The translations under genes were made by a program, and so were the position numbers. Source: a bacterium (lineage in GTDB: Bacteria > Acidobacteriota > Blastocatellia > HR10). From it: a stretch of DNA of 46,526 nucleotides. Positions 1-46,526 of this stretch are shown piece by piece. Under the pieces are notes generated by a model. The model was not told the DNA's origin, made no database searches, and saw only the letters and a list, made by a program, of their open reading frames with translations. The stretch is from NCBI GenBank assembly GCA_041640655.1, contig JBEPZV010000018.1, positions 1 through 46,526 of the forward strand. Direction: 5' to 3'. The first letter of the stretch is position 1; each line of letters opens with the position of its first letter.

Positions 1-570
1 CACAAGCTGGGTCGAAAAGTCGCCGCCCACGCGCATGGCGCTGAGGGCATCAAGGCCGCGATCCGCGCCGGGGTGGATTCCATCGAACACGCGAGCCTCA
101 TTGACGAAGAAGGCCTTCGATTGGCGAAAGAGCGTGGAACCTACTTGGTCATGGACATCTACAACGACGACTTCATCCTCCAACACGGGGAACGCGTGGG
201 CATGCTCCCGGAAGCCTTGGAGAAAGAACGACAGATCGGGCAACTCCAGCGAGAGAACTTCGCGCGCGCAGTGCGCGCCGGCGTCAGAATCGCCTTTGGA
301 ACTGATGCCGGCGTCTACCCCCATGGCGATAACGCGAAGCAGTTCGCCTACATGGTCAAGTATGGGATGACGCCCGTGGACGCCATCCGCTCGGCGACGA
401 TCTGGGCGGCGGAGCTGCTCGGCTGGTCGGATCGCGTCGGCGCTCTCGAACCTGGGAAATTCGCCGATCTCATCGCCGTCGAGGGGAATCCGCTGGAGGA
501 CATCACGCTCCTTGAGCGAGTCGCGTTCGTCATGAGAGGAAGCGTCGTCGTCAAGGACGCTCGGCGGTGA
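1..570 (+). CDS. Metal-dependent amidohydrolase (Xaa-Pro dipeptidase/imidazolonepropionase-like), 5'-truncated by window
   Basis: Frame is open from base 1: HKLGRKVAAHAHG...GVDSIEH...IAFGTDAG...GALEPGKFADLIAVEGNPLEDI, typical amidohydrolase TIM-barrel C-terminal motifs. Confidence 0.9.
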   Translation, partial: HKLGRKVAAHAHGAEGIKAAIRAGVDSIEHASLIDEEGLRLAKERGTYLVMDIYNDDFILQHGERVGMLPEALEKERQIGQLQRENFARAVRAGVRIAFGTDAGVYPHGDNAKQFAYMVKYGMTPVDAIRSATIWAAELLGWSDRVGALEPGKFADLIAVEGNPLEDITLLERVAFVMRGSVVVKDARR

Positions 571-574
571 GCGA

Positions 575-1933
575 TCACCAGATGTCCACGCCGGTCAGCT
601 CTCGCAACAGGCCGACGAGCTGAGACCGCGCGTGGGCGGCGAGCGTGGTGAATTGCTCCTCGCCCAAGTGCTCGCGCAGCTCTCGCAGACGGCGGTCGAT
701 CGCCTGCGCGAGGGGAGACGCCGCCTCCGGCACGAGACGCTGGGCTTGGAAATAACAGGCCAGCGCGTGCCGATAGTTCGCCTGAGCCGCTTGCACCTGA
801 CCGAGCCCGAACAACAGCTCGGCGAGCAGGAAGCGATCTCCATCGGCGTGAGCCGCGCGCACCCCCTCACTATAGGTGCTCGCCGCCTCGCCGTACTTCC
901 CCGCCAGGAAGTACGCGGACCCGAGGCTCGTCAACACCAGCCGTCGCTCCCGACGAAACTCCTCCCCCGCATGCCCCCGCATGCGCTCCAGCGCCTGCCG
1001 CAAGAGCGCGATGGCCGCCTCCGCGCGCTCGCGATTCAACTCGATCGCCCCCGCCCCATACAGAGCCATGACCTCCAAGCGCGGTCGCCGCGTCCGCCGA
1101 GCCAGTTCGGCCGCTTCTCGAAAGTGGCGCACGGCCTCGTCGAAGCGATTCGCGCGCGCGGAGGCGCGCGCCAGATCGAAAAGCGTCTCCGCTTCAGCTC
1201 GCACATCGAGCAACTCGCGACGCAACGCGAGCGCCCTCGCGAAGTACTCAATCGCCTGCTCCACCTGTCCCAAGGCCATGTGCGCGCGCCCGATGTTGTA
1301 CGTGGTGTTGGCGACCCCCCGCTCGTCTTTCGCCTTCCGCCGCACCGAGAGCGCCTGCTCGTAAAAGGCGAGCGCCTCCCGCGCATGTCCCCGCGCGAGG
1401 AGACAATTCCCCAGGCCATTCAAGGCGTTCCCCTCGGCGCGCCGATGCTTCACCTTCCGCGAGAGATCGAGGACCTGCCGATACAGGTGCTCGGCCTCCT
1501 CATTTCGCCCGAGCACATAATAGGCGTACGCCATCTGATGCAAGACCTCGGGCTCCCCCTTTCGATCCTTGATCTCGCGCTTGATCTGCAGGGCTTGCGC
1601 GTAGACCTCCAGCGCCGGCTCGGGCTTCCCCATCCGGAAGAGATACGTATCGCCGATGGCCATCAGCGTGAGGCTCATCCCCCGCCGATCGCGATGCCGA
1701 CGCTGAAGGTGCAGGGCCTCGTCGTAGTAGCGAAGCGCTTCCTCGAAATCTCCCAGCTCGGCCAGACTCTCCGCCGTTCGATAGAGCGTGCGCAACCGCC
1801 GCGCGTAATCTTCGACGCGCGTCTCCACCTGCACCTCACGGAACGGTGGATCCGGCGGCCACGCCGGTTGCTGCGCCCCCCACCCGACGCCCGCTCCAAA
1901 GAGGAAGATCCATAGACCCTTCGCCCGCAACAT
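575..1933 (-). CDS. Exported tetratricopeptide-repeat protein (~452 aa)
   Basis: Start reassigned to ATG 1933 (MLRAKGLWIFLFGAGVGWGA-QQ, signal-like). Contains about 8-9 ~40-aa TPR units (e.g. EGNALNGLGNCLLARGHAREALAFYEQAL). Confidence 0.85.
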   Translation of the reverse strand: MLRAKGLWIFLFGAGVGWGAQQPAWPPDPPFREVQVETRVEDYARRLRTLYRTAESLAELGDFEEALRYYDEALHLQRRHRDRRGMSLTLMAIGDTYLFRMGKPEPALEVYAQALQIKREIKDRKGEPEVLHQMAYAYYVLGRNEEAEHLYRQVLDLSRKVKHRRAEGNALNGLGNCLLARGHAREALAFYEQALSVRRKAKDERGVANTTYNIGRAHMALGQVEQAIEYFARALALRRELLDVRAEAETLFDLARASARANRFDEAVRHFREAAELARRTRRPRLEVMALYGAGAIELNRERAEAAIALLRQALERMRGHAGEEFRRERRLVLTSLGSAYFLAGKYGEAASTYSEGVRAAHADGDRFLLAELLFGLGQVQAAQANYRHALACYFQAQRLVPEAASPLAQAIDRRLRELREHLGEEQFTTLAAHARSQLVGLLRELTGVDIW

Positions 1934-1940
1934 CGGGCAT

Positions 1941-1949
1941 ATTTTATCA
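1941..1949 (-). promoter_or_regulatory. Extended -10 promoter (TGaTAAAAT) for leaderless TPR gene
   Basis: Minus strand reads gTGaTAAAAT-atgcccg-ATG, with 7 nt to the start codon and no SD. Confidence 0.6.
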
Positions 1950-3494
1950 CGAACGCTCACGGCGCGCAGATGGCGTCGGCAGTCCTCGCGAGATCGCCAG
2001 GACCTCCACCTCCGGCCCCGACAACGTGATGAAGTCATCCGGATCGCGCACGCGATATGAGGCCAGCCCTCGAATCCTCGAGCCGCGGGGAGCGATCCGC
2101 AGAGAAGCCCGCAACGTCTCTCCCCTCCCGATACCGTCGGCGTAGAACGTGATACTCGCCCCCTCGCGCCCCGAGAAAGGCTCGCGCACGAATCCGAGGA
2201 AATCTCCAGGATCAATTCGGAGCACGTCGGCGCCCTCCACACGCACACGCACCTCGACAGCGCGCGACAGAAGGGCACTCTCCTGCAGGCCCACGTTCTC
2301 AACGCGCACCTTGAGGAGGGAACCCGTGATCTCTCCCTTCACACTCAGCTTCGGCTCCAGGACACCACCCCGCACCAGGCGCGCCATCTGCGCCAGTGGG
2401 AGACTGAGCCCATCGTCTGCCGCGCCGGAATACCAGAGGACGTAGCCGCGTCGCAGGAGGCTCATCTGGGCTTCGAACGCCTCCAGCTGACGACGCAACG
2501 CCCGCGCCGTCGGGAGACGACAGGCGATCCGATCCCCCGGACGAAAGACGCGATCCCCCAGCCGAGAGGTCGCGCGCGTCATGAGCACAACCACGTACTC
2601 CCCGGCGAAATCCGTGGGGACGCGCATCCGCACCTCGGCGAGCCCGAGCGGATAACTCTCCACGAGCCGAAAGCCCAAGCGGCGCATGAGCCGAAGGGGA
2701 GCGACGTCGCGGAGCGGAGCGATCACCCTCCCGGCCGAATCGAGGAGGAAGCACCGCCCCTCTTCCCGCGCCTCGACATAAAAGGGGACGCCAAGCGGCT
2801 CGAAGCGACGCATCCACGATCCGATCTCCCGGACATCCACGCTCGGGCGAAGCGAGGCGAGATCCGCAGGGCTTTCCGCCGAAACCAAACGCAAGAGATA
2901 AAAGTCAAGCCTCCGCACCAAATCCGACAGAGCGCGCTCTGACGCCCACGCCACCGGGATCGTCGCCGAGAGCATCATCGGACGCGGCATGCGCGCTCGA
3001 AGGCGCCCGAGCACGCGCCCATATCGCTCTATCGCTCTCGCTCCCCGCACGGGAATGTCCAGATGAACGCCCGAACAGGAGAGACCGGCCTTCTTCGCCC
3101 GATCCACGGCCTCCCGCAACAGAGTCGCCACGGACTCAGCGAGCGAAGCTTCCGGCACCCGAGTGAAATTCTCGACGAAGCGCGTCGTGCTCCCGATCAC
3201 GAGGATCCCTTCGCTTTGAGGGAGCGAATGAGGGAACGCCGGCCCTACATGCCATCGCACGCGGTCGCCCTCGAGGTCGAGATCCCCGACGGTGAAGAAG
3301 ATGCGCTGCGGACCGATCGCCCGGAGCGCCTGCTCCTCCTCCCGGTCCGCCCTCCACGCCATGCGCCCGATCCATATGGCGCGCTCCAGTGGGCGCGACT
3401 GCTCAGACTCCGGCGGGACGCACCCGCTCACGACGCTGAGAGCGAGCCCTCCCGCAATGAGCCCTGTGAGACTGCGGAGCGCGCCTTTCGTCAC
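1947..3494 (-). CDS. DUF3142-like lipoprotein (GH18-like TIM barrel plus C-terminal beta domain)
   Basis: GTG start 3494, MTKGALRSLTGLIAGGLALSVVSG-C lipobox; segment GVHLDIP...YGRVLGRLRARMPRPMMLSATIPVAW resembles DUF3142. Confidence 0.65.
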   Translation of the reverse strand: MTKGALRSLTGLIAGGLALSVVSGCVPPESEQSRPLERAIWIGRMAWRADREEEQALRAIGPQRIFFTVGDLDLEGDRVRWHVGPAFPHSLPQSEGILVIGSTTRFVENFTRVPEASLAESVATLLREAVDRAKKAGLSCSGVHLDIPVRGARAIERYGRVLGRLRARMPRPMMLSATIPVAWASERALSDLVRRLDFYLLRLVSAESPADLASLRPSVDVREIGSWMRRFEPLGVPFYVEAREEGRCFLLDSAGRVIAPLRDVAPLRLMRRLGFRLVESYPLGLAEVRMRVPTDFAGEYVVVLMTRATSRLGDRVFRPGDRIACRLPTARALRRQLEAFEAQMSLLRRGYVLWYSGAADDGLSLPLAQMARLVRGGVLEPKLSVKGEITGSLLKVRVENVGLQESALLSRAVEVRVRVEGADVLRIDPGDFLGFVREPFSGREGASITFYADGIGRGETLRASLRIAPRGSRIRGLASYRVRDPDDFITLSGPEVEVLAISRGLPTPSARRERS

Positions 3495-3586
3495 CCCATC
3501 CAATGATACCGCTGCTGGGTGCGCTGAGGCCCCCTCGGACGCCCATCGGCCGGTGCGGCTCTTGCGCGCGGATACACGCCCCGGTC

Positions 3587-4381
3587 TCACCCCGCATCCC
3601 GGAGCGCGCCTCGCCTCAGCATGCGCCCGCCGTTGACCCCCCATCGCCGAAGGCGATCCGCGCTCCAGGCGACCAGAAGCCATCCGGCGCAGATCGCCAC
3701 AATGCCGAACGAGAACCACCGCCCGTAAAGCCCCGTCGGGGAATACGGCTCCGTGATCTCATGGAGGTACTCACTGTTGGGCCAGACGCCCGCCTCGGCT
3801 AACTCATGGAAGGCGTAGAGGAGGATCTGCCCGACGAAGAGCAGAAGAAAGATGCTCGTCACCTGGAAGAAGAGTTTCAGATTGATGAGATGTCCGAAGC
3901 GCCCCCACAGCAGAGCCATGAGGACTGCGGCGCCCAATCCCAGAACGGCTCCCCAGAAATACTCCCCACGAACCTGCATGAGCATGAGCGCTGTCTCCAT
4001 CCCCTCGCGCGTGATCATGACGGTGGTGAAGGCGAACATCCCCAGCCAGGCCGCTCGCGGCGTCCGCCGCGCCGCGATCTCCTCGATCTGCCGGTGCATG
4101 ATCTGTTTCAACCGCGGTGCCGTCCGCCACATGTGGACGACGAGCGTGGCGACCAGGACAGCGGCGATCACCCCGAAGATGCCCTCCCACAACGCTTGAT
4201 TCACCCCCTGCAAGAGCCAGTAGCCGAGGACGGCACTCGTCACCGCCGAGAAGCCCACGCCCGCGTACACGGCCGGGATCAACCCGATCCGCCCCGTCTT
4301 TCGCAAATACGTCAGCGTGATGGCGACGATCAGAAACGCCTCAAACCCTTCGCGCAAGACGATGACAAAAGCCTGCGCCAT
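3587..4381 (-). CDS. FTR1-family high-affinity iron permease
   Basis: Two REGxE motifs (LREGFE, TREGME), multiple TM helices, HELAEAG; strong SD AAGGAGGAGG before ATG 4381. Confidence 0.9.
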   Translation of the reverse strand: MAQAFVIVLREGFEAFLIVAITLTYLRKTGRIGLIPAVYAGVGFSAVTSAVLGYWLLQGVNQALWEGIFGVIAAVLVATLVVHMWRTAPRLKQIMHRQIEEIAARRTPRAAWLGMFAFTTVMITREGMETALMLMQVRGEYFWGAVLGLGAAVLMALLWGRFGHLINLKLFFQVTSIFLLLFVGQILLYAFHELAEAGVWPNSEYLHEITEPYSPTGLYGRWFSFGIVAICAGWLLVAWSADRLRRWGVNGGRMLRRGALRDAG

Positions 4382-4429
4382 CTCTCCCTCCTCCTTTCTC
4401 GACGCGGCCTCCCGACCGCGAGCGCGGGG

Positions 4430-4460
4430 AGTATAGCACAATCGAAAAGGATTTTCAATT
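4430..4460 (-). promoter_or_regulatory. sigma70 promoter TTGAAA-17-TATACT (extended -10) overlapped by a Fur-like box
   Basis: -35 at 4453-4458, -10 at 4430-4435; AT-rich 10-1-10 imperfect palindrome AATTGAAAAT-C-CTTTTCGATT (4440-4460) upstream of an iron permease. Confidence 0.75.
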
Positions 4461-4507
4461 TCGGTCTCGACGCAATGAGCGCCAGCCCGGAGGCTCCAAG
4501 TCGGCAC

Positions 4508-5707
4508 TCAGACGGAAGAGAGCGTGGAGATCTCCGTCTCCGTCACGGAGAAGACCTCCATGCGCTCGAGCGCGCTCTCGACCAGACGAGGGATGTCCAA
4601 GCGCGCTTCGATGGCCTCCACGCGGTCGAGGCGAGCATGTGTCTCCGGATGGCGAGGCGCGAAGAGCACGCAACAATCCTCATGGGGGAGGATTGAAATC
4701 TCATACGTTCCGATCTCACGGGCCAGCCGCACGATCTCCGCTTTATCCCAGCCGACGAGCGGTCTCAGAACGAGCATCCGGGTCGCGGCCTCCACACACG
4801 CGAGATTCTCCATCGTCTGACTGGCGACCTGGCCGAGGCTGTCGCCAGTGGCTAAAGCGCCGTAGTGGTTCGCTTCGGCGAGACGTTCGGCCACGCGGTG
4901 CATGAAGCGGCGGAAGAGGATCGTCCACAAGGGTGGAGGCGCGCAGCGCGAGACCTCGACCTGAATCCCCGTGAAATACGGCACGTAGACCGTGATCGGC
5001 TCGCCGCGCCATTGGGCGAGGACGCGTCCGAGCTCAAGCACTTTCTCCTTCGCCTTCTCGCCGACATAGGGCGGGCTATGGAAGTAAACGGCGTCCACGG
5101 CCACGCCGCGCTTCATCAGCATCCATCCGGCGACCGGACTGTCAATGCCGCCTGAGAGCAAGAGGAGGGCGCGCCCCGTGATGCCCACGGGCAGACCGCC
5201 CGGCCCGGCGAGGCGTTCGGAGAAGAGGAAGACGCCTTCCTGTCGCACCTCGATCTCGAGGGTGACATCAGGGCGATGGACGTCCACGCGCAGCTCGGGC
5301 AACGCGCGCAAGACGGCGCCGCCCAACTCGCGATTGAGCGCCATCGAATTCAGGGGGAAGGCCTTGAGACTTCGACGCGCTTCGATCTTGAACGTTCGAG
5401 CTCCGCGCGCCCATGCGCGGCGAGCCGTCTCGACCACGGCGTCCTTCATTCGCTCGAGGTCCGGCGGCACGACCAGCGCCACGCTGAAGCTCTTGACGCC
5501 GAAGACCATCGAGAGGCGCTGGCAAAGCGCCTTCGGATCGCCCGAAGGATGGAGATAAATCCGCCCCCACTCGATCTGCACCTGGTCCTTCGAGAGCCCG
5601 GTCACCCGCCGGATGTTCTCGACCAACCGTCGCACGAACTCCGGGCGATTCTTCCCCTTGAGGCCGATCTCGTCGTATCGCACGAGGATGGTTTGCGCCA
5701 TCGTCAT
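4508..5707 (-). CDS. thiI: tRNA 4-thiouridine(8) synthase ThiI (THUMP + PP-loop, no rhodanese domain)
   Basis: RYDEIGLKGKNR, LLSGGIDSPVA, TGDSLGQVASQT, EDCC motifs. Confidence 0.95.
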   Translation of the reverse strand: MTMAQTILVRYDEIGLKGKNRPEFVRRLVENIRRVTGLSKDQVQIEWGRIYLHPSGDPKALCQRLSMVFGVKSFSVALVVPPDLERMKDAVVETARRAWARGARTFKIEARRSLKAFPLNSMALNRELGGAVLRALPELRVDVHRPDVTLEIEVRQEGVFLFSERLAGPGGLPVGITGRALLLLSGGIDSPVAGWMLMKRGVAVDAVYFHSPPYVGEKAKEKVLELGRVLAQWRGEPITVYVPYFTGIQVEVSRCAPPPLWTILFRRFMHRVAERLAEANHYGALATGDSLGQVASQTMENLACVEAATRMLVLRPLVGWDKAEIVRLAREIGTYEISILPHEDCCVLFAPRHPETHARLDRVEAIEARLDIPRLVESALERMEVFSVTETEISTLSSV

Positions 5708-5714
5708 GAGGTGT

Positions 5715-6881
5715 TCATCGCGCGCGCCCCGACGGCGCGGGCGATCGCACCGTCACCCGCTCCAGAGCGCGATGGAGGGCCTGGATCGCCCATTCGATGT
5801 CCTCCAGGGTCGTGTATCGGGAGAAGCTGAAGCGCAGGCTCGAATCAATGACCTCGGGGGGCAGGCGCATGGCTTCCAGGACATGACTGCGCCGACCTTT
5901 TCGACTCGCGCAGGCGGCTCCGGTGGAGACGAAGACCCCCTCCTCCTCCAGCGCGTGCAGCAGGACCTCGGCCGGGATGCCCGGAAACGAGACGTTCACC
6001 GTCGTCGGCACGCTCGACGCCGGAGAATTGATGCGCGCTCCCGGGATCTGTCGCACGCCCTCGAGGAAGCGCTCGCGCACGCGGTGAAAGTGCGCGAGCC
6101 TCTCCTCCAGGTTCTCGCACATCAACTCCAGCGCGCGCGCCAATCCGACAATCCCCGCGACGTTCTCCGTCCCCGAGCGCAATCCGCGCTCTTGTCCGCC
6201 GCCGGACAGAAGCGGCACAAGCCGCACGCCTTCGCGCACAAAGAGTGCGCCCGTGCCCTTCGGAGCGTGAATCTTATGCCCGCTGATCGTGTACAGATCC
6301 ACGCCCTGCAGATGCACCGGCACTTTCCCGATGGCCTGCACCCCATCGGAATGAACGACGATCTCCGGATTGCGGCGCTTCACGCGCTCGGCGATCTCCG
6401 CGATGGGGAGGATCGTCCCCACCTCGTTATTGACGTGCATGATCGAGACCAAGATCGTCTCCGGCGTGAGCGCAGCTTCGACCGCCTCGGGCGTCACCGA
6501 TCCATGAGCATCCACGTCCAGATAGGTCACGCGGAAGCCCTCGGCCTCCAAATCGCGACAGCTCTCCAGGACCGCCGGATGCTCGATTCGCGTCGTGACG
6601 ATATGATCCCCCCGACGACGCAACGCGCGGGCCGCGCCTTTGAGGGCGAGATTATCCCCCTCGGTCCCACCCGAGGTGAAGACGATCTCGGTCTCCTTCA
6701 CGCCCAGCAGGCGGGCGATCGTCGCGCGACTGGCGCGCACGGCGCGCTCGGCCTCGACGCCCTTTCGATGGAGGCTCGACGGATTGCCGAAACGCTCCCG
6801 CCAATACGGCGCCATCGCCTCTACGACTTCCGGAGCGACCGGCGTCGTCGCATTGTTGTCGAGATAGACTTCGCGTCGCAT
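5715..6881 (-). CDS. Cysteine desulfurase (class I, NifZ/IscS2-like partner of ThiI)
   Basis: YLDNNATT, FTSGGTE, SGHKIH (PLP Lys), STGAACAS (catalytic Cys); immediately upstream of thiI. Confidence 0.93.
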   Translation of the reverse strand: MRREVYLDNNATTPVAPEVVEAMAPYWRERFGNPSSLHRKGVEAERAVRASRATIARLLGVKETEIVFTSGGTEGDNLALKGAARALRRRGDHIVTTRIEHPAVLESCRDLEAEGFRVTYLDVDAHGSVTPEAVEAALTPETILVSIMHVNNEVGTILPIAEIAERVKRRNPEIVVHSDGVQAIGKVPVHLQGVDLYTISGHKIHAPKGTGALFVREGVRLVPLLSGGGQERGLRSGTENVAGIVGLARALELMCENLEERLAHFHRVRERFLEGVRQIPGARINSPASSVPTTVNVSFPGIPAEVLLHALEEEGVFVSTGAACASRKGRRSHVLEAMRLPPEVIDSSLRFSFSRYTTLEDIEWAIQALHRALERVTVRSPAPSGRAR

Positions 6882-6932
6882 AGGAGGATAGTTTAGCCCA
6901 TCCGGCAGACGCCGGAGAAGCGGGCAGTGCGC

Positions 6933-8798
6933 TCACGCGCTGAGGGATTCGGCCACGCGCTCCTGGGGCAGGCAGGTTCGCAGGAACTCCGGCAGCGCGT
7001 CCCATCGCTCCGCCGGAGGGATCACGTGCAGACCCGCCACATGCGGGCGCAGCGCCGCGATCAGCTCGCGGGCGATACGCAGCCCTTCGGCCGCTTCGTC
7101 CCTCTGCGCGCGATGCAGACGACGACGAATGGCTTCGGGGATCGTGATCCCTGGCACCTCATGATGCAAGAATTCGGCATGCCGCGCGCTCTTCAAGGGC
7201 AGAATGCCGACCAGGATCGGCAGGCGAAATGCGGCGATGCGCTTCAAGAAGACGTCGAACCGCTCCAGGTCGAAGACCGGCGTCGTGACGATGAAATGCG
7301 CTCCGGCCTGCACGCGCTCCTCGAGCTTTCGGAGTTCGACCTCGAGATCGTCGGCCCCGATCTGAACGAGCACGCCCACGCGAAAATCCGTGGGGGTTCC
7401 GATGTCGTTCCCCATCAGCGTGCGCCCGCGATTCAGGCCCTCGATGATCTTCACCAATCCCGTCGCGCTCACGTCATGCGCCGAAGGCGCGCGCGGCAAC
7501 TCCCCGACACTCGCGGCCTCTCCCGTGAGGGCCAGGATATTGCGAACGCCGAGCACGGCCGCTCCCAGCAGCTCCGAGTGCACCATCGCGAGCGTGCGAT
7601 CGCGGCAGGAGAGATGCCAGATGGCCTCCACGCCCGCCTGCGTCTGCACCACATGGGCGAAGACCAGACCCGACAAGCTCACGCGCGCCCCCGGCGGATC
7701 GTGGATGCTCACCGCATCCACGCCACAGCGCGCGAGCTGACGGATCATTTCGATCTCCGCGCGATAGTCCACGCCGCGAGGGGGATGCACCTCGACAGTC
7801 ACGACGAACTCGCGACCGAGTCGCTCGCGGAAGCGCGTCGGCAGCGCAGCGGCCGAAGAGGCGCCCGGCGCCTCCTCCCCGCCAACGGAGACCACGGCGC
7901 GTTGTCGCACGCGTCGGGGGACCTGACCTCGAACCACGGCGCTCATGGCGCGAATATGCTCGGGCGTCGTCCCACAACATCCGCCGAGGAGATTGGCGCC
8001 GGCCTCGACGAAGCGACGCGCGTACTCGCGCAAGTATTCCGGCGAAGAGAGATAGATCGTCCGCCCGCCGATGAACTGCGGCACTCCGGCATTCGGCATG
8101 ATGGAGATCGGCAGCTCGGTCGTCGTCAGGAAGTCGACGATGATGTCGTAGGTCATCTGTGGCCCGCTGCAATTGACGCCCACGACATCAGCATCGGCCG
8201 CCGCCAGCGCCTCCAGCGAACGGCGCAGATCATCCCCGAATTTCGACTTCCCATCCTCCAGGAACGTCATCTGCGCGATGATCGGCGTCGTGGGCGAGAC
8301 CGTCCGGGCCGCGCGCACGGCTTCGAGCGCCTCCAGGAGACTCGGATGCGTCTCAATGATGATGACATCCACGCCTTCGTCCACGAGGATCCCAATCTGC
8401 TCCACATACGCCGCCGAGAGGTCGGCCAGCGTGAGATTCCCATAGGGTTTGACCAGAGCCCCCAAAGGCCCGACCGAGCCCGCGACGAAGACTTCCTCCC
8501 CGCTCATCCGAACGGCCTCGCGCGCGATCCGCACGGCCGCGCGATTGATCGCCTCCAACTCCGACTCCAGGCCGTACTCGGCCAGACGCAGCCGGTTCGC
8601 CAAAAACGTGTTCGTCTCAATCACCTGCGCTCCTGCCCGAATGTATTCGAGATGGATCTCCCGAATCAGCTCGGGACGCGTGAGGTTCTGCTCCATGAGC
8701 GCCTTGGGTTCGACCCCACGCGCCAACAGCAGCGTCCCCATGGCCCCATCGGCCAGGAGCACCTCGCGATTCAACCGGTCCAGAAACGTCGCGCCCAT
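6933..8798 (-). CDS. Homocysteine S-methyltransferase / MTHFR-domain fusion (YitJ-like)
   Basis: LADGAMGT, ETNTF, GVNC, PNAG, GGCCGTTPEHI, followed by an MTHFR-like domain (EVHPPRG, HLSCRDR). Confidence 0.9.
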   Translation of the reverse strand: MGATFLDRLNREVLLADGAMGTLLLARGVEPKALMEQNLTRPELIREIHLEYIRAGAQVIETNTFLANRLRLAEYGLESELEAINRAAVRIAREAVRMSGEEVFVAGSVGPLGALVKPYGNLTLADLSAAYVEQIGILVDEGVDVIIIETHPSLLEALEAVRAARTVSPTTPIIAQMTFLEDGKSKFGDDLRRSLEALAAADADVVGVNCSGPQMTYDIIVDFLTTTELPISIMPNAGVPQFIGGRTIYLSSPEYLREYARRFVEAGANLLGGCCGTTPEHIRAMSAVVRGQVPRRVRQRAVVSVGGEEAPGASSAAALPTRFRERLGREFVVTVEVHPPRGVDYRAEIEMIRQLARCGVDAVSIHDPPGARVSLSGLVFAHVVQTQAGVEAIWHLSCRDRTLAMVHSELLGAAVLGVRNILALTGEAASVGELPRAPSAHDVSATGLVKIIEGLNRGRTLMGNDIGTPTDFRVGVLVQIGADDLEVELRKLEERVQAGAHFIVTTPVFDLERFDVFLKRIAAFRLPILVGILPLKSARHAEFLHHEVPGITIPEAIRRRLHRAQRDEAAEGLRIARELIAALRPHVAGLHVIPPAERWDALPEFLRTCLPQERVAESLSA

Positions 8799-8882
8799 CG
8801 CCTGCCATTGTACCGAAGGCGTCACCGCTTGGCCATGCTTTCGCGCGTCCCCTCGGCGTTCACCTCCTCAAGCATTGCGCCT

Positions 8883-9287
8883 TCACCCGTTCACTCGGAG
8901 GTGGTGCGTGAGACCGCGCGGAGCGAAATACGCCAGGTGCGATCGGCACGCGCTTCGGCAATCGCTGGCGCCGAAGGCGGGCACACACCCATCGGCCACC
9001 GCCATCACATATTGATTCACGAGACATTCGCGCGTGGCATCACCGGGGATCACGATCACGCCGATCGGGCGCGCCCACCGGCACGCGAGCAAATAATCCA
9101 CATGCCATCGCTTCGGCTTCCGGCGCCGAAGGTGCCGCGCCAGACGAGCCCCAAGACCGCGCGCGGCCCGTCCCGTGTAGACGTAGACGCCGGGAGCGAA
9201 GGCGAGCACGCCGAGCCCACCGACGCGGATTCGCGCCTCTCGCTCAAGATGCACGACCACGCAGTACACGCCACTTCCCTCCATCAT
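8883..9287 (-). CDS. GIY-YIG (Uri superfamily, DUF123) nuclease
   Basis: GVYCVV...YVYTGRA...RLARHL...WHVDYLL...EC...FGASDC-x3-C-xSHL. Confidence 0.85.
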   Translation of the reverse strand: MMEGSGVYCVVVHLEREARIRVGGLGVLAFAPGVYVYTGRAARGLGARLARHLRRRKPKRWHVDYLLACRWARPIGVIVIPGDATRECLVNQYVMAVADGCVPAFGASDCRSACRSHLAYFAPRGLTHHLRVNG

Positions 9288-11068
9288 CGGGCGAACTCCA
9301 GGCGCGTCGTCTCCGCAGGGAGCGGCTCGACGATGGCATCGCTGAGGGGTCGAATGTGGGCCCGCCTCCGACGCGAAGCTCTCGGCCGGGGGGAACGCGT
9401 GGGCTCACTGACGCGTTCCACACGATCACCCGCGCGGGGACTCCCTGAGCGTATGAGCACCGCCTGTCCCCCTCGCCAGAGACGGTAATTCTCGAAACGA
9501 ACAGGCAAGCCCCGGCTCCGTATCGGATCCGGTCCATCCATGACCTGGAAGTGCAGATGCGGCTGAGCGCTCGTCCCCGAATTCCCGCATTCGGCGATCA
9601 CCTGGCCGCGCCTCACCCGATCCCCCCGCTTCACGCGAAGCGAGCCGCGCCGCAAATGCGCGAGCAAGCTGAATTCGCCGTGGCCGTGATCCATAACGAT
9701 GTAGTTCCCGAAGAGCTGGCGCGGATTCTCCACCGCGGGATGCGCGAACCGCAAGCGCGTCATGACGGGCGGGCGATCCGGTTCCCCATCCACTGCGCGC
9801 ACAACGATGCCCTCGGCCGGCGCCAGGACGGGGCGACCGAAGGCGTAAAAATCGGCGAGTCGCCCGGACGCCGCGGATCGCTCCAGCGCCGCCGGCGCGC
9901 GCGGAGTTCTCCCCGACATCCGCCGAGGTCCAGCAGCGGCGCGCGCCTCAGGCGGACGGCGCTCACTGCCCCCGCGCTCGTAGACGAAATCGTACGCGAA
10001 GGCTTGCGCATCGGCCCGCTGCCGATGTCCCTCGAAGACGTCGTGCCCGCGCCAGACGCGCCAGACGCCGCGGAAGGGGAGCGTGAAGCGCGTCTTCTGC
10101 ACATAGCGGACCAATCGGACGCGATGCGTCTGCTGAAACGCGCGCCCCCCCATGCGGAAGAAGAACGTGTACACGATCTCCTCGGGCGCTCCCTCAGCGC
10201 GATGCCCGGCATGATCGCGCCATCGCGCGTGCCCCTTCGGCGGCAGGCGCGTCGTCCCGCTCTCGAAGGCGCGCGCGATGGCCGCGGAATCGAGCCGCGC
10301 CTCCTCGACCACGCGTCCGCGGCTCACATACCGGACGCGAATCTCCTGAAGCTCGACCTCGACGTCGTGCGGATTCGCGAGGATGAGATGATAGTGCCAA
10401 TTCTGATCCCCCTCCCGAACTTCGACGAACACCGGATCCGGCTGCGTGCGAATGCGCAAGGCGCGTTCGCCCGCGGGCTCGGCGATGACCGCCGGCGAGA
10501 GCGCGCGCGGATCGGCGTCGGGGACGCCCGTCCCGAAGATGCGGAACGTCTCGACCATGAGGCGAAAGGCTGGAAGGTACGCGTCATATTTCGGCTTCGG
10601 CGCGGTGTACACGAGCAGATAGACGAATCCCTGATGGACAATCGTGTATCGGGTCACGCGCTTCTCTCGTCCCTCAAAGGTCACCAGGTGAGCCGCGGCC
10701 CCCGAGAGGGTGAGCATGCGTTCCTCCTGAATCGTCAATCCACCGAAGATCGTCGCCAGCGCGCCGCGGTCCATGTCGAAGAGTTGCCGGGGGTGAAGAG
10801 AGAGATCGGGCACGGGATCGAACATGTTCAGGACGGCCATGACCTCCGGGGCATCCAGGGCCGTGAAGAGGGCGGCCTCGCTCCCGGAGCCGGATTGCAC
10901 CTGGAGGCGCCACTTCTCGGGCGAGTAGTAGAGCGAGCACCGATGCCGCTCGTTCACATACCGCTCAAACCGCTCTTCGCTTCGTTCGAGGCGCAGGGGG
11001 GCGAGTCCACCGAGGAAGAGGAGCAGGAGACTGAGGCTGCGGCTGATTGTGCTTGTGGCGAACATCAT
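9284..11068 (-). CDS. Exported M23-family metallopeptidase with N-terminal PsbP-like and beta-sandwich domains
   Basis: Signal-like N-terminus; GH...AFAYDF, GNYIVMDHG, LAHL, GNSGTSAQPHLHFQ M23 motifs. Confidence 0.85.
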   Translation of the reverse strand: MMFATSTISRSLSLLLLFLGGLAPLRLERSEERFERYVNERHRCSLYYSPEKWRLQVQSGSGSEAALFTALDAPEVMAVLNMFDPVPDLSLHPRQLFDMDRGALATIFGGLTIQEERMLTLSGAAAHLVTFEGREKRVTRYTIVHQGFVYLLVYTAPKPKYDAYLPAFRLMVETFRIFGTGVPDADPRALSPAVIAEPAGERALRIRTQPDPVFVEVREGDQNWHYHLILANPHDVEVELQEIRVRYVSRGRVVEEARLDSAAIARAFESGTTRLPPKGHARWRDHAGHRAEGAPEEIVYTFFFRMGGRAFQQTHRVRLVRYVQKTRFTLPFRGVWRVWRGHDVFEGHRQRADAQAFAYDFVYERGGSERRPPEARAAAGPRRMSGRTPRAPAALERSAASGRLADFYAFGRPVLAPAEGIVVRAVDGEPDRPPVMTRLRFAHPAVENPRQLFGNYIVMDHGHGEFSLLAHLRRGSLRVKRGDRVRRGQVIAECGNSGTSAQPHLHFQVMDGPDPIRSRGLPVRFENYRLWRGGQAVLIRSGSPRAGDRVERVSEPTRSPRPRASRRRRAHIRPLSDAIVEPLPAETTRLEFAR

Positions 11069-12400
11069 TTAAGGCAACGCGCCACGATCAATCCTCAGGA
11101 TGGTGTGCAGAAGCACGGTCGCGCCATTGGCCAGATCTTCCGGGCGCGTGTATTCCTGAGGCGAATGGCTGATGCCCCCGACGCTCGGGATGAAGATCAT
11201 CCCCGTGGGCGCGATCCGCGCCATGTTCTGCGCGTCGTGTCCGGCACCGCTCGGCAGGACCAGGAAGCGAAGGCCAAGCTCGCGGGCCACTTCGGCGATC
11301 AGATCGCGCACGCGCGCATCGGTCAGGATCGGCACGGCCGTAGCCGCTATCGGCGTGAAGGTGATCGTCACGCCGCGCCGCTGCTCGATGGCGCGCGCTT
11401 CATCGCGGATGCGCTCAAAGAGCTGCGCGATCTTCTCGGCCGAGAGGTCACGCAGCTCCAGGCTCATCTGGACGCGCCCGGGGATGACGTTCGGGGCGCC
11501 GGGCTCGGCCGTGATCCGACCCACGGTCCCTACCTGGCGCCCGGGCACGCTCATCACCACGCGATTCACGGCGAGGATCAATTCGGCGGCCGCCACGAGC
11601 GCATCGCGCCGCTGGTTCATCGGCGTCGTCCCCGCATGGTTCGCAAAGCCCTCGACGATGACATCCCATCGGTTAATGCCGACGATTCCCTCCACGACGC
11701 CGATCGGCACGCCTTCGGCTTCAAGTGTCCCCCCCTGCTCCACATGCAATTCGAGGAAGGCCTTGATCTCCCCGGGACGGCGCGCGGCTTCGGCGAGGCG
11801 ATCCGGGTCCCCGCCGATCGCGCGGAGGCCTTCGCGCACGGTCTTTCCGCTCTGGCTGACGATCTCCAGCGCCTCTGGCGTCAAGGCTCCGATCATCGCG
11901 CGACTGCCGAACAACCCTCCCTCCTCGGCCGCGAAGACGACGACCTCCAGCGGATGTCGCGTCCTCACGCCGTGCGCGTTCAGGACTTCGATGACCTCGA
12001 TCGCCCCGATGACGCCGACGACCCCATCGTATCGCCCGCCGTTGGGGACGGAATCAATGTGTGAGCCGAAGACGATCGGCGGCAGATGAGGCTCGCGACC
12101 CTCTCGACGCCCGATGATATTGCCTCCCGGATCCACGCGCACGGTGAGGCCCGCCTGGCGCATGAGCGAGATGATGTAAGCCCGTCCTTGAAGATCGGCC
12201 TCGCTGAACGCCAGGCGGCTGACGCCACCGCGTGGATCCCGACCGAATTCGGCCAAGCGCAAAATGCGCTCCTCCATCCGCGCGCCATTGGCACGAAGCG
12301 CTGGCGTTTGCGCCTGAAGTGCCGGCGACAGCGCCCCACTCCGTCCCATCAGCGCGACGAGCACCAGCACGCTTCCCAGTTGAAACGAGCGAATACTCAT
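11069..12400 (-). CDS. M20-family Zn-dependent hydrolase (allantoate amidohydrolase/N-carbamoylase type) with signal peptide
   Basis: GSHIDSVPNGGRYDG, AEEG, ELHVEQG, NHAGTTPM, SGAGHDA, GISHSP; SD GGAGG before ATG 12400. Confidence 0.9.
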   Translation of the reverse strand: MSIRSFQLGSVLVLVALMGRSGALSPALQAQTPALRANGARMEERILRLAEFGRDPRGGVSRLAFSEADLQGRAYIISLMRQAGLTVRVDPGGNIIGRREGREPHLPPIVFGSHIDSVPNGGRYDGVVGVIGAIEVIEVLNAHGVRTRHPLEVVVFAAEEGGLFGSRAMIGALTPEALEIVSQSGKTVREGLRAIGGDPDRLAEAARRPGEIKAFLELHVEQGGTLEAEGVPIGVVEGIVGINRWDVIVEGFANHAGTTPMNQRRDALVAAAELILAVNRVVMSVPGRQVGTVGRITAEPGAPNVIPGRVQMSLELRDLSAEKIAQLFERIRDEARAIEQRRGVTITFTPIAATAVPILTDARVRDLIAEVARELGLRFLVLPSGAGHDAQNMARIAPTGMIFIPSVGGISHSPQEYTRPEDLANGATVLLHTILRIDRGALP

Positions 12401-12479
12401 TGCCCCCTCCCAGACCATCGCCGCGTGGCGCATCCCCCGAAGGAGCCGTGCGAAGCGGCCCGCTGTCCGTCAGCGCGAA

Positions 12480-13922
12480 TCACCTCTGCGTCGTCCGACG
12501 CCGATAGAGATGCGGACTCACCCCGAGGAAGGCCTCAGCGGCTTCCATGAGCGTCTCCGAGAGCGTGGGATGCGGATGGATCACTCGCTCCAGGTCCGAT
12601 GCGCGCGCGCCCATCTCGATGGCCAGGACGCCCTCAGCGATCAACTCCCCCGCGCCCACGCCCGCGATGCCGACGCCCAGAATTCGCCCCGTCTCCGGAT
12701 CGAGGATGAGCTTCGTGACGCCCTCCGGACGATCTACAGTCACCGCGCGCCCGGAAGCTGCCCACGGGAATCGCGCGACCGTGATCGGACGATTCTCCTG
12801 CCGCGCCTGCGTCTCCGTCAGTCCGCACCACGCGATCTCCGGATCGGTGAAGACGACGGCCGGGATCGCGCGCGGCTCGAACGCGGTCGCACGACCGGTG
12901 ATCGCCTCGACGGCCACGCGCGCTTCGTGCATGGCCTTGTGCGCGAGCATCGGCTCGCCGACGACATCCCCGATGGCGAAGATCGTCGGCTCGCCGGTGC
13001 GCCGCTCGGCGTTCACGCGAATGAAGCCACGGGCATCGCGCTCCACGCGCGTGCGTTCCAACCCGAGCTCGTGCGCGTTCGGCTTCCGCCCAATACAGAC
13101 GAGGACCTTATCGAAGACGCGCTCAGTCGGAGGCGGGACGGCCTGTCCCCCCACGCCTTCCAAGCGCACGCGAACGCCTTCGGCCTCTTCCCGCATCTCG
13201 GCGACAGTCGTATTGACGAGCACCGCTTCGAAGAGCGTCTCCAGGCGCCGCGCCAGGACCGACGCGAGATCGCGATCCACGCCGGGCAGAATTCCCGGCA
13301 TCATCTCCACGAGCGTCACGCGCGCACCAAGGTGCGCATAGACCGTGCCGAGTTCGAGCCCGATGTATCCTCCGCCGATCACCAACAGCGTGCGCGGAAT
13401 ATCCTCCAGCTCCAGAGCCCGCGTCGAATCCATGATGCGGGGGCTCGCGAATGAGACGCCCGGCAACTCCGCCGGTCGCGATCCCGTCGCGAGGATCGCA
13501 TGCTGAAAGCTCACGCGTTCGGCCTCTCCGGCATCGGTCTCCACCCGCAGGGTTCGGGCATCCAGCAAGCGCGCGCGTCCGCGCAAGTAGCGAACGCCGC
13601 GCTGCTCGGCCAAGAGCCGCAATCCTCCGGTCAATCGCTCCACGACGCTGCGCTTCCACGCGCGCAGGCGCTCCAGGTCCACCCGCGGCGGAGGGAAGGT
13701 GATCCCCCACGCCTGGGCCTCTCGCACTTCGGCGAGCACGCGCGCGACATGCAGCAACGCCTTCGAAGGGATACATCCGACGTGCAGGCAGATGCCGCCG
13801 GGCGCCGGCTCCTGACCGATCAGGGTCACCGAGAGCCCCGCGTCCGCTGCGCGGAAGGCCGCCATATACCCCCCCGGCCCACTACCCACGACCGCAAGCT
13901 GCGTCGAACTCGTGCGCTCCAT
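12480..13922 (-). CDS. lpdA: Dihydrolipoamide dehydrogenase (E3)
   Basis: GSGPGGY, GGICLHVGCIPSK, GGGYIGLE, HPHPTLSE; SD GAGGAG before ATG 13922. Confidence 0.93.
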   Translation of the reverse strand: MERTSSTQLAVVGSGPGGYMAAFRAADAGLSVTLIGQEPAPGGICLHVGCIPSKALLHVARVLAEVREAQAWGITFPPPRVDLERLRAWKRSVVERLTGGLRLLAEQRGVRYLRGRARLLDARTLRVETDAGEAERVSFQHAILATGSRPAELPGVSFASPRIMDSTRALELEDIPRTLLVIGGGYIGLELGTVYAHLGARVTLVEMMPGILPGVDRDLASVLARRLETLFEAVLVNTTVAEMREEAEGVRVRLEGVGGQAVPPPTERVFDKVLVCIGRKPNAHELGLERTRVERDARGFIRVNAERRTGEPTIFAIGDVVGEPMLAHKAMHEARVAVEAITGRATAFEPRAIPAVVFTDPEIAWCGLTETQARQENRPITVARFPWAASGRAVTVDRPEGVTKLILDPETGRILGVGIAGVGAGELIAEGVLAIEMGARASDLERVIHPHPTLSETLMEAAEAFLGVSPHLYRRRTTQR

Positions 13923-14024
13923 ATTCGATGACTCCTCATGTGCGATCGCCCCGGCGCAAGGCGAGCGAACATACGCCATCTCTCGTGAGATGGCAAGAGG
14001 CGCCCGCTCCGCCATATGGCGAGA

Positions 14025-15677
14025 TCACGCCAGCATGGGGATCTTCACGCCCTTCGCGCGCGCCGTCGCGATCGCCTCCTCGTATCCGGCGTCGGCATGG
14101 CGCGCGATGCCGATTCCCGGATCGTTCGTGAGGACGCGCTCCAGCCGCAGGGCACCCTCTCTGGTCCCATCGGCGACGATCACCTGCCCCGCATGCAAGC
14201 TATAACCGATGCCCACGCCGCCACCATGATGAAAAGCGACCCAGGACGCCCCCGAGGCCGTATTGAGCAAGGCGTTGAGGATCGGCCAATCGGCGATGGC
14301 ATCGCTGCCGTCCTTCATCCCCTCGGTCTCGCGATATGGAGAAGCGACCGATCCGCAATCCAGATGATCGCGCCCGATGACGATCGGCGCCGCCAACGTC
14401 CCCTCGCGCACCAGCTCGTTGATCGCCAAGCCGAACGCCGCGCGCTCTCCATAACCGAGCCAACAGATGCGCGCCGGCAGCCCCTGAAACCGCACCTTCT
14501 CGCGCGCGAGCGTGATCCAGCGGCGCAAGATGCGATCCTCGGGGAACAGCTCCAACACCAAGTCATCCGTCTTCCGAATATCCTCGGGATCCCCCGAGAG
14601 GGCGACCCACCGGAATGGCCCACGCCCCTGGCAGAAGAGCGGTCGAATGTAGGCGACCACGAACCCGGGGAATTCGAAGGCCTCCTTGACGCCCGCCAGC
14701 TCCGCCTGCTTCCGGATGTTATTGCCGTATTCGAAGGTGACGGCCCCCTGACGCTTGAGGGCGAGCATGGCCTCGACATGCCGCGCGATCGAGTCATAGG
14801 CGCGCCGGATATAATCCTGCGGATTCGTGCGCCGCAGGGTCGCAGCCTCATCCACGCTCAATCCCGCCGGGATGTAGCCGTTCAAGGGATCATGCGCGCT
14901 CGTCTGATCGGTGAGGACGTCGGGCACGATGCCACGGCGCACCAACTCGGGCAGGACCTCGGCGCAATTCCCCACCAGTCCCACCGAGAGCGCTTCGCCC
15001 CGCGCTTTGGCGTCCAGAACCCACCGCAGCGCTTCATCCAGATCGAAGGTCATGCGGTCGCAATAGCCCGTTCGGATCCGCCGCTCGATGCGCGCCGGAT
15101 CCACCTCGATGCCCAAGTACGCCGCCCCATTCATCGTGGCCGCCAGCGGCTGCGCGCCCCCCATCCCTCCCATCCCCCCGGAGACGACAAGCCGCCCGCG
15201 CAAATCCCCCCCGAAATGGCGTTCGGCCACGGCCGCGAACGTCTCGAACGTGCCCTGCACGATGCCTTGCGTCCCGATGTAAATCCAACTCCCGGCCGTC
15301 ATCTGCCCGTACATGATGAGCCCCAGGGCTTCCAATCGCAGGAATTCCTCCAGCGTCGCCCAATGCGGCACGAGATTCGCGTTGGCGATGAGCACGCGCG
15401 GCGCCCATTCGTGCGTGCGAAAGATGCCGACGGGCTTCCCCGATTGCACGAGCAACGTCTCATCGTTCTCCAACTCGCGCAGGCAGCGGACGAGCGCATC
15501 AAAACAGTCCCAGTTGCGCGCCGCTTTCCCCGCTCCCCCGTAGACGATCAGTTCCTCGGGTTTCTCCGCCACATCGGGATCGAGATTATTCATCAGCATG
15601 CGCAAGGCGGCCTCCTGATGCCATCCCTTGCACGTGAGCTCGCGACCGCGTGGGGCTCGAACGACTCGCGATGTCAT
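14025..15677 (-). CDS. hutU: Urocanate hydratase
   Basis: [45 protein letters not shown]. Confidence 0.97.
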
Positions 15678-15719
15678 GACTCCCCCCTCCTTTGCCGAAG
15701 TCTCACCGCACCTTCCCCA

Positions 15720-15728
15720 AGTATATCA
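15720..15728 (-). promoter_or_regulatory. Extended -10 (TGaTATACT) upstream of hutU
   Basis: Minus strand TG-a-TATACT about 43 nt upstream of the hutU ATG. Confidence 0.55.
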
Positions 15729-15792
15729 CCGCTGGAACGCGCGTGAACATCGAGAGCGGGAGAGCTGAGCCCTCGTGATGCCCGACACGTGG

Positions 15793-17097
15793 TCAGGCGA
15801 GGGCGCGCATCGCCTCGCGCACGGCCTCGAGCGTCGCCTCGATCTCCGCCTCCTCGTGCGCTGCGCTCACGAAAGCCGTCTCAAACGGCGATGGGGGCCA
15901 GTAGACCCCACGCTCCAAGAGGGCGCGGAAGAAGCGTCGAAATCGCTCGCGATCGGTCGTCGCGGCCGATGTCCAATCGGTGACCTCGCGATCGGTGAAG
16001 AAGACGGTCAGCATCGAGGCGATGTGATTCACGCGAACGGGCACGCCGCACCGCTCGGCCTCCGCCGCGATTCCCTCGGCCAAGCGCGTCGTCAGACGCT
16101 CAAGTTGCGGATAGAGCGTCTCTCGCTCGCGCTTCAGCACGCGCAGCGTCGCCAGTCCGGCCGCCATCGCCAGCGGATTCCCTGAGAGCGTGCCCGCGTG
16201 ATAGACGGGGCCTTCCGGGGCGAGCCAGCGCATGATCTCCCCCCGTCCACCGAACGCGCCCACGGGCAAACCACCCCCGATGATCTTCCCCAAGCAGGTC
16301 AGATCGGGACGGATGCCGTAAAGCCCCTGCGCCCCGTGATACCCCACGCGAAATCCCGTGATCACCTCATCGAAGATGAGCAGCGCGCCGTGGCGTTCCG
16401 TCAGCTCGCGCACCTTCGACAAGAAGCCGGGCTTCGGCAGAACGCACCCCATATTCCCCACGATGGGCTCGATAATCACACAGGCGATGTCCGCCCCATG
16501 CGCCTCGAATGCCTGTTCCAGAGCGCGTTCATCGTTGAAGGGGAGGACGAGCGTCTGCGCCGCCACGTCGGGCAGGACGCCGGGGCTGTCGGGCAGTCCC
16601 AAGGTCGCAACACCGGACCCCGCGCGCACCAGAAGCGCATCGGCGTGGCCGTGATAACACCCCTCGAATTTCACCACCTTGCGACGCCCGGTGAAGGCGC
16701 GCGCCAACCGAATGGCGCTCATCGTCGCCTCCGTGCCCGAGCTGGTCATCCGCACCTGCTCGATCGAGGGGAGCGCCTCGCAGATCGCCTCGGCCATCTC
16801 GACCTCCAGAGATGTCGGCGCCCCATACGACGTCCCCTTGCGCACCGCCTCCTCCACCGCGCGAACGACTTCCGGATGCGCATGGCCGAGGATCATCGGC
16901 CCCCACGACCCCACGTAGTCAATGAACCGGTTCCCATCCACGTCTTCCAGATAGGCGCCGCGCGCCGAGCGGATGAAGAGCGGCTCTCCGCCGACGGCCC
17001 GAAAGGCCCGCACCGGACTATTGACCCCACCGGGGATCACCCTCACAGCTCGACGAAACCATTCGGTCGAGTGCGCTCGCGAAAGCTCCCGCGTCAT
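15793..17097 (-). CDS. hemL: Glutamate-1-semialdehyde 2,1-aminomutase
   Basis: [44 protein letters not shown]. Confidence 0.97.
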
Positions 17098-17133
17098 GGG
17101 CCCTCCCCTCATGCCCTGTGGCGATCAAGCAGT

Positions 17134-17162
17134 AGTCTATCCGCCCTCGAAGCTGCGTGCAA
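17134..17162 (-). promoter_or_regulatory. sigma70 promoter TTGCAC-17-TAGACT for hemL
   Basis: -35 at 17157-17162, -10 at 17134-17139, in the divergent intergenic region. Confidence 0.6.
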
Positions 17163-17246
17163 TCTCTGGGTCTGGGAGATTGCCGAATCCTGCGCCCAAC
17201 GGGAATAATTAAGAGACGGCAAAACATCAAGGGAGGAGGCGCGGTG

Positions 17247-18410
17247 ATGAACCAATTCTCCATTCGGCACCTCATGCTCATCGGGGTCCTCTCGGGAGTG
17301 ATCGCCGTCGGCTTGTTCGTCGGATATCAGCGCTGGGTGGATCGGCCGGCGCGTCTGTTCGGCTCTCCCTCGAGCTTCGACCTCCCACAAGCCTCGTCGG
17401 GTCCGGCGACGCTCACCGAGGACGAGCGGAACAACATCGAGATTTACAGGGCCGTCTCACCCGGCGTCGTCAACATTCGCACCGTCACGCTCGTGCAAGA
17501 TTTCTTCGCTGTCTATCCCGAGGAGGGGAGCGGTTCCGGTTCGATTATTGATGACCAGGGGCACATCCTGACGAACTATCACGTCATCGAGGGTGCGCGC
17601 CAACTGTTCGTCACCCTGGCCGATGGCAGCGAATATCGCGCGACGCTCATCGGCGGCGATCCCGACACGGATCTGGCCGTGATCAAGATCAATGCGCCGC
17701 GCGAGAAGCTGACCGTCGTCCCCATGGGCGACTCGGATAAGTTGGCCGTCGGGCAGAAGGTCCTGGCCATCGGGAACCCCTTCGGCATCGGTCAGACGCT
17801 CACCCGAGGGATCATCAGCGCCTTGGGGCGTCCCTTGCGCGCCGAGAACGGGCGCCTCATCGAAGGCGCCATCCAAACCGACGCTTCGATCAATCCGGGG
17901 AACTCCGGCGGGCCACTCTTGAACTCGCGCGGGGAGATGATCGGCGTGAATACAGCTATCCTCTCTCCGTCGCGCGGGAGCGTGGGGATCGGCTTCGCCA
18001 TCCCGATCAATCTGGCGCGGCGCGTCGTCCCCGATCTGATCGCCTATGGGCGCGTGCGCCGGCCCTGGCTCGGCATTGATGTCTTCCCGATCCCCGTCTC
18101 CGCACTGGCCGACGAGCTGGGCCTCCCCGTGCGCTCCGGAGTGATGGTCTCGCAAGTCATCTCCGGAGAATCGGCGGATCGAGCAGGAATTCGCGGTGGG
18201 AACCAGCCGGTGCGCATCCGCGGCCGCCTCTTCTACTTGGGCGGCGACATCATCTATGAGATCAACGGGGAGCGAATCACCTCCGTGGATGACATCTCGC
18301 GCATCCTCACGCGCTTTCGCCCCGGCGAGACCATCACGGTCACCATCTATCGGGGCCGACAGCGGATGACACTCTCGGTGAAGCTGACCGAGAAACCGGC
18401 GAACCTGTGA
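17247..18410 (+). CDS. htrA: Membrane-anchored HtrA-family serine protease with one PDZ domain
   Basis: N-terminal TM; TNYHV, DTDLAV, INPGNSGGPL triad; C-terminal PDZ; SD GGAGGAGG. Confidence 0.92.
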   Translation: MNQFSIRHLMLIGVLSGVIAVGLFVGYQRWVDRPARLFGSPSSFDLPQASSGPATLTEDERNNIEIYRAVSPGVVNIRTVTLVQDFFAVYPEEGSGSGSIIDDQGHILTNYHVIEGARQLFVTLADGSEYRATLIGGDPDTDLAVIKINAPREKLTVVPMGDSDKLAVGQKVLAIGNPFGIGQTLTRGIISALGRPLRAENGRLIEGAIQTDASINPGNSGGPLLNSRGEMIGVNTAILSPSRGSVGIGFAIPINLARRVVPDLIAYGRVRRPWLGIDVFPIPVSALADELGLPVRSGVMVSQVISGESADRAGIRGGNQPVRIRGRLFYLGGDIIYEINGERITSVDDISRILTRFRPGETITVTIYRGRQRMTLSVKLTEKPANL

Positions 18411-18518
18411 GATCCTCGACCGACGGCTGCCGAGGAGGGATCACGCCGCTGATCCTGCGCCGCGCTTCCTCTCTACTCTACAGCGCCGCGTTCGGTCCCG
18501 TGCGCCACGCCCGGCCCA

Positions 18519-19538
18519 TCACACCACATCGTATCGCACGGTGACCCAGCGCCAGCGGATGTCGAAGCGCCAGAGGCCGACCGCGCGGGCGTAGGCCAGT
18601 GCGTGCTCGAATTCCCACGAGGTGATCCGACGATTGATCTCCCGAAAGCGATCATCTGTGCGCGCCTTCCAGGCGGGATGGTATTGGTCCATGATGTTGA
18701 CGTAGGTATCGCGGGAGACCTCCTCGGCCAGGTAGCGCAAGATCTCGCGCGTATCTTCCAGCAATCCCGGCATGACCAGATGGCGCACCAGAACTCCCCG
18801 TCGCGCCAGCCCATCCTCATCCACGCGCAACTCGCCCACCTGTTCGTGCATGGTGCGGATCACGCGACGCGCGATCTCCGGATAATCGCGCGCGAGCAGG
18901 TACTTGCGCGCGTGTTCGGGATGCCACAGCTTGAAATCGGGCATATAGACGTCCACGACGCCATCCATCAGGCGCAGACTGTCGAGGCTATCGTAGCCAC
19001 TTGTGTTGTACACCAGAGGCAGGCGCAATCCGCGTTCGATGGCCAGCGGTAACGCTTCCAGAATTTGCGGCACCACGTGCTCCGGCGTCACGAAGTTGAT
19101 GTTGTGACACCCCTGCTCCTGTAAGCGCAACATGAGGGCGGCCAGCTCCGCGGGCGTGACCTCTTCCCCCTCCCCCAATTGGCTCGTCTCCCAATTCTGG
19201 CAGAAGACGCAGCGGAGGTTGCAAAAGGCGAAGAAGATGGTCCCCGATCCGTTCCATCCCCGCAGGCAATCTTCCTCGCCGAAGTGCGGGAAGGCGCTGG
19301 AGACGCGCGCCCAGCGGCCGCTGCGACAGACGGCGAACTTGTTCTCCAACCGATTCACCCGGCAATCGCGCGGGCACACGGTGCAGGCGCGCAGCAGCTC
19401 GCGCGCTTGTTCCACCTTCTCCTTCAAGCGCCCCTCCTCATACGTGCGGAGGTATGCGGGGACGAACTCTCGACGCGGGAGGAGGAAGCGCCCATCGCCA
19501 TGCAGCTCGCGCGGGACGGTTGTCCATCTCGCCCACAT
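18519..19538 (-). CDS. Radical SAM protein, PflX-like (COG1313)
   Basis: N-terminal CTVCPRDC, HFGEE, GSGTIFF-CNLRCVFCQN, NINFVTP, YMPDFK, VRHLVMP. Confidence 0.9.
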   Translation of the reverse strand: MWARWTTVPRELHGDGRFLLPRREFVPAYLRTYEEGRLKEKVEQARELLRACTVCPRDCRVNRLENKFAVCRSGRWARVSSAFPHFGEEDCLRGWNGSGTIFFAFCNLRCVFCQNWETSQLGEGEEVTPAELAALMLRLQEQGCHNINFVTPEHVVPQILEALPLAIERGLRLPLVYNTSGYDSLDSLRLMDGVVDVYMPDFKLWHPEHARKYLLARDYPEIARRVIRTMHEQVGELRVDEDGLARRGVLVRHLVMPGLLEDTREILRYLAEEVSRDTYVNIMDQYHPAWKARTDDRFREINRRITSWEFEHALAYARAVGLWRFDIRWRWVTVRYDVV

Positions 19539-19545
19539 AGTCCCC

Positions 19546-20010
19546 TCACAACAACTCCGGGACGATCATCCACCGGAGGCGCCAATTCGCCCCCTCCCGA
19601 TGCAGGCAGACGAGGCCGCCCATCTGGAAGGCGATGAGCCCTTCGGAGATCGTCCCCCCTGAGAGCAAGCGCGCGCTCAACCGATCCAGATGCGGCAGAT
19701 GTCCGACGAGCATGAGGTCCTCGCTCTCGGCGCGCACTCGTTCGATCCAGAGCGCCGGATCGGCCAGCGGCTCCAGCCCTTCGGTCGCGCGGCATCCCTC
19801 GCGGGGATGGAGCACACCGGCCAGGACTTCGGCCGTTTGTTCGGCGCGCATCTTGCCGCTGTGATAGATGGCGCGGAGCGGCGGCAGCGGATGCGCGTGC
19901 AAGAACGCCGCGATCTTGCGAATATCCGCCCACCCCTTCTCGGTCAACGGGCGCGCGGGATCCTCCTCCTCACGCTTCGCCTCGGCATGTTGCACGAGGT
20001 AGAGATTCAT
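19546..20010 (-). CDS. sixA: Phosphohistidine phosphatase SixA
   Basis: MNLYLVQHAEA, RPLT..G, HSGKMRAEQTA, LVGHLP; SD GGGAGGGG. Confidence 0.88.
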   Translation of the reverse strand: MNLYLVQHAEAKREEEDPARPLTEKGWADIRKIAAFLHAHPLPPLRAIYHSGKMRAEQTAEVLAGVLHPREGCRATEGLEPLADPALWIERVRAESEDLMLVGHLPHLDRLSARLLSGGTISEGLIAFQMGGLVCLHREGANWRLRWMIVPELL

Positions 20011-20024
20011 GCTGACCCCTCCCC

Positions 20025-20519
20025 TCATCGTTCTCGAATGCTCGCCATGCTCTCGGCGTACGTGAGCACGCGACCTCCGTGCTGAGCCTGAAACGCCCGC
20101 GCATCGGATTCGCGCTCGAAGGCGATCAGACTCGGCAAGCACCGATCCCAGTGCCGCTCATACACGACGCCCGGCTCGCGCAAGGGCGTGGAGCGGCAAC
20201 AGGTCATCACCTCGCTCCCCTCCACATAGACGGCCCGCTCCGCGGCGATCCGCCGTCCGGAGGCGAAATCCGTCGCCCAGGCCGCGCGCACGCGCTCGGG
20301 CGTACGCAGCCGAGCGTGGAGGCCGCAACGCGGGCAGCAGGTCGGCTCGCGTTCGCCATCCTCCAGTTGGAGCACGAACATCTGCCCGGGATGGACCGAG
20401 CGACCGCAGACTCGACAGAGTGGCGCGTGCTCCTGCAGCACATGGGAGACGGCGAAATATCCGCCGATCCCAACGGCGAGGATCAGGACGATGCCGCCCA
20501 GAGCTGCGCGCCGTCGCAC
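20025..20519 (-). CDS. Membrane-anchored Cys-rich NosL-like metal-binding protein
   Basis: N-terminal TM; CRVCG, CCPRC, ATDF...[13 protein letters not shown]...ARAF...HGGRVL; SD GGAGG and a TATAAT at 20550-20555. Confidence 0.7.
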
Positions 20520-20666
20520 GGTCCGCCCTCCACGCGCAATCCAGGGAGAATTATACGCCTCATCCCCCGCCCAAGGGGAGAGCGCAGACGTCCCTTCGAT
20601 CGGTGGAGAAATTCCGCGATCGGTGCTAAACTAGCTGCCTCTCCACGAAGGAGGGTCTCGCCGACG

Positions 20667-21917
20667 ATGCGAGCGGACATGAGCCTTGAGGAGCAACTCG
20701 CCTATCTGAAGCGCGGCGTTGTGGACCTGATCCGTGAGGAGGACCTGCGGCGGAAGTTGGAGCGCTCGCGGGAGACGCGACGTCCGTTGCGGGTGAAGCT
20801 CGGCGCCGATCCCACGGCCCCCGATCTGCACCTGGGGCATACGGTCGTGCTCCGCAAGCTGCGCCACTTCCAGGAGCTCGGGCACACGGTCATCTTCCTC
20901 ATCGGCGACTTCACGGGCATGATCGGCGATCCGACCGGACGCTCGGCCACGCGCCCGCCGCTCTCGCGCGAGGAGATCCAGGCCAATGCCGAGACGTATA
21001 AACAGCAGGTCTTCAAAATCCTCGATCCCGAACGGACGGTGATCGAGTTCAACTCCCGATGGCTCGGCGCATTGCGGAGCGAAGACTGGATCCGCCTGAC
21101 GGCGAAAGTGACCGTCGCGCAGATCCTCGAGCGCGACGATTTCCAGAAGCGCCTGCGCGAGGGTTCACCGATCAGCCTCCACGAATTGCTCTATCCTGTC
21201 GCGCAAGCCTACGACTCGGTCGTGCTGCAGGCGGATGTCGAGCTGGGGGGGACGGATCAGAAGTTCAACTTGCTGCTCGGGCGCGATCTGCAGCGCGAGT
21301 TCGGGCAAGAGCCGCAAGTCGCCATGACGGTGCCCCTGCTCGTGGGCACCGACGGCGTGCAGAAGATGTCGAAGTCCTACGGGAACTACATCGGGATCAC
21401 GGACCCCCCTGATGAGATCTACGGCAAGGTCATGTCCATCTCGGACGAGCTGATGTGGACATACTATGAGTTGCTCACGGATGTCCCTGCGGAGGAGCTG
21501 GCCCGCTGGCGCGCTGAGGCCGAAGCGGGGCGCGTGAACCCGCGCGACCTGAAAGCACAATTGGCGCGCCGTCTGGTAGCGGAATTCCACTCCGAAGAGG
21601 CCGCGCGCCGGGCCGAAGAGGAGTTCAACCGCGTCTTCCGGGAGCGGGGCCTGCCGAGCGAGATTCCGGTCGTTCACCTTCTGGCATCGGTCGGGGATCA
21701 CGTGGAGTTGGCGCGCGTGCTCGTCCATTCGGGCCTGGCTCCCTCCATGCGCGAAGCGCGCCGCCTCATCGAGCAAGGCGGCGTGCAGGTGGAGGGAGAG
21801 CGCATCACCGATCCCCGCGCGCGGATCCTGGTGAAACCGGAGTTCGTGCTGCAGGTGGGCAAACGCCGATTCGTGCGCGTCCGCAGTCGGGAGACGCCCA
21901 GTCCCACGCCCACATGA
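20667..21917 (+). CDS. tyrS: Tyrosine--tRNA ligase
   Basis: [27 protein letters not shown]-terminal S4 domain; start 20667 or 20679; TGcTAAACT upstream (20624-20632). Confidence 0.97.
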
Positions 21918-21940
21918 TTCCCCCTCAGGAGGTGATGAAG

Positions 21941-23173
21941 ATGACAAGACTCACGCTTGTGCTCGCCCTCTTCCTCATCGGGAGCGCGATCCCACCGGCC
22001 GACGCCCTGCAGCAGCCGCCCTCGGAGGAGAAGCTGTGGGCGGAAGCGCTGCGCATCCACCGGGAGGCCATCGTCGTGGATACCCATTCGGATGTGACCT
22101 CGCGCATGCTCGACGAAGGCTTCGATATCGGCCGGCGGGCGAACGATGGGCACATGGACATCCCCCGCATGAAGGAGGGGGGCATTGACGCGCAGTTCTT
22201 CGCCATCTACGTCGCCGCGCGCTATGCGCGCGAAGGCGGCGCGGCTCGCCGCGCGCTCGATATGATTGACGTCGTCTATCAAGCCCTGGAGCGGTATCCG
22301 AACGACCTGGAATTGGCGCTCTCGGCCGAGGATATTCGCCGCATCGCCCGCTCGGGGAAGATCGCCGTGCTCATGGGGATCGAGGGGGGGCATGCCATCG
22401 AGGACAGTCTCGGCGCACTGCGCATGTTCTACCGGCTGGGCGTCCGCTACATGACGCTCACGCATACGAACACGAACAATTGGGCTGACTCCTCCGGGGA
22501 TGCGCCTCGCCACAACGGGCTCACGGACTTCGGCCGTCAGGTCGTCCGGGAGATGAATCGGCTCGGCATGCTCGTGGACATCTCTCATGTCTCGGATAAG
22601 ACCTTCTTCGACGTCCTGGAGACGACGCGCGCCCCGGTGATCGCCTCTCACTCCTCGGCGCGCGCGCTCACGAACATCCCGCGCAATATGAGCGATGACA
22701 TGCTCCGCGCGCTGGCGCGAAACGGCGGCGTCGTGATGGTCAACTTCGGCTCCTGGTTCGTGGACCAGAGCTACGCAGAGGCAGAGGCCCAGCGTCGCGA
22801 GCGCCTGCGCCCGCAGCTGGAGGCCTTGCGCGCGCGCTACGCGGCTGATCCCGTTCGACTCCGTCAGGAGACCGAGCGGCTCCTTCGCGAGCATCCCCTC
22901 CCTCGCCCGCCGCTCAGCCGCCTGATTGACCATATTGACCACATCGTCAAAGTGGCGGGCATTGATCACGTCGGCCTCGGTTCGGACTTCGATGGCGTGG
23001 AGAGTCTGCCCGAAGGCTTGGACGATTGCTCGAAGCTCCCGCGCATCACCTACGAGCTGCTCAAACGCGGCTACAGCGAGCGGGACATCAAGAAGATCCT
23101 CGGCGAGAACTTCCTGCGCGTCTTCGCCCGCGCCGAGGAGGTCGCCCGCCAGATGCAGCGGGAGCGCCCATGA
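21941..23173 (+). CDS. Exported M19-family (renal dipeptidase-like) dipeptidase
   Basis: Signal peptide; DTHSD, GIEGGH, TLTH, DISH, ASHS, GLGSDFDG; SD AGGAGGTG. Confidence 0.92.
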   Translation: MTRLTLVLALFLIGSAIPPADALQQPPSEEKLWAEALRIHREAIVVDTHSDVTSRMLDEGFDIGRRANDGHMDIPRMKEGGIDAQFFAIYVAARYAREGGAARRALDMIDVVYQALERYPNDLELALSAEDIRRIARSGKIAVLMGIEGGHAIEDSLGALRMFYRLGVRYMTLTHTNTNNWADSSGDAPRHNGLTDFGRQVVREMNRLGMLVDISHVSDKTFFDVLETTRAPVIASHSSARALTNIPRNMSDDMLRALARNGGVVMVNFGSWFVDQSYAEAEAQRRERLRPQLEALRARYAADPVRLRQETERLLREHPLPRPPLSRLIDHIDHIVKVAGIDHVGLGSDFDGVESLPEGLDDCSKLPRITYELLKRGYSERDIKKILGENFLRVFARAEEVARQMQRERP

Positions 23174-23276
23174 CGCGCGCACCCGGCGGCCCTCGAGCAT
23201 CGCGTGGGAGGGAACGCTTCGTGAGCCGAACGCCCTCGCTCGGGCGATCCCCCCTCGCCTTCGAACGGAGGAGGAC

Positions 23277-23549
23277 ATGAACTGGCACGCCTTCCTGACG
23301 ACGTTCGCCCTCATCTTCCTCGCCGAGATGGGCGATAAGACGCAACTGACGGCCATCAGCATGGTCTCCCGCACGAAGTCTCCGCTGGCGGTCTTCTTGG
23401 GCGCCTCCCTGGCCATGAGCGTCGTGACGTTGCTGGGGGTCCTCGGGGGAACGTTGCTCGTGCGCTACGTTCCCGAAGAGTACATGCGCAAGATCGCCGC
23501 GAGCGCCTTCATCCTCATCGGCCTGGCGATGCTTCTCGGAAAATGGTGA
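23277..23549 (+). CDS. Single-repeat UPF0016 (TMEM165/GDT1) Mn2+/Ca2+ transporter
   Basis: FLAEMGDKTQL motif, three hydrophobic helices, 90 aa; SD GGAGGAGG. Confidence 0.9.
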   Translation: MNWHAFLTTFALIFLAEMGDKTQLTAISMVSRTKSPLAVFLGASLAMSVVTLLGVLGGTLLVRYVPEEYMRKIAASAFILIGLAMLLGKW

Positions 23550-23554
23550 GCGCT

Positions 23555-23593
23555 GCGGGTTCGCGAGCGGCATCGGCGGAGCGGCGAACCCGC
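23555..23593 (+). terminator. Possible terminator hairpin after the UPF0016 gene
   Basis: Perfect 10-bp inverted repeat GCGGGTTCGC...GCGAACCCGC starting 5 nt after the stop; large loop and weak U-tract. Confidence 0.35.
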
Positions 23594-23594
23594 G

Positions 23595-23624
23595 TTGCCC
23601 TTCCCGCGGCGGGAAATTTATAAT
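23595..23624 (+). promoter_or_regulatory. sigma70 promoter TTGCCC-18-TATAAT for leuS operon
   Basis: Consensus -10 at 23619-23624; spacer holds the palindrome TTCCCGC-G-GCGGGAA. Confidence 0.65.
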
Positions 23625-23669
23625 GAAAACTCGCGACCGACGCGAAGATCACGCGCGAGGCGATCGGCG

Positions 23670-26213
23670 ATGAAAGCGAAGTATTACCCGCACGAGGTCG
23701 AGGCGAAGTGGCAGGCCCGATGGGAACAGGAGCGGGCGTTTGAGGTTGACGTTGACCCCACGCGCCCGAAGTTCTATTGCTTGGAGATGCTGCCGTATCC
23801 GTCGGGCCGCCTCCACATGGGGCATGTCCGCAACTACACGATCGGCGATGCCCTCTCCTGGTACAAACGCCTGCAAGGGTACAACGTCCTGCATCCGATG
23901 GGGTGGGATTCCTTCGGGCAACCGGCCGAACAGGCGGCGATCAAGCGCGGGATTCATCCGGCGGTCTGGACCGAGGAGAACATCGCCTACATGCGGCAGC
24001 AACTGCGCCGGCTCGGCATCAGCTATGATTGGCGCCGCGAGATCGCCAGCCATACGCCCGAATACTACCGATGGAATCAGTGGTTCTTCCTCAAGATGTA
24101 CGAGCGGGGGCTCGTCTACCGGAAGCTCTCGCCCGTGAACTGGTGCCCGCAATGTCAAACGGTCCTCTCGAACGAGCAAGCGCAAGGCGGATGCTGGCGC
24201 TGCGGCTCGGCGGTCGAGCAGCGGCAGCTCGAACAATGGTTCGTGAGGATCACTGAGTACGCGGAGGAATTGCTGCGTGGTCTGGAGGAGCTCGGCGATG
24301 GATGGCCCGAACGGGTGCGCACGATGCAGCGGAATTGGATCGGGAAGAGCGTGGGGGCGACGGTGGACTTTCGCATCGAGGGGCGCGACGACGCCATCTC
24401 GATCTTCACCACGCGCATTGATACGATCTGCGGGGCCAATGCCGTGCTCCTGGCGCCCGAACATCCCCTGGCGCGACAATTGGCCGAAGCTTCGGCGCAT
24501 CGCGCTCGCGTGCTCGACTTCATCGCGCGCCTGGAGAAGATGGATCGGCGCGCCCGCTCGGCCGAGGATATGGAGAAGGAGGGCGTGGAGACCGGATTCT
24601 ACGCCCGCAATCCCTTCACCGGCGAACGGCTCCCCATCTGGATCGCGAATTTCATCCTGATGGAGTACGGGACGGGGGCGATCATGTCTGTGCCAGCGCA
24701 TGATCAGCGCGATTTCGAGTTCTCGCGGAAATACGGCCTGCCCATCCGACAGGTGATCGCGCCGCTGGATGAAGAGGGGCGCCCGATCATCTTCGCCGAG
24801 CTGACGGAGGCGTACGAGGGCGAGGGGGTCCTGATCCATTCGGGGCCCTTCGATGGGCTGGCGTCGGAAGAGGCGCGGCGTCGCATGACCGAATATGCGG
24901 AGCAGCAGGGATTCGGACGCGCCACCGTTCACTACCGCTTGCGCGACTGGGGCATCTCGCGCCAGCGGTATTGGGGCACGCCCGTCCCGATGATCCACTG
25001 CCCGCGATGCGGGATCGTCCCGGTGCCGGAAGATCAGCTCCCGGTCATCCTCCCCCCGGACGCGCCGTTCACGGGCGAGCGGGGATCTCCCTTGGATCAC
25101 GTCCCGGAATTCGTCCATACGAGCTGCCCGAAATGTCACGGGCCGGCGCGTCGCGATACGGACACGATGGACACCTTCGTGGACTCCTCCTGGTACTACT
25201 TCCGATATTGCGATCCGAAGAACGACCGGGCGCCCTTCGATCCCGAGATCGTGCGCTACTGGCTGCCCGTGGATCAGTACATCGGCGGGATCGAGCACGC
25301 CATCATGCATCTGCTCTACACCCGCTTCTGGTGCAAATTCATGCGCGACCTGGGGCTGGTCGAATTCTCCGAGCCCGTCACGCGCCTGCTCACGCAAGGC
25401 ATGGTGCTCAACATCGTCACCGAAGGCCCGTATGCCGGCCGGTGGATGGCCATGTCGAAATCGCTCGGCAACGGCGTGGATCCCGATGAGATGATCCAGA
25501 AGTACGGCGCGGATACGCTGCGCATCTTCATCCTCTTCGCCGCTCCCCCGGAGAACGAGCTGCAATGGAAGGAAGAGGGCGTCGAAGGCGCGTTCCGCTT
25601 CCTCCGCCGCATTCACGCGCTGCTGTGGAAATGGCACGAGGTCCTCGCTCGCCGCTTCGCGACGCTCCCGCAGCCTGAGTCGGAACACCTCACGCCCGAG
25701 CAGCGAGCGTTGCGGCGAAAGACGCATCAGACGATCCGGGGCGTGACCGAAGACATCGAGTCGCATTTCCAGTTCAACACAGCGATCGCGAAGCTGATGG
25801 AGCTGTTGAACGCCATCGGGGATTTCGAAGCGCGCTTCCGCGCGGTGGAGGAGGCCACCGAGGCCGATCTCTATGTCCTCGGCGAGGCGATCCACGCGCT
25901 GGTCGTGATGCTCGCGCCTTTCGCTCCGCACTTCGCCGAGGAGATGTGGGAGGCGCTCGGTCACTCCGAGAGCCTGGTGAAAGCCCGCTGGCCGAGCTCC
26001 GACGAACGATGGGCTCAGGCCGAGACGCTGGAGATCCCGGTGCAGGTCAACGGGAAGCTCCGCAGCCGCATCTTCCTGCCGCCCGGGACGCCGCCCGAGG
26101 AATATGAGCGCGCGGCCCTGGCCGATCCGAGAGTGCAGGCATTCATCGACGGGCGCAAGGTCATCAGAGTCATCGTCGTCCCCGATCGCTTGGTGAACGT
26201 CGTCGTGCGATGA
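23670..26213 (+). CDS. leuS: Leucine--tRNA ligase
   Basis: [13 protein letters not shown]1 editing domain ([15 protein letters not shown]), [16 protein letters not shown]. Confidence 0.97.
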
Positions 26214-26274
26214 GCGCCTTCGCCCACGCTGCGACGTCTCTCGGTCGTCACCAGATCGGCGCGTGGAGGATCCG

Positions 26275-27237
26275 ATGAGGAAACCGATTCGTTTCGGTGT
26301 GCTCACGCAAACGCATCACACGAGCTGGGAGGAATTGCGTCGGACCTGGCATCTGCTCGATGACCTGGGGTATGACACGGCGTGGACGTTCGACCACTTC
26401 TTCCCCATCTTCGGCGATCCGTCCGGCCCCTGTCTGGAAGGATGGATCGCGCTGACGGCGCTCATGGCGCAGACCTCGCGCGTGCGCGCGGGCGTGCTCG
26501 TCACGGGGAATACGTATCGGCATCCGGCTGTGCTCGCGAAGATGGGGGCGACGCTCGATCACATCAGCGGGGGTCGCCTGATCCTGGGCCTGGGCGCCGC
26601 TTGGTTCGAGCGGGAGCATGTCGCCTATGGCATCCCCTTCTACACGATGGCCGAGCGCATTCGGCGCCTGGGCGAAGCGGCTCAGCTCATCAAACGCCTG
26701 TGGACGGAACCGCAGGTGACCTTCGAGGGACGATTCTACCGCCTGCAGGAGGCGTACTGTGAGCCGAAGCCGGTGCAGCGTCCGCATCCGCCGATCATGA
26801 TCGGGGGTGGGGGGGAGAAGTTGACGTTGCGCGTCGTCGCCGAACAGGCCGATCAATGGAACACGTTCGGCTCGCCCGAGGATTTCCGCAGGAAGATCGC
26901 TATCCTGCGCGAGCACGGTCGCGCCGTCGGGCGCAATACCGAGGAGATCGAAGTCTCCTGGGCCGGCGTCATGCACGTGACCGACTCGGCGAGCGAGAGG
27001 GCCACGCTCATGCAGGCGCTCGCCGAGACCTACGGCCGACCCGCGGAGGCCGTCGAGCCCACGGTCCTCGTGGGTTCGATCGAAGAGATCCTCGAGCGCA
27101 TCGGCCGCTATCTGGAGGTCGGCGTCACGCATTTCATTTGCGTCGCGCGGCCACCGTTTCATCACCCCTCGCTGCGCCAATTCGCCGAACGGGTCATCCC
27201 GAGAGTGCGCGCCGAGCACGGAGAGAGCGCGGCATGA
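26275..27237 (+). CDS. LLM-class, putatively F420-dependent oxidoreductase (Rv1855c/TIGR03560-like)
   Basis: WTFDHF, LEGWIAL, LVTGNTYRHPAVLAKM, DHISGGRL, IGGGGEKLTL. Confidence 0.88.
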   Translation: MRKPIRFGVLTQTHHTSWEELRRTWHLLDDLGYDTAWTFDHFFPIFGDPSGPCLEGWIALTALMAQTSRVRAGVLVTGNTYRHPAVLAKMGATLDHISGGRLILGLGAAWFEREHVAYGIPFYTMAERIRRLGEAAQLIKRLWTEPQVTFEGRFYRLQEAYCEPKPVQRPHPPIMIGGGGEKLTLRVVAEQADQWNTFGSPEDFRRKIAILREHGRAVGRNTEEIEVSWAGVMHVTDSASERATLMQALAETYGRPAEAVEPTVLVGSIEEILERIGRYLEVGVTHFICVARPPFHHPSLRQFAERVIPRVRAEHGESAA

Positions 27238-27752
27238 GGCGGAGCGCCATCGTCGGTGGGTTCTTCGCGCTCGTGCTCCTTGCGGGGCCGTGCGGGTACC
27301 GGCGCGCGTCCGTATCCCTGCCCGGCCATATCCGCACGCTCGCGATCCCGGCCTTTCAGAACACGAGTTTGCAGTATCGCGTCGAGCATCGGTTCACGCA
27401 GGCCGTCATGGAGGAATTCCTGCGCCGCACGCGGCGCGTTCGCATCACGTCCGATCCCCAGCAGGCCGATGCGGTGCTGTTGGGGAACATCCGCTCACTC
27501 ACTCATCGCGGGGTCGTCCTCGATGAGACAGGGCGCGTCCGCGTGTATGAGATCGCAATCACCGTTGGCGTCACCCTGCGCGACCTCACCCGCAACGTGA
27601 TCCTCTTCGATCAACCGCGTTTCGTCTTCCGGGGCGAATATGAGATCCCGGAGGGCCCCGAGAGCCTCTTCGCGGAAGAAGGGCCGGCCCTGGATCGCAT
27701 CGCGCGCGAATTCGCGCGCAGCCTCGTCTCGTTCATCCTCTTCGGGACATGA
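27234..27752 (+). CDS. lptE: LPS-assembly lipoprotein LptE-family protein
   Basis: Hydrophobic signal + CGY, LPGHIRTLAIPAFQN; conserved position upstream of holA; ATGA overlap with previous gene. Confidence 0.8.
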   Translation: MRRSAIVGGFFALVLLAGPCGYRRASVSLPGHIRTLAIPAFQNTSLQYRVEHRFTQAVMEEFLRRTRRVRITSDPQQADAVLLGNIRSLTHRGVVLDETGRVRVYEIAITVGVTLRDLTRNVILFDQPRFVFRGEYEIPEGPESLFAEEGPALDRIAREFARSLVSFILFGT

Positions 27753-28858
27753 CGAAGCGGCTCACGCCCGAGGCCTTCCGAAAAGCCCTGGAGCGGGGGG
27801 AGATCGAACCGCTCTACCTCTTCACCGGATGGCTGCCGGAGGGCGCGCGGCGGACCGGGGAGGAGCCGATGTCTGCCCCGGAGGAATATCTGCTCGGCGA
27901 AGCTCTGCGCGCGCTCATCACCCGGGCGCTTGATCCGGCACACCGCGCGTTCAATCTCTCGCAATTCTCGGCGGTCGAGACGCCGCTTGCGGACATCCTG
28001 GCTGCGGCGCGTGAACTCCCCGTGTTCTCGCCCAGACGCCTGGTGATCGTGCGCGACCTGGATCAGCGACTGAAGGCTCCGGAAGGCATCTCAGGGGCTG
28101 CGGAGCCCGAGAGCGAGTCCGCGGCGCTCATCGAATACTTGAAACACCCGATCCCGACGACGACGCTTGTCTTCATCCTCGAACGCGTGGACCGCCGGCT
28201 GACGATTGTCACCGCCCTGATGAAGGCGTGCACGATCGTCGAATTCCGACGCCTCTCTGAACGAGAGGCGCTCGAATGGGTGAAGGGATATGTGCGCCGC
28301 CATCACGGCACCATCGAGGATGCGGCGGCGGCCGCTCTCGTGGGCTTGGTGGGAGCGGACCTGATGCTCCTGGCCGCTGAGCTGGACAAGCTCCTCACGT
28401 TCGTCGGCGAGCGCGGCCACATCACGCGCTCGGATGTAGAGGCGCTGACCGTGCGCCATCGCGAACACTCGAACTTCGAGCTGACGGATTGGATCCTCGC
28501 GCGCCGACCGGCGGCGGCCTGGCGCATCTTGCGCCGCCAACTCGATGCGGGCGAGGAACCGGTGAAGATCCTGGGCGCCATCGCCAGCCTCTACCGGCGC
28601 ATGCTCCTCGCCAAAGAACTGATGGCGCGCGGCGCGCCGAGCGCGGAGGTCGCGCGCGCGGCGGGACTGCCACCGCTGGCCGCCGGGAGATTCAACGAAC
28701 ACGTGCGACGCATCCCGCGCGAGGAGATCATCGCCGGCCTCCAGCAGATCGCGCGCGCGGATGACGCGCTCAAAAATTCGCTCGGGCCTCCTGACGCTCT
28801 TCTTGAATTCTTGATCTATTGCCTGTGCGCACCGGTCGAGGAGGAGACGACCGTCTGA
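27749..28858 (+). CDS. holA: DNA polymerase III delta subunit
   Basis: PLYLFTG...EEYL, FN, ELPVFSPRRLVIV, ELDKL, NFELTD; leuS-lptE-holA synteny. Confidence 0.88.
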   Translation: MTKRLTPEAFRKALERGEIEPLYLFTGWLPEGARRTGEEPMSAPEEYLLGEALRALITRALDPAHRAFNLSQFSAVETPLADILAAARELPVFSPRRLVIVRDLDQRLKAPEGISGAAEPESESAALIEYLKHPIPTTTLVFILERVDRRLTIVTALMKACTIVEFRRLSEREALEWVKGYVRRHHGTIEDAAAAALVGLVGADLMLLAAELDKLLTFVGERGHITRSDVEALTVRHREHSNFELTDWILARRPAAAWRILRRQLDAGEEPVKILGAIASLYRRMLLAKELMARGAPSAEVARAAGLPPLAAGRFNEHVRRIPREEIIAGLQQIARADDALKNSLGPPDALLEFLIYCLCAPVEEETTV

Positions 28859-28875
28859 GGGCATTCGCTCGGCCA

Positions 28876-29715
28876 TCAGGAAGGCGCTTCGCCGAGGACG
28901 AAGCGGCGGAGGGCCTGAGCGAGCCCATCCTCATCGTTGGTCCCCGTCACATAGTCGCCGAGCGCTTTCAGCTCCTCCTCCGCATTGCCCATCACGACGC
29001 CGAGCCCCGCGTAGGCGAGCATCTCCGCATCGTTGCGATTGTCCCCGACGACCATGATCTCCGAAGGCGCAATGCCCCATCGGCGCGCCAGATGATCGAG
29101 CGCTCGGGCTTTCGAGCATTCGGGCGAGACGAAATCGAGCAACGCCATATCGCGCTGCGGATACTCGGTGCGCCACACGCGCACGCGCCCGCGGAACTCT
29201 TCCTCGATCACCTCCGCGAAGCGGCGGGCTCTCGCCCACCGGTCAACCGTCGTCAGCGCGAGCACCGCGTGATCGGCATATCGCAGCACGTCGGGCACCA
29301 CGTCGGGGGGATGCCGCCACCGACTCACGTAACGAAGGAGCTGCCCGTTCTCCGGTGCGATGGGTTCGATCACGGCGCGGTCTTCTCCATCGAGATCGTC
29401 GAAGCAGATGAGGTCCATTCGATGCGCACGCGCCCGACGAATCAGTTCGCGCGCCGTCTCGCTCGGGAGCCGGTACGCGGCGAAGATCCGCCCCGCGACA
29501 TCCTTCACGAGCGCCCCATTATGCAGGATGAGCGGCGTCGTCAGTCCCAGCTCTTCCGCGAACGGACGCGCGTGGGGGAAACTCCGACCGGTGACCAGGA
29601 CCACGCGCACTCCGCGATCGAGGACATCGCGGATCGCGGCTCGCGTCGCCGGTGAGATCACCCGCGCCGATGTCAGTAGCGTCCCGTCTATGTCAACGGC
29701 CACGAGCTTCACCAT
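28876..29715 (-). CDS. Cof-type HAD-IIB hydrolase
   Basis: DIDGTLL, VTGR, HNGA, SK, GDNRNDAEML, MGNA. Confidence 0.93.
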   Translation of the reverse strand: MVKLVAVDIDGTLLTSARVISPATRAAIRDVLDRGVRVVLVTGRSFPHARPFAEELGLTTPLILHNGALVKDVAGRIFAAYRLPSETARELIRRARAHRMDLICFDDLDGEDRAVIEPIAPENGQLLRYVSRWRHPPDVVPDVLRYADHAVLALTTVDRWARARRFAEVIEEEFRGRVRVWRTEYPQRDMALLDFVSPECSKARALDHLARRWGIAPSEIMVVGDNRNDAEMLAYAGLGVVMGNAEEELKALGDYVTGTNDEDGLAQALRRFVLGEAPS

Positions 29716-29722
29716 CAGCATC

Positions 29723-29757
29723 ACCGTACCTGCGCCTTGAATGATTCGTCAAGGCGC
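29723..29757 (-). promoter_or_regulatory. sigma70 promoter TTGACG-18-TACGGT for leaderless Cof gene, overlapped by a perfect 9-8-9 inverted repeat
   Basis: -35 at 29747-29752, -10 at 29723-29728, 7 nt to ATG 29715; GCGCCTTGA-N8-TCAAGGCGC at 29732-29757. Confidence 0.55.
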
Positions 29758-29832
29758 GATCCTCCCCTTTTTGACGTTGAGGCTCCGTTTCCCTTTCCCT
29801 CGATGGGGGAATTATGCTACGGTCATGGTCCT

Positions 29833-31005
29833 ATGAATGTGACGTCACTCGTCTGCTCCAAATGCCACCGCTCCTATCCACCGGGGCGCGTCTATCAGCT
29901 CTGCGCGTGCGGCAAGCCGTTGCTGGTGCGCTATGATTTGGAACGAGCGGCGCGCACGCTCACGCGCGCGGCGCTCGCGCATCGGGAGCCGACGCTCTGG
30001 CGGTATCGGGAAGTCCTCCCCGTGGAGGATGAGGCGGCGATCGTCTCGCTCGGCGAAGGGTTCACGCCGCTGCTGGTGTGTCGCCGTCTGGCGGAGCGCG
30101 TGGGCGTTCGCGCCCTCTACATCAAGGACGAATCGGCGAATCCGACGGGCACGTTCAAAGCGCGGGGCATGGCCGTGGCCGTCTCCATGGCGCGACAGCT
30201 CGGCCTTCGACGCTTGGCCGTTCCGAGCGCAGGGAATGCCGCGGGCGCGCTCGCTGCATACGCCGCGCGCGCCGACCTGGAAGCCTTCGTCTTCATGCCG
30301 CGCGATGCTCCCGAAGCCAATCGTCGAGAAGCGGAACTCTACGGCGCGCGCGTCGTCCTGGTGGACGGCCTCATCACGGAGTGCGCGCGACGACTCGCCG
30401 CCGAGCAGACCGAGCAGGGGTACTTCGATGTCTCGACGTTGAAGGAACCCTATCGCGTTGAGGGCAAGAAGACGATGGGATACGAGCTGGTGGAACAACT
30501 GAACGGGCAACTCCCCGATGTGATCCTCTACCCCACTGGAGGAGGGACGGGATTGATCGGCATGTGGAAAGCGTTCGAGGAGATGGAAGCCCTCGGATGG
30601 ATCGGGGCGGAACGACCGCGCTTCTTCGCGGTTCAAGCGAGCGGATGCGCGCCGATCGTGCGCGCCTTCCAGGAGGGCAAGGCCGAGGCCGAGGAGGTCC
30701 GCGACGCGCACACGATCGCCGCCGGACTGCGGGTCCCTCGGGCGCTCGGCGATTTCCTCATCCTCGACATCCTGCGTCGCAGTCGCGGAGGAGCCATCGC
30801 CGTCGAGGATCATGAGATCGTGGAGGCCATGCGCGAGTTGGCTCGCCTGGAGGGGGTGTTCGCCGGCCCTGAAGGCGCCGCTTGTCTTCCCGCCCTCAAG
30901 AAGCTCCTCGCGCGCGGGGAGGTTCATCCCGAAGAGCGCATCGTCCTGTTCAACACGGGATCGGGGTTGAAGTCCCTCGACCTCTGGGATTCCGCCGCGC
31001 GATGA
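29833..31005 (+). CDS. thrC: Threonine synthase (Zn-ribbon N-terminus type)
   Basis: CSKC...CAC, SLGEGFTPL, NPTGTFKARG, SAGNA, EGKKT, PTGGG, NTGSG. Confidence 0.88.
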   Translation: MNVTSLVCSKCHRSYPPGRVYQLCACGKPLLVRYDLERAARTLTRAALAHREPTLWRYREVLPVEDEAAIVSLGEGFTPLLVCRRLAERVGVRALYIKDESANPTGTFKARGMAVAVSMARQLGLRRLAVPSAGNAAGALAAYAARADLEAFVFMPRDAPEANRREAELYGARVVLVDGLITECARRLAAEQTEQGYFDVSTLKEPYRVEGKKTMGYELVEQLNGQLPDVILYPTGGGTGLIGMWKAFEEMEALGWIGAERPRFFAVQASGCAPIVRAFQEGKAEAEEVRDAHTIAAGLRVPRALGDFLILDILRRSRGGAIAVEDHEIVEAMRELARLEGVFAGPEGAACLPALKKLLARGEVHPEERIVLFNTGSGLKSLDLWDSAAR

Positions 31006-31015
31006 GGCTCGACCC

Positions 31016-32125
31016 TCAGAATTCGCCTCGCTCCCGCGCCTTCTCATACTCGCGCCGGAGCCGCGCGAGCAATTCCTCCCGGCGATCGTAGAGCCGCTTG
31101 TGTCGCCGCGGCGGGCGCTTGGCCAGGGCGTAGGCCGTGAGGATGGGCAGCGCGACCGTCGCGTCGAGATAGACGGTGACGGCATCGGGCAAGCGATCGG
31201 GATCCACCTTCCCCCAACTCACGGCTTCCGAGGGGGTCGCCCCCGACAGCCCTCCCGTATCGGGACGCGCGTCGGTGATCTGCAGGAAGTAATCGTGCCC
31301 TCGCTCTTCGATCCCCAGCACTTCCTGAAGCTGCGGCTCCGTCTGCAAGAGGAAGTTCTTCGGCGACCCCCCCCCGAGGATGAAGACCGCGCTCTTGCCG
31401 TTCGGATAATCGCGCTTGGCGCCGAGGACGATGGCCGCCGTCTCGTTCACATCGCGCGCGACGTCGAACTTCAGATGATTCCCCAGGAGCGCCTTCGCCG
31501 CCACGTTCATGCCGATCGAGCTGTCTCCCGGTGCCGGCGTGTAAATGGGCACACCGTAGTGATACGCCGCCGAGAGGATGGATCGCATCCCGCGCCCCAG
31601 GAGCCGCTCCCGTTCGAGCACGTACTTGCCCACGAGGTGATGGAATTCCGCCGTGCCCATCTCGCGCTGAAACTCCGGTTGCGAGATGACCTCGTAGTAG
31701 AAGCGATCGGTCGAGAGCAACACGTCGTAATCGAAGAAGATGTCGTAGATGCGCACGACCCCATGCCGCCGCAGCTCGACGTCGTCAGCTTGCGGCGTCC
31801 CCCGATGCATGGTGAACCCAATGGCGAAGTGCGTGTCGTGATAGAGATTGGCCCCCGTGGAGACGATCCAGTCCACGAATCCGTGCTCGATGAGCGGCAC
31901 GATGGCCGACATGCCGAGTCCGGCTGGGGTGAGCGCCCCCGTCAGGCTCATCCCCACGGTCACATTCTCCTCGAGCATCTTCTCGACGAAGAGCCGACAG
32001 GCCTCGTGCAATCGCCCGGCGTTGTACGCCAGGAAGTGCTCCTCCACCAATTCCACGATCGTCGTCGAAGCGGTGATCGGCCGAGGCTCAATCGCTCGTC
32101 CGCACAGGTACCGTTCTTTCGTCAT
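31016..32125 (-). CDS. Deoxyhypusine-synthase-like homospermidine biosynthesis protein (SpeY-like)
   Basis: [45 protein letters not shown] (catalytic Lys present); SD GGAGG. Confidence 0.88.
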
Positions 32126-32206
32126 CGCCGTCTCTCCTCCATTGAGCGTCGCTCGCACACATCCATATGCGTGAAGGCGCGCGTGCGGGTTCTCGGGAAG
32201 GCGAAC

Positions 32207-33136
32207 TCACTCCCCCTCGAATCTCCCGCCATAGCAGACCTCCTGGAAGAAACAGCGGCGACAGCGCCAGGTCTCCGTCGTCATCGGGAAATCCTCCATC
32301 CGAGCGAGATTCCGCTCCGGATCCACGAGCCGCGCGCGCAGGTGCGCGGCGCTCTGCAAGATCTCCTCCTTCGCTTCGATGAGCTGCTCCGGCGACACGG
32401 CATATTCCTGGACGCCCGCTTCGGACAGCTCCCGCAAGTAGACCGGGACGATCCGCAGACGATCATAGGGGACCTCCCAGTGTTCCCTCGCATAGAGCGC
32501 ATAGCACGCGAGCTGGCGGAGATCATCGGCCCCCTCGCGCCCCGATTTCCAATCGTAGATGTAGAATCGCTCGTTGTGCGCGAGCGCGAAGTCGATCTTG
32601 ACCCACACCTTCACATCGCCCAGGTGGAACGCGTCCCGTTTCTCGATCGCCTTCCACGCCGTGCGACCCACTGAGCGAATGAACGCGAAGACCTCCGAGG
32701 TCCAGAAGTTCTCCACGCACCGCAGCACATGTTCCTTGATCTCGTCCGTCCGCTCCTTCGGAATCTCGATCCCATAGTAATGCTCGAAGAGATTCACGCG
32801 GCGCTTGGGATCGCGCTCCCACTGCCGCTCTTTCGACTCCCTCCATCCCTGGCGCAAGCGCTCGACGGCGTATCCTCGAGCGGCGTCGCGTGTCACTGGC
32901 TTCCCCTCCCACAATCGCCGCAAGACCCACTCGATCGTCCCATGCACGATCTCCCCCGCCCACATGTCGAGGTTCTTCATCTTCGTGAAGCGATAGCACG
33001 CTCTGGCCAGCTCGCTCGCCTCTCGCTCCCATCCTCTCCAGAAGGCGTAGTGCGCGAGGTAATACCGACGGGGACACTCCTGAAATTCCCGATGGCGAGA
33101 GATGGACCATGCGAATTCGTTCACGATCTCCGTCAT
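32207..33136 (-). CDS. Stand-alone PD-(D/E)XK nuclease, Cas4/AddB-like with Fe-S staple cysteines
   Basis: WSIS..ECPRRYY, GEIVH, E...KID...YDWKSG, QLACY, C-terminal CRRC-x5-C. Confidence 0.85.
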   Translation of the reverse strand: MTEIVNEFAWSISRHREFQECPRRYYLAHYAFWRGWEREASELARACYRFTKMKNLDMWAGEIVHGTIEWVLRRLWEGKPVTRDAARGYAVERLRQGWRESKERQWERDPKRRVNLFEHYYGIEIPKERTDEIKEHVLRCVENFWTSEVFAFIRSVGRTAWKAIEKRDAFHLGDVKVWVKIDFALAHNERFYIYDWKSGREGADDLRQLACYALYAREHWEVPYDRLRIVPVYLRELSEAGVQEYAVSPEQLIEAKEEILQSAAHLRARLVDPERNLARMEDFPMTTETWRCRRCFFQEVCYGGRFEGE

Positions 33137-33280
33137 ATCGTCTCAAGTGTAGCGATCGCCCCCGAGAATACGCCAGAGCGTCGCGCGCCTCAAAGACCGA
33201 CGTCGCGGGCGCATCGCATCCGAAGAGGGGATGATGCGCGCGCCTGCGCGGAGCACAAGGCGCAGGGCCGAAGCGATCAT

Positions 33281-33419
33281 CGCCTCGTCCGAAGGCGCTC
33301 CGCGTGGAGGATCGCGGCGGCACTCATCGCGCCCGGGAACAGCGGGGAAAGGGGAGCCCTCAGACGGCCGAGGTCGCCTGAAGGCCCCCGGCGGTGGGAA
33401 TGCCGTTGAAGGCGAGGCG
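33281..33419 (-). ncRNA. Candidate structured ncRNA / long 5' leader (family unknown)
   Basis: Nested stems with G-U wobbles only on the minus strand, including a 15-bp hairpin (33375-33389 with 33352-33366); starts just downstream of a near-consensus promoter. Confidence 0.4.
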
Positions 33420-33424
33420 TTCTC

Positions 33425-33453
33425 AGTGTAGGTCAGGCCTTGGCGCTCGTCAA
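33425..33453 (-). promoter_or_regulatory. sigma70 promoter TTGACG-17-TACACT
   Basis: -35 at 33448-33453 (overlaps the upstream gene's stop), -10 at 33425-33430. Confidence 0.7.
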
Positions 33454-34850
33454 GAGCGATCGGCTGAGGTGCTCTCCGAGGCCCGCGCGACCGACTCCAC
33501 ACGAAGTTGCGTGAGCCGCCGCCCCTCGATCTTCTCGACGATGAACGCCACCCCGTTATGAACTACCCGATCCCCCGGCAGCGGCAACTTCCCCAATCGC
33601 GCCATGATGAATCCCGCCATCGTCGTATACTCGTCCGATTCCGGAACATCCAGATGCAGCCGCCGATTCACTTCGCGAACGGTCACCCCTCCATCCACGA
33701 GGATCGTCCCATCCGGCCTCACGCGAATGCGCTCCTCATCCAGGTCATGATCGTGCTCATCCGCGATCTCTCCGACCAGCTCCTCCAGGACATCCTCCAG
33801 CGTGAGCAGCCCTTCGATCGCGCCGTATTCGTCCACGACGATCGCGAGATGGCTCTTCTGCTGCCGCATCTGCCGCAAGACTTCGTCCAGAGGAGCTGTG
33901 TCGGGAACGAAGAGCGGCCGATGCAAGATGGCCTCCAGGCGGAAGCGTTCGGGATGGCGCAGATAGCGCAGCAGGTCTTTCCCATGCAGGATGCCGATGA
34001 TATTGTCCGGTTCTCCCCGATAGACGGGGATGCGCGAATAGCCCGTCTCCTCGAAGACGCGCAGCAGGTCCTCGAACGGCGTGCCGGCCTCGACGGTCAC
34101 CATATCGGCGCGCGGGCGCATGGCCTCGCGCGCGGTCGTCGCCGTGAAGGTGAAGACGTTGCTGATGAGCTGATGCTCTTCGGCCTCCAGCAATCCCTGC
34201 TCGCGGCTCATGTTGATCAGATGCTGAATCTCCTCGGCATACATCCCCCCATGAGTCCGCGACGAGGGAATACGCAACAGGCGCACGAGTCCCAAGCCCG
34301 AACGATTGAGCAGGCGAACGAAGGGGAAGAAGACGCGATAGAAGAGCGCCATCGGTCGAGCGATCCGCAGGGCGACCTGCGGCGTGCGCTCCAGCGCCAG
34401 CGTCTTGGGCGCCAATTCCCCCGCGACGACATGCAGGAAGGTGATGATGGCGAATGCCAGCGCGATGGCGATCGAGTGAATGGCGACGGGATGAAGCCAA
34501 GTCGCCGGGGCGCCGATCCGCGCGAAGAGGTCCTCAGGAAGTCCCGCTCTCACCCGTTCGAGCGCAGCCGCGATCAACCGAGCCAGCGCCGGTTCTCCCA
34601 ACCAACCGAGCGCCAAGCTCGCGATCGTGATGCCCAGTTGCGTGGCCGCGATGTAATCGTCCAGATGGTCGAGCAGCGGCACCAGCAGGCGCGCGCGCCG
34701 ATCACCCTTGGCCGCCTGCGTCTCCACCCAGGACCGACGCACGGCCACCAGCGCGAATTCCGACGCGACGAAAAACCCGTTGGCCAGAACGAGAAGAACG
34801 ATGAGCCCGAGGCGAATGAGGCTTTCTATCGCACTGGAATCGTCCATCAT
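33450..34850 (-). CDS. CNNM/HlyC-CorC family transporter (DUF21-CBS-CBS-CorC)
   Basis: NGFFVASEFALV, TQLGIT, GELAPK, YSRIPVY, VVDEYG, TLEDVLEELVGEIADEHD. Confidence 0.93.
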   Translation of the reverse strand: MMDDSSAIESLIRLGLIVLLVLANGFFVASEFALVAVRRSWVETQAAKGDRRARLLVPLLDHLDDYIAATQLGITIASLALGWLGEPALARLIAAALERVRAGLPEDLFARIGAPATWLHPVAIHSIAIALAFAIITFLHVVAGELAPKTLALERTPQVALRIARPMALFYRVFFPFVRLLNRSGLGLVRLLRIPSSRTHGGMYAEEIQHLINMSREQGLLEAEEHQLISNVFTFTATTAREAMRPRADMVTVEAGTPFEDLLRVFEETGYSRIPVYRGEPDNIIGILHGKDLLRYLRHPERFRLEAILHRPLFVPDTAPLDEVLRQMRQQKSHLAIVVDEYGAIEGLLTLEDVLEELVGEIADEHDHDLDEERIRVRPDGTILVDGGVTVREVNRRLHLDVPESDEYTTMAGFIMARLGKLPLPGDRVVHNGVAFIVEKIEGRRLTQLRVESVARASESTSADRS

Positions 34851-34881
34851 CTCACGTCATGAGCAGACCTCTTCGGTGCGA

Positions 34882-35421
34882 TCACGTGCCCGCGGCGAAG
34901 ACGCGCGGGACCCGCCCATTTCGATGCTTCGCGCACGCCTGCTCCAAGGCCTGATCAATCAGCGAATCGATCTGTCCGACCGAGCGCCGCAACGCTTCGG
35001 CCACCTCCGAGACGATCAGATACCGCGCCTTCTCCAGGAGCCGCTTCTCGCGGAACGAGAGCGGCTTGATCGTGTTCAGATAGACGAGCGTCTTCAACAC
35101 GTACGCGATCTCGAAGATGTCCCCCGTCCGCATGCGCTCGGTGAACTCTTTGTATCGCCCTTTCCAATCCATCGGAGGGTCCTCGAAATCATCGGCCAGG
35201 ACTTGGAGCAGGCGATGACATCCGTCGGGCGTGATGGGCGGGCGTAATCCCACATCGCGCGCCGTGGCCGTCGGGACCATGACGATGGAGTTGGTCGCGA
35301 TCAACCGGAGCTGATAAAACTCGCAGGTCTGTCCCGTGCAGACTTCCCGCACGCAAATCGCTTCGATGACGCCAAGCCCGTGATTCGGATAGACGACCTT
35401 TTGCCCGACCTTGAAATCCAC
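34882..35421 (-). CDS. carD: CarD-family RNA-polymerase-binding transcription factor
   Basis: FKVGQKVVYPNHGLGVI, VMVP...VGLR, conserved Trp (DWKGRYK), LSFREK; SD GGGAGG before GTG. Confidence 0.92.
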   Translation of the reverse strand: MDFKVGQKVVYPNHGLGVIEAICVREVCTGQTCEFYQLRLIATNSIVMVPTATARDVGLRPPITPDGCHRLLQVLADDFEDPPMDWKGRYKEFTERMRTGDIFEIAYVLKTLVYLNTIKPLSFREKRLLEKARYLIVSEVAEALRRSVGQIDSLIDQALEQACAKHRNGRVPRVFAAGT

Positions 35422-35536
35422 GACTACCTCCCTGGCGATTGAGAGATTGGCGGTGAGACGAAGAAGGGATTTCCTGCGGCGTGAAAAATTCGATCTGGCT
35501 CGCCTGCCCGTCTCATACGCTCACGGTGCACGTCAT

Positions 35537-35585
35537 TTCACTACCGACGGTAGTGAATGTAGCACCGGCACTCCCCTTGCGTCAA
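35537..35585 (-). promoter_or_regulatory. carD promoter TTGACG-18-TACATT (extended -10) with perfect 10-1-10 palindrome over the start site
   Basis: -35 at 35580-35585, -10 at 35556-35561; TTCACTACCG-A-CGGTAGTGAA at 35537-35557. Confidence 0.7.
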
Positions 35586-35639
35586 GCCGCGCGGGGCCTT
35601 CTTCGTACCCCCTTCCGGGGGCGAGGCGAGGGACAGCGT

Positions 35640-35669
35640 TTGACGAGTCCGTTTGGGCCTTCTTATACT
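35640..35669 (+). promoter_or_regulatory. sigma70 promoter TTGACG-18-TATACT for ruvX-mltG
   Basis: -35 at 35640-35645, -10 at 35664-35669, 10 nt before ATG 35680. Confidence 0.7.
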
Positions 35670-35679
35670 GAACGAGGTC

Positions 35680-36138
35680 ATGCGCATTCTGGCCGTGGAT
35701 CCGGGGATGAAGCGTATCGGCCTGGCGCTCTGCGATGAGCTGGAGATCAGCGTGCGTCCGCTCCCCGTCTTAACCGCGCGAGGAGTGGAGCGCGACGCGC
35801 TGGCCATCGCGGAGCTGGCGCGCGCGCATCAGGTGGGATGGATTGTGGTGGGACTGCCGCTCAATATGGACGGCACCGTCGGTCCCTCCGCGCGACGCGC
35901 GCGAAAGCTCGCCCACCGCCTTCGCGCGCTCACGGGCCTGCCCGTCGCCTTGTGGGATGAACGCCTGACGTCGGTCGAAGCCGAAATGCTGCTTCGCGAG
36001 CGCGGCGAGCGGCCGACGCCGGAGCGGGTAGATCAAGTGGCCGCGTGCGTGATCCTCCAGGACTTCCTCACCGCTCTTCGCTCCGATCGGGCGACGATCG
36101 AGGATCATGGCGCGACTTCCCCGGAGAGCACGTTGTGA
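35680..36138 (+). CDS. ruvX: YqgF/RuvX pre-16S rRNA nuclease
   Basis: ILAVDPG.KRIGLA.CD, VVGLPLNMDG, WDERLTS, VDQVAA..ILQ. Confidence 0.93.
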   Translation: MRILAVDPGMKRIGLALCDELEISVRPLPVLTARGVERDALAIAELARAHQVGWIVVGLPLNMDGTVGPSARRARKLAHRLRALTGLPVALWDERLTSVEAEMLLRERGERPTPERVDQVAACVILQDFLTALRSDRATIEDHGATSPESTL

Positions 36139-36168
36139 ACGCGCTGGCGCGCGGTGAGGAGGACCAGT

Positions 36169-37347
36169 GTGAAGATCGCTCGCGATATTTCCCTTCGCGT
36201 TGCATGGCACGCGCTGTGCGCGCTCGGGCGGCGTTCGGTTCGGACAAGTGGTGCCCACACTCCTCTCCGAATCGCCGGATCGCCGAGGGGCAGGCGCCGT
36301 CCCCCGAGACGCGTCCGGTGGCGATGGCGCGCGCTGGGGCTGATGCTGGTGCTCGCGATCGGTGGGGTCGGCGCTGCCGTCCTCTCGCTTGTGACGCCGC
36401 GAGAGCACGCGGCCGCCGCGCGCGTGATCACCATCGCTCCAGGGACCGACGCGCGCCGCATCCTGCATCGGCTCGCGGAAGAGGGGATCATCGCCCATCC
36501 TCTTCCCGTCCTCGCCTATCTCGCGCTCACGCGCCAGGGGGCACAGCTGAAAGCCGGGGATTATCGCTTCCCCTCCCCGATCTCGCCCCTGGAGGTCATC
36601 CGCAGACTCATTCGCGGCGAGGTCGTCACGGAGAAGATCACGATCCCCGAAGGGCTCAACCGTTTCGAGATCGCTGAGCTGATCGCCCGACTGCCCATCC
36701 GCGATGCCGATCGCGCGCTGGAGTTCACCGAAGACGCGAGCCTCATTCGCGATCTCGATCCGCAGGCGGATTCACTGGAAGGCTACCTCTTCCCCGACAC
36801 CTACACGTACACGCCGTCCACCTCGGCGCGCGATCTGATCGCGCGCATGGTCCGGCGATTCCGCGCTGTCTTCACCGAGGAGGATCGCGCGCGCGCTCGC
36901 GCCCTGGGATTCACCGTTCGTGAGATCGTCACGCTGGCGTCTCTGATCGAGAAAGAGGCGAAGCTTCCCGAGGAGCGCCCGCTCATTTCCTCGGTCTTTC
37001 ACAACCGGCTGCGGCGCGGGATGCGACTCGAATGCGATCCCACGGTCCTCTACGCCGCGCTTCTTGAAGGCGAAGAGGATCGGATCATCCATCGCTCCGA
37101 CCTCGCGCGTCCGTCGCCCTACAACACCTACCTCTATCCAGGCCTCCCTCCCGGCCCTATCGCTTCTCCGGGGCGCGAGGCCTTGCGCGCCGCGCTCTAT
37201 CCGGCCTCGACCGACTATCTCTACTTCGTCGTGGACGGCACGCGGCAAGACGGCGCGCATCGCTTCGCCCGCACGTGGGCCGAACATCAAGTGAATGTCG
37301 CGCTCTATCGTCGAGCTCAAGCGCGCCTCTCCCGCCCTTCGCCTTAG
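36169..37347 (+). CDS. mltG: Endolytic transglycosylase MltG (YceG)
   Basis: TM anchor, LKAGDY, TIPEG, LEGYLFPDTY, ASLIEKE, SPYNTY..GLPPGPI; SD GAGGAGG before GTG 36169 (start uncertain). Confidence 0.93.
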   Translation: MKIARDISLRVAWHALCALGRRSVRTSGAHTPLRIAGSPRGRRRPPRRVRWRWRALGLMLVLAIGGVGAAVLSLVTPREHAAAARVITIAPGTDARRILHRLAEEGIIAHPLPVLAYLALTRQGAQLKAGDYRFPSPISPLEVIRRLIRGEVVTEKITIPEGLNRFEIAELIARLPIRDADRALEFTEDASLIRDLDPQADSLEGYLFPDTYTYTPSTSARDLIARMVRRFRAVFTEEDRARARALGFTVREIVTLASLIEKEAKLPEERPLISSVFHNRLRRGMRLECDPTVLYAALLEGEEDRIIHRSDLARPSPYNTYLYPGLPPGPIASPGREALRAALYPASTDYLYFVVDGTRQDGAHRFARTWAEHQVNVALYRRAQARLSRPSP

Positions 37348-37386
37348 GCGCCGAACGGGTCTCCGCCTGAGGCGGGGAGCAACAGT

Positions 37387-37415
37387 TTGCCCATGGCGAA
37401 GGGGTATGGTACTTT
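37387..37415 (+). promoter_or_regulatory. sigma70 promoter TTGCCC-17-TACTTT (extended -10) for glmU-glmS
   Basis: -35 at 37387-37392, -10 at 37410-37415 preceded by TGn; SD GGGAGG downstream. Confidence 0.55.
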
Positions 37416-37437
37416 AGCCTCCGAAGGGAGGACGGCG

Positions 37438-38946
37438 ATGAGGCCGAATGTGGTGATTCTGGCGGCGGGTCTGGGGACGCGGATGCGATCGCGGCGGGCG
37501 AAGGTCTTGCATGAGCTGGCCGGACGACCACTCATCGCGCATGTCGTGCGCGCCGTGCTCGGCCTGCATCCGGCCCGAGTGATCGTCGTCCTCGGGCCTC
37601 AGGCCGAAGAGGTGCGCCGCGTCGTCGAGCGAGAGGTGGCGCGGGCCGTCGGTGGAGAAGGCGAGCGCCCGCACCTACTCTTCGCCCATCAAGATGAGCC
37701 GCGCGGCACCGGACACGCCGTTCGCGTCGCCCTGCAGGCGCTCCAGGTGCGAGAGGGGTCCCCCGATCTCCCGGAAGTGACCGACGGGGATGCGCTCTCC
37801 GCGGTGGAGCAGTGGCAGGATCCGGCGGTGTGGCACGAACCTCTGGTGATCCTCTACGGGGATCTGCCGCTGGTGCGCTCGGAGACGCTGGCACACCTTG
37901 TGCAGACGCATGCGCGCGGAGAGGCGGTCGCCACGCTCCTGACGATGCACCTGGAAGATCCCACTGGATACGGGCGGATCGTGCGCAGCGCGCACGGTGA
38001 CGTCGTCCGCATTGTGGAAGAGGTGGAGGCCCGACCCGAAGAGCGGGCGATCACTGAAGTCAACGCGGGCGTGTACGTCTTCGATCCGAAGCCGCTGCGG
38101 GGAGCGCTCGCTCGGCTGCGGCCGGAGAATCGGCGAGGCGAGTACTACTTGACGGATGTCGTGGGCGTGCTCACGAGTCTCGGCTATCGCGTCCGCGCGC
38201 TCGAGAGCGCGCATCCCGAGGAACTCCTCGGCGTCAACACGCGCGCGGAACTGGCGCGGGCGGACGCGCTGTTGCGTCGGCGCATTTGCGAGCGATGGAT
38301 GCAAGAGGGGGTCACGATCCTCGATCCGAGCACGACGCGCATTGACGCTGATGTCATCATCGGGATGGACACCATCGTGCATCCGCATGTGCACCTGGAG
38401 GGGGAGACGCGCGTGGGCGAGGCGTGCGAACTTCACGCCTGGACGCGGATCGTGGATTCGCAGTTGGGAGATCGGGTGATCGTGCGGAATTTCACGGTGA
38501 TTCAGGGGAGCCGGATCGGGAACGATGTGCGGCTGGGGCCGTTCGCGCACCTGCGGGGGGAGGTGGAATTGGCCGATGAGGTGGTCATCGGCAACTTCGT
38601 TGAGGTGAAGAAGTCCCGCATCGGGCGGCGGAGCAAGGCCATGCATCTGGCGTACCTGGGTGATGCCACGCTGGGGGAGCGGGTGAACGTGGGGGCGGGG
38701 ACCATCACCTGCAATTACGATGGGAAGCGGAAGCATCCGACCGTCATCGAGGATGATGTCCAACTCGGTAGCGACACGATGCTCGTGGCGCCCGTGCGCG
38801 TGGGACGAGGAGCGATGACGGGAGCCGGAGCCGTCGTCATCCGCGATGTGCCCGCGCGCACGCTCGTCGTCGGCGTCCCGGCCGTCCAGAAGAAGACGCT
38901 CGAAGAGACATCTCCGGAGGAATCCTCGTCATCTCCGGCGAGGTGA
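37438..38946 (+). CDS. glmU: Bifunctional UDP-GlcNAc pyrophosphorylase/GlcN-1-P acetyltransferase
   Basis: LAAGLGTRM, GTGHAV, YGD, GYGRI, EYYLTD, hexapeptide repeats, HLAYLGDA, CNYDG. Confidence 0.96.
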   Translation: MRPNVVILAAGLGTRMRSRRAKVLHELAGRPLIAHVVRAVLGLHPARVIVVLGPQAEEVRRVVEREVARAVGGEGERPHLLFAHQDEPRGTGHAVRVALQALQVREGSPDLPEVTDGDALSAVEQWQDPAVWHEPLVILYGDLPLVRSETLAHLVQTHARGEAVATLLTMHLEDPTGYGRIVRSAHGDVVRIVEEVEARPEERAITEVNAGVYVFDPKPLRGALARLRPENRRGEYYLTDVVGVLTSLGYRVRALESAHPEELLGVNTRAELARADALLRRRICERWMQEGVTILDPSTTRIDADVIIGMDTIVHPHVHLEGETRVGEACELHAWTRIVDSQLGDRVIVRNFTVIQGSRIGNDVRLGPFAHLRGEVELADEVVIGNFVEVKKSRIGRRSKAMHLAYLGDATLGERVNVGAGTITCNYDGKRKHPTVIEDDVQLGSDTMLVAPVRVGRGAMTGAGAVVIRDVPARTLVVGVPAVQKKTLEETSPEESSSSPAR

Positions 38947-38949
38947 CGG

Positions 38950-40830
38950 ATGTCGGGGATCATCGGATACGTCGGTCCGCGGCAGATCGTCCCCATTTTG
39001 CTCAACGGGTTGCGGCGTCTGGAATATCGCGGCTATGACTCCGCTGGCCTGGCCGTGGTGGATGAGGGGCGTCTGGAGGTGCGCCGTGCAGCGGGCAAGC
39101 TGCGGCATCTGGAGGAGTTGATCCGCCTTCACCCTCTCGACGGGACCTATGGGATCGGACACACGCGCTGGGCCACGCATGGACGGCCGACCGTGGAGAA
39201 CGCGCATCCGCATTGCGATTGCTCGGGACGTCTGGCCGTCGTCCACAATGGGATCGTGGAGAACTATCTGACGCTGAAAGGCCGGCTCCTGGCGGAGGGG
39301 CATACGTTTCGGACGGAGACCGACACAGAGGTCATCGCGCATCTGATCGAAGCGCATCTGGGCGAGCCGTCGGCGAGCGAATTGGATCCGGGCCTGCGCC
39401 TGGAGCGGGCCGTGCGCGCGGCGCTTCGAGAGATGACCGGCGTCTTCGCCCTGGCCATCATCTCGGCGGATGTGCCGGAGACCATCGTGGCCGTTCGACA
39501 AGGGCCGCCGGTCGTCATCGGCGTCGGTCGCGACGAATACTTCGTCGCCTCGGACGTGCTCGCTCTGCTCTACTACACGCGCGATGTCTTCTTCCTGGAG
39601 GACGGGCAGATCGCCACCCTCACGCGCCAGGGGGTTCGGGTGAGCGATTTCGAGGGGAATGCCGTGACCCCGCGCCTGGAGCGGATCGAGTGGGAGCCCA
39701 TCTTGGTCGAGAAGGGCGGCTTCCCGCATTTCATGCTCAAGGAGATCTACGAACAGCCGCGCGCGCTCCGCGATCTGCTCGCGGCGCACACGACCTCGGA
39801 TGGCCGGCGCGTCCGCTTCGAGGAGATCGAGCTGACCGAGGATCACCTCCGCGAGGTTCGCCACCTTCGACTCGTCGCGTGCGGAGGGAGTTGGCATGCT
39901 GCGCTCGTCGGTGAATTTCTGATCGAGCATCTCGCCCGGCTGCCGACCAAGGCGGAGTATTCGAGTGAGTTCCGGTATCGCGATCCGATCCTCGACGCGG
40001 GGACGCTCGTGGTCGCCCTCAGCCAATCGGGCGAGACGGCCGATACCCTGGCGGCCGTTCGCGAGGCGCGACGTCGGGGCGCCCCCGTGCTGGCCATCTG
40101 CAATGTGCGCGGCGCCACGCTCACGCGCGAGGCTCAGGGGACCATCTTCTTGCAAGCGGGACCGGAGATCGGCGTCGCCTCGACGAAGGCGTTCACGGCG
40201 GAGGTGATGGCCGTGTATCTGTTGGCCCTCTATCTGGCGCAGCAGCGCGGGCGGCTCGATGACGCGCGCGCCGAGCAACTGATGCGCGAGGCCTGGGCGA
40301 TCCCGGAGAAACTCGAACGCGTGCTCGCCACAGATGACGACCTGCGCGCGCTCGCCCGCGAGCTGGTGCGCGCGCCCGCCGCCTTCTTCCTCGGACGCGG
40401 CGTCAACTATCCCATGGCCCTGGAGGGCGCGCTGCTGTTGAAAGAGCTGGCCTATGTGTACGCCGAGGGGTATCCGGCCGGGGAGATGAAGCATGGGCCC
40501 AATGCCCTCATTGATGAGCACCTGCCAGTCATCGTGATCAACACGCGCGATCCGGATTCTCCCCTCTCGCAACTGCTGTACGAGAAGACGCTGGCCAACA
40601 TCGTCGAAGTGAAGGCGCGGGGGGGACAGGTGTTGGGGATCGTCACCGAGGGCGATGTGGAGGTGCGTCAGGTGGCCGATCGCATCCTGGAGATCCCATC
40701 GGCGAGCTATTGGCTCTCACCGATTCTCGCCATCGTCCCGTTACAATTGCTCGCCTATCACATGGCCGTCCTCAAGGGATGCGATGTGGATCAGCCGCGT
40801 CACCTCGCCAAGTCGGTGACCGTCGAATGA
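38950..40830 (+). CDS. glmS: GlmS-like glutamine--fructose-6-P aminotransferase with non-canonical active site (Cys1->Ser)
   Basis: EYRGYDSAG, GHTRWATHG, HNG, SQSGETADT, EMKHGP, LAKSVTVE; N-terminus is MSGIIG rather than MCGIIG. Confidence 0.9.
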   Translation: MSGIIGYVGPRQIVPILLNGLRRLEYRGYDSAGLAVVDEGRLEVRRAAGKLRHLEELIRLHPLDGTYGIGHTRWATHGRPTVENAHPHCDCSGRLAVVHNGIVENYLTLKGRLLAEGHTFRTETDTEVIAHLIEAHLGEPSASELDPGLRLERAVRAALREMTGVFALAIISADVPETIVAVRQGPPVVIGVGRDEYFVASDVLALLYYTRDVFFLEDGQIATLTRQGVRVSDFEGNAVTPRLERIEWEPILVEKGGFPHFMLKEIYEQPRALRDLLAAHTTSDGRRVRFEEIELTEDHLREVRHLRLVACGGSWHAALVGEFLIEHLARLPTKAEYSSEFRYRDPILDAGTLVVALSQSGETADTLAAVREARRRGAPVLAICNVRGATLTREAQGTIFLQAGPEIGVASTKAFTAEVMAVYLLALYLAQQRGRLDDARAEQLMREAWAIPEKLERVLATDDDLRALARELVRAPAAFFLGRGVNYPMALEGALLLKELAYVYAEGYPAGEMKHGPNALIDEHLPVIVINTRDPDSPLSQLLYEKTLANIVEVKARGGQVLGIVTEGDVEVRQVADRILEIPSASYWLSPILAIVPLQLLAYHMAVLKGCDVDQPRHLAKSVTVE

Positions 40831-40843
40831 CGCGCGCAGGGAC

Positions 40844-41218
40844 TCATCGCAGGAGCTCGAGCAGGCCTTGGATCTGGTGGCGGAGGATACGAAGCAGGAG
40901 CGTCTCCGTCATCGGGATACGTCGGAGCTTGACACGCGGTCCCCGCTCGCAGGCCGCGGCCTCGCGCACGGACCACCGTTCGCGCGGGAGAGCGACCTCC
41001 GGCTCTGCCTCCGGGTTCTCGCCGAGGGGCCAATACTGGAACCGCTCATCCTCGCGCAACAGGGTCAGGAATTCCGAGAACGTCGGCAACGGCCGCCACG
41101 GATATTCCCGCTGGAGCCGAACCCAGAGCTTTCGCACGGGCACTAAGACTTCCGGGTCATCGGCCAACAGACGCTCGACGTGATCCAGAAGCGCTTTCGC
41201 GCGAATGGAGCGCTCCAT
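40844..41218 (-). CDS. Hypothetical protein (124 aa), possible winged-helix/LOTUS-like N-terminus
   Basis: Fills the gap between glmS and the ABC genes; SD GGAGG and a dedicated near-consensus promoter. Confidence 0.7.
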   Translation of the reverse strand: MERSIRAKALLDHVERLLADDPEVLVPVRKLWVRLQREYPWRPLPTFSEFLTLLREDERFQYWPLGENPEAEPEVALPRERWSVREAAACERGPRVKLRRIPMTETLLLRILRHQIQGLLELLR

Positions 41219-41242
41219 ATCGCCCTCCGCTCAGGAGGGCAG

Positions 41243-41271
41243 ATTATACCCCGACCGCTTCTCCCCGGCAA
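41243..41271 (-). promoter_or_regulatory. sigma70 promoter TTGCCG-17-TATAAT for the 124-aa orphan
   Basis: -35 at 41266-41271, -10 at 41243-41248. Confidence 0.7.
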
Positions 41272-41313
41272 ACGGCTTGCGCGCGCGAGGGCGTGCTGAG
41301 CGCATCTGCTCGC

Positions 41314-41343
41314 TTGCCCGGCGGAGAACCCCATTGGTATCTT
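41314..41343 (+). promoter_or_regulatory. sigma70 promoter TTGCCC-18-TATCTT (extended -10) for the ABC-2 operon
   Basis: -35 at 41314-41319, -10 at 41338-41343, 9 nt before ATG 41353, no SD. Confidence 0.55.
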
Positions 41344-41352
41344 TGCCCCGTT

Positions 41353-42117
41353 ATGCGCGGATGCGAGGACGCTGTCCTGTGCGTGCACGAGCTGACGAAG
41401 GTGTTCGATGGGATCGTGGCCGTGGATCGCGTGAGCTTCTCGATCTCGCGTGGGGAGATCGTGGGCTTGCTCGGCGCCAACGGCGCCGGGAAGACGACGA
41501 CCTTGCACCTCATCCTCGGCCTCATTCGCCCTACCTCAGGACGCATCGAGATCTTCGGCCGAGATATTGAGCGCCATCGGATCGAGATCCTGCGCCGCAT
41601 GAACTTCTCCTCGGTGGGGGTGAACCTCCCGCCGAACCTCACGGTATGGGAGAATCTCTGGCTCTTCGCCCGACTCTACGGGGTGCCGCGCGCGCAGGAT
41701 CGGATCGCCGAGGTGCTTGAACTTCTGGAGATCACGCACTTGCGCGATGCTCGCACGGGGCGACTCTCCAGCGGCGAGATGACGCGCGTCAATCTCTGCA
41801 AGGCCTTGCTCAACGACCCCGAATTGCTGCTGCTGGATGAGCCGACGGCGAGCCTCGATCCGAATATCGCCGACAAAGTGCGCCACCTCCTGCGTCAGAT
41901 TCAGCGGGAACGGCGGATCGCCATGCTTTACACGTCGCACAATATGCGCGACATCGAGGAGGTGTGCGATCGCATCCTCTTCCTGCATCAGGGGCGCATC
42001 ATCGCCGAGGGATCACCGCGCGAGATCCTCGAACACTTCCGCACGCGGACGTTGGAGGAGGTCTTCATCCGCATCGCTCGAAGCGGAGAGATCCTCGTCG
42101 GTCAGCGGGAACGATGA
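41353..42117 (+). CDS. ABC-2 type exporter ATP-binding subunit
   Basis: GANGAGKTT, LSSGE, LLLLDEPT, TSH. Confidence 0.93.
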   Translation: MRGCEDAVLCVHELTKVFDGIVAVDRVSFSISRGEIVGLLGANGAGKTTTLHLILGLIRPTSGRIEIFGRDIERHRIEILRRMNFSSVGVNLPPNLTVWENLWLFARLYGVPRAQDRIAEVLELLEITHLRDARTGRLSSGEMTRVNLCKALLNDPELLLLDEPTASLDPNIADKVRHLLRQIQRERRIAMLYTSHNMRDIEEVCDRILFLHQGRIIAEGSPREILEHFRTRTLEEVFIRIARSGEILVGQRER

Positions 42118-42911
42118 ATCTCCGGCGCGTGGGCATTCTCGTGCTCCGATACGCCTTCGTCTACCGGCGAAGTGTCATCCGATTGGTGGAGGTGTGGTTC
42201 TGGCCCACGATGGAGCTGCTCCTGTGGGGATACGTCACCCTCTTCCTCCAACGGGTGGGGGAGGGCGCCGTGCCGCGTCTGGTCACGTTCTTGATCGGGG
42301 CGATGATCCTCTGGGACGTGCTCTACCGCGCGCAACAGGGGATCACCCTCTCGTTCCTGGAGGACGTCTGGGTGCGCAATCTCCTCAACATCTTCTGCGC
42401 GCCCGTCCGCTTGAGCGAATATATCGCGGCGACGTTCCTCTTCGGACTGATGCGCGTCGGCGTGACGCTCATCTCGCTGGCGGCGCTCGCGTGGGGGCTC
42501 TACCGCTTCGATCTCTTCGAGATGGGATTCGCCCTCATCCCTTTCATGGTGAACTTGCTGATCCTGGGCCTGGCCCTGGGCGTGATCACGACGGCGATCA
42601 TCCTGCGCTTCGGGCAAGCGGCGGAAGCGCTGGCGTGGGCCGTGCCGTTCCTGCTGCAACCGTTCGCGGCCGTCTTCTATCCGGTGAGCGTCCTGCCGCC
42701 CCCCCTGCAGGTGATCGCGCGAGCGATCCCCTGCACGTATGTCTTCGAGGGCATGCGCGAGGTCCTGCGCACGGGGACCTTTCGCTGGGATCACTTCGGG
42801 TGGGCGCTCGGATTGAACGCCCTCTATCTGGGGCTGGGCTTCTGGCTGCTCGTGCGCATGTTCAACCTGGCGCGCGAGCGCGGTCTGCTGGGGCGATTGA
42901 CCATGCAATGA
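42114..42911 (+). CDS. ABC-2 type exporter permease
   Basis: About six TM helices, FYPVSVLP..LQ..A..IP.TYVFEGMR; ATGA overlap with the ATPase. Confidence 0.9.
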   Translation: MNLRRVGILVLRYAFVYRRSVIRLVEVWFWPTMELLLWGYVTLFLQRVGEGAVPRLVTFLIGAMILWDVLYRAQQGITLSFLEDVWVRNLLNIFCAPVRLSEYIAATFLFGLMRVGVTLISLAALAWGLYRFDLFEMGFALIPFMVNLLILGLALGVITTAIILRFGQAAEALAWAVPFLLQPFAAVFYPVSVLPPPLQVIARAIPCTYVFEGMREVLRTGTFRWDHFGWALGLNALYLGLGFWLLVRMFNLARERGLLGRLTMQ

Positions 42912-42976
42912 CCTCGGGCGATGGCCTCAGATCTGCGGAGAATGGTACAATCATGCCGATGCGCCGAGGAGAGTGG

Positions 42977-45130
42977 ATGACGGCACGAACCCATCCGCCG
43001 GTAGGCATTCACCGAGCGAGGGGGTGGCTGAGAACCCTGGGACTGGCGCTTCTTCTGCCGCTGGGATTCCCTGAGGGAGCGCTCTGCTCAAGCGAGCACT
43101 CGGCCCTGGCGCCTGCAGCGCAAGCTACATCGGCTTTGGATGTGCTCCACTATAAGGTCGAGGCGGACATGGACCCGGCCGAATTCACGCTGTCGGCCCG
43201 TTCCCTGGTGACGCTGCGCGTGGGCTCGGCCACGCGCTCGATCGTCCTGGAGCTGAACGGCTCGCTCGTCGTCTCGCGCGTGCAGAATGCGGAGACCGGC
43301 GAAGCGCTCACATTTCTGCAGGATCGGTTCGATCAGCTCAACGTCCGCGTGGATTTGGGGAAGGTCGTGGAGGCGGGGACGGCGCTCACGCTCCTCTTCG
43401 AGTATGCGGGTGCACTGCGCGGGCCGGAGGGCGGCCCCATACCGGATCGGCGGCTCGCCTACGTCGGTCCGGAGGGTGGCTATCTCTTCTACGCGGCGCG
43501 ATGGCTTCCGTTTCATGACTACGCCGCCGATCGCGCCAGCTATGAGATCACGCTGCGCGTGCCGCAGGGGATCGTGCTCGCCGGCTATAGTGAACAATCC
43601 ATCAGCCCGCAACCGGTCGCGGAACGACCGGCGCCCGCTCCGACGCGCGGACCGCGCCGAACGACGGCTCCTGTCGAGACATCGTCAGCCCGCCCCCCTC
43701 GGATCGCCTATACGTTCGTCTCGACCCAACCGGTGCTCGCCGCGTCGTTCGCGTTCTCGAAATACATCACCAAAGAAGTGCGCACGCCGGGTGGCTTCAC
43801 CATCGAGCTGTTCATGAAGCCGGGCGATGAGGGGCGGCTGGAGATCCTCGCCGAGCCCATCGGGCGCATGCTCGAGGTCTATCACGCGCGCTTCGGCCCC
43901 TATGCGTTCGGCGATCGCCTGCGCGTCGCCGAAATTGATGATGATTCGCTGGAGTATTACGTCGGGCCCGGGACCCTCTTCATCGCCCCGCGCGCGCTGG
44001 CCGAGGAGCGTTCGCTCGATCTCGGACGACTGGCGCGCGAGGTTGCGTTCCAATGGTGGGGACAGGCCGTCGCGCTGAAGAATTTCGACGACGCCTGGAT
44101 CTCACAGGGGCTGGCGCAATATAGCGCGCTGCTGTTCCGGGAAGTGACGGGACCGCGCGCCGCCTGGGAGCAGGCCGTCCGCGAAGTGCTCGAGCGCGCG
44201 CTCGCCTTCGAGTCGGCGACCTCGATTGCCCGCGCCCCGCGCGAGCTGTACGACCTCTCGCCGAGCTATCAGGCCATCGTCTACGACAAGGGCGCGTTCG
44301 CCTTCCGCATGCTTCGGCACGTGCTCGGCGAGGAGAAGTTCTTCACGCTGCTGCGGACCTTCTATCAAACCTATGCGGGTAAGAATGCGGGCATCGCGGA
44401 CTTGGAGGAGATGGCGAGTCGAATCGCCGGACGCAGTCTCCGTAGCTTCTTCGGTCTCTGGGTGGACTCGACCGGCGTGCCCGAGTTCCGCGTCGAGTAC
44501 ATGATCGTGCGCACCCGCGACGGGAAGTTCAAAGTGCGAGGGACCGTCAAGCAGACGCTCGAGCTCTTTGAGATGCCCGTGGAGTTGCTGCTGCGCGCCG
44601 AAGGCGATCGCACCGAGAAGATCACGCTCGCGATGAAGGGGACGGAGGCGAGTTTCGAGATCCCCTCCGAGACGCTCCCGCGCGAGATCATTGTGGACCC
44701 GGAGTTCCAGATCCTCCACCTCACCGATCACATTCGCATCGCCGTCGTCGTTCGGCGGGGGATCGAACATCTCAAGAATCGCGAGTATCCGGAAGCCGAA
44801 CAGCAATTCCGGGCGGCTCTGGAGCTGGACGCGCTCAGCTCATGGGCCCACTACAATCTGGGTCTGCTCTATTTCGAACAGCGAAATTTCCAGCGGGCTC
44901 TGGACGCCTTCACCGATGCGCTCAATGGGGACAAGCGCCCCTCGTGGGTGATCGTCTGGAGCTACATCTATCGCGGGAACTGCTACGATGCGCTCGGCGA
45001 GCGCGAGCGCGCCATCGCCGAGTATCAGAAGGCGATGGAGACCAAGGACGATTACAACGGCGCCCAAGAGATCGCCCGTCAGTATCTGAACCATCCTTAC
45101 GTTCCGACCCGTGCGCGCGCGAGCCGTTGA
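42977..45130 (+). CDS. Exported M1-aminopeptidase-fold protein with C-terminal TPRs, zinc motif degenerate
   Basis: Signal-like N-terminus, DVLHY, LAREVAFQWWG...WISQGLAQY, VYDKGA..FRML, ~3 TPRs; SD GAGGAG; TGgTACAAT at 42943-42951. Confidence 0.85.
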   Translation: MTARTHPPVGIHRARGWLRTLGLALLLPLGFPEGALCSSEHSALAPAAQATSALDVLHYKVEADMDPAEFTLSARSLVTLRVGSATRSIVLELNGSLVVSRVQNAETGEALTFLQDRFDQLNVRVDLGKVVEAGTALTLLFEYAGALRGPEGGPIPDRRLAYVGPEGGYLFYAARWLPFHDYAADRASYEITLRVPQGIVLAGYSEQSISPQPVAERPAPAPTRGPRRTTAPVETSSARPPRIAYTFVSTQPVLAASFAFSKYITKEVRTPGGFTIELFMKPGDEGRLEILAEPIGRMLEVYHARFGPYAFGDRLRVAEIDDDSLEYYVGPGTLFIAPRALAEERSLDLGRLAREVAFQWWGQAVALKNFDDAWISQGLAQYSALLFREVTGPRAAWEQAVREVLERALAFESATSIARAPRELYDLSPSYQAIVYDKGAFAFRMLRHVLGEEKFFTLLRTFYQTYAGKNAGIADLEEMASRIAGRSLRSFFGLWVDSTGVPEFRVEYMIVRTRDGKFKVRGTVKQTLELFEMPVELLLRAEGDRTEKITLAMKGTEASFEIPSETLPREIIVDPEFQILHLTDHIRIAVVVRRGIEHLKNREYPEAEQQFRAALELDALSSWAHYNLGLLYFEQRNFQRALDAFTDALNGDKRPSWVIVWSYIYRGNCYDALGERERAIAEYQKAMETKDDYNGAQEIARQYLNHPYVPTRARASR

Positions 45131-45244
45131 AGCGGTCCAGGCGCGCCACAGGTGCGTCTTCTCCCGGATGCACGGCGTGCGGTACAATGACCGGCGGCTT
45201 GTCAGGAGCCGCCGACAGCAGGAGGCGAACGGAGGAGGCGGAGA

Positions 45245-46526
45245 ATGGGCTCTCGGTGGATCATGCGTCCATATGCGGAGGATGTGGTTCGCGTCTTGCA
45301 ACAGGAGCTGAGCGTGCCGGGAGTGCTCGCTCGGCTGCTCAGCGCGCGCGGCGTGACGACGCCGGATGAGGCGCGCCGATTTCTCGCCCCGCGCTTGGAG
45401 GACTTGCACGATCCCTACCGCATGGCCGGCATGCGCGAGGCTGTGGAGCGCATCGCGCGCGCGATCGCGCAGCGGGAGCCGATCGTCATCTACGGCGATT
45501 ACGATGTGGATGGTGTGACCAGCCTCGTCCTCCTCAAGAAGACACTCGAGCGATTGGGCGCGCGCGTCACCTTCTATGTCCCCGAACGATTGCGCGAGGG
45601 GTACGGGATGCACCTGGAGGCGATCGAAGCGCTCGCCGCCTCTGGCGGGCGCTTGCTCATCAGCGTGGATTGCGGGATCCGCGCTCATGAGGTCGTCGAA
45701 CGGGCCAGGGCGCTGGGGATGGAGACGATCGTGACCGATCATCATCTCCCCGAAGCCGCGCTCCCGCGCGCCGTCGCCGTATTGAATCCGAAGCGTCCTG
45801 ACTGCCCGTATCCCGAGAAGCATCTGGCGGGGGTGGGCGTCGCCTTGAAGCTCGCGCATGCGCTCCTTCTGCGCTATGGCCAGACGGAGATGCTCGCGTC
45901 ACTTCTTCCCCTGGCCGCTCTCGGCACGATTGCGGACCTGGCGCCGCTGACGGGGGAGAATCGAGTGATCGCGCGCCTCGGATTGGAGCGACTCTGGGCT
46001 CCGGAGCATGTGGGGCTTCGCGCCCTCGCCGAAGTGGCCGGGCTCGCCCCGGATCGTCCGGTGACGGGCGAGGATGTCGCGTTTCGCCTCGCCCCACGCG
46101 TGAACGCCGCAGGCCGCTTGGGCACGGCTCGGCCGGCGATCGAACTGCTGCAGACCGAGGATCGGGAGATCGCGCGGCGGTTGGCCGCTCAGCTCAACGA
46201 GCAGAATGCCCGTCGTCAGCGCGAGGAGCAGGCGATGCTGGCTGAGATCGAGGCGATGCTCGCCGAAGATCCGACGCTGCGAGAGGCCAAGGTCCTGGTG
46301 CTCGCGCGCGAGGGATGGCATCGCGGCGTGATCGGTCTGGTCGCCTCGAAAGTCGTGGAACGATTCGCGCGACCGGCGATCATTCTCGCCCTGGAGGGTG
46401 AATGGGCGCATGGGTCGGGGCGGAGCATCCCAGCTTTTCATCTGCTGCGTGGGTTGGAAGCGTGCGCCGATCTCTTCGAACGCTATGGCGGACATGCGCA
46501 CGCGGCCGGCCTCCTCCTTCGGCGCG
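45245..46526 (+). CDS. recJ: ssDNA-specific exonuclease RecJ, 3'-truncated by window (absent from the ORF track)
   Basis: My translation from ATG 45245 (SD GGAGGAGG): MGSRW...LHDPY...YGDYDVDG, EGYG, SVDCG, TDHH, GTIAD, PRVNAAGRL, GSGRS, GGHAHAAG. Confidence 0.95.
   Translation, partial: MGSRWIMRPYAEDVVRVLQQELSVPGVLARLLSARGVTTPDEARRFLAPRLEDLHDPYRMAGMREAVERIARAIAQREPIVIYGDYDVDGVTSLVLLKKTLERLGARVTFYVPERLREGYGMHLEAIEALAASGGRLLISVDCGIRAHEVVERARALGMETIVTDHHLPEAALPRAVAVLNPKRPDCPYPEKHLAGVGVALKLAHALLLRYGQTEMLASLLPLAALGTIADLAPLTGENRVIARLGLERLWAPEHVGLRALAEVAGLAPDRPVTGEDVAFRLAPRVNAAGRLGTARPAIELLQTEDREIARRLAAQLNEQNARRQREEQAMLAEIEAMLAEDPTLREAKVLVLAREGWHRGVIGLVASKVVERFARPAIILALEGEWAHGSGRSIPAFHLLRGLEACADLFERYGGHAHAAGLLLRR

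Follow-up and report, generated by a model that had tools for sequence, protein, structure and literature searches.

The gene at positions 38950..40830 (forward strand) of the window, the 46,526-nucleotide stretch of DNA analysed here, is a genuine, clade-wide and selected variant of glmS whose product departs, as judged from its sequence, from what is expected of a catalytically active GlmS. In our favoured reading, to which we give a probability of roughly 45%, the protein would be a pseudo-GlmS that binds glutamine but has lost glutaminase activity and adjusts the supply of hexosamines, plausibly by forming mixed dimers with a Cys1-carrying copy (Cys copy) encoded in the same genome.

The Ser1 glmS gene and its substitutions

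The open reading frame encodes 626 amino acids, with a glutaminase domain (about aa 1-250) followed by two SIS domains (about aa 255-626), and its product can be aligned to E. coli GlmS from end to end; residues are numbered here as in E. coli GlmS, from the K-12 record, with Cys as 1. The TIGR01135 profile matched residues 3-626 with 778 bits (cut-off 418), and the NagB-II and GlmD profiles gave 104 and 94 bits (cut-offs 430 and 580). The original prediction described an intact, full-length gene beginning 3 nt after the glmU stop codon. This was confirmed, as the frame runs without interruption on the forward strand and the stop TGA at 38944-38946 closes the glmU ORF (37387..38946, forward strand, taken from the first TTG to the stop), which lies directly 5' of Ser1 glmS in 8/8 genomes of the family. 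In all members of the genus the two genes share a frame and are separated by a 3-nt spacer after a TGA or TAA stop (window 38940-38952), and their GlmU contains a short insertion and ends in a low-complexity tail. A GlmU-GlmS read-through fusion was considered and dropped, because a Shine-Dalgarno-like GAGGTGA overlapping the glmU stop explains the 3-nt spacing and because in the sister genus the genes are 76 nt apart with no shared frame. Neither a glmS ribozyme nor another cis RNA was detected at the gathering score in six sources. Among contigs from RNA runs, the gene was matched in one run only, with a 0.14 word share, and this run may be DNA.

The N-terminus of the protein reads MSGIIG, the codon TCG (38953..38955) placing Ser at the position of the catalytic Cys1 (C1S). 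Codon GGG (39886..39888) gives T302G in the sugar-hydroxyl/phosphate loop, which reads CGGS, and CTG (40435..40437) gives K485L, a genus-specific loss of a sugar-binding lysine of the catalytic site (a role described in passages of PMC7000685). All three codons were re-read as originally stated. Two further changes had escaped the first inspection: N600H (CAC, 40801..40803), where the C-terminal lid begins, found from the alignment and a broad panel of GlmS proteins, and the minor S379A (GCC, 40114..40116), Ala being present in 3/147 proteins of that panel. The alignment also bore out the claim that the glutamine-binding motifs, E488, H504 and K603 are retained. Residues R73, W74, T76, H77, H86, N98, G99 and D123 of the glutamine pocket and oxyanion hole are kept, as are the general base E488 (40444..40446), H504 of the trans-acting His loop (40492..40494), K603 (40810..40812), S303 and S347-T352 of the phosphate loop, the channel residues and the C-tail. 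Where an active GlmS is expected to carry an N-terminal Cys1 and, as sugar-hydroxyl ligands, T302 (or Ser) and K485, the window protein has Ser, Gly and Leu. Its AlphaFold model was uninformative (pLDDT 71, below 50 across most of residues 1-91 and 482-521).

Sequencing error had been judged unlikely from the codons themselves, and the relatives support that judgement. C1S, T302G, K485L and N600H occur together in 5/5 other full-length genes of the genus and in 8/8 full-length genus-type metagenome loci (82-100% DNA identity where aligned), and the Leu codon at position 485 varies among genus-type loci (CTG, TTG, CTC or CTT); sequencing error is therefore rejected. Recoding of TCG as Cys was also ruled out: TCG encodes the conserved S349, S401 and S604 of the same gene, and TGC is retained in the PurF gene of this genome, which points to the standard code. 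In the broad panel of 147 Cys1 representatives sharing less than 50% identity (147 of 150 matches), K485 is found in 147/147 and N600 in 146/147, while position 302 is Thr in 121, Ser in 26 and Gly in none; the residues of the Ser copy at sites 1, 302, 485 and 600 are each absent there. Given this near-invariance, the changes are not due to chance. Of the 85 near-invariant sites of the panel, the Ser copy breaks only C1, S379, K485 and N600, with T302G in addition.

Two glmS copies in one acidobacterial family

A second glmS beginning MCG, whose search elsewhere in the genome had been proposed, is present on contig C33 (8667-10490, minus strand), where it closes a cluster of genes for glycosyltransferases, epimerases, a carbamoyltransferase and a flippase-type product. 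Among 61 genomes searched, all 8 belonging to the window's family have two GlmS matches, and each of the 8 carries a Ser1 copy after glmU (one of them, of 284 aa, ending at a contig edge) together with a copy having Cys1, T302, K485 and N600. The substitutions are thus clade-wide and co-occur with a Cys1 glmS in 8/8 family genomes, the co-occurrence that had been suggested as a check. The six complete copies of the genus have C1S, T302G, K485L and N600H, and of these four the sister genus shows just C1S and T302G, which indicates that the changes arose stepwise; this distribution shows C1S and T302G at the level of the family and K485L and N600H at the level of the genus. Outside the family, all of the 27 genes inspected, from 24 of 52 matching genomes, encode Cys1, T302 and K485. 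Among 120 listed homologs, 13 are of the genus type (one without its N-terminus), 4 are of the sister-genus type and 103 keep T302, K485 and N600, 101 of the latter showing Cys1. The source databases label the homologs as Blastocatellia and annotate these proteins as working GlmS. Named records carrying the Ser1 gene bear the names Blastocatellia, Acidobacteriota, Bacterium HR08 and HR10 and, in one case, Clostridia.

The Cys copy breaks none of the 85 near-invariant sites apart from one T402S, and it retains H504 in 8/8 family genomes. Candidates for complementary damage in this copy (S401A, P506V/A and H493P) were discarded, being all present in the natural panel, against which only Y497C and P321R are rare. 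An exact 81-bp repeat of the 3' end of the Cys-type glmS was observed on contig C33 (7788-7868 and 8668-8748), flanking two small genes, one of them an aspartyl-protease-like ORF, beside a tRNA. The structure looks like a small insertion into the end of the gene, and the arrangement is absent from the loci of the 7 relatives. In another genome (G015), a second Cys1 glmS copy has its C-terminal tail out of frame.

In quick and FastTree phylogenies, the Ser copy was nested among ordinary single-copy GlmS of Blastocatellia, and the Cys copies formed one fast-evolving clade that free trees set outside the acidobacterial group. A tree joining both copies was better by 7.8 log-likelihood units (p-AU 0.69), and the nearest hits of the Cys copy outside the family were GlmS of the same order. 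On both grounds a horizontal origin of the Cys copy is not established, and a duplication in the ancestor of the family fits.

Nei-Gojobori dN/dS ranged from 0.081 to 0.190 for the Ser copy (21 pairwise comparisons among 7 genomes, without the 284-aa copy), from 0.069 to 0.259 for the Cys copy and from 0.030 to 0.072 for single-copy GlmS (7 pairs, most with saturated dS). Simple decay, for which substitutions private to one genome and a dN/dS near 1 had been anticipated, is at odds with these values for the Ser copy, far below 1, and with the sharing of its substitutions. The Ser copy combines the loss of a catalytic residue with an intact ORF and purifying selection, three of the features expected of a pseudoenzyme. 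When scaled to glmU, median rates of the glutaminase and isomerase domains (from pairs that are not independent) were 0.57 and 0.73 in the Ser copy (15 pairs) and 0.49 and 0.38 in the single-copy GlmS of another family (28 pairs); the isomerase domain of the Ser copy is about twofold freer than that of single-copy GlmS and the glutaminase domain about as slow. Rates relative to glmU were 1.33 for the Cys copy, 0.42 for normal GlmS and 0.66 for the Ser copy, so that the Cys copy evolves about three times faster than normal GlmS and about twice as fast as the Ser copy, which is itself more conserved than glmU. A comparison with 73 canonical rows, most of them acidobacterial, showed the Ser copy to differ at 0/71 conserved glutaminase sites (C1 aside) and at 14-16 of 112 isomerase sites, many of the latter differences being natural variants elsewhere. 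By these comparisons, its changes are targeted and not diffuse. Slow decay of a redundant duplicate is accordingly very improbable: the relaxed isomerase domain would agree with it, and loss is a real endpoint elsewhere (14 of 121 Bryobacterales genomes lack a full-length GlmS and have just a stand-alone NagB-II-like SIS protein), but the ORF is intact in 7/7 complete copies across dS above 1.2 with dN/dS of 0.08-0.19, the gene outdoes glmU in conservation, and the changes affect a small number of key sites, leaving the glutamine pocket untouched.

Possible roles of the Ser1 copy

Passages of PMC9272926 describe Cys1 as the sole catalytic residue of the GlmS glutaminase site, attribute isomerisation to E488, H504 and K603, and state that free ammonia is not used. 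As Cys1 is the only glutaminase catalytic residue, we infer that the Ser copy does not hydrolyse glutamine; with its pocket preserved, it would still bind it. C1S mutants of class II amidotransferases lose glutaminase activity yet bind glutamine. In the isomerase site, the equivalents of T302, S401 and K485 and the His of the other subunit bind the sugar hydroxyls, and that of K485 is counted among the catalytically relevant residues (from passages of PMC7000685). With T302 and K485 lost, two of these four ligands are gone, and the phosphate loop, E488, H504 and K603 remain; the Ser copy's own sugar site is probably crippled. Teplyakov reportedly suggested in 1999 that K485 may deprotonate O1. 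The intact Cys1 paralog likely makes glucosamine-6-phosphate (GlcN6P).

Because the nucleophile is gone, the glutamine pocket intact, the sugar site altered, the trans-acting His loop kept and the paralog always present, a glutamine-binding dead subunit fits best. The original prediction had left three options, of which the dead, ligand-sensing protein is the one that gains; a Ser-nucleophile or ammonia-dependent enzyme, and an enzyme for a different sugar or amide donor, may still apply, chiefly in the sister genus, where K485 is retained. In the mechanism that we propose, the Ser copy would bind glutamine as a signal without hydrolysing it; its effect would be to adjust the supply of amino sugars, the most plausible setting being a mixed dimer with the Cys1 paralog. 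More speculatively, a glutamine-bound Ser subunit might lend its His504 loop to the partner site, or lock that site, and so set its activity. Several points weigh against such a pseudo-GlmS: it retains E488, H504 and K603 as well as the residues of the phosphate loop and the channel, the fast evolution of the Cys copy is odd for a sole GlcN6P supplier, and the genome also encodes a RapZ-like protein that could sense GlcN6P. A PF01933 match considered as GlmR proved to be CofD, beside CofC.

The retained E488, H504, K603 and phosphate serines could also belong to a glutamine-gated GlcN6P deaminase or an ammonium-dependent synthase, that is, a NagB-II-like enzyme whose glutamine domain does not hydrolyse, closed by bound glutamine and possibly acting on a changed sugar. 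This is the main rival reading, which we regard as possible but rather unlikely. The NagB-II site residues given in passages of PMC10201695 are the equivalents of H504, E488 and S303/S347, and the title of a cited reference reports that glutamine inhibits the ammonia-dependent activity of Cys-1 asparagine synthetase mutants. The genome encodes NagA as well as a MurQ-like protein, none of the 8 family genomes has a NagB-I above the cut-off, and a weak stand-alone SIS protein is found in only 4 of the 8. However, NagB-I was above the cut-off in 0/31 sampled Blastocatellia, so the gap is not specific to the family, and passages of PMC9272926 and PMC10087520 describe GlmS as irreversible and unable to use ammonia. 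K485 is replaced by Leu in the window's genus, whereas it is invariant in the 147 representatives and kept even in the 12 stand-alone SIS deaminase-like proteins inspected; the deaminase or synthase explanation is strongest for the sister genus, where K485 is kept. The stand-alone SIS-SIS protein of the window's genome (contig C16, 42330-43361) is GlmD/AgaS-like below the cut-off.

No phosphoglucose isomerase (PGI) family match was found in the window's genome, and PGI-like activity of GlmS is mentioned in passages of PMC7948480, from which the Ser copy could be pictured as a stand-in PGI. This replacement was rejected as hardly credible, since the genome is 89.8% complete and 7/7 family relatives carry a PF00342 match, as do other Blastocatellia. 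On contig C1, a PF01182 (6-phosphogluconolactonase-like) gene is split by about 1.5 kb (28323-28739 and 30251-30427).

For the subunit arrangement of the preferred reading, the dimer of the Ser and Cys isomerase domains was predicted with a score of 0.94 (best of three controls, 0.00), a run agreement of at least 98% and a pLDDT of 92; the score mark applied is reached by 116/157 solved complexes and 2/215 mismatches. This pass reflects only the likeness to solved GlmS dimers, from which it is expected, and the predicted Ser/Cys heterodimer is in that sense allowed. GlmS is described in passages of PMC10087520 as being in a dimer-hexamer equilibrium. Within each copy the own interface is conserved between two species (57/59 and 53/59), and between the Ser and Cys copies 39/59 predicted interface positions are identical, compared with 44/57 between E. 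coli and a Blastocatellia protein, which gives no sign of co-conservation of the two predicted interfaces. With its own H504 retained in every family genome, the Cys copy needs no His donor.

Loss of Cys1 elsewhere and comparison with known systems

Cys1 has been lost elsewhere. A DNA pattern with fixed spacing and with Cys codons excluded, which also misses AGY-encoded Ser, Gly, Arg and Trp so that its counts are lower bounds, gave at least 39 loci in a species-level genome collection (Ser 25, Ala 5, Tyr 4, Phe 3, Val 1 and Ile 1), 5 of them in the window's family, and at least 44 loci in metagenomes. On a 138-row FastTree, Cys versus Ser/Ala/Pro requires 11 changes (5 Phe/Tyr/Ile rows uncounted, with long-branch warnings). 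Nitrospinota have a glmU-linked C1S/Q348E GlmS and a divergent Cys1 copy, and a Tectomicrobia genome has, about 4 kb apart, a C1S/H504Q copy and a Cys1 copy belonging to the same divergent type. A further metagenome group of Ser1 GlmS has C300S, with N600H and E351A also present in one member. Convergence across phyla at T302 and K485 was mostly withdrawn, as T302S is natural in 26/147 Cys1 proteins. K485 is kept in the Nitrospinota genes and in an Omnitrophota gene; outside the window's genus, the only changes at this site are those in 16 Bryobacterales rows and one metagenome gene.

Among the 121 Bryobacterales genomes, 24 have a Cys-less GlmS, 22 of these being deeply altered and 2 plain C1S. 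The 22 altered copies have lost the glutamine pocket, mostly keep E488 and H504, and show dN/dS of 0.07-0.15; in the loci inspected they often follow genes that we take to be yidC/mnmE-like. A second GlmS match above the family cut-off was found in 0 of the 24 genomes, at least 11 of which are near single-contig, so a GlmS partner is unnecessary for retention there and a heterodimer cannot be the general function of Cys-less GlmS. A Ser1 clade in Dethiobacteria/Bacillota is near-canonical otherwise, with dN/dS of 0.05-0.07, is mostly the sole copy found in its MAG, and has one Cys1 gene within it; this keeps readings in which the enzyme still works alive for the milder variants.

For the window protein, it is improbable that Ser1 is a working Ntn nucleophile and the protein an active glutamine amidotransferase, perhaps on another sugar phosphate. 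In its favour, conservation is complete at the oxyanion hole, R26, D29, W74, T606 and the channel, the Ser copy is better conserved than the Cys copy, and the Cys-less clades that are retained carry Ser or Ala/Pro, with Ser reached through both TCN and AGC codons and premature stops in 1/25 Ser loci compared with 4/9 Phe/Tyr/Val/Ile loci. These small residues, however, may be selected only to keep Met removal, T302 and K485 are missing from the sugar site, every family genome has an intact paralog, and in class II amidotransferases the C1A mutation removes the glutamine-dependent activity (passages of PMC6342913).

Tentatively, the glutamine-binding reading could be extended to a wider one, in which bacteria would have repeatedly turned GlmS into a non-hydrolysing sensor of glutamine or sugar phosphate, the dead housekeeping copy being in this family the regulatory subunit of an active paralog. 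If true, this would be a protein-level control of hexosamine synthesis beside the known ribozyme and RapZ/sRNA systems, and the first natural class II amidotransferase pseudoenzyme of such a kind. The repeated losses, including those in Bryobacterales genomes without a Cys1 GlmS, also imply that some bacteria must obtain GlcN6P otherwise. Cys1 is regarded as invariant and databases call these proteins working GlmS; a full-text literature search, with most subscription journals outside its coverage, found no report of a natural Cys-less GlmS. The Ser copy, the intact paralog and the sister-genus intermediate form a series for testing Ser1 catalysis, ammonia use or reversal, and regulation by a dead subunit.

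With GlmS/GFAT (EC 2.6.1.16; TIGR01135; E. coli PDB 4AMV and 1JXA) the window protein shares the two-domain architecture, glutamine pocket, E488, H504, K603, C-tail and place after glmU, and differs by C1S, T302G, K485L and N600H. As in engineered Cys1 mutants, namely asparagine synthetase C1A/C1S and E. coli GlmS 3OOJ, which we take to be a C1A mutant, the nucleophile is removed and the ligand sites are left; here, by contrast, the change arose in nature, is shared by a whole clade under purifying selection and comes with sugar-site changes. The 3OOJ structure is described in passages of PMC10087520 as an inactive GlmS hexamer. NagB-II and GlmD have the same isomerase fold, the His and Glu catalytic pair and a Ser/Gly-type residue at 302 (Ser51 in NagB-II, according to passages of PMC10201695) but, unlike the window protein, have no glutaminase domain and keep K485. 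NodM-type proteins are accessory GlmS encoded within a glycan cluster. The family likewise has a second GlmS in a glycan locus, but with the roles seemingly inverted, the intact copy being the accessory one and the glmU-linked copy the altered one. Finally, the herpesvirus vGAT is a dead glutamine amidotransferase acting via an active homolog (passages of PMC7605207); it is viral and of the class I (PFAS) fold, whereas the window protein is bacterial and of the class II Ntn type, and its partnership with the Cys copy is a proposed one.
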